Assembly (NCBI RefSeq): GCF_032191835.1
Contig: NC_083223.1
Span: 191,828,001-191,892,000, forward strand
Length of the DNA stretch: 64,000 nucleotides
Reading direction: 5' to 3'
Source of the DNA: Heteronotia binoei
Lineage: Eukaryota
The notes beneath the pieces were generated by a model that worked only from the letters and a program-made list of their open reading frames with translations, searched no databases and was not told the origin of the DNA. The translations under genes and the position numbers were made by a program. Below are positions 1-64,000 of this stretch, piece after piece; position 1 is the first letter of the stretch, and every line of letters begins with the position of its first letter.

Positions 1-275
1 TTGTGCTCAGAGAAGGAATTCAGGTGCTTGGTAGCATATCCCTGCCTTCTGAAATCTGAGGAGTCAGTTAAACTTGTACTAGAGTGTATAAGAAACACTG
101 AAACAAAAGCCTTAGAATAATCTCTAAGATTCTAAGACTTTGTGAAAAGCTTAAGAACTCTCACATGTTGGAAACATATGAACTAGAGTTTGTGATTATA
201 CAAGGCTACCTCAGCATTATATTTGATTCACCTCAAGATACTTTATCCCTGAGTTCACCTGATCTTTTTCCTTTT

Positions 276-1470
276 ATGTTGTTGTTATTATTAGTTTATT
301 TAAATTCCGCCCATTCCTCCGTGGGGGCTCAGGGCGGAACACAACATAATGAAATCACATTAAAATCATATATTAATAAAAGCAATTACAATTATTTCAT
401 AAACAAATAGCTCAGCAGAACAGTTTTGATGAGATGGTGCAGCTGGACAGTGCAGCGAGTCAGCGCAGTAAGATATACAGTATATACAGTAGGGGAGGCC
501 AACCGATCTAATGGGCAGAGGCCTGCCACCTCACCTGAAAACCTGGCGGAACAGTTCCGTTTTACAGGCCCTACGAAAGGCTAATAATCCAGGTAGGGCC
601 CGGATCTCTATAGAGAGCTGATTCCACCAGGTTGAGGCCAGGCCGAAAAGGACCTGGCCCTGGTAGAGGCAAGACAGGCATCTTTTGGGTCGGGGACAGT
701 CAGCCTATCCTGGGAGGCTGAACAAAGCAACGTCCGGGGCATATACGGGAAGAGACGGTCCCGCAAGTATGCTGGTCCCAGGCCATGTAAGGCTTTGAAA
801 GTCAGAACTAACACCTTGAAGCGAATTCGGTACTCTATAGGCAGCCAGTGCAGGCCACGAAGCACCGGCCACATGCTCTCCCGTATAGGTGATGCAGTTA
901 GCAGGTGAGCTGCCGCGTTCTGCACCCGCTGCAGTTTCCAGATCAGCTTCAAGGGCAACCCACATAGACCGAGTTACAGTAATCTAATCTGGAAGTGACC
1001 ATTGCATGGGTCACTGTGGCCAAGTCTTGGGAGGCGAGATATGGTGCTAGTTGCCTGATCTGCCGTAGATGGTGGAAGGCAGACCTGGCAGCTGCCACGA
1101 CCTGGGCCTCCATGGAAAGTGAGGCATCCAGAATCACTCCCAAGCTCTTCACCTGTTGGGTTGGCACTAAAACTGCGCCATCCAAGGGTGGGAGCTGGGT
1201 ACACAAACCCCCTCCCCTTCGACTCAGGCACAGGACCTCAGTCTTTGCTGGATTTAACTTCAGTTGGTTCTGCTGTAGCCATCCCACTATGGCTCCTAAT
1301 GCCTTGGACAGGTATTCAGGGGCAGAAGACGGTCTGCCATCCATCAGCAGATAGAGCTGGGTGTCATCAGCATACTGGTGACAGCCCAGTCTGAAACCTC
1401 GGGCAATCTGGGCAAGGGGGAGCATATAAATATTAAATAATATGGTGAGAGAATAGTTTCCTGCGGCACT
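276..1470 (-). mobile_element. L2-clade LINE, 5'-truncated RT 3' end
   Basis: ORFs with ILFNIYM..LAQ, CHQYADDTQLY, LKLNPAKTE, SRLDYCNS, LHWLPI; simple-repeat tail at about 276-330. Confidence 0.9.
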
Positions 1471-2059
1471 CCACATATAAGTGGGTGCCGCATGGAGTTT
1501 GCTCACCCAGCCTCACCCTTTGTCCTGGCCCCCGGAGAAAGGAGGAAAACCATTGCAAGGCTGTCCCCCAATAGATAATAATCGACTGTGTCAAACGCTG
1601 CTGATAGGTCGAGAAGAATCAGCAGCACCGACCCGCCTTAGTCCAGATGTCTTCTTAGGTCATCCGTGAGGGCGACTAGCCCCAAAAGAAGGTGCCCCTA
1701 TCCTTCATTATTTCCTGTGGAAGGAAATAATTGAAAAGGTGTGCTGTCCTTTTAAATGTGATGGCCAGAACTCCCTTTGGAGTTCAATTATGCTTGTCAC
1801 AGCCTTGATCCTGGCTCCACCCATAATGTCTCCTGGCTCCACCCCCAAAGTCTCCTGGTTCCACCCCCAAAGTCCCCAGATATTTCTTGAATTGGACTTG
1901 GCAACCCTACCCTGAGGCCCTCCTCTCACTGTCCTATAGCAGCAAGGAGAGGACACCCCTCAGCATCAGCTGGCATTGCCTGGGGTAGGATGATCTGGCT
2001 CTGGTACAGCTACAGGTGCCAACCCCAGGTTTGGAAATTCCTGAAGATTTTGACTAGTA

Positions 2060-2067
2060 TTTTATTT

Positions 2068-2126
<59 letters not shown>

Positions 2127-2590
2127 TTTTATATCCCGCCTTCCCTGCCGAAGCAGGCTCGGGGCTCACAACATAAAATCCCAACAAACAATTACAATTA
2201 ATAAGTATTAAAATTACACATTCAACAATAAAACAAGATATTCAATAGTTAAAACAGTTAAAACAGAATATTAGTTTGGTGCTATTTCAGTGGCGACGGC
2301 CTTCTTCCACTTCCCTTAAATACAGGTGCTATGTCAATTAAACGCCAGCCGGAAGAGGACAGTCTTGCAGGCCCTGCAGAACTGCACAAGGTTCCGCAAG
2401 GCCCTCACTTCATCTGGCAGTTGGTTCCACCAGCAGGGGGCTGCAATCAAGAAGGCCCTGTCTCTGGTTGATTTTAATCTGGCCTCCTTCGGCCCGGGGA
2501 TTACTAATAGATTTTGTGATCCTGATCTGAGTACTCTCTGGGGAACATGTGGGGAGAGACGATCCCTAAGGTAGGCAGGTCCTAGGCCTA
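2060..2590 (-). mobile_element. L2-clade LINE 3' fragment with (TATT)n tail
   Basis: (tatt)n at 2060-2130 then tcccgcc...ggctc tail and 3' RT-end sequence similar to the other L2 copies. Confidence 0.75.
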
Positions 2591-2781
2591 GTAGACTCTG
2601 GGTAGCTCGAGGCTAGTAGAGGGGAGGAACCTCTCCTGGATATAATGCCATAAATTTTCTCCAGGGAGATGATCTTTGTAGTCTGAAAATCAGATGTGAT
2701 TCCAAGAGATCTCCAGATGGGACATTCTTAGGTACAGTCAGCATGGACATCTCTTCAGCTATCTGGCTGCTCTGTGAACAG

Positions 2782-3555
2782 TAGGCTTCCCAGTCCCCAG
2801 GTCCCAATGGGGGATCCCTCGGTTTTACAGGCTTCCTCCCGCCCCCAGCCAGCTGGCCAGCGGGGGGAAGCCACACCCCCACAGCCACCAGTACCACTAG
2901 ATCTCCTGCAGGTTAAAAAGAAACCCTGCAAACAGGTCCCATTTTAAAATGCCTCTTTGTGTGTGTGTGCCCCTTTAAAGTTGAGCAGGAAGCAGGAAGT
3001 ACTTCATGGGGAAGGATCAGAAGCAGAGCGTGTCTGTTTTGCTTTCGTTTCACAGTAAGTTAGAGTGTGTGCGTGTGAGAGGGAGAGAGCAGCGTAGCCC
3101 CTGTAATTGTCAGATGTCATTGTGGAGGAACCAGACCCGGTGAGAGAGAAAGAGAGTACTTTCCAGAAGTCTTTGAAGGGGAGGCAGTAATAGTGTGTGT
3201 GTGTCTCTGTGCTTATTTTGCATTGTTTTCAGAGTCTTTGTATAGGAGCCTGCTTATGGGATAGAGGAAAACTCCATCTCTCTCTTTTTTGTTTGCCTGA
3301 GTAAAGCCCCAGTGAGATCACAAAAATGTGAGCTTGCAAACTCTGTGCATTTTGGCTGCTTTTTGTGTGCTTACACTTTCATTTACTAGAACTGCAGCTA
3401 TTGGGGGATGAGGAAATGATGACTATTCAGGTGAACTGCACTGCTGTATTTTTATACCTTTATTTTGAAAATGGGAAAGTCTGGCTCTACCCCAAAGTCT
3501 CCTGGCTCCACCCCCAAAGTCCCCAGATATTTTCTGAATTAGACTTGGCAACCCT
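2782..3555. mobile_element. hAT-type non-autonomous element (TAGG[G/C]TTGCCA TIR family), long variant
   Basis: Begins taggcttcccag, ends ttggcaacccta; termini shared with the copy at 4354-4853. Confidence 0.55.
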
Positions 3556-3993
3556 AGTGAACAGGGAAGGCTTCATGGGCAGCTTTGGTCTGCCCTGGGA
3601 TGTCATCATCAGCATTGTCATGTGACTTCTAATGTGGTCATGTGTACTTCTGATGGAATATATGCAAAATGGTGTAATGTATGCAAAATGGCTCCAGTTC
3701 TTTGGTTTACAAAATTTTGTTCAACAAACAAAACAACATGGGATGAAAAGTTCTATGTAATTAATAGCAAAGAAGTTCTAACTACTTCTGACTCACTAAA
3801 CATACATAACTTCTACTATAAATTTTGTTTTACATTCCTCAAATAGATACAATCAAAATATTTTGGCTACAGGAAAAACAGAGACAAAGGGATCAGCTTA
3901 TCAATGTCAGTATTTTTGTAATCTTTTGCAATGCTAGCAGATTCCTAGAACTTCTTCCCAGTCCCTTCAGGCAATAAACATGTTGTTACTTAC

Positions 3994-4086
3994 CCTCCTC
4001 TGAGTGCTGAATACAGTTCATTTCTGGGATCCAATTTGGTGCTATTATTACTGGGTACAGCATGTTCTTTAACTTCATTTCAATAC
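3994..4086 (-). CDS. XDH: XDH exon 10 ([31 protein letters not shown])
   Basis: gtttccttaag|GTATTG...GAGGAGG|gtaagt; 93 nt. Confidence 0.96.
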
Positions 4087-4353
4087 CTTAAGGAAACAAA
4101 ATCTAGTGATGTCAATTTACACAAGGCAGGCAGCCAGGACTAGTAAGTTTCCCAATCAAAAAACAAAACTATTTATGCAATAGTCCCATTTCCCCCAAAG
4201 TGATAACATGTGGCTCTTTCTGAAGTTCACCAGCGATGGAATTTGCAAGGGCTTATAATGAAATTGTAACTAAAAAAACAATGAGATTTTCCCTTGCATT
4301 CAGCAATCTCAACAAGTATTTCCTTAATAGATGATGACACTTTTGTTTCTAGT

Positions 4354-4853
4354 TAGGCTTCCCAATCCCCAGGTCCCAGAGGGCGATCCCCTGGTTTTAC
4401 AGGCTTTCCCCCTCCCCCAGCCAGCTGGCCGGCGGGGGAAGCCCCGCCCCCAGAGCCATCATGCACCTCTATGAACGATTCCCATAGGGAATGATGGGGA
4501 ATTGATCCACGGGCATCGGGGGCTCTGGGGGGGGGGCTGTTTTTTGAGATAGAGGCACCATATTTTCAGTATAGCATCTAGTGCCTCTCCCCAAAATACC
4601 CCCCAAGTTTCAAAAAGATTGGACCAGGGGGTCCAATTCTATGCGCCCCAAAAGAAGGTGCCCCTATCCTTCATTATTTCCTATGGAAGGAAGGCATTTA
4701 AAAATTTGTGCAGTCCTTTTAAATGTGATGGCCAGAACTCCCTTGAAGTTCAATTATGCTTGTCACACCCTTGCTCTCGGCTCCGCCCCCAATGTCTCCT
4801 GGCTCCACCCCCAAAGTCCCCAGATATTTCTTAAATTGGACTTGGCAACCCTA
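4354..4853. mobile_element. hAT MITE (about 500 bp)
   Basis: TIRs taggcttccca/tggcaacccta; perfect 8-bp TSD TTTCTAGT. Confidence 0.85.
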
Positions 4854-6638
4854 TTTCTAGTGGATATTAATATATTATAGTAGCATGTCATTAACAGGCC
4901 CAGCGCTAGGGCTTTGGGCACCCCAGGCCAGCACCTGCTCCGTGCCCACCCTGTGCCTGCCCCCCCTCCACAACCCCACTCGCAGGGAAGGCAGGCACAG
5001 CAGCATGGCAGAGGAGAGCAGGGCAGGCTCCAGGCGAGCCACACCTGCACTCTCAGAAGCAATCCGAGACTGCCCTTCTTAGCACCACCAAGAGCGCACT
5101 CACAGGCCTTCTCCTCTGAGGAGAAGCCAGGCTCAGAGGAGAATGTGCCCCGCCTGGCTGCTCTCACCTTGCAAGGAAAGCCAAGCTCGGAGCAGAAGAA
5201 GGCGCCCTGCTTGGCTGCTCTCATCTTAAAGGTGAGAGCAGCCAGGCAGTACAGGGCCCACTCTTTTCTTCCAAACTCAGAGGAGAAGAATGCACCCCGC
5301 TTGACTGCTCTTGCTTTCAAGGTGAGAGCAGCCAGGTGGGGCATGTTCTCCTCCAAGCTTGGAGGAAAAGGCCTGTGTGTGCACTCTCAGAGCCTTGCAA
5401 GGGAAGCCTGGCTTGGAGGCTGTCCATCCATCCTAATCTTCTCAGGTCTGAAACCTGGGAAGCCAAGAGCAACAGAATGGAGGGAAGGGGGCACTTAGCA
5501 GCACCTCATAGGCAACGTGACACCCCAGGCCGCCACCTACCTTGCCTACTCCCATGTGTCAGCCATGGTCATTAATAAAGAATAAACTGCTACAACACAG
5601 ATAAATAAATTGCAGATTGGAGCATACACATAGAGACTAAATGCTGGGATAAAGGCAGAATAATTGTTGAGAGAAACTGCACGTTTTGAGAGTTGACTCA
5701 AAAACACAATAGTTTTTAATGAGAAGTAAACCTCAATTTGGAATTTTATAAACCTGCCTCCCCTTTTACAGATGTTTATATTTGTATATGTTTAAAAGGT
5801 TTTCAAGTGTGTGTGCTCTTTGACTATGACTATAGGCCACTGAAGAAGGCATATCAAGCCAAAACATGTTTGGCCTCTTGGTTTTATGTACAAAATCCTT
5901 TTGATCTGTAGCTAAGTTCTGATGTATTGACTGGCCTGTTGGTTTCATGTGCAAAATCCTTTCGATCTGTAGCTAAGTTTTGATGAGCTAATATTGCTGT
6001 TGAACAACTGCATTTTATTTTTTTTATGTATTTTCTATATTTTCAATTGTCATAGAATGTAATAAATGCCTGTAATACTTTTAAATTGCTAAACTCAGCC
6101 TTTGAGTACCCACACATAATCCATTTACCATAGTCCCAGTGGGAGAGAACACCATGTTCTGTTTTCTCATACCATCCTCAGGCACTCAGGCCTGACTTAA
6201 ACATGACACTGGCTGTTTTGCATGGATAGCAATCCCATTTAAATGAGACAATATTCAAAGTTCAAATGCCAATGGGAGACAGTGCTTTTGCCTCAGTCTT
6301 CGTCACATTTAAATCAGATCTCAGATAGCCATGTGAAGAAAATTGTCTCTCATCAGAGTTATACATGCAGCCACATTTTGGTTCATTTCTCCTACACCAG
6401 AAGCACACACACACTTCCATTTTACCTTAGAGCCCCACTTTTTAAACTCTCCACAATTCTTCCTCTTCAAACAGCACAATTATTGACATGGTCTTAAAAA
6501 GCTAGCTGAATTGCTGAAAAGTACTTCAACAGACTGGCTTAAAAAGCAGATGCTTGACCAAACATGTGCTATCTGACAAAGTCAATTTTTAAAAATTGCG
6601 TTTGAAAAGCCAAACAGGAATTCAGTTCTTGCTCTTAC

Positions 6639-6780
6639 CCACTTCAGTATTCCCTACCACGAGCTTGGCACTGGGATACTCAGCTTTTAGGGTAAGCAAT
6701 TCCTTGAGAGTTGAAGGCTGAAACCACGTCACCCGCTCACCCTTGAAGCATAGCTGCTTCTGAGGTTTGTTCTTGTGAAT
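6639..6780 (-). CDS. XDH: XDH exon 9 ([47 protein letters not shown]), start of FAD domain
   Basis: gctttcacag|ATTCAC...GAAGTGG|gtaaga; 142 nt. Confidence 0.97.
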
Positions 6781-6822
6781 CTGTGAAAGCAACACTGGGT
6801 TTAGCTTCACTCGTAAACTACT

Positions 6823-7155
6823 GCCCTGACCTGGATGGTCCTGGTCAGCCCAATCTTGTCAGATTTTTGAAGCAAAGCAGGATTGGCTCTAGTTTGTACC
6901 TGTATGAGAGACCACCAAGGAAGTCCTGGGTTGCCACACATAGGTAGGTTTTAGGAGCGTTTTTAGGAGCGAAGAAACAAGCGTCTGCCTTCCTCCGAGT
7001 CTGCGCAGATCGAGTCCCAGAAGGGTAGGGCCTCCAAAGGGGCTCTGTCTCAGTGGACCACATAGGTAGGTAATGGCAAACCACCTTTGAAAGTTTCTTG
7101 CCTTGAAAACTTTATGGGGTCACCATAAGTCAGCTGCAACTTGATGGTACTTTAC
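6823..7155 (+). mobile_element. 5S rRNA-derived SINE with RTE-like tail (interrupted)
   Basis: Decayed 5S-like head (cccaatcttgtcagatttttgaagcaaagcagg...gagacc) followed by aatggcaaaccacc...cttgccttgaaaac tail. Confidence 0.7.
6950..7058. mobile_element. Unidentified 109-bp insertion inside the 5S SINE
   Basis: Flanked by exact 13-bp direct repeat CACATAGGTAGGT (6937-6949, 7059-7071). Confidence 0.65.
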
Positions 7156-8169
7156 CTCACACCTGTGAAATACTGACTCAAAGCAAAGGACCTGTGCTGT
7201 ATTTTATTCTTGATGTGCCAAAATTTGCATTTTTTTCCTCAAGCCAATAGGTCTTGAAAATGAAAAAAACCCTCTAAAATAAATTCTACTTAATACACTA
7301 TGCTTGCTCATAAACAAAGAAAAAAACAAGGTGACACTGAGCTTCTATATTCTTGTGGCAAAATAATTTTGCAAAATCATATTGACATCCCTCATACACT
7401 TTAGGAGTCACTCATAAGGGACATAAAACTGTCTCCTCATAACTTTTGTAGTCAGTATCCTCTCTTGCAATACGAGGATTGATAGTTCTTTGGTTTTGAT
7501 GCACAGGCATACATCAATATTTTTTTTTCATTTTATTTTTCACCAAAATACATTTTTATCAAATAAAATTAGGAGGGGATGAAATATAGTCCACTCAAAC
7601 TATTAAATGTCAAAACAAGAACACATTGAAAATTATCAGTCAATAGCTACTTTTCAGATGATGCAGTTAAAATGAAGTGCCAATCATTTCATGTTGATGC
7701 AGGTACCTCTACCCCTGGGCATTAATCCTGATCCAAATCAGGATCCTATGTCATTTCTAATTAAAAGAAAATATGCTTAGGAGATTTATACACTGAACTC
7801 TGACCATCATCACAGCAGATATGACCCCATTTTACCACTAAAATGTGTGAACAAATCCAAGACTGAAGTCTATTACCACCAGGGCTTGAATTCAGCAGGA
7901 GCTCACAGGAGCACAGCTCCTGAACCTCCAGCCAGGGTCTGCATGCAGTGGGGAGTTCTCTCCCCGTTGCACACAGATCCTGGGGCATATGCAAATGAGA
8001 TATCCTACTGAGCTTCTGCACTTTTTTTGTACAAAATGACCCGATTACCACACTACTGGCTATAATTTGAGCATGTCCTCAGCCTATATGCAGAAATTAA
8101 CAAGAACACTACAATCTTCCCTAGGGGAGAAAAGTTTCCACTACATTGTAAGGGAAAAAATGTACCTAC

Positions 8170-8256
8170 CAACAACTCTGGTGGGAATATAGGCTCCTGC
8201 GTCGGGTCTAGAGGCTGGAACTCAGCACAATTGAAAAGAGGTGAAGACGCCATTGC
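8170..8256 (-). CDS. XDH: XDH exon 8 (AMASSPLFNCAEFQPLDPTQEPIFPPELL)
   Basis: atctgtag|GCAATG...TTGTTG|gtaggt; 87 nt; LDPTQEPIFPPEL motif. Confidence 0.97.
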
Positions 8257-8530
8257 CTACAGATGATAAATGGCATATTTATTAACTTTACTACTGAAGA
8301 AGGTTGCTCTTTCTGCATTTAACTGAGACAAATGTTTTCTTTCATTCAAAAATGAAATAAGCACAGTTAGTGTAACATACAGAACTGGTAGGAACTGGGA
8401 TGCTGATCTTCATATTTAGATATTTATACCCACTTTTCCTCCCAATGGGGAGGCAAAGGGGCTTATAGCTTCCTTCCTCCAGGTTATCCTCACCACAGCA
8501 ACCCTATGTAGTAAATTAGGTTGAGATCAC

Positions 8531-8701
8531 CAGGGCTTTTTTCTGGGGAAATGTGGCAGGACTGAGTTCTGAAACCTCTTCGTGGAAGCAAACTTCTAAA
8601 ACAACAACAACAAATATTTAAAAGTTCATGAGGGGCACCCGTGTATTTCTCCTTCCCTTCAGAGAGTTCTGGCACCTCTTTTTTCCAGAAAAAAAGCCCT
8701 A
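8531..8701. mobile_element. hAT MITE (CAGGGCTTTTT TIR family)
   Basis: TIRs cagggctttt/aaaagcccta; perfect 8-bp TSD GAGATCAC; sits inside an older SINE. Confidence 0.75.
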
Positions 8702-8814
8702 GAGATCACTGAGTGCGCTTGCATGACAGATGCTCTCCCAGATCCTGCTCTGACATTCTAACCACTGCACCTACAGGCTCTTTTATCTGAGTAGATTTTT
8801 TTCTCTAATTGCAG

Positions 8815-9495
8815 TAATAATAATAATAATAAACTTTTATTTGTACCCCGCCCTCCCCGCCTAGGCAGGCTCAGGGCGGCTAACAAGACATGGTAAAACC
8901 ATGATACAGATAAACAATAGATAATATAATTAATAATTTAAACAATAAAACCAATAAAACAATATGACATTAAAATACAGTCGAATGGCGTATAAGATGG
9001 CTCGGTATTACTGATCTTATCAGGAGTTCTGTCTTAAAAAGCTAGCTGGAAGAGGGCAGTTTTGCGTGGATCACTGTTGCCAGGTCGCTGCGCTCCAGGA
9101 AGGGGGCCAGCTGCCTCGCCCGTTTAAGATGAAAAAAGGCGGACTTGGCAGTAGCTGCTATCTGGGCCTCCATTGTCAAGGGAGGCTCCAGTAGAACTCC
9201 CAAGCTACCAGTTGCGCCCCATCAAAAACTGGGAGAGAGACCCCATTCCCTAAACCGCCGCGACCCAGGCAAAGGACCTCTGTCTTCGCTGGATTCAATT
9301 TCAGCCCACTCAGCTTAATCCAGTCTGCCACGGCTTGCAGCACTCGGTCCAGATTTTCCGGGGCATTGCCAGTCCGGTCACCCATCAATAGATAGAGCTG
9401 GGTGTCATCAGCATACTGATGGCAACCCAGTCCATGTCTCTGGGCAATCTGGGCAAGGGGGCGCATAAAGATGTTGAATAGCATCGGAGAGAGAA
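8815..9495 (-). mobile_element. L2-clade LINE fragment, internally deleted
   Basis: LSPMLFNIFMRPLAQ...CHQYADDTQLY...LKLNPAKTEV; (taa)n tail at 8815-8831. Confidence 0.88.
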
Positions 9496-10185
9496 CTTTA
9501 AGGACCTTAAACAAGTGGAACAGTTGTCTCAATGACAATGACTATATCACTCCTAAATATATTTCTCAGGTGATAGAGGGATGAACAGACAGATTACATG
9601 ACACCATCAATTTAGTTCAAGTTCAAGTTAAGAGCATCCTCACATGCTAACGCCGCAACTAGCACTGTCAGAAACAGCCATAACCAATCACCCATGGACT
9701 TCTTTGCACAGAGCTTTCTTCCAAAGATTCAAATGTCATTTTTATACCTCTTACTGGATTGGCTTGTTCTTTGCTTTGTGCTATCAATACACAGTTTTCT
9801 CCTGGCCTCCCCAGGTCCTGCTGCTTGCCCTTTCATGTGAAAGGCCCCAGGACCAGAGGTAATGTTGCCCTGGTACTGAGCACAGCACTACTTTGTGATA
9901 GATAAATAGATTATAGGACTAATTTTATGCTTTGCTTTAAGATGAATTTTCATACCCTCAGCCATGGTTACTCGTCTCCTCTCTGGTCCTGGTGTTGTAT
10001 GTTTATGTGTTTCTACTGAATTATTTTATAATTTTAAATGTTATTTTAGTTGTGCAAAATTTTCTTGTTTGCATCCTTGGGGACCTTGATTGGGTTGGCT
10101 AGGCAGCATAAAATGTGTTAAATAAATAAAATACTAACAAGGAATAAGGTGTGTGCAAATAAATATCAACAGCTGAAAGACTTAC

Positions 10186-10248
10186 TGTGTCTTTTGCATT
10201 CATGCAGCAATCTGGGCCATTGATTTTTTTTTCACGGCATCCCCAACC
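10186..10248 (-). CDS. XDH: XDH exon 7b, second Cys-rich linker copy (GWGCREKKINGPDCCMNAKDT)
   Basis: ctttcatccccctccccag|GGTTGG...GACACA|gtaagt; 63 nt, phase 0/0. Confidence 0.85.
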
Positions 10249-10631
10249 CTGGGGAGGGGGATGAAAGAGAAATGCTGTCATGAAATGGAACAGTTTTTCT
10301 ACTTAAAGAAAAAATAATACTTGCTATTTTTGCTGCATTTTTCACAAAGAGTTAAGAAAACTTAAATAAAAGTGATCAAATATTGAGGGCTGGGAAAATT
10401 CAGTAACAACCTTTTTCTAGATTTTTATGTTGTTTGGTTAATCATGAAATCAAATTTCACTTATAAAACATTGTTAAAAATAGACAATATATTTTGAACA
10501 TCTACACAGAAAGCCTGACTAGAAATTTTATTTTATTTATGTAAATGTTAGGCTTGCCAAAATATAGAGCCCCATGGCGCAGAGTGTTAAAGCTGTAGTA
10601 CTGCAGTCCTAAGCTCTGCTCACGACCTGAG

Positions 10632-11104
10632 TGTCAGACATTGGAGCTCAAATTAAACGGACCAAGTTTTGTTGCAAAAGTAGTAGCGTTTATTTGGTAT
10701 CTCAAAGTTCTGAATAGGCAATCATTGGAACTGGTAGCAAACATTGAAACATACATGGGTTTTAAGGCCTTACATCAAAGCATTCATAAACAACCCTACA
10801 TTCTCACACTCTAATGTTGCAAGTAACACTTTCCCTACTTCTTATCGCTTGCAGCACCCTTTCTCACGGAGGAGCCCTGCTGGCTCTCCTTGAGGCTTGC
10901 TATCTTCAAAGAGCTGTTGCTTTGTTAGTGTTATGCAGAGGAATTCACAGCATGGGTTAGTAACATTTCTAAGACCGTTTGATATGCAAGGTCTTCTGCT
11001 TCATAGTTAGTAATAGGGGTTCAAAATGGAGTTAGTCATGTCAAGGAACAAGTTACAGAATGCATTCAGCATAATGACACAGTAATACTCTCCAATGTCT
11101 GACA
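10632..11104 (-). mobile_element. Solo LTR (473 bp)
   Basis: TG...CA ends with 15-bp inverted repeat TGTCAGACATTGGAG; exact 5-bp TSD CTGAG; AATAAA on the minus strand at 10694-10689. Confidence 0.8.
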
Positions 11105-11177
11105 CTGAGTTCAATCCCCAGTGGAAGCTGGGTTTTCAGGTAGCTAGCTTGGGGTTGACTCAGCCTTTCATCCTTCC

Positions 11178-11440
11178 GCAGGGCCTGTAAGACCGAACTG
11201 TTTAAACAGGCGTTTGCTGTTTGACTGAAAAAGGGCTGCCACCGGACATCTTATAGAATGCTGGCGATCACAGTCGAGAATTCAATACCGCCTATACTGT
11301 ACTGAAACAGCGCTATAGAATGGTTTTAAAATTGATATAAGTAAATTATGGTTTTATATGTTTTATTGGATTGATTGTATTTTATGATGTTGTAAGCCGC
11401 CCTGAGTCCACTTGCGGAGAGGGCAGGATATAAATTGAAA

Positions 11441-11479
<39 letters not shown>
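11178..11479 (+). mobile_element. L2-clade LINE 3' end inserted in the SINE
   Basis: agggcctgtaagaccgaactg...ttgtaagccgccctgag...(aaat)n; TTCC duplicated at both junctions. Confidence 0.8.
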
Positions 11480-11481
<2 letters not shown>

Positions 11482-11829
11482 CCAAGGTTGGTAAAATGAG
11501 TACCCAGCTTGCTGGGGGGAAAGTGTAGATGACTGGGGAAGGCAATGGCAAACCATCCCTTAAAAAGTCTGCCATGAAAACATTTTGAAAGCAACGTCAC
11601 CCCAGAGTTGGAAACAACAGGGGGCCTTTCCTTTCCTAGGCTTGCCAATCCCCAGCTCCCAGCAGAGGATATCCCAGTTTTGCAGGCTCTTTCTCACCTC
11701 CATTTTATACCCTGTTCCCATTTTATGCTCCCATGCTTTCCAAGAGGAGTTTTGAAATGGCTAGTAGTTTCTAGAAATTTTTAAATACTTATTTTTAAAA
11801 GCCATGTCTCATTTTTAAAAGGTCTAAAG

Positions 11830-12146
11830 CAGGAGTGGCCAAACTGTGGCGTGGGTGCCACATGTGGCTCTTTCACACATATTGTGTAGCTCTTGAGGCC
11901 CCCACCACATTGTTGACCAGCTTGGAGAAGACATTTCTCTCTTTAAATTATTTCTTCAAGCCAAGCCAGCTGGTGGCTTGGAGAGTACATTTAAAGTTAA
12001 AGTTGCTTTCTTTCTACCTCTCCCATTTGTTTGCCTGCCTGCCAGACTCGCAGCTCTCAAACATCTGACATTCATGTCTTGTGGCTCTCAAATAGCAGAC
12101 ATTTATTCTCTGTGGCTCTTACATTAAGCAGGTTTGGCCATCCCTG
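11830..12146. mobile_element. hAT MITE (Charlie-like)
   Basis: TIRs caggagtggccaaac/gtttggccatccctg; perfect 8-bp TSD GTCTAAAG. Confidence 0.85.
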
Positions 12147-12176
12147 GTCTAAAGTAACTTTTCCTTGGATCCAAAC

Positions 12177-12370
12177 CAGTGTTCCCTCTAAGCCATGGAG
12201 TCCTGTGAGCAAAAATTCTACTTTGTGAGCTACTGGTATTAAAGTTGTGAGCTACTGCATAAATTATTGTGCTCTGGGGTCATCCTTCCCGAGCTAAGAC
12301 AAAAATGTGTGAGCTGGAGGCTAAAAATCTGTGAGCTAGCTCACTCTAACTCAGCTTAGAGGGATCACTG
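12177..12370. mobile_element. hAT MITE (CAGTGTTCCCTCTAAG TIR)
   Basis: TIRs cagtgttccctctaag/cttagagggatcactg; perfect 8-bp TSD ATCCAAAC. Confidence 0.85.
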
Positions 12371-13428
12371 ATCCAAACCCATTATCCAATATTTCTTAAT
12401 ATTAACAGAAGTCACTAAAACATCTTTCTTCTGCATAAAATTTGCAAGGTCATATGTGTAGTCACTTCTGGTCATATCCATACTAGATAATGGGTTCAAT
12501 GTTTGTTCCTTCTTTCCAGGAAACCCTGGAGATTTTTGATGGGGGGGTTAGTTATTATTATTATTACATTAAATTTATATCCCGCCCTCTCTGCAAGCGG
12601 ACTCAGGGCGGCTAACAATCAATTATATAGAACAATTTAAAACCAATAAAATACATTTAAAGCATTTTGTGGTGCTATACACTTTAATATGGCGGGATCT
12701 TTCTTTTTCTGTTGATGATCCCATGATATTCGTGAACAGTTTAGTCACCACTCCTAGATTGGCAACTGGCAAAATACTTACCTGGGGTGTGTGTGTGTGT
12801 GTGCGGGTTGGTGGATATGGTTGCCTGTTCTAGGTTGGGAAATTCCTGGAGATTTGAAGGTGGAACTTGGGGAGAATTAACTTTAGGATGGGGATGAACC
12901 TCAGCATGGTTTAATGCCACATAATCCATTATCCAAACATCCATCTTCTCCAGGAAAACTGATCTGTCATCTGAATATAAGTTATAATTTGGGGAAATCT
13001 TCAGGTCCCATATGGAGGTTGTCAGCCCCAATTGCTGAGATGACTTGCCATTTGTTTACACCTTCCTTACTTGAAGGCCCTCATCATGATATACATAATT
13101 TTTACCTCCTGCATTTTCCTCTTCACAATTTGTAATATAGGTTAGGCTGAAAGTGAGTAATTAGCTCAAGGTCACCCTGTGAGTTTTATGATTAAGTGAG
13201 GATTTGAACTCAGGATGTTCCATTTCTAGGCCAACGCTGTAGTTATTATATCTATATTTCTGCAGAGACCCCAGTGCTACTTTCGGAGAACTAGCACAGG
13301 CTTCACAAGAACCTTAACTACATATTTATACTGATTTAACAGTCATTTTCTTAATCCAGGAAAACCCTGAGAACAGTGGCTGTGAGGAGGCTACAGACAA
13401 ATTTAATTTAATTCCTACTTTTCCTCAG

Positions 13429-13740
13429 GATGGTGTGGAATTGTTTTCTGTGGCCCCAGAAAGTAGGACCAGAACCAATGGGTTGTTATTAAATCAAAAG
13501 AGTTTCTGGCTCAACATTAGGAAGAACTTTCTGACCATTAGAGTGGTTCCTCAGTGGAACAGGCTTCCTCAGGAGGTGGTGGGCTCTCCTTCCTTGGAGG
13601 TTTTTAAACAGAGGCTAATGGCCACCTGACAGTAATGAAGATCCTTTGAATTTAGGGGGAAGTATTTGTGAGTTTCCTGCATTGTGCAGGGGGTTGGACT
13701 AGATGACCCTGGAGGTCCCTTCCAACTCTATGATTCTATT
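13429..13740 (+). mobile_element. CR1 LINE 3' end
   Basis: LFSVAPESRTRTNG...NIRKNFLTIRVVPQWNRLP; ends with the CR1-type tail ttccaactctatgattctat. Confidence 0.85.
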
Positions 13741-13805
13741 ATTCTCTTTGTGAAGTTATTATGCTTAAACTAGTAGAAGGTTCACAGTGCTGACGTGCTC
13801 TAAAT

Positions 13806-14305
13806 CAGGGGTGTCAAACTCAATTGCTATGAGGGCCAGATCTGATATAAATGAGACCTTGTCGGGCCAGGCTGTATGGGCTGGGCCATGGGTGTACCTG
13901 TTTAAGATTAGGTAGCAGAGATATAAACTTTTTAAAGGACACAAACACAATTGAAGATTTTTTTTTAAAAAAACAACAACCTTAAAATAAAACATGCTTA
14001 AAAGATTAGCACTTGTTAGTCTGAAAGGTGCTTTCTTTGTATTTCTTTCATGGGATCCAGGGAACTGAACAAAGGAAACTCTGGCTCTTTCCCTCCCCAG
14101 AGGACCAAGAGGCAGAGGAGCCTTGACCAGTGGAGAAAATAAGAGGTTTTGCTTGTGTGTGATTGGGCAAGCCTCACAAAACAAGCTGAGATGCAGAAGG
14201 AAGTAAGAGGGAGAAGGAAGCAGACAAGAGTCAGTTGCTCAGGGGCCTGATAGGAGTCCTCCAGTGGCCTGATTCAGCCCCCAGGCCACATGTTTGACAC
14301 CCCTG
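13806..14305. mobile_element. hAT MITE (Charlie-like, 500 bp)
   Basis: TIRs caggggtgtcaaac/gtttgacacccctg; perfect 8-bp TSD CTCTAAAT. Confidence 0.88.
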
Positions 14306-14389
14306 CTCTAAATGTCTCAGAATGAGATTTTTAAACTGAATTAATTCTCTCCTCTGGGAAATATTTGTGGGGAAAGCTTCCATTCTACC

Positions 14390-14909
14390 TAGGGTTCCAA
14401 TCCCCGGGTGGGGGCAGGGGATCCCCCGGTTTGGAGGCCCTTCCCCCACTTCAGGGTCATCAGAAAGCAGGGGGAGGGGAGGGGAGGGGAGGGGAGGGAA
14501 ATGTCTGCTGGGAACTCTATTCCCTATGGATACTTATTCCCATAGGAAATAATGGAGAATTGATCTGCGGGTATCTGGGGCTATTGAAGGGCTGTTGTTT
14601 TAAATAGAGGTTCCAAAGTTTCAGTATAGCATCCAGTGCCTCTCCCCAAAATACCCCCCAAGTTTCAAAAAGATTGGACCAGTGGTTCCAATTCTATGAG
14701 CCCCCCCCCAAAGGTGTCCCTATCCTTCGTTATTTCCTATGGAAGGAAGGTGTTTTAAAAGGTGTGCAGCCCCTTTAAATGTGATGGCCAGAACTCCCTT
14801 TAGAGTTCAATTATGATTGTCACATCCTTGCTCCTGGCTCCACCCCAATGCCTCCTGGCTCCACCTCCAAATTCCCCAGATATTTCTTGAATTGGACCTG
14901 GCAACCCTA
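14390..14909. mobile_element. hAT MITE (TAGGGTTGCCA family)
   Basis: TIRs present; TSD ATTCTACC/ATTCTAGC (7/8). Confidence 0.82.
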
Positions 14910-15130
14910 ATTCTAGCAGTGGTTCAGGCCATTGCCTTCCTCCAGGGCAACAAACATTTCTCCAGCGCAAGGAGCCTTAATCCAGCAGAACATGCATCTT
15001 CCTCTGGAGGGAGGCTCTTTGCACCAACAGTAGACTCCTTGAATCAGAGGAAGATTCCACTATTAGCAGGGGGCGGGAAACCTTTCTATCCAACCTAGAC
15101 TTTAGAGGATAACATATTTATCCAACTTAC

Positions 15131-15199
15131 CGCATTGTTTTCCTTTCCAACCATGCAGCAACCTAGACCGTTAACTTTTCCCCCACAGCATTTCCAATC
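15131..15199 (-). CDS. XDH: XDH exon 7a, Cys-rich linker (DWKCCGGKVNGLGCCMVGKENNA)
   Basis: tctttctttctgtctag|GATTGG...AATGCG|gtaagt; 69 nt, phase 0/0; resembles the mammalian exon 7 peptide DGGCCGG...CCMN. Confidence 0.88.
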
Positions 15200-16510
15200 C
15201 TAGACAGAAAGAAAGATTTCAAATGAAACTTTCTCCAAAAAATGCAGATTTTTCCAGAGAGACTATGTCATTGAGTCAACTCCCTCCTTGGGAACATGGA
15301 GCATGGGTGCCCTTATTAAGCTTGGCAAAGGGTTCCATTCCTGTCACTCCCATCAGGCAGCCACACAGAGGTTGAGTGTTCTCCAAGACATTTCTTTTAA
15401 TGAGGCTGCAGAAGCTCCTTTTCTCTGGAGCTAGTTTATCTTCATCTGGCTCCTGTTTACAATGTGATCTCCTAACTCTCATCCACTAGCCCACACAGTG
15501 TATGCTGAACCATGGTTTTTAAGACCCTCTCCAACAAGTGGCCTTGCCCCAACCTTTGCCCAACTGACCCTAGCACAAATCCAAGAGACTCAACAGCCCA
15601 ACCTCTCCTCTTAGGGCAGCTGCAGCCAACAGCCAGCCTCTCCCCTCCAAGTGCATATTAGCCAAACCCACCCCACTGGCAGCCACCCTTGTCATCCATT
15701 CTCTGGCTGTCACCTTCTCATGATGGGGTACCCTCTCAGGCTCCTCAGGTGTGCCTCACAGTGTCAGCCAGCAGCCCTTGCAGCCCTCAGTTTTCCAGGT
15801 GCAATGGCCCCCTAGTCCATAGACTAACTGTTAAACACAGAGATTTAGAATAGGGACTAAAATTAAATCTCAGTTCTCTATCCTATTTTATACAGACCCA
15901 ACGAATTCAGGATGGTTCATGTTTCTCTGCTCCTCCTTATTAAGCTTCAAAAACTCCATAAGGTAGCTCAGGGATAGCAACTGGCTCAAGATTACCCAGA
16001 TTTTGACCAGCATCTGACTGCTGTTTTCATCCAGCATATTTGGTGTATGTATGAAGGGGGCTGTGCTTAAAGTATCCATAAATATCCATCCCAGAGTGGC
16101 TCTGATCTGTTGTATTCCTGATGGGCACTACTAGACCATGAATTTTGCTTTTAGAAGGAATGATCATAGAATCATAAAGTTGGAAGGGACCCCCAGGGTC
16201 ATCTAGTCCAACCCCCTGCACAATGCAGGAAAGATATATTGTAAAATGTAATACTTCTGTAGCAGAGACGCACATTGGTTTATGATTGTTGAGGAAGAGA
16301 ACTATAGATGGGAAAGAATTTCCAAAATATATGCTCTATCAGCATTCTAACGGTACATTAGGTGTAAGAACAGCAAGAATCCGGATGTAAAACACATTAT
16401 TTAGTATAGTGTGAACACACTTTAAGTGTATAAGCCATCAGTTATGGGCAAAAATCCTCTCTAAAAGCGTCAGAAACTTTAAAAAAAACATTATTTTTTT
16501 AGCCACTCAC

Positions 16511-16572
16511 CTTTGCAAATGTTCTGTACCCTTCCAGAATGGGCCTGTATCCTGTACAGCGGCAGAGATTTC
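16511..16572 (-). CDS. XDH: XDH exon 6 (GNLCRCTGYRPILEGYRTFAK)
   Basis: caacacag|GAAATCTC...GCAAAG|gtgagt; 62 nt; CRC motif. Confidence 0.98.
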
Positions 16573-16835
16573 CTGTGTTGCCAAATCAAGTTGCAAACTT
16601 CAGTGAGTTAAATAATAGGGGGGAAAACTGATACTATGAACAATACCAAATACTTGTAGTCAGATGGGGAATTCAAAAAAGCACCACAAACTCCCCCACT
16701 CCCAATTAACAGAATGGCATCTGTCATCAAGAGATTCTCCTCCATTGATCCCTTCCAAACTTATTTCTTGTTTTTCTACATGATAGCAAACCACTTCTTC
16801 TTCTCATTTGCTTTCAAAGGCCCTTGCTGGGGTTG

Positions 16836-17340
16836 TAGGGTTGCCAATCCCCAGGTAGAGGCAGGGGATCCCCTCGTTCAGAAGCCTCCCCCTGCTTCAG
16901 GGTCATCAGAAAGTTGGGGGAAAGGAAATGTCTGCTAGGCACTCCATTATTCCCTATGGAGACCAATTCCCATAGGGTATAATGGAGCATCAATCCATAG
17001 GTATGTGGGACTTGGGGGGGGGGGCTGTTTTTTAAAATAGAGGCACAAAATTTACAGCATAGCATTTGGTGCCTCTCCTCAAAACACCCTCCAAGTTTCA
17101 AAAAGATTGGACCAGGGAGTCCAATTCTGTGAGCTCCAAATAAGGTGCCACATCCTTCATTATTTCCAATGGAGAGAAGGCATTTAAAAAGGTGTGCGGA
17201 CCCTTTAAATGTGATGGCCAGAACTCACTTTGGACTTAAATTATGCTTGTCACAACCTTGCTCCTGGCTTCACTCCCAACGTCTCCTGGCTTCACCCCCA
17301 AAGTTCCCAGATATTTCTTGAATTGCACTTGGCAACCCTA
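16836..17340. mobile_element. hAT MITE (TAGGGTTGCCA family)
   Basis: TIRs tagggttgcca/tggcaacccta; TSD TGGGGTTG/TGGGGTTA (7/8). Confidence 0.85.
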
Positions 17341-18260
17341 TGGGGTTACCATAAATCAGTTGTTTCTACATGTTCTACAGTTCATTTTGCTTTATGAGTT
17401 TTGTACTTTTCAGATGTTTTGTGGGGACTAAACATTCCCGCAAATCATAGAACGTATTTCAGTGGCTGTTTTTCCTGAATTTTCATTATATGTTAAAGGG
17501 CTTTATGTGAGGTCAGTTTCCTTCTGCTTTTCTAAACTAACTGGAATGAGATTAGCAAAGGTCTGTTCTTTGTTTTTAAAAGCACATATATTCAGCTGGG
17601 TCATGATGGACACATCTTTATATTTCACCGAGAAGATCAGGAAAAAATAGGCCAAAACTGTTTAAGAGTTAAGCACCCAGGGAGAGGCTGCTGCTTCAAC
17701 CAGACTGCTAGCTCAGACTACTAATCTAGTTATATCTCAGGGGGGTTTTTTAATCATTTGGGAGACAGTGAATGAACACTTTTTTATATTGTTATTGCCA
17801 TCCATTTTGGTTCTCCTCATTTTTGTCATTGTTGTTGATGCTTTTGTGTTTTGCTGATGATACTTCCCTAACATTTTTATAACATTTATACACAACAGAT
17901 GCAGAAGTTATCACTTAAAATACACATTTTTACAGGCAAACAGCAGGGGAGGGGGGATACAGGTGTTTTTAACATGAAAAACTCAGTGCAAAAAAATAGA
18001 AAAGGTGTAAACCTAGTGAAATCACCAGGGCTTCCCCCCCCCCGCCCCGAAAAAGAGGTGCTGGACTCCCAAGAGGGAACTTAAGGAGAAACATTTGGGT
18101 GCGCTTCCTGAAGCTTTAAATGTTTTTTTTAGAATTTTGTTTTCATGAAAAGGTTCTGGAACTCCATTCTCCAATATTCCCCCAGAAAAAAAGCCCTGGA
18201 AATCCTGTATCTCTAGTTTGCTCCTAATTCAAACTCTGTCACCAAGAATTTCTGTGCCAT

Positions 18261-18261
<1 letters not shown>

Positions 18262-18332
<71 letters not shown>
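18262..18332. repeat. Compound microsatellite (TCTG)n(TC)n(AC)n
   Basis: Direct reading. Confidence 0.9.
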
Positions 18333-18338
<6 letters not shown>

Positions 18339-20281
18339 TGAGATGAAAAATACAGGAAGTCTTTTTTTTCCCTTTTAACAACTACAATGCAAAGTAAAAT
18401 TAAGAACTTTTTGTAAATATCACAGTCTTAATAATTTCATCTGATTTCCTTGACCACATGCGTCAAATCCCAAATAACTATTATAAGAATTACTTAATGT
18501 GACACTTACATGCTACAAAGGGATGTATAATTGCTGTTTTATTCATGGGATGAGGAACTAAAGTTGAGACCAAAGTCTACTCAAGGCCAGTCAATGAGTT
18601 CTCAGTAAAAGAGACCTGTTTTGCCACACCTCTTTTGCACCATACATGGTAATCCCATTGTACCACATAATTTTGTTTGCTGAATAGTGTCCTGTCATGG
18701 TTGAGAGAGCTATAATCAAATTCCAGGTGTCAAGAGAGTCTGTTTGAAATGTATGTAAAAAGATCCCCCTCCCCCATGTTGCTGCTTATCTAAAGTTAGA
18801 AAAGTTTGCAATTTTCAGTATTTTGCATCCTATCCTTTTGACAAGGGTCTTAAATTCTAGTCTTTTGAAGGGCGTGTATCAAGGAGTATTCAGCTTGAAA
18901 AGAATCGCTCTGCTGGGTGTATGTTAATCTCCATGTTCACTGGTTCTATCACTACTAAAAGCCAGTTGCTGCTTAGCTCAGCCTGATCAGCTAATTAGCT
19001 GCAGCTGAGAAACATCAAGTAGAATTGTCAGTTGTCTCAGGGCTGTTGCCAGGATTTGAAAAGTCGAGGGGCTAAGTTGGGGGCACCCTTTCCCATCTAC
19101 GTGGGGCTTGCTGCTTCTCAGAAGCTTTCTGGGGTAGGGCAAGCTTCAGCTGCTGTTGCTTCACCAGATCAGCCATGGAAGAAGAAGGAGGAGGAGGAAG
19201 AGGAGAAGGAGACAGGCTGTGCCTCAGGGGACCCCCTGGAAGTCAGGGGGGCCCACCTGGAAGTTGAAGGGCAGTGCCCCCTGTTGCTACAGATTTGAGT
19301 TGCCTGTATTTTGGGAAGATTTCGTAGAGACAGCCTCATGAATGGCTGAAGAGGTTTACAGGCTGAGGCCAGTTTTCTCATAAGACTAGGCAGAAAGCCA
19401 GTTAGCTCACCAAGCTCCACTTGTCCTCCATGCTGCCGGAAACTCTGCTAGACCTGCACTCCAGACTGGAACTATGAATTTTGAACAGGTTTGTTGTGAG
19501 TAGTTAGCTAGTCAGGGCTGTTGTTTTCTTGCATTTTATCTTACTGAACTGTGTACTCAACCCTTCTTTTTTTAACTGTCTTTGTCCCTGTAAATAATTT
19601 TTTATTTATTATAATTCTTGAGTGAGTTTACTGGACCAAACCCAGATAAGCCTTAGTTATATCACCATGCCCTCAGGCTGCTATCTTCAGAGGGCTGGCT
19701 ATAAATTCACTCAATGTTATGACTCAAAGCATGAGCTATCTCATTCTCTTTCCCTTTAATATGAGAAATTTCAAACTGAGAGTCTTATAAGCTTGATACC
19801 CATCTCAAAATTTCAGCATTGTTGCCCTTTATTTTATACAAAAAAGCTAGAGGATCATGGTCAGTTTGGATGAAAAATTTTGTTCCAATCAAATATGGTT
19901 GTAATTTGTTTATTGCCCATACTATGACAAGACATTCCTTCTCTATCACAGAGTAAGCCATTTTCCCTTTGTAGGAGTTTCCTGCTCAGAAAGAAAATTG
20001 GGTGTAAATCCCCATCACCTCTTTAAGTAAATCAAAGGTCACTTGATATCCTATACAATATATAGGATACACTTGGAGCAAATGTTGGTCATGATGAACT
20101 TGGTAAGAATGCTTATCTGATGGTTTTGAACTGCACAGTTCAGCTTTTCATATATCACATATATTTGTGAGGATTTTAATGTAGGAATAACCACAGAAAG
20201 TAACTGTCCAACAATAAACCAAATTGGGTTGGAAAACTGGCCAGAAAAGGTGCAAGTGAATAAATTATAAAAAATCTGTAC

Positions 20282-20408
20282 CTTGGAAAGCATCCTCAAT
20301 CTCATCCATTTTGGGCTCAGATTGATTGCGAAGGAGTGTGTACATGGACATGACAATGCCTGGTGTGCAGAAGCCACACTGGGATCCATGACTTTTTGCT
20401 ATTCTTTC
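20282..20408 (-). CDS. XDH: XDH exon 5 ([42 protein letters not shown])
   Basis: ctctttctcag|GAAAGA...TTCCAAG|gtacag; 127 nt; QCGFC motif. Confidence 0.98.
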
Positions 20409-20897
20409 CTGAGAAAGAGAGAAAGAAAATTTTTCTTCACCTGATTAGGAATTCTAAGTGAAGTAGCATTCCCATACTGTTTGTTCCATTGGACAATCTT
20501 TCCCAATAGAATAAGCAGAGACAATGAATTTCCATGTAACAGAAGCGCACATGACAAAGTACAAATAAATCATAGGCGCATCTAAGAATGAATCCAGATG
20601 AGACAACTGAAAATCCATCCCAAAGATCCAGTGCATTTTTCCCTCTTGGCAATCTGCAGACCTGGTGATTCCTGACTGAGATGGCATTTGCTGTTTTCTC
20701 AACCTCAAGCAGTCCCCCAGAGTTACTATTCAATCTGTTGGAAGAATATAGACACCCATATAGGGAGTCAACATCTTTCCCCCACTTGGGCCCATAACAG
20801 TTTATCTGAAGTCAGGAAAGCAGCTCATAGAGGACGAATTGAACCCATTCCCACTACACCATGACTCCAATTCAAATCAAGCTTCCTTGTGACTAAT

Positions 20898-21275
20898 GTT
20901 TATTTATTTATTTATATCCCGCCCTTCCCACAAAGGTGGCTCAGGGCGGCTCACAACAGATAATAAGACATAAAATTAAGTTAGCATTTAAATATATAAG
21001 CAGTTAAAACATTCAAAACATTTAAAACCTTAAAAACATCAAACCTTATAACAGTATGTATAGCAAGAATCTGGTAAAGCTACATTAGTTTCCCATATCA
21101 GTTAGGTGTAAGCTAGCTGGAAGAGGGTTGTCTTACAGGCCCTACGGAACTGAATAAGGTCCCGCAGGGCCCTCACCTCCTCTGGCAGCTGGTTCCACGA
21201 TGTAGGGGCCATAACAGAGAAGGCCCTGTCCCTAGTAGATTTAAGGCAGGCTTCTTTTGGCCCAGGGATAGCGAG
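20898..21275 (-). mobile_element. L2-clade LINE 3' end
   Basis: (ttta)n tail; RDRAFSVMAPTSWNQLPEEVR...FRRACKT. Confidence 0.8.
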
Positions 21276-23015
21276 AAGATTTCCCTCTAAGCCATGGAGT
21301 CTTGTGAGCAAAAATTCTACTTTGTGAGCTACTGGCACTAAACTTGTAGCTATTGGCATTAAAGTTGTGAGCTGCTGCCCCCCTTCCTCCCCAAGGGAGG
21401 AGCTTCAGCCAATGGAGAAAATAGAGGCTTTGCTTTGTAGCTCCTGTGCAATTGAGCAAGCCTGGCAATAGTTTAGATGTCTTTAAAAAGAGATTAGGCA
21501 GGTTTTTGAAGCAGAGCACTGACTACTAGACATGACAGTCAAATAGGGCCTCTGGTGGGCTTAGGAGCAGATTATCTGATGCTGTGGAGCAGTCAGCAGG
21601 GAGGGCTTTTGTCTGTGGGCCATGTTTGTGGACTTCCCAATGGCATCTGACTGGTCACTGTTAGAAACAGGATGCTAATTTGCTGCTCTTAAGCCACGAT
21701 CAGATGTCCATTTTTATCCAACACAGCAGCAGATGCCCTTTGGATTTAAAGTGCATGTCCAGCCCTTCGGATTTAAAGTGCAACATCTGGGAGCAGTTGG
21801 TGAGTTGTGGGTAACCCATCATTCCACAACTTACTGTTGGACTTTTTTGATAGTGGAGAAATTCTGGTCCTAAATGCTTGACAATGGGCCACAAACAGAT
21901 TTTCCTTGTCTGATCACACCAGTGTTAGCGAGTCATTACAATTTACATCCTAGATTGGTGCCATTTTTTAAAGTCTTAGTGATACACACATAACCACATA
22001 ATCAGCAAAAAGTGGCGGGGGTTTGCAGATGCCTTAAGCACCACAAGAGATGCGTTCCAAGCTACTGCAAATGTTTCTTTTAAACGTTTTTTAATAGAGT
22101 GAATCTCATGAGTAATACAATCATTATTTAGTCCATACTTCTAGAAAATAGTCCCTATAAGGGCAAGCCGGTCAGCAGCATTGTTTATGTGCTTGTACAA
22201 AGGCCAGGCCGTCTGATTGGTCAGTGACAGGACAGGCACTCAGCAAGGTGGATTACGATTGGGATGTCTGATCAGGCAACAAAGTTTCAAATAAGGACAG
22301 AGAAAAAAAGGAGCGCCTTGCTGATGGATTAAATGGTGCATCTGACCGCGGCCTTATGTTCTTATTAAAATATTCAATAGAATCAATCCCACAACTTAAC
22401 CGTGATGAACTCTGCTTGTCTTCTCTCATTCAACAAGCTGTTTGACATTTGTAGAATACCTCAAACGAGAGAGCTCATGGGTATGAGTAAGGTATATGAC
22501 TTTGAACACTCCATGAGGGTTTTAACTAATACATATATTGAAAACTAAATATTACCACAGTATTTTTCACATATCAATTTAGAAATATTTTACAGTCTAT
22601 TTTACAAAGTGCAATGTTTTTTCTTTGTTTGTAGGACTTCCTGAAGTCTAATAATTCCCAACCAGGCGTAACTGCAATTCCCAAACAGGTGTGGCTGCAA
22701 TTGGACCACTGCTTTCATCCACTTTCAGAGTTAATCTTTCCTCAGGCAGCTCACCAAGGGATACAGTATATCAACTGGCACTGCTCTGTATCTCCAATGG
22801 ATATACCATGGCTCCCTAGGACAATAGAAGTGTGGGGCCAAGCTAGATCCATTTGTAGAATAACAGCATTTATTCCAAAACATCCAATGAGCCAAGCCAT
22901 TATTGCCAAAAATGGATCAATAAGAATCAGCAATATAACACACCATGGATAAACAGAAAGATAATACCAGGGGGAAGGTGCTTCATTAAAAGGTAGTTAC
23001 AATGCTATAGCTTAC

Positions 23016-23124
23016 CTGTACTGGGTGCAGCCTTGTCTTTGTACTTCCAATGCCTTCAACAGTTGTTACTGCTACATGGTGGAGGGCACATATAGGGAAT
23101 AAGCAAGCATTGGCAGAATAGTGT
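23016..23124 (-). CDS. XDH: XDH exon 4 ([36 protein letters not shown])
   Basis: tccttgactgatggatcaag|ACACTAT...GTACAG|gtaagc; 109 nt. Confidence 0.97.
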
Positions 23125-25582
23125 CTTGATCCATCAGTCAAGGATATTTTTCACTTTGTATAATCTTATGCTGGGACTTCCAAAAAACGCCAATGAAATC
23201 TCCTTAATCTTGTTCTTGAAACTGTTCACATAGCATTGCTCAGAAATAACGTTCATGTGAACATTGTAATAAAATATGAGTGATTAATTTTTAAAAAAAT
23301 CAATCCTATGGTCCTCAGCCAATGGAAAAATTGCCTAGCTATTCTTCTAAGTGAAAAAATGCAAACAAAAATCATTGTGAATAACTATAGACAGAATTCT
23401 AAAAATAAACTTGTAAAAGTTTTTTTTAAATTAACAATCTCTGAGCAGTTTTAACATTTCTAAAATTTAAACTCTTGCTAAAAGAAAAATAGGAGAAAGT
23501 GATAAAAGGTTGACTGATACATAGAATTGTCAATCTGTGTTGGAAAATACCTGGAGACTTTGGGGGTGAATCTGAGAGAGGCTGGGGTTTGGGGAGGGGA
23601 GGGGCCTCAGCATGGTATAATGTCATAGAGTGCACCCTTCAAAGCAGCCATTTTCTTCAGGGGTCAGTGGAGAATGGGACCACAGAGGTAACGAAACTGT
23701 GAAATGACACTCTCACTCCGTGTAGGAATTTTTTTTTTTTTTCTACACAGAGTGAGCGTGTCATTTCACAATTTTCTCCAGGGGAGCTAATCTCTGCCAG
23801 CTGGAAATCAGGGGAAGATCTCCAGGCCCTACCTGGAGGCTGGCGACCATAGCAAACACTCAAAATATTCAGTGCCAATCATTTGGGTGTTACTGAAGTT
23901 AATATATTTTAAAGTGTGCCATGTTTAAAAAATGCTATAAATCTAACTAAACAAATAATGCCAAGAAAAGTGCAGTGGGTTATAATAACATTTTTAAATG
24001 AGGTACTTTAGCTAATGCTAAGAAATTAAGATAGTAGCAGAGCAGGATTTGCAAGAGGAAAATAATAGAAGGCATAGTAACTTCAAAATATTGCCATAGG
24101 ATCATGCTTTCTGTGAAAGCAAACGTTTGCACAGAACAACATCCTGTTACCAGTGATAGCCATGCACCACACAAAAGGTTATCATCAGTTCATAGTTGTG
24201 CTCAGGGCTTTTTTTGTAGAAAAAGCCCAGTGGGAACTCAATAGTATGCAAGGTCACACCTCTGACATCACCGTCATTTGCATACCAGGCCACACCTCTG
24301 ACATCACAAAAAGTGCTATAAAAAGTACTGTGTACAATTCTGGTCACCACACCTCAAAAAACATATTCTAGCACTGGAAAAAGTCTATATATCTATATAT
24401 ATCTATATATATATAGATATCTATATATAGATATATATAAACAAATTCCAACACACTACTCAATCACAAGAGCCAGCATGGTGTAGTGCAGAAAGAAAGA
24501 AAGAGGGGGGGGGGGGGAGTGGGAAATAAGACAAAAAGGAAAAAAGAAATATTGACAGAAAAACTGACAGAAAGAAAGAAAGAATGGGGGACTGGAAAAT
24601 AAAGCAAATAGACAGAGAAAAAGAAAGACTGACAGAAAGAAAAATCAATGAATGAAAGGGGGGAGAGAGTTGGAAAGAAGGAAGAAAGGAAGGAAAATAA
24701 AGCAAATAGGGGAAAAGAAAACAAAGAGGGGGAGAATTGGAAACAGAAAAAAGAAAGAAAGAGAAATGAAATAGGAAGGAAGGAAAAGGGAGGGAAGAAG
24801 TGAAAGAAAGGAGGCGGAAAAGGAAGAAAACAGATGGAAAAGAAAGAGAATAGAAAGCGGAATCACCTGTAAAACTGCTGACTCTCAGGAAGTCCCGTGG
24901 AGTCCTGCCAGCACGTGCGACGTTGGGAGGCCTCCACGCTGGCGCAGCTGGGCCCCCAGAGTCCTGCCGGCGTGCATGACATTCAGAAGCCCCCCTGTGG
25001 GTAGGCCTCCGGAATCCCAACAAACACTGCTCGGCCCCCTGAGCCCTGCCAGCCATCTGAGAAGCTGAGCCAGAACGCGGGCTAAGGCAGCAGGAACACT
25101 GCCCAGGCCAGCCAGAATGGTGTTCTGGTGCATTCTGGCTCAAAAAAAAAAAAGCCCTGGTTGTGCCATATACTTGGAGTGAATGCTGTTTACATTGGTG
25201 GGAAAATATTCTACCCACAGATCTTACTGTAATTTGGAATGCAGCTGAAGTTTGGGTAGGAACTAGAGTTGCCAACTTCATTTGTAAATTTCTAGAGATT
25301 TGGAGGTAGATCTTGGGGGGCGGAGCAGAGTTTGGAGAGGGAGAGATCTTAGCAGGCGTATTGCCATAGAGTCCAGCCCCCAAAGCTTCTATTTTCTCCT
25401 GGGGAACAGATCTCTGGAGTCTGCAGATGAGTTATAGTAATTCCATAAGATGTCCTGGCCCCATCTGAAGATTGGCAACCCCAGGAAGAACAGATTTTAA
25501 ACACTAACATTTCTGCATTTATATATCTGCTCTTCCTTTACAATAGGGCTGTTGTTCCATCTCAACACATTTCAAAGGATAC
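23125..25582 (-). other. XDH intron 3, U12-type (minor spliceosome) GT-AG intron
   Basis: 5' splice site GTATCCTTT (full U12 consensus); branch site TCCTTGAC at 23144-23137 just upstream of the AG; no polypyrimidine tract. Confidence 0.93.
24203..25159. mobile_element. hAT element (CAGGGCTTTTT TIRs) with about 790 bp of foreign internal sequence
   Basis: TIRs at both ends; TSD GTTGTGCT/GTTGTGCC (7/8); interior has a CR1-like fragment, an AT repeat, a SINE head and a GA-rich tract. Confidence 0.65.
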
Positions 25583-25679
25583 ATGATCTTCTTTTGGAAA
25601 CAGTCAAATTTGGAGATCATAACAGTGCAGGCACCACATCCACCTTCTCCACAGCCCAGTTTGGTTCCACATAAGCCCA
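25583..25679 (-). CDS. XDH: XDH exon 3 ([32 protein letters not shown]), 2Fe-2S ligand loop
   Basis: ctgttag|TGGGC...AAGATCAT|gtatccttt; 97 nt; CGEGGCGAC motif. Confidence 0.98.
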
Positions 25680-27223
25680 CTAACAGAACGCAGGTTAAGA
25701 AAAATAGCTTTCTATAGCCAGTAATCCTTACAATAGGATCAAATTTAGCTTCCATTTACAAGGGGGAACACTGAGCTGTCTCTCATATACTTTCTTGAGC
25801 CCGTAACAAAAGTATTAATGTGGCCTAGCTTTTCCTAGGACCCACACAAGCCATTTCTGCTCCCATGTGAGAAACCTAGAGGCTAAAGTTAGTGACAATT
25901 TGATGTTTTAAAAGTATATAAGCTTTATTATTTGTTGGAAAGTATACAATTCAGAATTGCTGTATCTAGTGAAGGGGATCAGCTAGCAAAAAGGAGATGC
26001 TAAATTGATTTAGAAGCATAAACTATTTATTTGATGTTACCAGTGATGCATGATTAAGAGGGGATAATACAATTAGGCAAAGGCATTAATTATGCAACAT
26101 AGAAGTCAATGAATGTTTATTTCTGAAAAAAAAATATATTTTTGAATTGTGAGACACATGCAGTTCTTCTCTGAAATATTCTGAAATCCGATTAACACCA
26201 TACAATCATGAGTTGTATCTGAAGCTAGACAGGGCAGCTTTTTACAAAGGGAAAAATACTAACTTTGATGGAGGGATTCCTGCATTTATGAAACTCATTC
26301 TAAAGTGTCCTATCAGGTTTAAATTAAACAGTAGCAACTGTACTTGCCCTGATAGATACTGATCTGCCGCTGAAATCACAGAAATTTGATTTCATATTTT
26401 TTCAAGGAAAAAAGCTGTTCCCATGGTCTTCTTAAGCCTTTGAGGTTTGAAAGTACATGGGGGCTGTTGGGGCGGCGCTTCCCCTCGCTGGCCAGCTGGT
26501 TGGGGGCAGGAAGGCACCTGCAAAAGCAGGGGAACCCCCACTGGGACATGGAGATTGGCAAGCCTAAAATGGACCCACCCAAAACTCAACGACTCTTAAT
26601 TATGGGTATAAGTACGAGCCCATTGACTCTTGATTGGCCACCTCCCAGAGTCCAGGTGGCTATTGTTCTGGAGCCTCAAGCGCAGCAAAAACTCTGGTAG
26701 CACACCCAAGAACATTCCAGTACCAATACATAACAGTTTCTTTTATTTGTTTTCCTTTCTTCTTAAATAATGTATAAAAAGCTTTGACAGTGCCAAAAGA
26801 TTGGTGGAAAGTTCAGTCACAAAGATAAACTTCTTAGGCTGTTCCCTTCCCCCTCCACAAGCCATTTTAAAGATTTCACACATGACTAGACCAATATAGT
26901 GTAGTGGTTAAGAATGTTGAGCTATTATCTAGGAGGCCTGGGTTCAAATCCCCTCTTGTACCTTGAAAGCTCAGGGGGACAGCTTGGGTCAGTCACACTC
27001 TCTTAGCCTAACCTACTTCACAGGGTTGTTGTGAAGATAAAATGGAGGATATGAAAATGTAAGCTGCTTTGAGTCCTCATTGAGGATAGAGGGGTTTAGA
27101 TGAATAAAATAACTAAATAATTGCTGTATGGATCCAGAAATTTCACATGGCTTTTCCCCACTTAGTGGTGACATAACTAAACTGGCTGGATCTGCATGGT
27201 TAACCATTACACATGAAAAGCTT

Positions 27224-27778
27224 AATAATGATATTGGATTTATATCCCGCCCTCCACTCCAAAGAGTCTCAGAGTGGCTCACAATCTCCTTTACCTTCCC
27301 CCCCACACAACAGACACCCGGTGAGGTGGGTGGGGCTGGAGAGGGCTCTCACAGCAGCTGCCCTTTCAAGGACAACCTCTGCCAGAGCTATGGCTGACCC
27401 AAGGCCATGCTAGCAGGTGCAAGTGGAAGAGTGGGGAATCAAACCTGGTTCTCCCAGGTTGTTTTCGCACTCACCTCCAGCCGGCGCGACCCCCCTCTTC
27501 ACCGCGCAGGATCTGCGCAGATTTCGCACTAAATGCTGCGGAGCAGCCTTTCGCGCCGGAAACTCCTGTCGCAAAAGCCAAACTGCTTTTTGGCGATTTA
27601 CGTTTGAGCGGCTTTTGCGACGGGAGTTTCCGGCACAAAAGGCTGCTCCGCGGCATTTCGTGCGAAATCCGCACAGATCCTGCGCGGTGAAGAGGGGGGT
27701 CACGCCGGCTGGAGGTGAGTGCGAAAACGACCCCAGATAAGAGTCCGCACACTTAACCACTACACCAAACTGGCTCTC
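27224..27778 (-). mobile_element. tRNA-head, MIR/CORE-like SINE with L2-like tail, interrupted by a MITE
   Basis: Head gagagccagtttggtgtagtggttaag; tail gggcgggatataaatccaatatc; same family as 39626-39931 and 55373-55646. Confidence 0.8.
27457..27732. mobile_element. Foldback MITE, PIF/Harbinger-like (276 bp)
   Basis: Near-palindromic over its whole length (ggttgttttcgcactcacctcc.../...ggaggtgagtgcgaaaacgacc); 3-bp TSD CCA; CpG-rich. Confidence 0.85.
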
Positions 27779-28450
27779 CTAATGGCAGTGTGTATGCAGG
27801 AGTGAGGGCTGGAAGTATTAACTAGCCACCACAGCTGAGTGACAGACATTGGATTTTTTTCTTTTTACTTAGGAGGAACCTGGTAGCAGAGCTTACAGTG
27901 CCATGAGAGTGAAGGGCAGCCACACTTTCGATTAAAACAAATGCACCATGCAGCTCATTTCAACCCCAACCTGCTATCAAGCATCCCCTTTGATAATTAC
28001 AAGATTGCTCTTTTCCAAACCTCTTGAACATGGAGGGCATGTTTCAACTCCAGCCAATCTAAGGGATCTATATGTTAATATCCAACTCCAGCCAATCTAA
28101 GGGATCTATATGTTACTATATGTTCTTAGTTCATTCTAAATCCAATTTGGGACCCAGGTTATGTTGCCAAATATCAGCAACCTAATCTAATCCCGCCATG
28201 ATTTCCAGTGCACTGACTAGAGAATCCAATATATCGTCTTTTAAAAAAAACTTGTTAGGATGTATCTGCATGTATCCAGTTCACAGTCATAAAAAGTGGC
28301 ATGAGGGTTTGTGGCTGCTGGATCAAAGACAATCAGAATTTTAGTCCTTTAGTCAAATTTTGGGACTTGATATCTCCTAAAACCTTAATCCAGCAGGTGT
28401 ATATCATTAGACAACCATGAAATATCGTAACCATTAGGATTGTCAGATAC

Positions 28451-28508
28451 ATTTCCTTCGAAGATAAGTTAGCAAAGTAGTTTCTGGATCCACGTCTTTC
28501 TCCACTAC
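28451..28508 (-). CDS. XDH: XDH exon 2 (VVEKDVDPETTLLTYLRRK)
   Basis: ttgtctttcag|GTAGTGGAG...GGAAAT|gtatctgac; 58 nt. Confidence 0.96.
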
Positions 28509-28962
28509 CTGAAAGACAAACAAAAAAATGAACTTAATATTCATATGTATGTGTTTATGTGCATATCACAATTAATGTCAGAAACAAAAATGTTGCTATT
28601 GAGTAGCAGTCATTTTAATTTTAAAAGTATTTATATCCAAAGGTAGTTTTTGATAAAATCCCCAAAGTATCAGTGTCAATGAAAACAATTTATTAAGGGC
28701 AGCAAAAGAGACTTGAAAGACAAACAAACAACAGTAACAGCAAATGGAGATTATCTAGGTATCAAAGGCAGTCTTAAATAAATAGCACCTTTACCATTAC
28801 CTGACATTTAAACTGACAACAGACAGACAGCTCAGGGAAGCATCAAGCTGCCCCAGAAGAGAGCCAGCTTGAAATAGAGTGCCCAGGAGCTTCCAGAAGG
28901 TACTCGGAAGAGGGATGGACAGCGGGCACCCCAGGGAGCACCTGGATGCTCACGCGCCCCAT

Positions 28963-29866
28963 TGTGAGAAAAACACCCCTAATTTCAAAAACCCGTCACC
29001 CGTTTGGTTGCCAGGGTACCTGGAGATTCCACTCACACACATCTGCCAGGAGAAGATGTTTTGTCTACCAGAATGTAAGGGACTTATGTGAGTACTAACA
29101 GCCACAACGTTGCAGCAGCACTCGGTATCTCTGGAAGAGTGCTAACCAGGAGGACAGATGGGTTTCCAGCCGCTCCATGCATGCACCATCTCAACCGTTA
29201 CAGCGGAAGAAGTTGTGCCGCCAGGAACTGTCCAGGCAAGCGGATTCCAGCCTTGACCATAGAATCCATATTGGTAGGTTAACATCACCAGCAACTATCT
29301 TCCTGCAGTGCCAAACTCCATTACAGCGAAGCAGAAGGCTCACGTACTCAACAGCTGTCACCTATGCATAAGGCAATCAAGCTTATCTTAGGCGTGGATC
29401 CTGTCAGACTGCCTAAGCTTTTGTCCAACAGAACTCAAGACAAAGGATGGTGCCAGTATGAAAACGAAGAAGAGGAAGAACATCTTCACCTAGAGTCAAG
29501 TTTCTTTGTATAGATCGGGTGTCACCTTAGGTAGCGATTTGGCCATCTATTGTCACTTTTAGATAAGTTTTGATAGCTTTTTAATCACTTCCACCCCAAC
29601 AATTTCAACCATTCTTTCCCTTAATGGTCATCCTGGAGCCTCCCCATTTGGCACATTGTTACCTGGAAGTCTAATCAGGTAACCAGGGCCAGGTCTGCTC
29701 ATTGGCCAAGTATGGGCATCCAATCAGGTGCCCCCAATAAACTGGCTATTGGCTACCGCACGTCCAGCCCTTATGGTCATTGTGGAGCCTCCCCTTTTTC
29801 TGAGGTCATGTACCAGCTGACCACCTGTCATCTGCCCCTGTACCTCCTAAGGGCTCAAGGTAGTCT
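28963..29866 (+). mobile_element. 3'-truncated ERV LTR (same family as 62271-63595)
   Basis: Starts TGTGAGAAAAA; collinear reverse-complement similarity to about 62700-63595; several CCAAT boxes. Confidence 0.75.
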
Positions 29867-30367
29867 CCCTTCCCATCAATGCCCTGTGTTCTCTCTTCCT
29901 TTTCACAGAGCCATGGCTGGTGGGAGAAATTCTTTCAGGAAAATCGCAATGGCATTGAGTGGATGAGGCACTTCAGTATTAGCAGGGCAATGTTTGATAA
30001 CATTATGTAATGGGAATAACCCAGGGATAATAGACATTAGTATCATATGTAATTATTCTTCGGCACTTCATGCTGAAAACGCTGTAGATTATGCTTTCTG
30101 CATGCTCATGGAAGAAACTGTGTTTTTGAGCCCTGATTGCTTTTATATTTTGGAGAAAGAGTAGCCAAAGTGTCAGCAGGATACTTCTCCCTTTCCATCA
30201 ATGCCCAGTGTTCTCTCTTCCTTTTCACAGAGCCATGGCTGGTGGGAGAAATTCTTTCAGGAAAATCGCAATGGCATTGAGTGGATGAGGCATTTCAGTG
30301 TTAACAGGGCAATGTTTGCTAACATTATATAATGGGAATAACCCAAGGATAATAGACATTAGTATCA
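29864..30367. repeat. 182-bp direct duplication (29864-30045 and 30186-30367)
   Basis: By hand alignment, 8 substitutions over 182 bp; 140-bp spacer. Confidence 0.9.
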
Positions 30368-30396
30368 AATCAAAATGCAAAACCATCAATCCATAC

Positions 30397-30945
30397 ATAG
30401 AATCATAGAGTCAGAAGGGACTTCCAGGGTCATATAGTCCAACCCCCTGCATAATGCAGGAAACTCACAAACACCTCCCCCTAAATTCACAGGATCTTCA
30501 TTGCTGTCAGATGGCCATCTAGCCTCTGTTTAAAAACCTCCAAGGAAGGAGAGCCCACCACCTTCCGAGGAAGCCTGTTCCACTGAGGAATCACTCTAAC
30601 GGTCAGGAAGTTCTTCCTAATGTTGAGCCAGAAATTCTTTTGATTTAATTTCAACCCATTGGTTCTGGTCCTACCTTCTGGGGCCACAGAAAACAATTCC
30701 ACACCATCCTCTAGATGACAGCCCTTCAAGTACTTGAAGATGCTGATCATATCAGCTCTTTGGGTGCGACCTGTCAACCAGTTACAGATCCACCTAATGG
30801 TAACAGGATCCAAACCACATTTTACCAACTTGTCAACAAGGATATTATGTGGAACCTTATCAAAAGCCTTACTGATATCAAGATAAACGATGTTTACCGC
30901 ATTCCCCTGATCCAGCAAGGTAGTCACTTCCTAAAAAAAAAAAAG
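30397..30945 (-). mobile_element. CR1 LINE fragment with internal deletion
   Basis: VYLDISKAFDKVPH...WICNWLTGRTQR joined directly to 3'-end FKYLKGCH...; (attctatg)-type tail. Confidence 0.85.
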
Positions 30946-31412
30946 ATCATTTTTTGTTTTGAGGGAAATATTTGTGATTGAAGTCTGTTTGGCTTAAAAA
31001 TACTTCTTGAAAAACTGTATTTTCCCAGTTGCTCTTCCATCCTCCAAACCGCTGTTGACTCTAAACAAATGTAAATGTTCAGCAATTTCTTAATGAAGAA
31101 ACCTGTTATCATGTCAATTGGCCACCTAACATAGACCAAAGAGAAAGAGGCTGAAACAGGGGAGGACACTGGGCAGCACATAAATATTCACAGAAACAAT
31201 TCTACTTTAAATAGTACAGTAGAAATTTCAAAATGGAACAGAACAAAGGTTCATGGCAAAAGCAGTCTTAGGACGTGCAGGGCAACAGCATGCTGGAAGC
31301 TGTCTGAGTGCCGACCCCCTAAAATAAATGCAGAACCAAGAAGAAGCCCTGTCAGAAAACAGCAATGAAAGCGGGAAGGAATGCAGAATGGAAGACTGAG
31401 ATGCACTCAGAA

Positions 31413-31630
31413 ATGAACATATATGAACATATGAAGCTGCCTTATACTGAATCAGACCCTCAGTCCATCAAAGTCAGTATTGTCTACTCAGACTGGCAGC
31501 GGCTCTCCAGGGTCTCAAGCTGAGGTTTTTCACGCCTACTTGCCTGGACTCTTTAGTTGGAGATGCCGGGGATTGAACCTGGGAACTTCTGTTTCCCAAG
31601 CAGATGCTCTACCACTGAGCTACCATCCCC
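31413..31630 (-). mobile_element. tRNA-derived SINE with CR1-like tail
   Basis: Head GGGGATGGTAGCTCAGTGGTAGAGCATCTGC...GGTTCAATCCCC with A and B boxes; tail ...cagcttcatatgttcat. Confidence 0.75.
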
Positions 31631-31640
31631 CACTATAGAG

Positions 31641-31741
31641 CAGGGGTGGCCAACGGTAGCTCTCCAGATTGACTATGCTGGCTGGAGCTGATGGGAGTTG
31701 TAGGCAAAAAACATCTGGAGAGCTATCGTTGGCCACCCCTG
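31641..31741. mobile_element. Short hAT MITE (101 bp)
   Basis: TIRs caggggtggccaacg/cgttggccacccctg; perfect 8-bp TSD CTATAGAG. Confidence 0.85.
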
Positions 31742-34041
31742 CTATAGAGGGAAAAGACTGGTGTAGAAAGGGCCTACATTACTAGTATGTTTTCTGGCAG
31801 CCTGAATAATTCTTTCAGCATAGCCTCTGTCTCCGAACTGATAGCTCATAACAGAGCTGTTTCTTATGTAATCCCCCAAAGATGCTGAGTTCCTTTTAAT
31901 TCCAAGGAGTTGGCTAAATGGTAAGTTGTTATGTAAGTGAGCAGGATGATAGGAATGATAGTGTTATCTCCACTACCATTTCTGGGTGTACATTATAGCT
32001 GATTTTGAAGTGAGAGAGAGAGTGTGTGTGTACTGGGAAACAGTTCCAACTGGAAATAGTTTATGCAAAACAAGGCTGTTTGCAGAGGCCAGGTTGCCCA
32101 TTGTGTTGCTGGAGCTGAAACCAGGAGGTTTGTGGTAGAAAACTCCAGAAAGAATTGCTGCAGTTGAAAGACATCTTCTCTTTGGCAGTTATCCACAGTG
32201 GGTTCTCCAGTCTTCTTTGAATTGTTGATGAACTCTACACTTAGGCTGATTACAGACCAGCACTTTTGGTCAACTCGGAGATGCCTCTGAAGTCGACCCA
32301 AAATAACCAGCCACACAGCAACATCTGCTGGCTGCCCCCATCCCGCACTTATCCCGTCTTGAGAGACGCTCCAACTGGCTCAAAAAGGAACCACTTGAAA
32401 AGTGGTCCCTTTTTGCTGGGGGGGGGGCTCTGAGGCAGTGGCCGTCTGTCCGGAGAGCACCTTACAAGCGCCCGAGGAGCTGCGAGCGGGATGCAGGAGC
32501 TTTCCACACGCCCCCCAGCTTCCCAAGGCCCGCCCCTTCTTCCGGCGCCCTCTGGAAGCGCCGGGGCGCTCTTCTTGTCGGCGGCTTTCTGTTATCAGCC
32601 TTAGTGGACTTATTTGATATTTATCCATCCCCTTTGGATAATTTAATGAACTTACCTTTTGAAATTTTCTACAAAATTTATGAAATTTTCTATAAAATTT
32701 ATGAAATTTTCTATAAAAATTATGATGTTATAACCCTGGGAGGGGGTTCCACAGTTCACTATAATCTTCCTGCAAAGAAGGTGCCTCCTGCCCAAAGTGC
32801 TTCACCAACCCAGGAGACATTTAAACAGAAATCTCATAAATAGGTTGGCATGGGACAGGACCTGGAGATCACCTGGAATTATAGGTGATATCCTCACTAC
32901 AGAGATCACTGCTTTGGAAGGTGAGCTATATGGCATTATATTCAATTGAAGTCCCTCCCCTCCCCAGGATCTTTCCAAATCTTCAGCTCCAAACTGACAA
33001 CCCTAAAAGAGGTGGTCCTTTTGATATTCTTTTCCCAGGCAATTTTAGGGACTTGACATTTGGCGGTAAATTTCCAAAAATCAACTTGGAGTAAGGACCA
33101 CTTTACTATTGTCATTTCTCATCAAGACCCTTGTCATTGCTGTGTTGCATGCTGGATCATATAAGTGGCATTGGCAGGGAGATTTATGGTGTGGAGCCCA
33201 CTAGGACCAAACAAAACTGATCATCTCTTCTCCAGCCTGTCCTTGGAGTCCAGGATTGCATTCTGCCTGCCAACAGCAAGTTTGCTTGTTACACCCTGCC
33301 TGCCTCCTTGTTTCCAGAAGGCAGCTGAGCAGTTTGCAGGAACACAAGCCCCTTTTAATGATGCTGCATCTATTGCAACCCACAGAATCAGATTGGTACT
33401 TTCTGTCAACATCAAACTGGCACTTTTCTTCCCACATGCTACTGCAAGAAAGTTAGGGCATGAGTAAACATGTTTATTGCAGCCAGGTTGACTTTGTGGC
33501 AAGTAGAATTACAAGGAACTCCTACAGTCTTGGCTTCACACCTGGCCTTGCCAGCCCTATGCCCCAGCTGCTGCCAATACCTTTTCCAGCATTTTCCTGT
33601 CACTCTTTCCTTATGATCCCATTCATTGGATTCTGTCTTCCCTTTGTATTTTAAACATTAAAAATATTTGATAGCAGAAGTTATATGAAGTAAGAACACA
33701 CGTGTGAATTTACTATGTATTCTGTTTACTGTATTTGAAATGTCCTGGGTTTTGTTTTGTTTTTTTTAAAAAAAGCTGGCCTTGCATGTCAATAAATTTT
33801 GGTGACTGGTCATAGCTCCATGGCCTGACCAGCTCAGCTGGATATAAAGAAAAACTCAGACATAAAAGTCACCAGCACCAACATATGAATATCCCATTTC
33901 ATTCTGACCTGACTTAAACAATTCTCCCTGGAAGAACAGCAAGAATGATCAGAGGAAAAGGTGAGCCTTTTCCATCATTTTTTCTGCATGTCTGCTTTGT
34001 CAATTTGACATTAGGTTGGATCCAGCCATCTTTTTCACTCA

Positions 34042-35575
34042 GGCCGTTTTCGCACTAGCGTTTGCTCCGTCGTAGCGCCCCATTTACCTCCGGATCTTCT
34101 CTTGGATTTCGCACATGTTGCTCCGGCGCTGCGGTTTGCTCCGGCGCTACAGGGATTTTACGCCGGAGTATGTTTTTCAGCATGTTGCCGGAGTTTCCAA
34201 AAACCTCCGGATCCACTCAGCGGAGTTTGCTGTGGGAAATCCATCCACGCCGGATCGACTGCTTTGTGGGCGGCACCCTCTCCCTTTCCGTCCTCCCACC
34301 CCATCCACCCCCTTGGCCAATCATCAGCCTTTCGCGGCGCTTCCCCGAAGTGCCGGCGCGGCCATTTTTTTTTTTTAAACTTCACAGTTTTGCGTAATAG
34401 CGATATTTCGAAATTAACAAAGGGAAAAAAAAACCCCTCCTGGAATAGTTGCGTTATTTCGCTGTTGCGTTATCCCCGGCCTCTTCTCCCTTTAGGGGCC
34501 CCGGTGGGGGGACCGCGGCAGCCCCCCCAGCAGGCCTTTTCCAGCCAGTTCGTTTCGGGTCTAGTTTGGGGAGGGTGAGCGGGAAGGAGGCGGTTTCAGC
34601 GGGCCGGAGGAGGGGCCCCGGCAGCTTCAACTCTCCCCAGCTCAACCCCCCCCCACTTCACTTCCATTTGCGCCCCGCTTGACCCCGCCGGCTTCCCGCT
34701 GCCGCCGCCGCCTTGGCAAAGGGAGCCCAGCCGCCCAGAGACATTTGGCGGCGGCGGCGCTTCTCCATTGTTGGGGGGGGGGAATCTAGTGCCGGTGCGG
34801 GCCAAAGCGTTCATGTGTGTGTGTTAAAAACGGAATGCCTCCCTCAGCTGTGCCACCAGGATTTCTGGACCTGCACAAAATCGCCATGTATAAAATGGGA
34901 AGTTGGAGTCCTGCATTCTTCTCCCTGGCTACATTCCGCTCGGTTAGAAAATAGACGGAGCTCGCTCTTCACACCCGCCACACAAGGGGAAGGAGAGAAT
35001 GGGGCGGGGGGGGAGCTCTGGCAGCAGGAATCAGTCAGGTCCCCCGTTGCAAGCACCAGCCGGAGAGGGGAAAGAGAGCGGAGGAAATCCCAGCTTCGCC
35101 ACCCGGGAGGGAGCGAAGGGAAGAAGCTGCCACACACACACACACACAAACCCCTCGATTTCTCTCTCTTCGTTATTGCGATATTTCGCAACTTCAGAAT
35201 TGGGGGGGGGGGGGGATATAGTGCTAGGAATGCTTCTGTTAATACATAAAGGACTGTGGAGGATTCTACAGCTGCAGCCAATCCATGAGCAGCAGCAGCA
35301 CACGTGATGCGGTTTGTCCACGAAATGAAGGGGAGGGAGCAGCTCGATGTTACGTTAGTACGTTAGTACGTCATTACGCAACCAGACTTGCGCTTAAAAA
35401 AAAAAATGATTGACAGGGCATCGAACTCAAGTCGATGCCAGTGGGAAAACGATTTGAGCCGGGGCTTCAGGGAAGGCGACTCCGCAAAGAGTCACTAGTG
35501 GGAAAATGAGAAAAATGATCCGGAGATAATTGCGCCGGGGAATAAGGGGAGCAAACGCTAAGTGGGAAAACGGCC
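34042..35575. mobile_element. PIF/Harbinger-like non-autonomous DNA transposon (1.53 kb)
   Basis: About 28-bp imperfect TIRs GGCCGTTTTC[G/C]CACT(T)AGCGTTTGCTCC; 3-bp TSD TCA; CpG-rich; no transposase motif seen. Confidence 0.82.
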
Positions 35576-36740
35576 TCAGTCTTGCCTAGTTTTCCACTTT
35601 ACTACACCCTTCCTCCTACCCATGTGGCTTTTGTACCTGCAGGTCCCACGATCCACAGCATAACCCTTTTTGGTGGTCAAAAAAGACCTCCCTTTCTTTT
35701 TTTACCAGCAGAAACGATAGTTGGGTTTAGCCTCATTAAATTTTGCTATGTTATCATGTACCTTGGAAGACAAGAGTTATTTCGAAACAGAAAACTCAGC
35801 CCGTAGATTTCCAGTCAACTCATCCTAGTTTAATAATGTTGCTTACTTTTATCAGTTCCTGTTAGTTATTGGTCAATAATCAACATTCTGGCATGCTTCT
35901 CTTTCTGGCTCTATGGCAGGCAGTTATTTTGCTGTTGATTATTCAAGCAGATGTCTGGTGATCATGTGCTCTTGGTTTTGATTAATGTATAAAACTAAAA
36001 GTTGCAGTTTATTCACCCTATTCTCATGATGTTTAGTGGAATAAAATGAAACTAAGGGCAATTTTGATGTTCTCCAAGGTAGAGTTACTGAGGGTCATAC
36101 TCCCACTGCATTTTGTGTTCTGATTCTCTACTTTTGTTTATATGCTCTAGCAGGAGTGGAATTCTAGCAGAAGAACCTTTGCATATTAGGCCACACACCC
36201 CTGATGTAGCCAATCCTTCATTATTGAATTCAAGACTTTACCTAGTGTACTGCAGCCTGAAGAAGGCGAATGAAATGGATAGTTACCTAGGCAATCCATT
36301 GCTGCTGCTGTTGCTGTAACATCAACCCACTATTGTAATTTTGCCAAAGTTGTTAAAGTCTGGCATCTAGTATGTAATGTTTTTTGTCAATAATATTGAT
36401 AATAAATTGTTTGTTTCAAAATATAGAATAGCAATCCAAGACTTGATCAACAGCTGTTACCTTTATACAGCATTTTTTCCCCTTTTGTTACAACCTTCAG
36501 GTAATGGCTGGAGATCTCCTGGGATTAGAACTAATCTCCAAGCAACTGAGATCAGCTCACCTGGAGAAAATGGCTGCTTTGGAAGGTGGACTCTATAGAG
36601 TTATACCACAATGAAGTCCCTTCCCTCCCCAAACCTCACCATCTTCAGGCTGTACTACTAAAATTTCCAGGTATTTCCCAACCTGGAGCTGGTAATCCTG
36701 GATTAATTCATGTGTTTCAAAGTATTTGCATCCTCTATGT

Positions 36741-37252
36741 AGAATCATAGAATTATAGTTGGAAGAAACCTCCAGGGTCATCTAGTCCAACCTCCTGCAC
36801 AATGCAGGAAATTCACAAATACCTCCCCCTCCCACACACACATACATACCCAATTACACCTGCTCCATACTCAGAAGATGGCAAAACAGCAACAACCCTC
36901 CAGGATCCCTGGGAAATGGGTCTTGAAAAAATTGCTTCCTGACCCCAAAGTGGCAAACACCATTTCCTTGGGTGTGTAAGAAAGGGCCACAAGAACTAAG
37001 CACTGATGCAACCCTTCCTGCCCTCCCTCTCATAGTCTGTCTTCACAGAAACAGCATAGCTGTCAGATGGCCAACTAGCCTTCATTTAAAAACCTCCAAA
37101 GAAGGAGAGTCTACCACCTCCCAAGGAAGCCTGTTCCACTGAAGAACTTATTTGACAGACAGGAAGTTCTTCCTAATGTTTAACCAAAAATTCTTTTGAT
37201 TTAATTTCAACTCTGCACCATCCTTTCTATGACAGCCCTTCAAGTACTTGAA

Positions 37253-37342
<90 letters not shown>

Positions 37343-38530
37343 CATATCATCTCTCAGTTGTCTCCTCTACAGACTAAAGATACCTAGTTCCTTCAATCTT
37401 TCCTCATAGGATTTGGTCTCCACACTCCTCACCATCTTTGTTGCCCACATTCCAGCTTCTTTAAATCCTTCTTAAACCAGGTCAAAGTAAAGGGATATCA
37501 TCACTTTGCATGACTTCGACACTATACTTTTGTTGATACAGCCCAAAATTACATTTGCCTTTTTAGCTACCACATCACACTGCTGACTCGTATTTAGTGT
37601 ATGGTCTACTAAGACTCCCAGATCCTTTTTGCACATACTATTGCCAAGACAAGTCTTCCCCATCCTATAATGATGCATTGGGGTTTTTCCTGCCTAAATG
37701 CAGAAATTTACATTTATCCTTGTTAAAATTCATTTTATTTGTTTTAGTCCAGTTTTCCAGCCTGTCAAGCTCATCCTGTATCCTGACTCTGCCTTCTACT
37801 GTATTTGCAACTCCTCCCAATTTAGTATCATCCACAAATTTAATAAGCATTCCCTCTATTCCTTCATCCAAATAATTTATAAAGATATTAAACAAAACAG
37901 AGCCCAGGACAGATCCTTGAGGTACTCCACTTATCACTCTTCTCCAAGAGGATGAGGAACCATTAACAAGTATTCTTTAGGTGTGATCTGTGAACCAGTT
38001 ACAGTCCACCTAACAGTAATAGGATCCAAAGCACATTTTACCAACAGGTAACAGGTAACACCTAACAGTAATAGGATCCAAACCACATTTTACCAACCTG
38101 TCAACAAGAATAGTATGTGGAACCTTATCAAAAGCCTTACTGATAAACTGTGTCTACAGCATTCCCCTGATCCAGCAAGGTAATAACTTTCTTAAAAAGA
38201 GAGATACAGTTAGTTTGACATGACTTGTTCTGGAGAAACCCATGCTGGCTTTTAGTAATCTCAGCCATCCTTTCTAAATGTTCGAGAACTGACTGTTTGA
38301 TGCTTTGTTCTACATCTTTTCCAGGTATTGATGTCAAGCTGACATGCCAGTAGTTACGTGGATCTTTCTGTTCCCCCTTCTTGAAGATGGGAACATTTGC
38401 CCACCTCCAGTCCTCTTGCACCTCACCTGTACTTTGAGAATTCTCAAAAAAAAAAAAAAATGGACAGTGTCTCAGAAATTGTATCTGTGACTTCTTTTAG
38501 TAGCCTTGGATGCAATTCATTTGGCCCAGA
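36741..38530 (-). mobile_element. CR1 LINE, decayed RT region and 3' end
   Basis: SGVPQGSVLGSVLFNIFIN...IKFVDDTKLGG; W..ANVPIFKKG..KDPRNY; LVDHTLNTSQQC; interrupted by a (GAT)n(ATT)n tract at about 37253-37343. Confidence 0.92.
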
Positions 38531-39625
38531 GCCCAGTCCCTCCTAGCAGAACTTCTCCCTCCAAAAGGACAGGTGGTGGTCACTGTAGTGGAAGGAAGAA
38601 GTAACCCCCTCCAAAAGTTGGCAACACCAAGGAGGGGTGGGTAGAGCAGGGACTGCAAGTCAAAGCAGGCCTGTTCCATTTCCGTACCTGTCTTCAGTCA
38701 GGGATGACTGAAGTTTCACAACGTCCTTGTGTTCCTTATGTAGTCACCCTAGACCTTTTGATTAGACATGTGCTGTGAATTCTGTGCTCAGGAATTAATT
38801 TCCTGGCTCACGGAGGCCTGATGTGGACCAGGATTTCAGTGAACAAACACTTGTAGGGATGCCAGCCTCCAGGTGGGACCTGAGGATCCCCTGAAATTAC
38901 AGCTTATCTCCAGACTACAGAGATCAGTTCTCCTGGAGGAAATGGATGCTTTGGAGTGTGGTCTCTATGGAATTATACCCCACTGAGGATCCTGCCCTCC
39001 CCAGGCTCCATCCCCAGATCTCCAGGAGTTTTCACCATTCCCTGCTGGTGAGCAAGGGAAGCCTGGCAACCCTAGTGCAAAGAGAGGGATTTAAGCTATC
39101 CCCCTCACATCATTTTCCCAATTTAAAGTGCTTCAGGGAGCTGCTGTTTACCCCGTTGAAGAAAACTCATAACACATACATGCACACAAGTTTCCCTTGC
39201 TGGGCTAACAGTGGCTCACTGGGGTCATTTCAGGTTGGGAAAATAGCACTCTGGAGAGAGTTTAAGCCATTCAAAATGATATCTATGTATGCTTGGGAAT
39301 TAAATTCCCAGCACAGAACTGCCAATACAAAGACAGGATGGATGCTAAAAACAACAACAAAAAAAGTGCTCCTAACTCCTCATCTGAACCCGAAGCCCCA
39401 CCTATCTCTTCCATTACCTGAGCCTGGTTGCTATGGAGACCAATTACAACTTTGGGCCTCCTCTGGAGAAAAGCCACATACACAAAGACTGCTTTCCTCC
39501 CAACCCAGGGACCCTTCTTGTACTAGTGTGTCCAAGATGGTGGGGGGTCTAGGTGGTACAGAGACTGAGAACTAACCTCCAAAGTCAAAGAAGGTTTATT
39601 GAAAAAAATATTTGCAAACATACTG

Positions 39626-39931
39626 AAGAAGATGACGAAGAAGAAGAAGATGATGATGATATTGGATTTATATCCTGCCCTTCACTCTGAATCTCAGAGT
39701 CTTGGAGCAGTCACAATCTCCTTTTACCTCCCCCCCCCCCACAACAGACACCCTGTGAGGTAGGTGGGGCTGAGAGAGCTCTTACACAGCAGTTGCCCTT
39801 TCAAGGACAACTACAAGAACTATGGCTGACCCAAGGCCATTCCAGCAGCTGCAAGTGGAGGAGCGGGGAATCAAGCCTGGTTCTCCCAGATAAGAGTATG
39901 CATACTTAACCACTACACCATACTGGCTCTC
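39626..39931 (-). mobile_element. MIR/CORE-like tRNA SINE
   Basis: Same head and tail as 27224-27778. Confidence 0.8.
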
Positions 39932-40259
39932 AGGGAGCACAGCACTAGATCAGCACAGCACTAGATCAACAAACGGATTTCAAAGGAAAATTGCTCATAA
40001 ATGCAATCCCTTTCCCTGTTCTAGACATACCCTAACTGATGTTAAAATAAGGCAGGCACTAATGATCTTTAAAAGTTACAAGGTTCCTATCTGCATCCCA
40101 TTACCAGGGAGATCATATGGTCAGGAAAAGATGGCCACCTGCTTGCAGAGCTGAGCTCAAAATTGTCCCCAGCACAGCATTCCAAAGAAAAGAGTAATTT
40201 CCCCTTACAAGGAAGTTTTCTTAACCCCCTGTCTCCATCAACTTTACATCACTCCTTCC

Positions 40260-40458
40260 CAGGGCTTTTTTTGAGCAGGAACACACAGGAATGCAGTTCC
40301 AGCTGGCTTGGTATCAGGGGATGTGGTCTAATATGCAAATAAGTTCTTGCTGGATTTTCCCTATTAAAAAGCCCTATGGAAAACAATGGTGATATCAGGG
40401 GATGTGGCCTAATATGGAAATAAGTTCCTGCTAGGCCTTTTCTACAAAAAAAGCCCTG
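40260..40458. mobile_element. hAT MITE (CAGGGCTTTTT family)
   Basis: TIRs present; TSD CTCCTTCC/CTCTTTCC (7/8); related copies near 56803 and 62032. Confidence 0.8.
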
Positions 40459-40865
40459 CTCTTTCCACAACCTTGACTCAGTCTGCCCCGGTTACAGGTG
40501 CATCTTGGGAGCCCTCCTGGAAGGCATTCTGGGAAATCTTCAGGAATTGCCTGGAGACTTCCTAGCACCAAATTTCTTAGTTGGTTTTCCTACCAGGTCT
40601 ATTAGCATATGTATAGATGTAATCTAGCAGACAATTGAACTGGCTCCCTGCCACTTCCAGAGAGAGGGGGAAAGACCCACACTTTTAAAAGATTGGGAGG
40701 AGGCTTCTCCACAAAGGGCAATATTTTGGCTCATGGTGTAGCACCAGAAGACACCACCACAAAATGCAACACAGCAGTGGTTAGATGTGAGCTACATCAA
40801 GTAAGTTCAGGACCTGTGTCATGCAAATTTTCTAAATAAACAAGCAAAGCTTACTTATTTAGAAA

Positions 40866-41175
40866 ATGAAGTACTTCTTCACCCAAAGGGTAATGAACAC
40901 ATGGAATTCACTGCCACAGGAGGAGGTGGCAGCTACAAACATAGACAGCTTCAAGAGGGGATTGGATAAACATATGGAGCAGAGGTCCATCTCTGTCTGG
41001 GGCAGTGATGCTCTGTATTCTTGGTGCTTGGGAGGCACAGTGGGAAGGCTTTTAGTGTCCTGGCCCCACTGATGGACCTCCTGATGGCACCTGTTTTTTT
41101 GGCCACTGTGTGACACAGAGTGTTGGACTGGATAGGTCATTGGCCTGATCCAACATGGCTTCTCTTATGTTCTTA
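40866..41175 (+). mobile_element. CR1-like LINE 3' end
   Basis: KYFFTQRVMNTWNSLPQEEV...FKRGLDKHM; tcttatgttctt tail. Confidence 0.75.
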
Positions 41176-42011
41176 AGCTATTGCAGAATATATCTAACAG
41201 GATAGTAGTTCATTTATGTGCCCAGAGGCCTTCTAGCCACTATGTAGCAAGCTTACTTGAAATGATCCTTTTAACTTATTGCATTTTAGCAACTCAAGGT
41301 GATTTGGGTAGTACAGAAGCCATCATAAACTGGTTTTCCTAAGTAGCTTCAATAGACTTAAAAGGATTAGATAACTGCTTAGGATGGCATTAGTTGACAT
41401 ACTGAACTAGTCCTCAACTTCTTGACTCAAAGTGTCAAAGCAGAAGTGAGATTTGAACACAGGATTAGTTCAGACTCTTAGATACTATGTTACATCAGTC
41501 ACTATGCTATTTTAACACCAGTTGCTGCTGGGAAACACTCTAGAGAATAACTGTAAAAGTAATGCCTGACAAACTTAAAATGGCAGGTGTACAGCCTTTA
41601 GTTCAAGATCACCAGTTCATCCGCTGCTCATGGCTACCTCACAAAGTGCAGATTGCCTGGTTTATACAACTGCGTTGTGCTAAAGCTAACCAACATCACC
41701 ATAATCGCTATTTTTCTTTGACAACAATGCATTTTTAGAAGAAAAAAATATGTATCTTTTCATGAAGGCTCACTGTTTAAGCTTCAGCTTTGAATGCACT
41801 AATTTATCCTTTGGTATTTCCCCCTCACACACTTCTAAAGAAACATTGAGAAGTTTTTTTCCCTATCTGTAAGCACTGCTGTTTGCTCATAAGCTCACAA
41901 AGAACACAAATCTAACTGCTGATTTTACATTGACTAGCCCTTAACGAACACTGGCTGATATGCCTGTGAAGTCGATTGGACCAATTAGAATCGAATATGA
42001 TTATATGCTGT

Positions 42012-42251
42012 ATTAGGGTTTGTAGAATCTTTCGGGATCAAGTGCCGTGTTCTACTGGAGAAAGTTTTCCATCCAGACGTTTCGTTCTCAGCTGCGGAGA
42101 ACATCCTCAGTGGCGTTGCAGCCGGAGCAGGCGCTCAGACCTTCTTGGCTGCTGTGCATTGAGTGGAGCTCCAGTAGAACACGGCACTTGATCCCGAAAG
42201 ATTCTACAAACCCTAATGATGTTACCAGCCGTGAAAACCTGAAATCTTTGA
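42012..42251. mobile_element. Short Penelope-like element insertion with inverted pseudo-LTR
   Basis: Perfect 49-bp inverted repeat (42012-42060, 42169-42217), hammerhead motif between the arms, flanking 14-bp direct repeat TATATGCTGTATTA (42002-42015, 42252-42265). Confidence 0.8.
42073..42113 (-). ncRNA. Minimal type I hammerhead ribozyme motif (Penelope-associated)
   Basis: Minus strand CCA-CUGAGGA-U-GUUCUC-cgcagcu-GAGAAC-GAAAC-GUC-UGG: intact core, 6-bp stem II, palindromic ACGU stem III, 3-bp stem I. Confidence 0.8.
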
Positions 42252-44553
42252 TATATGCTGTATTATTAGGAGGAAATAATGCTAGTGCTAATAAAAATCC
42301 CAATCTTATCAAGTCTCTCTGTATCAATCAGTTCCATGGCCTTGAAGTCATGCTCAAAAAACAATACTGGCCATTTGTAATGTCATGCTGTCAGAAACAG
42401 AAACCAAGTAACCTTTCCCTTCAGCGTCAGTGCAGGGTATCATGTTCCATTCCAGTCTCTGGGTCAACATTCCCAGGGAGGTGTGTTGCAAAACTCCTCC
42501 TGTTCTTCAAGCCTCTTGCTGTGGTAGCATTACATAATAACAGTTTACTTTTTCTGCAGTGTTTAAATGAGCTGAACAAACTTTAGCAACACACCCTTTG
42601 AGACTTCCTGGTTTCCACGGAATGAGCACGGCTCTCTCTTGTCATATGGACCCACTTTATTAGGCAGTGGTACAACACAAACTATCCCCTAATATCCCTA
42701 AAGGTGGCCAAAATAGATAAACTGTGTACCCAGACAAGCGTGGAAGCACTTCAGGCCATATCCTAGTGACAAAAAAACCTCTTTACATGGGAAGGAGCCC
42801 TGATTCCATGCCCAAGAAAATCTCTGTGGCTCTCCAAATCTTTGCAGCCCCCAGATTCATTTTACTAAAAATGCTGGAGATCCTTGATGGTTTGTGGATA
42901 TACAACAAATATTGCTAAATCAGGTATATACAATAAGGTTTCCAAGTAATTGGAAAAACTGATACTTAGGTCCAAACTCAACCTTTCTCATTCTTTTGAG
43001 AGGACAAACGCTGTTCAAAAGCAGCATCCATGGCAAAGCCTCCAGTCATTTCACCCTTACATCAGCAAAATGCTGGGAAAGGCACTTGGGTTGCCTAATA
43101 ACAGCTTTACAGCCTCTAAAGGTTGAAATTCAGGCGCCTGTCAAGAGGAAATAAGAGTGAACCTGCTCTGTGATTTGCTGAGGAAACCCAGCCCCATCTC
43201 CACCCCTGACCCCTTCCAGCTGTACAAGGCACAAGAAATCTCTTCACAGCTCTCGGTGTTATTCTTTGTAATACCCCTATGTGATAGCACTGGGGTCCAT
43301 CTCTTTTCCGGGAAGTATCACCCACAGCTCCAGGCAAGGAAGCAGAATTCTACCATGCCATACCAGATTAGTCTAAATTATTCACAGTGAAGCAGAGGGG
43401 AGTTGCTAATTTGCTTTGCTTTGCGTAGGTCAGTCCTGTGACTAGAGCAAAATCTTCAGAGTCAGGCAATCTTGATTTCTTTAATCTAAGCAGAGCTGTA
43501 CTAGTTCAAACAGAAACATCTGGATAAAATGCCCTGCCTCTGAATTGAGAATGGAATCATCCACCTGCTTTTCCACCTCTGGCATGCAGCTGTCTCTAGC
43601 ATTTGATCTCTTTGAGATGGAGGAATTTTCTGTGAGTTTGCGGACTCTTGAGGGAGGAGATTGTGTGTGTGGGGGGGGGGGTGTTAATTAAAGTTAGCAT
43701 GTGCAGCACATTTGTCCTGTGCAGTCCAGCGAAAAATGATACAATTGTTTAATTCAAGGTCAGTTTGTTGCTCACAGTACAAAGTACAATGTGAGGCGTG
43801 TGCTAGATACGTATGTAACTGACATTATAAATATTCATATATTTTATAGTAGTACAGAAAATACTCCCAGAGGATGTCTTCACATGAACATGTGAATTTC
43901 AGTGGGCATCCCTCAGTAACTCAGCTCTGCTCTGTTCTGTCAAATTTAGGGATTAAGTTTTTCAATGAAATGAGTGCCCATATTTTAACATTTGAACTGT
44001 GTCACAACTGTATCAAGAAACAGCCTGAAAAGCACTATCAATCTGTTTTGCTTTTAAAGTTTGATTGTGTTCTTCTGAAAACAAAAGCCATGGCTCACGT
44101 GGTACTTTTATTATTGGTTCTCTCTCCCTCTGTTTGAATAAGTGCATTAATGTGATGAGGTGGTCAGTGCATCAAACTAGGATCTGGGAGACCCAGCTGC
44201 AAACTCTCACTCTTCCAGGGAAGCTTGCTGGGTGACCTTGGGCCAGTTACAACCTCTCAGCCTAATCAACTCACAGGGTGACTGTGATGATAAAGTAAAG
44301 AGGGGAGAAAGATATTGCAAACTGAGAAAACCAGTGTAGAGACATCTAAATAAGTGGCAACAATGTGACAAATGACTGCGGTGCTGATTTCTTCTAGTAC
44401 ATATGGTAAAAGACTGTAGCTGTTGTGAGGGTGGCAGATTTGGGAGCTGCAGGCTGAAGTGATTGTAAAGTAACGGAGCTTCTGAGAATTGTAATCCATG
44501 GACTGAGATATACACACACACAAAGTTTTTTAAAAAAGTGGAAACTCCCCTAC

Positions 44554-44601
44554 CTTCTTGCCATTTATGAAGAAGACAAGTTCATCCTTTTCTGAAGCCA
44601 T
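44554..44601 (-). CDS. XDH: XDH coding exon 1 (MASEKDELVFFINGKK)
   Basis: Minus strand cagaATGGCTTCAGAAAAGGATGAACTTGTCTTCTTCATAAATGGCAAGAAG|gtaggg; matches the DELVFFVNGKK N-terminus; phase 0 joins exon 2. Confidence 0.93.
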
Positions 44602-44694
44602 TCTGTGCAATTTTCCAGATATACCCCAGAGAGGAAAGGGGAGACTCCAAACCACACCACTCTGAGCAGCCTCAGCACCACAGCAAGTGGAGCC

Positions 44695-44790
44695 CCAGTG
44701 ACATCAGCCAAGCAATAGGAGTAGTCCTTAGGAAACTTTCACCTGGCTCGAATACTAGTGCCCTGTGAGAGCCCAGGTTATATAAGAGAC
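44695..44790 (-). promoter_or_regulatory. Candidate XDH proximal promoter elements
   Basis: TTATATAA at 44778-44785 (about 180 nt upstream of the ATG) and CRE-like TGACATCA at 44699-44706; motif match only. Confidence 0.3.
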
Positions 44791-47700
44791 ACCCGGAGGC
44801 GTGCCAACTGTACTTGCCTGGTGCTGTTCCTGAACTAATGATAGCACAGGAGAAATTGAGAAAGAATAAAGCCACCGCCCCTTTCTATGGAAGGAGATTA
44901 GACTGAATCAAGTACATTGCTGTTCCAATATAGAGACAGTGCCAAGGCTGGGGCAGGCAAGCCTGGCAGGAAACAAGCATTGCCAACTGCTAAAAACCTT
45001 GTTCTGTCAAGTTCCCTTTAGGTTTTCTAACCAACTCTCACTTATTTTGTACTACAACTGATGCAAGCTGTTGTCTGCCACACACCAACCATTCCATGCA
45101 CCTCACAAGCAATAACTTCATAAATGCTTGTTAAACATGAAATGTTATGCCCAGTGAGCCATATAGCTCAAAGATAATTTGAGGTAGGAGAAAGGTTACA
45201 GATTTTTCAGTGCCAAGGGTGGTATGGTAAAAACATTAAAATCCCATCATATTATCCCCTTTATTCATTGGCTTTGTAGGCATAGCAAATGCTTCAATAC
45301 CCAGTTAAACTCTTTTGACAAGACTGGGGGCAAAAGAAATGGGTGCATGCACCATGGGGAAAGAAGCCTTAATCACATGACGAACACTATTAAACAAACT
45401 ATTGACACTTTTCCTCTGATCATCCTTTACTCTGACCAGTTAATTAAAATCACTGCCTGGTAGATGTTTACAGAGTTCCTTTTAAGAGAAAAGGATTTCT
45501 TAACTTTCTTTGCCAGCTGGTCAAAGAATGGTTGGGCACACAAAGGTATATTTTTTTTACACCCAAGCTAATTCTGCTACAACTTGATCCTAGTGATCCC
45601 CACCATAAATCTGTTCCAGCTGTCAAATATCTAAGGAGGAACTGCTCTACATAGGTCAGAAAAATTATTCAGCATCATTGCTTGCCACTTGATTTGTTCT
45701 ATCCCAAAGTGCAATACATATTAAACTAGATCCTGGGATCACTGTGTCAAAGGCTGGGGGTTTAAATGCCCTTATAAGAATGTGAGCTACCTCAAGTAAG
45801 TTCAGAACCTCCAAAACATATTTTCTTATTTGCTTAATGGGATTTTCTTATAAGGGCATTTAAACCCCCAGCCTTTGACATAGTGATCCCAGAACCCAGT
45901 TTAATATGTAATAGAAATTCTCGAGCATATATTGCTTTCTGCTTTCATTCATTAAATGCACTTTGCACAGAGTTGAAGAAGTGGATCCATGGACCCATTT
46001 TTAGAGATCTTCTGATTTTTATAATATTCCAGAGCTCAGAATTATTCTATATGTTTAATATCACTGGGAAGTCTTGACACTACCAGCTTGGCAAGCTAGA
46101 AAGTGCAGTTTTAAAGTAAGTCATACTGCACAGGAGGTCAACTGAGTTCATACCACACCAAGCCTGCTGATTGGAAGAATGGGCCATTTATTCTAGAGTA
46201 CTCTTGGCCTAGCTTCTACTCCTATTTTGAAAGTCTAGAGAATTCATGGCTGGTTCCCGTTTGGGGAGAAATGGGTGTTCTCCTTAATATCTTCTAGTTC
46301 TGGCGCAAGGGAAGGGACTGATGGCAAGGGACATAGAAGAAAAGTCAGTATGGAGAAGTGAATTTGTGGGGCATTTTTTCCAAAGCCTTATTGACTAGTG
46401 AGCTTGTTCTAAGCTGCAGATTTTTAAAATGTGATATGCAAAACCACACTCTGCTGTGTGCTGTTTCTCACATCTGCAATACTTGTGGCAAACACCATCT
46501 CTGAAGAAATGCATTTAAAAATAAGCGTTCTAAGGTTTAAAATTTCTAAGGTTTAAAATAAGCCTCTCCAAGGTCAAGTGCACATTGGAAGCCATGTTTC
46601 AACTGGAACAAAATGATATTCTCAGTTGTCTTCTTTGAGTTCTTTTGTTTCTTCTAATCTTTTGTCTGGGTTTGATATGAATTGATACAATCTTGACAGA
46701 GAATGCTAGTTGGGAATGCACATGCTTGGGTCACTGGTGTGTGTGGTGTTCTTTGTTCAGTTTTCCTTAGCAACTCATAGAAGACACGTTCCAGCAAGCT
46801 TTCAGACACAGTGCTGAATCTAATTGCCTGAGGTTTGCTTTAAAAACATGGCATCTATCCCAGTACTGAAATTTTGTACACCCAGTCAGTAGTGGATAAT
46901 GATAATGATAAGTAGATATTAATAATGATTCATATTATAAGTATTTCAGTCATTCCCCATTGGTTATTTCAGTGAATCTTACAACAGCCCTAGAAGGTAG
47001 TCCCAGCATTGTGACAGACACACATACATATCCTTAATAATGGGTCAGCTGGAACATACCAGGGGATCACATAGACTGGGCAGGGGTCTTGAGGAAGCTA
47101 ACAAGTAGGGCATTAACTTACCTGCTACCCCTCTATGATTTGTTCTTCAGTAACCAGTTTTCAGATACGAAGAACTACTACCAGTTTTTAAGAATAATTT
47201 GAAAATGTACTGGTTTACAATTTGTTTTCAAGAATGCTGAAATCCCTACTTATACTTTAACCATGTGTGAATAGTAATCTATGTGACATTTTATTGCCTC
47301 TTGCTCTCTCCTATCTCAGAACATGCCAACCTTTATGATTTAACAAATATAAGCAGCAGGGGGGAGGGTGTTTTCTGTGCTTTTTAATGAGATAATTTTT
47401 AGAGGTGACATTTCTTTTTGGAGGATCACTTCCAACTGCAGCAGGATTTGGCAGGATATACAAATGCACAACAGCTTTCAGGATGGCTAAGTGTTTTTCC
47501 CCTGGCTGGATTCTTTTGTCTTAACAGCGGTGTAGCAAGAAAAAGTTTAGCTGACAAATATTTGTCATGGTTCCATCACCAAGACAGGAAAACCTCTTTC
47601 TATTTGTTGTGCAGATCAAAGGAGTTCTTCAAGGAAAAAAGTCAGTTCTCCAACTTATAAATCATGTCTTTTTGCACATCTGATTATTCTAGCTGTAATA

Positions 47701-47803
47701 TGAGCATCCACATTCAACATGTACAGAAGCATTGAACCAGAGTGCTAAATGCAATCCTTACAGTAATATCTACTTATGTTCCCTTCTCTCAAGGCAAATC
47801 CAG

Positions 47804-48015
47804 GTGTTGGTCTGAAGCAACAGAGCAAAGTTGGAGTCCAATAGCACCTTTAAGACCAATAAAGTTTTATTGAGAATGTAAGCTTTCATATGCATGCACC
47901 CTTCATCAGATGATGAAATGGGGTACAGTGAGCAGTGTTACATATAGCTTGTGGGCAGTAGTTAAGCATGCAAAATAGTACAAAGTTAGAATCCAATAGC
48001 AAAATAGTTAGAATG
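47804..48015 (-). mobile_element. Penelope-like element terminal remnant
   Basis: gcacctttaagaccaataaagttttatt...gtaagctttc...cttcatcaga resembles squamate PLE terminal repeats as recalled. Confidence 0.55.
47876..47912 (-). ncRNA. Degenerate hammerhead ribozyme motif in a Penelope-like remnant
   Basis: Minus strand CUGAUGA-A-GGGUGC-AU-GCAUAU-GAAAG-CUU; core retained, stems I and II mismatched. Confidence 0.55.
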
Positions 48016-48777
48016 GTTTTAACCAGAGCTTATTTGTGATGGTACTTACTGGTACTGAGTACCATCACATGTGGGGGGGGAGGTTATTTCCCAAGTCCTG
48101 AGGAGGGAATTGTTGGAAATAGGTACAACCTTTTATATGAGTAATGGCACTATTTCTTTTTTAACAAAAGGGCCATTCACAGGCCTTTAGAAATGCCAGC
48201 CCAGGGTAATAATCTTCTGCTCTAGGTTCAAGGCTAAATTGCCTTGCCATCCCTCAGAAGACATGGAAGACAATTTTAAGATGGCACTTACTAAATCAGG
48301 CAGTGTGTTTCTGATTGTCCCTTTTTATTGATAACTTTTTTCTTGGGTTTTTATTTTTTTTCTTGCAAATGGTTGTATTTGATTATTTCATTGGGCTGTT
48401 ATGTGAAAAACATGGGAGGGAAGCAAAGGTGAGGTAAAATATTTCAATAAATAAATAAAATAAAACATTTCTAGTGGATATATGCAATGGATTTCAAATG
48501 TGTAACACATAAAAAAAACTTTAAACATTTATTCAGTCCACTGATTGCTGAATTAATTTACTTACTAAAGCCAGTCTGCAAGGAATCGCCCTCTTAACTG
48601 AGCAACGTATAATCTGTATTGACTGTTGTTTCCCTATGTAGGCCCAATAACTGTATGGAAGCAGTATTCTTGCATCCCCGAGTTCTAATTATTGAAATGT
48701 TTTGCTTACCTCATGGTCCTTGAGTAAAATATAGCAAAATAATACATACTGTATTATTTTAATGCATAAGATTCTGT

Positions 48778-49056
48778 GACTGATTTCACACTCACCTTAC
48801 GCTGCCCTCACGTTCGTCTGCTCAGAGTGGCTAACTTCCGATTTCCCATTATCTGTGCCAGGGCTGCAGCAAACATTGGCATTTTCGCACAGCAAACGAA
48901 AACCACTAAATACCAGTTTCTGTTTGCTGCACGAAAATGCTGATCCTTGCTGCAGCCCCAGGGCAGATAGTGGGAAATCGGAAGGATGCCGCGCTGAGAA
49001 GACGAATGTGAGAGCAAAACGTTCGTGCCCTGTGAGAGGTGAGTGTGAAATCAGTC
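48778..49056. mobile_element. Foldback MITE, PIF/Harbinger-like (279 bp)
   Basis: TIRs gactgatttcacactcacct/aggtgagtgtgaaatcagtc with an extended internal palindrome; 3-bp TSD TGT. Confidence 0.8.
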
Positions 49057-52000
49057 TGTGTGTTTGTGTATGTATGTATTAGCCTGTTTCATTTCTCGGC
49101 ATCGATAATTTCCTACAGTTTTATAATCTTTAATATATAAATGTTAGTCAAAGGCACCGGCTGCTTTGATTGAGTAACTTTAACAGTACAGCCTGTGCAG
49201 CATTGATATAATTATAGGGCTACTTGAAAAAGTATTTACTGTAATGTCTAAGCTTGTCATAAACTTTATTGTGGTTGTCCTTGCATCACCGTTCCATGTC
49301 AGGAAAATACCATTATCCCTATGAGAAAGAGGAAACTGAAGCAGGAAAGGTAAGAGCAGAATGGTGAAATTGTCTTGCTGACATGTAGTCCTGTAGAACT
49401 TAATTGAACCTTTGTGAATAAGCAGCAGCTGGGTGGATCTGTTAAGCTGAAAAAAAGGGGGATGAATAAATAAACCCTTGCTTTCTCAGAATTACATGAC
49501 TGTGCTCATTTCTGTGAGCTTTTTAGTCCATTACACATTGTTCTAGAATTTTCGAACATTTTGGGTGGGTAGGAAGCACCTCATATGTTTTAAGTTATTA
49601 AAAGCTTGATTAAAATATTGAACATTGAATGTAAGTTTTATGTTATGGTACTTCATTAGTCCTTCAACAGCAATAAAATGTGATTTCTCATAATGAGACA
49701 ATGCTTCAGGCATAGCAAGAGAGATTTACTCTCTGTACTGCTTCAAAATTAAGGGTGAGGAACTGGGATCAAATAAGATGACATATTCCCCCCCCCCTTC
49801 CATTTTCCTGATTTCAGATGACCTGTTGGAGCATCAATTTGCCCCAACAGGGCTATATATATTCCCTCCAACGAGCCAAAAAGCGGTTTTGGGGGGATGT
49901 CTGCAGTTCTCAAAATGATGTAGGGAGAAGAATAAAAGTCCCTTACATGTCATAGTCCTGATTGGAATCATGGTCCTCCACAGCTTTACAAAAAACAACA
50001 CAATAATGATCTGATTACATCTAGTATTTAATTGGTTTGACCTTAGAGTTTCCAAATAAAGAATCCTGTGTACTTGTCATAATGATTAATAGTGATTTCT
50101 CCCAGCAACAGTGCTCTAACCATTAACACAGTGCTGGCACAAATACAATACTGACTCTAGCTCCTTGTCGCACACAGTGCGCTATCACACATCTCCAGGC
50201 AAGGGACCCAAGATTGCTTCTATAGATCACTGAAAACACAGATGTCCCCCATAGACTAGTCTAAGATTTTAGCTTGAGTCGTAGCACTCAAGGGACAGCA
50301 CCAATGCACAGTGTGTGGGGGGAATCCATTAACTCATGCTAAACCAGTCATGCTGCTGCACCTTGAGTTGCCCAGCATTACAAAGGAATTTTGGGGACAG
50401 CAGTGGGTAGAACCCACAATGCTTGAATTCCAAGTTAGAGTCCTAACCAACAGTGTACGCCTCCTCCCTTAATCAGCCCTTTTCCAGTTTTGCAATTCTT
50501 AATTTCAGATGTATTCTCAGGACATCCACCACTTTGTTAACCTCTTTATATCTGTTTCTAGGTCAAACTGCATGGTGATTGTGTAGAGTGCAGGGTTGCT
50601 AACTCCTGGCCTTGAATACATTTCTTGCACTGTTAAATGGCAGGGCTCTGCAGGGCTACTATTTCCTTTATTAAAACCTAGAGAAGTGAGATCACAGGTG
50701 TCCCAGAATTTCATCTACTATGACTCAATGTCACTCAGGCAGAGAGATCATTGTCTGAAGGTCTGCAATTTTCTTTTGTGGTACAAAAGCTTTGGTTGCA
50801 TTCTGCTTTCAGTTTCCATTTTCTTTCTTTGTTTACATCTTCATTTCCCTGGAACAGTGGCAGATACAGAGGCAGCAGCATGGGAAGGGAGTGACTTAGC
50901 AGATCTGTGCTTGACAGTCACACTTTTCAATGAGACCACTTATGCCAAGGCTGTCAAATTCCCAGCCTGCGGGCCACACCCAGCCCACCCAGGGCTTTGA
51001 TCAGGCCTGTGGCAATTTGCTGTCCCCTCCTCCCCCTCCAGTCTTCATCCTTTGAAGCACAGAGGCTGCTGATAACGTTCCCAACGTCTTCTGCCTTGCC
51101 TTTGCTGGCTTCAGCTGGAAGCTCTTCTGGGCTTGCAAAGCTGCAAGGCAAACACAGAATGGATTTTCCATCTCTGCAACCAGTTAGTATGGTCTATCTG
51201 GGCCCAGAGACCTTAATGGAAGATCCATTCCATGTTTTCCTTGCAACTTAGTGTTGCAATATATTCCAATGGAGTGGAGCTAAAGCAGTTTCACTTTTGT
51301 AGCATTTATGGCCAGTTGAAGCTCCTTGCAAATAAATGGTTGTTGCTTTGAGCCAGCTTGTTTCTGCTGGATGGATGAGAACTGGTGCTTAGTGAGTACT
51401 GTAACCTGGGAACCCACAGCCAAAGGATATTACACTGGAGAGCCATTGCCAATCTGAGTAGACCCATAGCGGGGGGGGGGGGGAGCTTGCAATGCCTAGC
51501 CATTTCATGTTTTCCTAGACTCAGAGCATTTTATATTTTTAGTTTCTGTTGTGAGCCTTGTGCTTTTTCTTGATGCTTTATTTTTAAAAATGCATCGCCA
51601 AATCTCACTATTCCCCCCACTTTCCATTTTAAACAAAGTATCCCAAGAGTTTTAAGCATGTTTGCATTTTAAGTTAAAAAATAATATCCTTAATTGTGTT
51701 TATCTGTATCCTTTATAAAGTTATATCTTCGCTACTTGGCATTACATGTTATAACATGTATAGCTTGGCCCCACAAAGTCCCATTTTCATCAAATCCAGC
51801 CCTTGTAACAAATGAGGTTGATTCTGCACTAACCTTGCTCCACACCAGGCTTCCGTTTCTCTCTGAAGCAAGCTAACAATTTCGCACCAGTTGCTCTGCT
51901 CCACCATTTTGCTTGGGGAAAACCTGCAATTTGCCGTGCTACAGCATAAACCTGTTTTTTCAGGTTTACACTGTGGTGCTGCAAATTGTGGGTTTTCCCC

Positions 52001-52368
52001 GCGCAAAATGGTGGCACGGAGCGACTGGACATCTGGACAGTTGCTAGACATCTGGAGGCACAATGGGTAAGTCAAATGCATCCTAAGTTGCAACAAACTA
52101 CTGTACCACTTGAAAGCTATACCTCTTCATTACTCCACTAAGAATGGATTCAAAGGTCCACATTTGCCATGCCAACAGATGATTCTTATCTTTTAAAGCC
52201 ACCCTGTGTAGAAAACCACATAGAAATTAGCTGTTAGAATTTTCCCCAGCTGCAATTGAGTAGACTGAAAATCTAGATATCAGTATTTAAGGGGATTGCC
52301 CAATTGGTCTGTGTACCCATTGTATCAACTTGGTTACATATTTTATATTATTATATACTCCCTGTGGG

Positions 52369-52540
52369 NNNNNNNNNNNNNNNNNNNNNNNNNNNNNNNN
52401 NNNNNNNNNNNNNNNNNNNNNNNNNNNNNNNNNNNNNNNNNNNNNNNNNNNNNNNNNNNNNNNNNNNNNNNNNNNNNNNNNNNNNNNNNNNNNNNNNNNN
52501 NNNNNNNNNNNNNNNNNNNNNNNNNNNNNNNNNNNNNNNN
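52369..52540. other. Assembly gap (172 N)
   Basis: Direct reading. Confidence 0.99.
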
Positions 52541-53436
52541 ATAATATCTGTTCTGCTTTTTCCACAGTGCCTACTCAAGGGGCATTTCAGTGTCTGACTT
52601 CATCCACTGTGAATTACACAATTTTGGACACCTCACAAAAGTGAAAACATTCAAGTCATAGTGTCTTTAGAATAATTACCTTGTTATTTCAATGATACCA
52701 CTACCAAGAATAGCTATAATGATCATGGAAGTAAATGCATTTATTCAGGACAAAAATGGAAAAATAGAATGTGAAGAGCCATACTTCTGTCAACCAACAA
52801 TGCTTCCTTTCTCAGGCATAAATTAATGTTTTTTTCTTTAGATGAGAGGTCATGTTTTTAACAAGGTTGAAAATTTTACCTGCTACCTCCTCCCATTCTT
52901 TTGTGATGCAACTGTACTTTGAAACCATCAGTCAGGGTGGAAGAGATCTTTTACCAAGCTGGTAGCTACAGGAGGCATATGAGGATAATACCCTTTCGGA
53001 AATATTCCATGCTGTCTCTGAATTCCCAGCTTTTTGTGTTTGTTTATATAAGCTTATAGTAAATTTTAGTACAGAGAAAATGCAAGGAGTTTTTTGCCTT
53101 GATAGCTCCAGGAAGAATGGGAGAAAATAAACTGCCAGAGATTCTGGACCTGAGTCACTTAACTCCTTCTGAATAACATTCATTCTGCTCCATCTCATAA
53201 CCTTTTCTGCCTGGGCCCTTTACCTCTATCTGATTTCTCTTCTCTTTAATTTATAAAATTATTTTTATAAATTTATAAATAATTGTATAAATTTTATAAA
53301 TAATTTATAATATTATTATTATTAAAATGTATGTACTAACTGTATTTTAAAATTGTTTTATGTAAATCATGGTATACCATGTCTTGTTAGCCACCCTGAG
53401 CCTGCTTCGGTGGGGAGGGCGGGATACAAATAAAAG

Positions 53437-53437
<1 letters not shown>

Positions 53438-53520
<83 letters not shown>
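53438..53520. repeat. (ATT)n microsatellite at the tail of an L2-like 3' end
   Basis: gccaccctgagcctgcttcggtggggagggcgggatacaaat followed by (att)n. Confidence 0.85.
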
Positions 53521-53522
<2 letters not shown>

Positions 53523-55141
53523 AATTGTAAGTCAGAACACTGGACAGAAAACTGGAGTGAGATGTATACTGTTTGCAGTGAGAAATTCACTTCAGGACTA
53601 GGTGGGTCCATCAGAAGAGAGGGCAGGAGCAGAAAAAAAATGAATGCCTGTTTTTACTCAGTCTGGTATTGGGTTTTAATCATTAATTGCAAACCACCTT
53701 GCTATAACTTGCCTGTGTAAATGAATGACTGCCTCTGAGCATGTGCCAGATGCCTTTGATTCACCAGAGAATAACCTCTGTCAAACTCCTAATCTCCCCT
53801 CCCCAAAAATCTTGGATTAAGGCTAAACAGTTTATGAGACATAATGCTCAGGTATGTTTAAACTCTAGAATCTCTCCTTACAGAAGAAGAAGGACTGTGA
53901 AGGTCTGTGCAGCATAATATTCAGGCAGTCTTCAGCCCAATCAGTTATCACTACAAAAATAAGGTCTTTGGGAGTATGATACTCTGAGTATCTTAATATA
54001 TCTGTTCCGAGAATAATCAGGATTTTTGAGCAGGAACACACAGGAACACAGTTCTGGCTGGCTTGGTGGCAGGGGGTGTGGCCTAATATGCAGTGGGTTG
54101 AACTGCTCATATGCAGAGTGCTTTTTTCTCACAACACAATCAACCACACAGAACTACCTGCCTGGTGCTAGGTATGCCCTATCTGACATAATTTCTAGAC
54201 TGGAAGAAGTGATTTGTAGGCAGGTGTAATTTAAGAATCTCTCATTTTAGTAAGTAAAACTCAGATAAATTGCCATCTCTCCACTACTCAGCCTTCTAAA
54301 CACTGTTTTAAATCCTATTCCTTCCAAATGAAAGGCTTCTTTTAGTTTCATGAACTAATTACTGAAATATTGTCACACCTTGGTGATTGGAAAGACTGCT
54401 TTTGAACTGTCTTCTGTTAATGTTTTTTCGCTACATGCTCTTTTCTATTTGAAGTTCTATGTGCAAGCTTTGTCAGAACACCACTGACCTTTACATTACA
54501 CTGTCTTGTTGTTTAAAATTTGTGATGTCTCTTAGCGGGTTTTTTGTTTACACAATACTGCAGATACATGGCATTTGTGATAAAAACAACACATTCATGA
54601 CAGCTTCATCTGTCCAAGAAGGGCCTTCTGAGATGCCATCCTACAAATGAACAAGATCAACAGTTGCCCATACACTTGCGTTTTATGTTGTGGTCCTCAC
54701 ATTGTGGAATGGCCTGCACAAGAAGGCTTCCACATGTCTATCTTTCTACAAACTATATAAAACAGAATTGCTCAGAGGGCTTTTTTGGAAGAGTAATAGG
54801 GGGATATTACAATGGAATGATTCAAGACAGTGTTTTCTCACAAAAAACAAGACTGAACAAGGCCACTATGTATAGTATGTATTTTCTGTTTGCTGTATGT
54901 ATTATCCTGCTCCCACCACATTGTCTTCTACCTATGTAATATTTTCTGCACTATTTAACAAATCACATCAAATATTTTCTGCTTTGTTTCAAATCTCTGT
55001 AATCCTTGTCCAACTACATTGTTTATTAGGTGTCACTTCCTATTTACTGCATTGATTTACACCATGTAATCTGCCTTGAGTCTCAGTGAGAAAGGTGGAC
55101 TATAAGTAAATAAATGAGTACATGTAAATCGCAGGTGAGAG

Positions 55142-56226
55142 TAGGCTTGCCAATCCCCAGGTCCCAGCGGGGGTTCTCCTGCTTTCCTAGGCTCCTTTCC
55201 ACTCTCAGTCAGCTGGCCAGCAGGGGGAATCCTTGCCCCCACAGCCACCATGTGCCTTTCCAACTTTGGAGGCTTCAGACTCCAAGAGGAAAGGCTTCCT
55301 CTTGGGATGGTGTGTCTGTGTCTTTAAGGCTGAATGGGGGCGGGGTGGAGCAGGAAAACAACATGGTTGCTCCCAGTTTGGTGTAGTGGTTAAGTGTGTG
55401 GACTCTTATCTGGAAGAACCGGGATTGATTCCCCACACCTCCACTTGCACCTGCTGGATTGGCCTTGGGTTAGCCATAGCTCTGGCAGAGGTTGTCCTTG
55501 AAAGGGCAGCTGCTGTGAGAGCCCTCTCAGCCCCACCCACCTCACAGGGTGTCTGTTATGGGGGGAGAAGATATGGGAGATTGTAAGCCTCTCTGAGTCT
55601 GATTCAGAGAGAAGGGCGGGGTATAAATCTGAAATTCTTCTTCTTCAGTGGCTGTGAAAGCAGCCCAGACCCTCCATTGGTTTTCAGACGCCGTTTGCAT
55701 AGGAAAGGTAAACTTGAACCTTTAGTTGCTCTGAGTTACTTTGAAGAAGTTGGAAGTTCAGCAACTCGTGAGTAGAGATGCCAATTCCCCACTACAGAGT
55801 CATCAGAAATGGTTGGGGGGGGGAGGCAAATGTCTGCTGGGCACTTCATTATTCCCTATGGAGATTGATTCCCATAGGGTATAATGGAGAATTGATCTGA
55901 GGATATCTGGGGCTCTAGAGGGGCTGTTGTTTGAGGTAGAGAAACCAGATTTTCAGCATAGCATCTGATGACTTTCCTCAAAATGCTCTCCAGGTTTCAA
56001 AAGGATTGGACCAGGGGGTCAAATTCTATGAGCCCTGAAAGAAAGTGCCCCTATCATTCATTATTTCTAATAGGGAAGGCATTTAAAAGGTGTGTGGTTC
56101 CTTTAAATGTGCTTGTCACAACTTTGCTTATGGCTCCACCCCAATGTCTCCTGGCTCCACCCCCAAAGTCTCCTAGCTCCACCCCCAAAGTTCCCAGATA
56201 TTTCTTGAATTGGACTTGGCAACCCT
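55142..56226. mobile_element. hAT element (TAGGGTTGCCA family) interrupted by a SINE
   Basis: taggcttgcca...tggcaacccta; MIR/CORE-like SINE at 55373-55646 (+) inside. Confidence 0.65.
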
Positions 56227-57145
56227 AGGTGGGAGGCTATAGTCTGTCACTAACAGCTCCACTACAATTTACATTGAGCACATAGCTAATTTCTGTTTTA
56301 CCTTTTTTCAGTCTGCTAAATAGCTCATCTCTTCCAAACATGGAGTTCTAACTGAAGACAGAAACCATGTGGTTCATACCTAATGGTATGTAGAAGTACT
56401 GCTATTAATAATATTATTCAGTGTGGCACCACTAAGTCCTACCTAGGATTGCATGGCTGCATCTGACAAACCCCTGGGAGAAATTGGGACAAGACCTGGC
56501 ATGCCAGAATCATGTTGACACTGACATCACTTCCAATAAAAACCAGAAGTGCTTAATTAAACACTCTAGAATTTACAAAAACTTTATGATTTTAAATTGT
56601 AGAGCATCCATGACATCACTTCTGGCTGTTACTGGAAGTGACGTCAGCATGCTGGCACAGAACTGCTGCATGCTCTATCCCCACCCCCCCAATCATTTCA
56701 TCCTACCATCCTACCTGAAACACCACTGGGCAAAGCATCAGCATGCAGGACATCTCCTGCTATAAGGGGAGGCTTGGCATCCCTAGACTGCTATTTCATA
56801 ATCAGGGCTTTTTTGTAGAAAAGGTCCAGCAGGAACTCTTTTGCATATTTGGCCACACCCCCTGGTGTCACCATTGTTTCCCATAGGGCTTTTTAGAAGA
56901 AGCTCAGCAAGAACTTATTTGCATATTAGGCCACACCCCTGATGCCAAGGCAGCTGGAACAGTGTTCCTGCTCAATAAAAGCTCTGCTCATAATATCACA
57001 AGTAACTGCAGAAAATTATGAAAAACCAATAAATGCAATTTCTAATGCTTTAAGGAAAGGAAAGGTCCCAACACTAATCTGTACAGCATCTATAAGATCA
57101 TATTCACAACAATACAATTAATAGCATTGCTCATAAATCGCAATA

Positions 57146-57446
57146 AGGAAAAGAAAGGGACAGGAAAAGGAAAGGTCCCCTGTGCAAGCACCAGTCATTT
57201 CCGACTCTGGGGTGACGTTGCTTTCACAACGTTTTCACAACAGAGTTTTCACGGGATGGTTTGCCATTGCCTTCCCCAGTCATCTACACTTTCCCCTCAG
57301 CAAGCTGGGTACTCATTTTACCTGCCTCAGAAGGATGGAAGGCTGAGTCAACCTGGAGCCGGCTACCTAAAAACCCAGCTTCCACCAGGGATCAAACTCA
57401 GATCGTGAGCAGAGCCTAGGGCTGCAGTACTGCAGCTTTAACACTC
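57146..57446 (-). mobile_element. tRNA-derived SINE with RTE-like tail
   Basis: Reverse complement of the family at 10566-11636. Confidence 0.85.
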
Positions 57447-58068
57447 AATTCATTAAAGTCCTAACGTACATCGTTGCTCAGAAGACTTCCAAAAGTTTAG
57501 AAAGATGATCCTGCCATTTCTTTCATGGTGGATTAAAGTGCTAGTGTGCTCCAACAGTCCTGTGGCCAATATTGATCTTAAACATTGATAGATGTCTCAA
57601 TAAGAATTTTAATCCAGCCAAAATCAAGGCTTCATTTCTTAGAAAAACAAACCAGTGGGTGCATGGAAAACCTCTGATGGAGTCGCGCATATATCACCAT
57701 TTCTGACCCAGTCTTTTTTCAAAGAGGCATCTCCCACTCATCTAAAAACACAGAGCCACACAGTAATTTTGACAGCAATATACAAAATATATAACTCAAG
57801 TCAAAAGCCCTTTACACAGCATTTTTAATATAAGTTGCTCACCAACTTGCCCAGGTAACAGCCTCACAGCACTACACACGGAGAAACTCTCAACACAACT
57901 AACAAACTTACATCCGTATAAATGCTAATGCACAGCAGTTGCTCTCTACCTTAAAGACATAACACCAAGGAGGAAACCACAAACACACCTAAAACCGAAA
58001 CCATAACTTACAAACTATGTATATTACCAAAACTATATCACAACAACAAAATATTATGTGAAAACTAT

Positions 58069-58646
58069 GGCCCTGTTCACACAGTGTGTTGAGTTCGTGT
58101 TAAACTGACCCGGTTCTGTTCCGAATATCTTTGTTCCAGATATTATCGATCAGACTGTCATACTGCAATTCGAATCACTCCGCGGTGAAAACATCTTCTG
58201 CCGTCCACACGATGGCACCATGCAGTTCTTTTTCCTCCACTTTTATGTGCTTTATGTGTATGCACATATGCGCACATTCGCATATGCACACATGCACATA
58301 GGTTAAAACATTATATGGTTATGCAGTTATGCGCATATCGCTAAGTAGTAAAAAAAAATGGCAACCATAAACCGAATGTCTGAGGCTGCTTTTGCTCCGG
58401 GACAGCCTTCAGACATCCGGAATTTGGTCGAGAACTATCCATATGGGGAAACTACGAGGTGAAACTGGAGAACTCCAAAAACACCACAAAGGAGCAGGTA
58501 ACAAAATACTCCGGTTCCAAGATGGATTGGGGGGGGGGCTACTACGAGTTAATACTGGGAGGCAGATGTTGCTGTCTGATCAGCCACTTTTAATCCAGTA
58601 TGAAACAGCAGCAACAACTGATTATACTGTATGTCTGAACAGCCCC
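58069..58646. mobile_element. Possible PIF/Harbinger-like non-autonomous element
   Basis: Imperfect TIRs GGCCCTGTTCACACA / GGGGCTGTTCAGACA (12/15); TAT on both flanks. Confidence 0.45.
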
Positions 58647-58689
58647 TATAAGTCACAAAAAAGATCCCTGGCTAAGCTAAGCCCCCCCT

Positions 58690-59690
58690 ATAAATAACAA
58701 GTAAGATCCAAGGCTGAGTTAAGCCCCACGGGCTCAAGAGAATTCATTTTGAAAATCCAGAAAGCCTCCTCATGGAGTAATACTTTCTGAATTTCATCTG
58801 CTGTCTTATAGGTACCCTGATACTTATACAGGACACAAAACTCATATCATTTTCAGAATGCTGATGGGAAAATGCTCCATAAGAGGAGCCTCCATATTGT
58901 GTGAACAAACCCTAGACTGGTGTTCCAGGACTCTAGCATGTATTTGTCTAGTCATGTTTCCTATGTACACCTTGCCACACCCACAGGTGATCGCATACAC
59001 CACATGACGCGTGGAACAGGTGCTGAAGTGTCTCAGTCTAACCTTAAGTCCACTGCCAGGACCATGAATTGTTTTAGAAAAAAAATCAATATATTTTGAC
59101 AACGGTTCCAGCACTGAGTTAGACCCGGAAACAATAGGTCTTCCCGGGGGAGGAGAAACACCTTTGTGTATTTTTGGTAGTGTATATAATACTGGGATCC
59201 TTGGGTTCTCAATCAGTAAAAACTTATGAGGAAAGGAAAGGTCCCCTGTGCAAGCATCAGTTGTTTCCGACTCTGGGGTGACGTTGCTTTCACAACGTTT
59301 TCACAGCAGACTTTTTATGGGGTGGTTTGCCATTGCTTTCCCCAGTCATCTACACTTTCCACCCACCAAGCTGGGTACTCATTTTACCAACCTCAGAAGG
59401 ATGGAAGGCTGAGTCAACCTTGAGCCAGCTACCTGAAAACCCAGCTTCCACTGGGGATTGAACTCAGATCGTGAGCAGGGCTTAGGACTGCAGTATTGCA
59501 GCTTTAACACTGTGCCAAGGGGCTCTTTAAAACTTATGAACCTTGCTGTTAATAAACCTCATCTGTTCTGCATCTGTAAGTACTATTTTTATAAGATCCA
59601 ACACATGTTTGGTAGGATCTCTCTGTAATTGGGTATAAATTGTCACATCTGCCAATTGCCTTCTAATTTCAGCACAAATCCCAAAGCTGT
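58690..59690 (-). mobile_element. Penelope-like retroelement (Neptune-like), RT core deleted, GIY-YIG endonuclease retained
   Basis: EIRRQLADVTIYTQLQRDPT...LYTLPKIHKGVSPPPGRPIVSG..SVLEPLSKYIDFF directly followed by TCSTRHVVYAITCGCGKVYIG..RVLEH and LLHEEAFWIFKMNSLEPVGLN. Confidence 0.85.
59230..59528 (-). mobile_element. tRNA/RTE-tail SINE inserted into the Penelope-like element
   Basis: 11-bp TSD AAAACTTATGA (59219-59229, 59529-59539); the PLE peptide continues across it. Confidence 0.9.
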
Positions 59691-60959
59691 GAGTTTCACT
59701 GAGTAACCTTGCCCTGGACATGCTCTGGAATACACATCTAATTAATCATAATAGACCCAAAACATAACTAGTGTCTTTATTTGTATTGGAACTGTGGATA
59801 CTGTTGCCTGGCAGTCTTGCCTAACAAACTATGTGAATCAAGCCTGACACCATTTTACACAGTACTAAGAAGAGGTGAAAACCTATTATCCTTTATTAAC
59901 TTTTCCACTATGTAGAAATGTATGCAGCTGTATTGTCTTACTGCCCCCAATTATTGTTTTAATCATCTAATTCAAAATTAGTTCTCTATTCAGTATGAGT
60001 AATGGATTATGAATTGAACCCAAGACTGAATTCAAAAGGCCATCCCAAACATTCCAGATTAAGCATTTCTCCATGTAGATCAGGAGTGTCAAACATGTGG
60101 CTCAAGGGCTGGATCAGGTCTGTTAGTAACTCATTGTCAACTGCTTCCTTTTCTCTCTCTTACTTCCTTTTGTATCACAGCTTGCTTTGCCAGGCTTGCT
60201 CAGTCACACAGGAGATGCAGAGCAAAGCCATTATTTTCTCCATTGACTAACCAGCACATGAAGCAACTTATGTACAAAAGCTCACAGTGCTCACCCATTT
60301 CATGTTTCCCCCTGGGTCCTAGACTCAAAGCATTGACCATGAGATTTCTGTAATGAATGTCAATAAATCAAAACTAGGTTTGCAACTTACAAACACACAC
60401 CTGAACTACACCTGAATAGCATACTCAAGATTGCTACAGCACAGACGTTGTCTCCAGATTTTGATGCAATAATTCAGAACAACAGATGTCAGTTATCAGA
60501 GAATGTTAAATAAAATATTGCAAGAGGGTTAATCTTTTAACCAGATTTTATTTTAAGTTTTTTTTAAATCTTTAATTGTGTTTGTGTCCTTTACAAAATT
60601 TATATCTCCACTACCTGGCATTACATTTTATGGCTCACATGGCCCGGCCTTACAAGGTCTCATTTATGTCAGATCCAGCCCTTATGATAAATGAGTTCAA
60701 CATCCCTGATAATCAAGGTGGGAAGACTTGCTCAAAAAGAATAAGGCATATAAAACTGAGAGGCAGATAGTTATTACAGATATGAAAAGTTTGCATGCCC
60801 CAGCATGTCTTCAACAGTGTGGCTTGGCTTGCAGAGCTTGGTTGGGTTACTTTGCTCATTGCCAGGACAGCACAAGAACATTCACCAAAGCATCTGGGAT
60901 TTTCTAAAGCTTAATCAAGTTCCTTTATATGCCAAAGGCTCTAAGGCAGATATATGATT

Positions 60960-61720
60960 TTCTTACTGGTTACTAAAATGCACACTTCACCTCTGCCAGC
61001 ATGTTGGCACCAACATCCATGACCATGTAGCCACAGATGATGTTGCCACTGTCCACCCACTCCCTCAGGCTTCTCTGTATCAAACAGCAGTAATGTTTTG
61101 CACTGTGTGGTCTGCATCCATCCCCTGCACATGGAGCAAAACCACTTTGTAGCCCGCTGGCAGGACTGTTTCCTCCTGGGGCCTTGGCCATGCCCTGACA
61201 GTCCTGCTGGCTGCTCCAGAGATCTGTCATGAAGTACATTTCTGCCTTGTGCTCTGGAGACCCAAGCCTTGACCATCACCACTGTAGTAGGTGAAAGACT
61301 TTGGCCTCCATGGGGGATAAGGGTTGGCCATCCACAGTGATCACTAAAGATGAGACAAGTGAATGCTTTCTGTACCTTCCACATAGCCCTTCTGGAGTGT
61401 GACCCACCTAGATGTCCCACCCACAGCAGGCCAAGTGTTGGGAGCAAAGCCTTTCTTGGAGGGGCCTCCTGCTCCCCTTCCACTTCACTTCTCCTTGCTG
61501 AGAGGGAGTGGGCCTCTTCTTCCTCCAGCTGTCTGCCACTCTTTCCTCCAGCAGCAACATAGTTGGATGCACCCTTTGCATGTGCCTGCAGAGGATGGAG
61601 GAAGAGAAGTATTGGGGCAGGTTTGCACCCTCCAGGCATGGATATGGCATAGTTGGCACTCTGCCACCCGGGGAGGATGTAAAACTGTTTCCAAACTATG
61701 ACCTTGGGATGGGAGAAGGA
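60960..61720 (-). pseudogene. Decayed hAT transposase with BED zinc finger
   Basis: Across frameshifts: VWKQF...AECQLC...SSSILCRHMQRVHP (BED W-x2-F, C-x2-C, H-x4-H) and YFMTDLWSS (hAT first catalytic Asp-like motif). Confidence 0.55.
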
Positions 61721-62270
61721 GGGAGCCACAGCTGCTTTTTGGCATTGCACTGAGAGACCACCAAGGGGTGTACTTGAGGCAGAAGCAGCAACAGGGAGTT
61801 GGGATGCTCCCTCCCCACCCCCACCCACCCCCAAAAAATCACTGTTGTCAGAGTTCTCCTCTCCAGAGAGTGTGAGCAACTGCTGGTGTTTCTGGGTAGT
61901 GCTGCTAACAACTCTTTTGCCTCTGTGGAGAGCCCTTGGGCCAGGAACAAATCAGGGGGAGGAAATTTCGAGACCCCTGATAATGCCCTGCTGGGTCTAG
62001 GCTTCAGTGGCCTGGCAGGATGGGTTTGGGGAGGGCTCTTTTTGTAGAAAAAGCACAGCAGGAACTCATTTACATATTAGCCCACACACCCCTGAAATAA
62101 CCATTGTTTCACACAAGGCTTTTTTGAAGAAAAAGCCCAGCAGGAACCTATGCATATTAGGCTGCACCCCCTACACCAAGCCAGCCAGAACAGCATTCCT
62201 GTGAGTTCCTGTTAAAAAAAAAAAAAGCCCTGGGTTTGGGGCTCAGGAGTGGGGGCCTATGCTATGCAGC

Positions 62271-63595
62271 TGTTAAGAAAACTGCCCTAAAGATAGGATT
62301 TGGGAGAATTTAGAGTGGAGGGCAATCTGCCTTTTAGCGAGATCAAAAACCTACTTATACAGAAGGTGTCTGCTTTGGAACTTACCCAATAACAAGACAA
62401 TATAATATAATATTAAAAAAAGTTTATTATTAAATAAAGACAAACATACAAGAGTATAAAGTCACACAACACACATACAGTCCTAATAAAAATAAGATAG
62501 AAATAGACAGGGGTAAACACAAGGATTGACAAACAGGGTGATAATTACCTATCATAGTCTTCAAGGAAGGCTCCTATGGCAACAAAAAAGGAGATGGGGG
62601 ATGGACCCTCAACTGATCAGGTATCGGGGGCGTATCTAACAGTGGGGTATGTGGTACTGTCAGATGCACACGTGAGGGGAGTTGGGTCAGAGGTTGTAAG
62701 GACTACCTTGAGCCCTTAGAGGGTAGGAGGTGCAGGGGCGGATGACAGGTGGTCAGCTGGTACATGACCTCAGAGAAAGGGGAGGCTCTGTAATGACCAT
62801 AAGGGCTGGACTTGTGCGGTAGCCAATGGGCACCTGATTGGATACCCATACCTGGCCAGTGAGCGGACCTGGTCCTAGTTACCTGATTGGGCTTCCAGGT
62901 AACAATGGGCAGAAAGGGGGAGGCTCCAGGGTGACCATTAGGGCAAAGAATGGGTGAGAGTATTGAGGTGGAAGTGATTAACAAGCTATCAGATTTATAT
63001 AAAGGTGGCAATAGAGAGCCAAATTGTTACCTAAGGTGACACCCAATTTATACAAAGAACTCTGGCTCTAGTTGAAGCTGTTCTTCCTCTTCTTTACATC
63101 TTTACTGGCACCATCCTTTGCCTTGGGTAAGGACAAAAGCTTAGGCAGTCTGGCTGGGTCTACGCTTAAGATAACCTTGATTGCCTTATGCAAAAATAAC
63201 AGCTGACGAGTAAGTGAGCCTCTCACTTCGCTGTCATGGAGTCTGGCACTGCAGGAAGATGGTTGCTGATGGTGTTAGCCTACCAACATGGCTTTCGTGA
63301 TTGAGGCTAAAAACCGCTTGCCCAGCGGCGCAACTTCTTCCACTGCAATGGCCGAGATGGTGCACACACGGAGTGGCTGGAAACCCATCTGTACTTCTGG
63401 CTACCACTCTTCTGGAGATATACAGTGCTGTTGTAACGCTGAGGCTGTTAGTACCCGCATAAGTCTCTTATGGAATGGTAGATAAAACCCACGTCTTACA
63501 GCCGATGTGTGTAAGTTGAACCTCCAGGCACCCTGGCAGCCATACTGGTGATCATGATGTCCATGTGTATGAAAAGTAGGGGGCTTTTTCTTACA
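62271..63595 (-). mobile_element. Endogenous retrovirus 3' LTR (about 1325 bp)
   Basis: Starts TGTAAGAAA, ends TTTCTTAACA (imperfect inverted termini); preceded by a polypurine tract; AATAAA at 62428-62423; CCAAT boxes. Confidence 0.8.
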
Positions 63596-64000
63596 TTCCC
63601 CCCCTTCAAGACTTCCGTCCCCAAATGAGGACGGTGTCTTAACTAATAACACAGTCAATAGCAGGTCTTGACAGGCAGTGTCCTTGTTGGAGAGCCATAC
63701 GTTAATTGGGGTGCCCCTCCTATCTAAACATGGAGCCAGTAAGCTAAACTATTTAAAAATCAAATTACAAAAATTCGATATTCAATATCCAATGGGCCAA
63801 AGGCTACTTCCTCAGAGACTAGGAAAGGGAAACAATTGATCTTAAAACTTAATGCATTTCTTATATGGCATAGGTTAACCTTTCACATTTATCATTTCAT
63901 GGGGTTGGTTCCAGATTATTAAGATAAATCTTAGAAGGATATTGTTAAACTTATCCCCTTAGTTATGAAAACTAACACAACAGAGAAAAACTTATCCAAA
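63596..64000 (-). mobile_element. ERV internal 3' region with polypurine tract GAAGGGGGGGAA (63607-63596); continues off the right edge
   Basis: PPT abuts the LTR TG and resembles the MLV-type PPT; no coding motif recognised in the remaining 400 bp. Confidence 0.65.

What the first reader, a model, noticed from the sequence alone, without database searches (positions are those of the whole stretch)
42002..42265. Intact hammerhead ribozyme motif, sense to XDH pre-mRNA, inside a perfect 49-bp hairpin in intron 1
Seen: a ~240-bp insertion with a 14-bp flanking duplication and a 49/49 inverted repeat, so it is young. Between the arms, the minus (XDH-sense) strand reads CCA-CUGAGGA-U-GUUCUC-loop-GAGAAC-GAAAC-GUC|UGG, with predicted cleavage between 42076 and 42075. 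Established: Penelope-like elements carry minimal type I hammerheads whose palindromic stem III usually needs dimerisation. Inference: every XDH transcript would carry a ribozyme held in the loop of a long dsRNA stem. That could cleave nascent RNA (possibly in trans with other copies of the family), attract ADAR or Dicer, or slow intron 1 removal. The insertion may also be polymorphic.
Basis: partly seen in the sequence, partly recalled or inferred. Interest (0 to 1): 0.8.

Follow-up and report, generated by a model that had tools for sequence, protein, structure and literature searches.

The report
Truncated Penelope-like retroelement with hammerhead
The 236-bp hairpin in XDH intron 1 is an ordinary dead remnant of a lizard Penelope-like (Poseidon-type) retrotransposon; its hammerhead motif is genuine by homology, but nothing suggests it cuts XDH RNA.

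Summary
A 236-bp insert (42016-42251) has a perfect 14-bp target-site duplication and 49/49 inverted arms. Its minus strand, which is XDH-sense in intron 1, carries a complete minimal type I hammerhead with the cut predicted between 42076 and 42075.

The structure is a known kind. It is two 5'-truncated 3'-terminal fragments of one Penelope-like element (PLE), joined head-to-head. Copy 1 (minus strand, 42165->42016) holds the hammerhead and a 49-nt segment S. Copy 2 (plus strand, 42169-42251) holds S and a 34-nt tail. The hairpin is the S overlap.

This matches published PLE anatomy, and the Anolis Poseidon (PAc) biochemistry explains it:
- both target strands are cut at ATT motifs and extended;
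- there are two internal reverse-transcription start sites, with the tail between them;
[quoted passage not shown] The layout here is identical.

Against Poseidon_Ac, the helices show 4 compensatory pair changes.

Laid reads come only from other copies of the family. The flanks have zero depth and no RNA ends pile up at the cut site. No cis dimer partner exists.

The scan has 59 earlier notes holding 'hammerhead' and 'Penelope', and those shown are from this genome. An effect on XDH is unsupported. The kind is already known, so interest is low.

The parts
42002..42015 (.). Left copy of the 14-bp target-site duplication TATATGCTGTATTA. ATTA motifs lie at 42000-42003 and 42012-42015, at the left and right ends of the duplicated target, where the two nicks are inferred.
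   Evidence: PAc endonuclease prefers 5'-ATT-3' on both strands (PMC11167929).
42252..42265 (.). Right copy of the 14-bp target-site duplication.
   Evidence: Loose ends of family reads and contigs fall at 42251-42254.
42016..42251 (.). The whole 236-bp insertion: two head-to-head 5'-truncated fragments of a PLE.
42016..42165 (-). Copy 1: a PLE fragment in sense on the minus strand, running from about 61 nt upstream of the ORF ATG to about +89/93. It holds the hammerhead, 15 nt and segment S, and has no tail. Its 3' end overlaps the duplication by the 4 bases ATTA (42012-42015).
   Evidence: Loose ends at 42165 show that family copies continue 5' with other sequence. Homology to Poseidon_Ac is shown.
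42073..42113 (-). Minimal type I hammerhead motif. Helix I is CCA/UGG (3 bp). The core is CUGAGGA with an unpaired U. Helix II is GUUCUC/GAGAAC (6 bp) with a 7-nt loop. Then come GAAA, C15.2-G16.2, U16.1 and C17. The predicted cut is between 42076 and 42075.
   Evidence: 9/9 pairs are kept in Poseidon_Ac, with 4 compensatory changes.
42102..42104 (-). ATG (A9, the unpaired U, G10.1): the start codon of the PLE ORF remnant (MFSAAENETSGWKTFSSRTRHLIPKDSTNPN). The cut site is 26 nt downstream, as in PAc.
   Evidence: PMC11167929; consensus.
42012..42060 (-). Left arm: segment S of copy 1 (49 nt).
   Evidence: Reads mapping here carry the reverse complement of the tail as a loose end at 42012.
42166..42168 (.). 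A 3-bp junction (GAG) between the two truncated copies. It is filler or microhomology.
   Evidence: Loose ends at 42165 (behind) and 42169 (before).
42169..42251 (+). Copy 2: a PLE fragment in sense on the plus strand, made of S (42169-42217, the right arm) and the tail. It is truncated before the hammerhead. In frame it reads SSRTRHLIPKDSTNPNDVTSRENLKSL.
42218..42251 (+). The 34-bp tail, present at one end only. It is the stretch between the two internal reverse-transcription start sites of PLEs.
   Evidence: PMC8557442; PMC11167929; alignment.
44554..44601 (-). Coding part of XDH exon 1 (MASEKDELVFFINGKK), followed by a GT donor at 44553-44552.
28452..28508 (-). XDH exon 2 (VVEKDVDPETTLLTYLRRK; the borders are approximate).

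Best explanation
The feature is a dead-on-arrival insertion of a Penelope-like retrotransposon of the Penelope/Poseidon type. It is related to, but distinct from, Poseidon_Ac of Anolis carolinensis.

Inferred mechanism: the element's endonuclease nicked both strands of an AT-rich target at two ATTA motifs 12 nt apart, which gave the 14-bp duplication. Both 3'-OH ends then primed reverse transcription on the element's RNA.
- One cDNA started at the distal internal start site. This is copy 2, which has the 34-nt tail.
- The other started at the proximal site. This is copy 1, which has no tail and shows a 4-nt ATTA overlap with the target.
- Both cDNAs stopped early, after 83 and about 150 nt, and were joined head-to-head.

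The 49 nt present in both copies make the perfect inverted repeat. Only the longer copy reaches the hammerhead, which in these elements overlaps the ORF start at the pLTR-ORF junction.

The hammerhead motif is therefore a real, intact copy of the element's protein-assisted minimal ribozyme. In the XDH pre-mRNA it is a passive passenger. As a lone monomer without helix III, and without the rest of the RNA that PAc insertion needs in vitro (the first 172 nt of the ORF, inferred there to hold the protein-binding motif), it most likely does not cleave.

Shown: the anatomy, the homology, the multi-copy family, and the absence of RNA ends at the site in family transcripts. Inferred: the order of events at insertion and the lack of effect on XDH.
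For: Anatomy.

Family structure from loose ends of reads and contigs:
- Canonical copies read ...hammerhead-15 nt-S-tail-3' and continue 5' beyond 42165.
- The element's ends fall at 42012 and 42251-42254.
- The flanks have depth 0 and the element has depth 50-320, so it is a multi-copy family.
- Word share was 0.50-0.68 for the element alone against at most 0.17 for the 901-bp locus.
- Both arms share a variant that differs from the family majority at mirror positions 42037 and 42192. This points to one template.

Literature:
- PLE insertions are 5'-truncated, often have an adjacent inverted 5'-truncated copy, and carry a 30-40-bp tail at one end only (PMC8557442).
- PAc cuts and extends both strands at ATT motifs. 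Reverse transcription starts at two internal sites with the tail between them.
- In PAc the ORF starts at stem II and the cut is 26 bp after the ATG. The hammerhead is inactive without protein, and no RNA-seq ends are seen at the cut (PMC11167929).

Here the ATG is at 42104-42102 and the cut is exactly 26 nt later.

Homology to the Poseidon_Ac consensus:
- Hammerhead: 9/9 pairs in both sequences, 4 compensatory changes, and 33-44% pairing in the slid controls.
- S plus tail aligns with ORF nucleotides about 45-125.

The min-HHR features of Cervera & de la Pena 2014 are all present. On cleavage: no end pile-up and smooth depth over 42075/76, a weak dimer helix and a rarely formed helix I, and no second motif on the same strand.
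Against: - The autonomous parent of this particular family was not seen. The insert matches Poseidon_Ac at only 35 of 52 aligned columns around the hammerhead, mostly in the core, so the family name is not established.
- No read or contig covered the flanks. This locus's transcription, cleavage, editing and polymorphism were not observed at all.
- RNA-seq of this kind is a poor detector of 5'-OH ends, so weak cleavage cannot be excluded.
If it has the same junction, that would suggest the palindrome itself is copied.
Confidence: 0.87

Rival explanations
1. The hammerhead is catalytically active in XDH pre-mRNA. It would act alone, by pairing in trans with transcripts of other family copies, or with help from PLE protein, and it would cut nascent intron 1 RNA and lower or modulate XDH output.
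For: All core nucleotides are intact and the helices are supported by covariation. The motif is on the XDH-sense strand. Family RNA is abundant in RNA runs, so trans partners exist. The PAc hammerhead does cleave when its protein is present (PMC11167929).
Against: There is no helix III, and the ACGU/ACGU dimer helix is only -1.7 kcal/mol. Helix I pair probability is about 0.03 inside the hairpin. No cis partner exists. Single min-HHRs show no cleavage, and dimers cleave only weakly at non-physiological Mg2+ (PMC4209133). PAc insertion needs the first 172 nt of the ORF in the RNA, and copy 1 stops at about +93. No ends pile up at the site in family RNA here or in the published Anolis data. A cut inside an intron 2.3 kb from the donor would often fall after or alongside splicing commitment.
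Confidence: 0.03
2. The 49-bp perfect stem makes intron 1 RNA a substrate for ADAR or Dicer, and this has a regulatory effect on XDH through editing, nuclear retention or slower splicing.
For: The predicted hairpin is very stable. Family RNA reads show 17 independent A>G-type transitions against 1 C>T. Most are outside CpG context, and the edited A has A or U as its 5' neighbour in 13 of 20 cases. That is the pattern expected from A-to-I editing of such foldbacks.
Against: No DNA run from the same individuals was available, so the A>G excess may be DNA variation among copies, possibly old editing fixed by retrotransposition. None of the reads comes from this locus, because the flanks have zero depth. 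The stem is deep in a 16-kb intron, far from splice sites. Edited intronic repeats are commonplace in animals and usually have no effect (general knowledge).
Confidence: 0.06
3. The 236-bp palindrome is itself a mobile non-autonomous unit (a mini-PLE or retrozyme-like element) copied as a whole, and not a one-off product of two-strand priming.
For: An earlier unchecked note reports another insert of the same length, 236 bp, with an inverted structure and a hammerhead elsewhere in this genome. Both ends of the unit carry the PLE 3' module.
Against: Loose ends show that most family reads leave the palindrome at 42165 and 42169 for canonical PLE sequence. Depth dips by about 45% at the junction, as expected if no reads bridge it. 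Other inverted joints occur at other positions. Other notes list palindromes of 185-433 bp with arms of different length, which fits independent events. There is no tandem repeat.
Confidence: 0.07
4. It is a MITE or foldback DNA transposon whose loop happens to resemble a hammerhead.
For: It has a terminal-looking inverted repeat and a flanking duplication.
Against: The right arm ends 34 bp from the duplication. A 14-bp duplication is longer than is usual for cut-and-paste DNA transposons (general knowledge). The descriptor gave 0 chance hits in 200 simulations. The insert is homologous to the Poseidon_Ac pLTR-ORF junction, including the ATG position and cut distance. Family copies continue beyond the inner junction.
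Confidence: 0.01

Closest known systems
Poseidon_Ac / PAc, the Penelope-like element of Anolis carolinensis (Arkhipova 2006; Frangieh et al. 2024, PMC11167929)
   Same: The pLTR-ORF junction layout is the same: 3-bp helix I, CUGAGGA, an unpaired U, an ATG at A9-U-G10.1, a 6-bp helix II with a 7-nt loop, GAAAC-GUC, and a cut 26 nt after the ATG. The downstream ORF sequence is homologous (GGAACAYGGC, CCCGAAAGA, ACAAACCCT, GCCNTGAAA). Other shared features are an AT-rich ATT target, a tail at one end, and two-strand priming that yields inverted copies.
   Different: The sequence family differs: helix II is fully rewritten with compensatory changes, and there are indels in S and the tail. This copy is only 236 bp and has no RT or endonuclease. 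The parent element was not identified.
Minimal hammerheads of metazoan PLEs (Cervera & de la Pena 2014, PMC4209133)
   Same: No helix III or loop 3, palindromic 15.2-16.2, a nucleotide between A9 and 10.1, a G10.1-C11.1 pair, a long helix II, a short helix I, and frequent pairs on opposite strands 100-700 bp apart.
   Different: Nothing essential. Helix I here (3 bp) is at the short end of the reported range.
Non-LTR retrozymes of animals (Cervera & de la Pena 2020, PMC7229834; Li et al. 2026 preprint, 10.64898/2026.07.22.740005)
   Same: A short non-coding unit with a type I hammerhead, a target-site duplication, and derivation from the PLE pLTR region.
   Different: Retrozymes are head-to-tail tandem repeats that each carry a hammerhead and give circular RNAs. 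This is a single hammerhead in a head-to-head pair with no tandem repeat.
Inverted intronic repeat pairs as ADAR substrates (for example inverted Alu pairs in primates; general knowledge)
   Same: A long, perfect intramolecular dsRNA stem in an intron. Family RNA shows an A>G excess.
   Different: The stem arises within one insertion event, not from two independent insertions. Editing at this locus was not observed.

Membership tests
PLE minimal hammerhead (min-HHR) | Conserved core C3-U4-G5-A6-N7-G8-A9 ... G12-A13-A14, A15.1-U16.1, and H17 at the cut | tested here: met
   CUGAGGA ... GAAA-C-G-U-C|U on the minus strand 42110->42075.
PLE minimal hammerhead (min-HHR) | No helix III or loop 3; positions 15.2-16.2 palindromic, so that two motifs can form helix III together | tested here: met
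   A-C-G-U with no loop. The duplex is only -1.7 kcal/mol.
PLE minimal hammerhead (min-HHR) | An unpaired nucleotide between A9 and 10.1, and a G10.1-C11.1 pair | tested here: met
   U at 42103; G at 42102 pairs with C at 42084.
PLE minimal hammerhead (min-HHR) | Long helix II (6-8 bp) and short helix I, kept by covariation within families | tested here: met
   6 bp and 3 bp. Against Poseidon_Ac, 9/9 pairs are kept and 4 have changes on both sides. Only two sequences were compared.
PLE minimal hammerhead (min-HHR) | Self-cleavage as a dimer or with PLE protein | not testable with these tools
   There is only indirect negative evidence: no read ends pile up at 42075/76 in family RNA.
Canonical type I hammerhead (Rfam hammerhead models) | Reaches the family's covariance-model score, including helix III | tested here: not met
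   No Rfam hit at E <= 10 on 41800-42500, and none at gathering score in the window.
Penelope-like element insertion (Penelope/Poseidon type), truncated copy | Sequence homology to a PLE pLTR-ORF junction | tested here: met
   Alignments to the Poseidon_Ac consensus. The ATG position and the 26-nt distance to the cut are the same.
Penelope-like element insertion (Penelope/Poseidon type), truncated copy | 5' truncation with an adjacent inverted 5'-truncated copy | tested here: met
   Copy 1 (42165->42016) and copy 2 (42169-42251) lie head-to-head, and family reads continue 5' beyond both truncation points. The feature is described in PMC8557442.
Penelope-like element insertion (Penelope/Poseidon type), truncated copy | A 30-40-bp tail at one end only | tested here: met
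   The 34-bp tail at 42218-42251 is absent after the left arm. Canonical copies have S followed by the tail.
Penelope-like element insertion (Penelope/Poseidon type), truncated copy | Target-site duplication at an AT-rich site with ATT motifs | tested here: met
   The 14-bp duplication has ATTA at both ends of the target, at 42000-42003 and 42012-42015. The preference is described in PMC11167929.
Autonomous (full-length) PLE | An ORF with reverse transcriptase and GIY-YIG endonuclease | tested here: not met
   Only the first 31 codons of the ORF are present. The insert is 236 bp.
Non-LTR retrozyme | Head-to-tail tandem repeats, each with a hammerhead | tested here: not met
   The only direct repeat is the 14-bp duplication. 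There is one hammerhead in the window.
MITE / foldback DNA transposon | Inverted repeats at both termini, directly next to the duplication | tested here: not met
   The right arm ends 34 bp before the duplication. Family copies run on past the inner ends of the arms.

The most novel reading that the evidence does not exclude
The strong A>G/T>C excess in RNA reads of this family (17 independent sites against 1 C>T) includes A14 and A15.1 of the hammerhead core (42081, 42080). It may reflect A-to-I editing of the foldback RNAs that two-strand priming creates at many PLE insertions. Editing would then disable the ribozyme core in part of the transcripts. If edited RNAs are reverse-transcribed, it would also feed the unusually high sequence variability that has been reported for PLE hammerheads.
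Probability: 0.2. Interest if true: 0.45.

Novelty: already known. Interest (0 to 1): 0.15.

Why it matters
The finding matters little for XDH. An intact ribozyme motif on the sense strand of a housekeeping gene's first intron looks striking, but it is one of a great many PLE remnants in this lizard genome. The evidence gives no sign that it acts on XDH RNA.

Its modest value is as a clean natural example of what the 2024 in vitro work on the Anolis Poseidon element predicts. One insertion shows both target strands primed, both internal reverse-transcription start sites used (tail at one end, none at the other), ATT-type nick sites, and a shared template variant in both arms.

It also gives a rule for the scan: the many 'hammerhead in a perfect palindrome' notes in this genome are the same phenomenon and can be triaged together.

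Tried and rejected
- **Rfam:** evalue mode on 41800-42500 and gathering mode on the whole window gave no hammerhead. I do not count this against the motif, because the models require helix III.
- **Read-laying for polymorphism, XDH intron expression, cleavage and editing at this locus:** the flanks had zero depth in all four runs, so none of these could be tested. No empty-site joint was seen, but no read could have shown one.
- **Bridging reads over the 42165/42169 junction:** the depth dip and the loose-end counts fit no bridging, but the tables do not allow a direct count.
- **Energy of the designed double hammerhead:** not computable in ViennaRNA because the structure is pseudoknotted. Only the 4-bp duplex energy is given.
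- **Self-similarity of the 108-nt inner part:** the 70% reverse-complement self-alignment over 218 nt is produced by the arms. The inner part is not a degraded second hammerhead.
- **Relaxed core search:** 30 other half-core matches in the window. None has helix II together with the GAAA-NN-UH context.
- **Pfam on the ORF at 58845-59300(-):** no hit.
- **Earlier scan notes by place and by sequence:** blank.
- **Literature search for A-to-I editing in Anolis with inverted repeats:** nothing relevant.
- **MITE and retrozyme readings:** rejected; see the membership tests.
Full report
**1.

The plus strand carries TATATGCTGTATTA at 42002-42015 and again at 42252-42265. It also carries a 49/49 inverted repeat, 42012-42060 against 42169-42217, with 108 nt between the arms. 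The insert proper is 42016-42251, which is 236 bp.

The minus strand from 42113 to 42073 reads CCA CUGAGGA U GUUCUC CGCAGCU GAGAAC GAAA C G U C | UGG. With standard hammerhead numbering, C3 is at 42110, A9 at 42104, G10.1 at 42102 and C11.1 at 42084. G12-A13-A14 are at 42083-42081, A15.1 at 42080, C15.2 at 42079, G16.2 at 42078, U16.1 at 42077 and C17 at 42076.

A descriptor I wrote for this architecture found only this site in the window on either strand. It found nothing in 200 first-order Markov simulations of the 64 kb. As RNA, the 264-nt stretch folds at -124 kcal/mol, z = -12.

XDH is on the minus strand. The exon 1 coding part is 44554-44601 (MASEKDELVFFINGKK, then GT). Exon 2 is near 28452-28508 (VVEKDVDPETTLLTYLRRK), and further XDH exons lie at lower coordinates. 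The insert is therefore in intron 1, sense to XDH, about 2.3 kb from the donor.

Rfam gives no hammerhead hit, even at E <= 10.

**2. The motif fits a published class exactly**

Cervera & de la Pena (2014, PMC4209133) defined minimal hammerheads in the pseudo-LTRs of Penelope-like elements (PLEs). These have:
- no helix III or loop 3;
- palindromic 15.2-16.2;
- a nucleotide between A9 and 10.1;
- a conserved G10.1-C11.1 pair;
- a long helix II and a short helix I.

They also note frequent pairs on opposite strands 100-700 bp apart. All of these features are present here. The missing helix III explains the blank Rfam result.

**3. What the insert is made of**

The flanks (41700-42009 and 42258-42600) have depth 0 in every run. 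The element has depth 50-320 in both mate orientations. Every read laid therefore comes from other copies of a multi-copy family. The run index says the same: word share was 0.50-0.68 for the element alone, against at most 0.17 for the 901-bp locus.

The loose ends give the family's canonical structure:
- **At 42012:** the letters before it end in GCTGGTAACATC. This is the reverse complement of 42218-42229, so in canonical copies the 49-nt segment S is followed by the 34-nt tail.
- **At 42169:** the letters before it (..GCGTCTGGAGGGAGGACTTT) are a variant of the minus-strand GAAACGTCTGGATGGAAAACTTT. Canonical copies therefore read hammerhead, 15 nt, S, tail.
- **At 42165:** the letters behind it are unrelated (AGGCCAGGGCTGC...), so canonical copies continue 5' of the inner region.
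- **At 42251-42254:** all reads diverge, which marks the element's end next to the duplication.

The insert is thus two 5'-truncated 3'-terminal fragments joined head-to-head. Copy 1 lies on the minus strand (42165->42016) and holds the hammerhead and S, with no tail. Copy 2 lies on the plus strand (42169-42251) and holds S and the tail. The 'perfect hairpin' is simply the S overlap.

Both arms carry the same departure from the family majority at mirror positions: 42037 is A where the majority has C, and 42192 is T where the majority has G. Mirror positions sum to 84229. This points to one template for both arms.

**4. This is textbook PLE anatomy, and the lizard element's biochemistry explains it**

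Craig et al. 2021 (PMC8557442) describe PLE insertions as highly 5'-truncated. They often have an inverted 5'-truncated copy adjacent, and a 30-40-bp tail often at only one end.

Frangieh et al. 2024 (PMC11167929) purified the Poseidon element of Anolis carolinensis (PAc) and reported the following:
- It cleaves and extends both target strands, preferring 5'-ATT-3'.
- Reverse transcription starts at two adjacent internal sites, and the tail is the sequence between them.
- The hammerhead shows no cleavage without PAc protein.
- No RNA-seq reads begin or end at the cut.

Here A9-U-G10.1 is an ATG (42104-42102), and 42101..42076 is exactly 26 nt. The frame reads MFSAAENETSGWKTFSSRTRHLIPKDSTNPN, and in copy 2 it continues DVTSRENLKSL. 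By eye this echoes Poseidon_Ac's M......ETSG...PKD. The duplicated target has ATTA at both ends, at 42000-42003 and 42012-42015.

**5. Direct comparison with the Poseidon_Ac consensus**

Across the tandem junction, the two hammerheads have the same geometry. All 9 helix pairs form in both sequences. Four pairs differ on both sides in a compensatory way and one differs on one side. When the partners are slid by 1-3 columns, only 33-44% of cells pair. With two sequences this is a small sample, but the pattern is clear.

S plus tail aligns with ORF nucleotides about 45-125 through blocks such as GGAACAYGGC, CCCGAAAGA, ACAAACCCT and GCCNTGAAA. Copy 1 ends opposite PAc nucleotides of about 85-89. 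Copy 2 ends near the published main start region at 111-118. This agrees with the two-start-site model. The family is related to Poseidon_Ac but is not the same, and I could not name it.

**6. Does it act on XDH RNA?**

Nothing supports this, and several points argue against it:
- As a monomer it lacks helix III. The only way to form that helix is a 4-bp ACGU/ACGU intermolecular duplex worth -1.7 kcal/mol.
- In the context of the 49-bp stem, helix II forms with probability about 0.8, but the helix I pairs form with probability about 0.03.
- No other hammerhead-like motif lies on the XDH-sense strand in the window.
- Single min-HHRs did not cleave in vitro, and dimers cleaved only weakly.
- The PAc motif needs its protein. 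PAc insertion needs the first 172 nt of the ORF in the RNA, whereas copy 1 stops near +93.
- In the raw RNA reads of the family, no place has an excess of molecule ends, and depth is smooth across 42075/76.

The caveats are that these are not XDH transcripts and that standard RNA-seq captures such ends poorly.

**7. Age and polymorphism**

The 49 + 14 = 63 paired bases without a difference put a 95% upper bound of about 4.8% on pairwise divergence (my calculation). The insert is therefore not necessarily very young. Polymorphism could not be tested, because no run covered the flanks.

**8. An unexplained side observation**

Among the variants listed at 10% or more in the RNA reads, 10 are A>G and 10 are T>C, against 1 C>T and 0 G>A. 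After merging mirror positions in the arms, this is 17 against 1. The uncorrected binomial p is about 2e-5 given the base composition.

Only 4 of the 20 would create a CpG. The edited A has A or U as its 5' neighbour in 13 of 20 cases, against 44% in the background. Twelve of the independent sites are on the element's sense strand and 5 on the antisense strand. Two of them are A14 and A15.1 of the hammerhead core.

This is what A-to-I editing of foldback RNAs would produce. Without DNA from the same animals it could equally be DNA variation among copies, possibly editing fixed by retrotransposition.

**9. Verdict**

The structure is an ordinary, already described product of PLE integration. 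The functional reading for XDH is unsupported.

The scan index holds 59 notes containing both 'hammerhead' and 'Penelope'. The eight shown to me are all from other pieces of this genome, and their palindromes range from about 185 to 433 bp. They are best treated as one phenomenon.

Noticed in passing
window 42012-42253 (family RNA reads laid on it): The variant spectrum in RNA reads of the family is 10 A>G and 10 T>C against 1 C>T and 0 G>A (17 against 1 after merging mirror arm positions). Most are outside CpG context, and they include hammerhead core positions A14 (42081) and A15.1 (42080). This could be A-to-I editing of PLE foldbacks or its footprint fixed in DNA. No matching DNA run was available.
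   Followed up: partly
window 31558-31630 (-): A tRNA-Pro(GGG)-like sequence inside XDH intron 1 (Rfam tRNA 47.1 bits; ARAGORN agrees). Several acceptor-stem pairs are non-standard. It is probably a tRNA-derived SINE head or a pseudogene.
   Followed up: partly
window 58845-59300 (-): A 152-aa open frame containing ...LPKIHKGVSPPPGRPIVSGS.... By eye this resembles the LPKIHK...RPIVS block of the Poseidon_Ac reverse transcriptase, so it may be a remnant of another PLE upstream of XDH. It has no Pfam hit at E <= 0.01.
   Followed up: partly
window 952-1512 (-) and 9179-9541 (-): Reverse-transcriptase fragments (Pfam RVT_1, E = 4.7e-08 and 2.1e-12), probably from LINE-type elements.
   Followed up: partly
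window 52369-52540: A run of 172 N (assembly gap or masked). Left as it is.
   Followed up: no
window 53350-53600: A long trinucleotide microsatellite. It reads as poly-Asn on the minus strand and poly-Ile on the plus strand, so it is (AAT)n-like.
   Followed up: no
window 60944-61951 (-): The longest open frame in the window (336 aa) has no Pfam hit. It lies upstream of XDH and its nature was not examined.
   Followed up: no
window 42081/42099 and 42157/42165: A few raw RNA reads (3-4 in run X17) join opposite strands at these positions. This suggests that other family copies have inverted junctions at other points.
   Followed up: no
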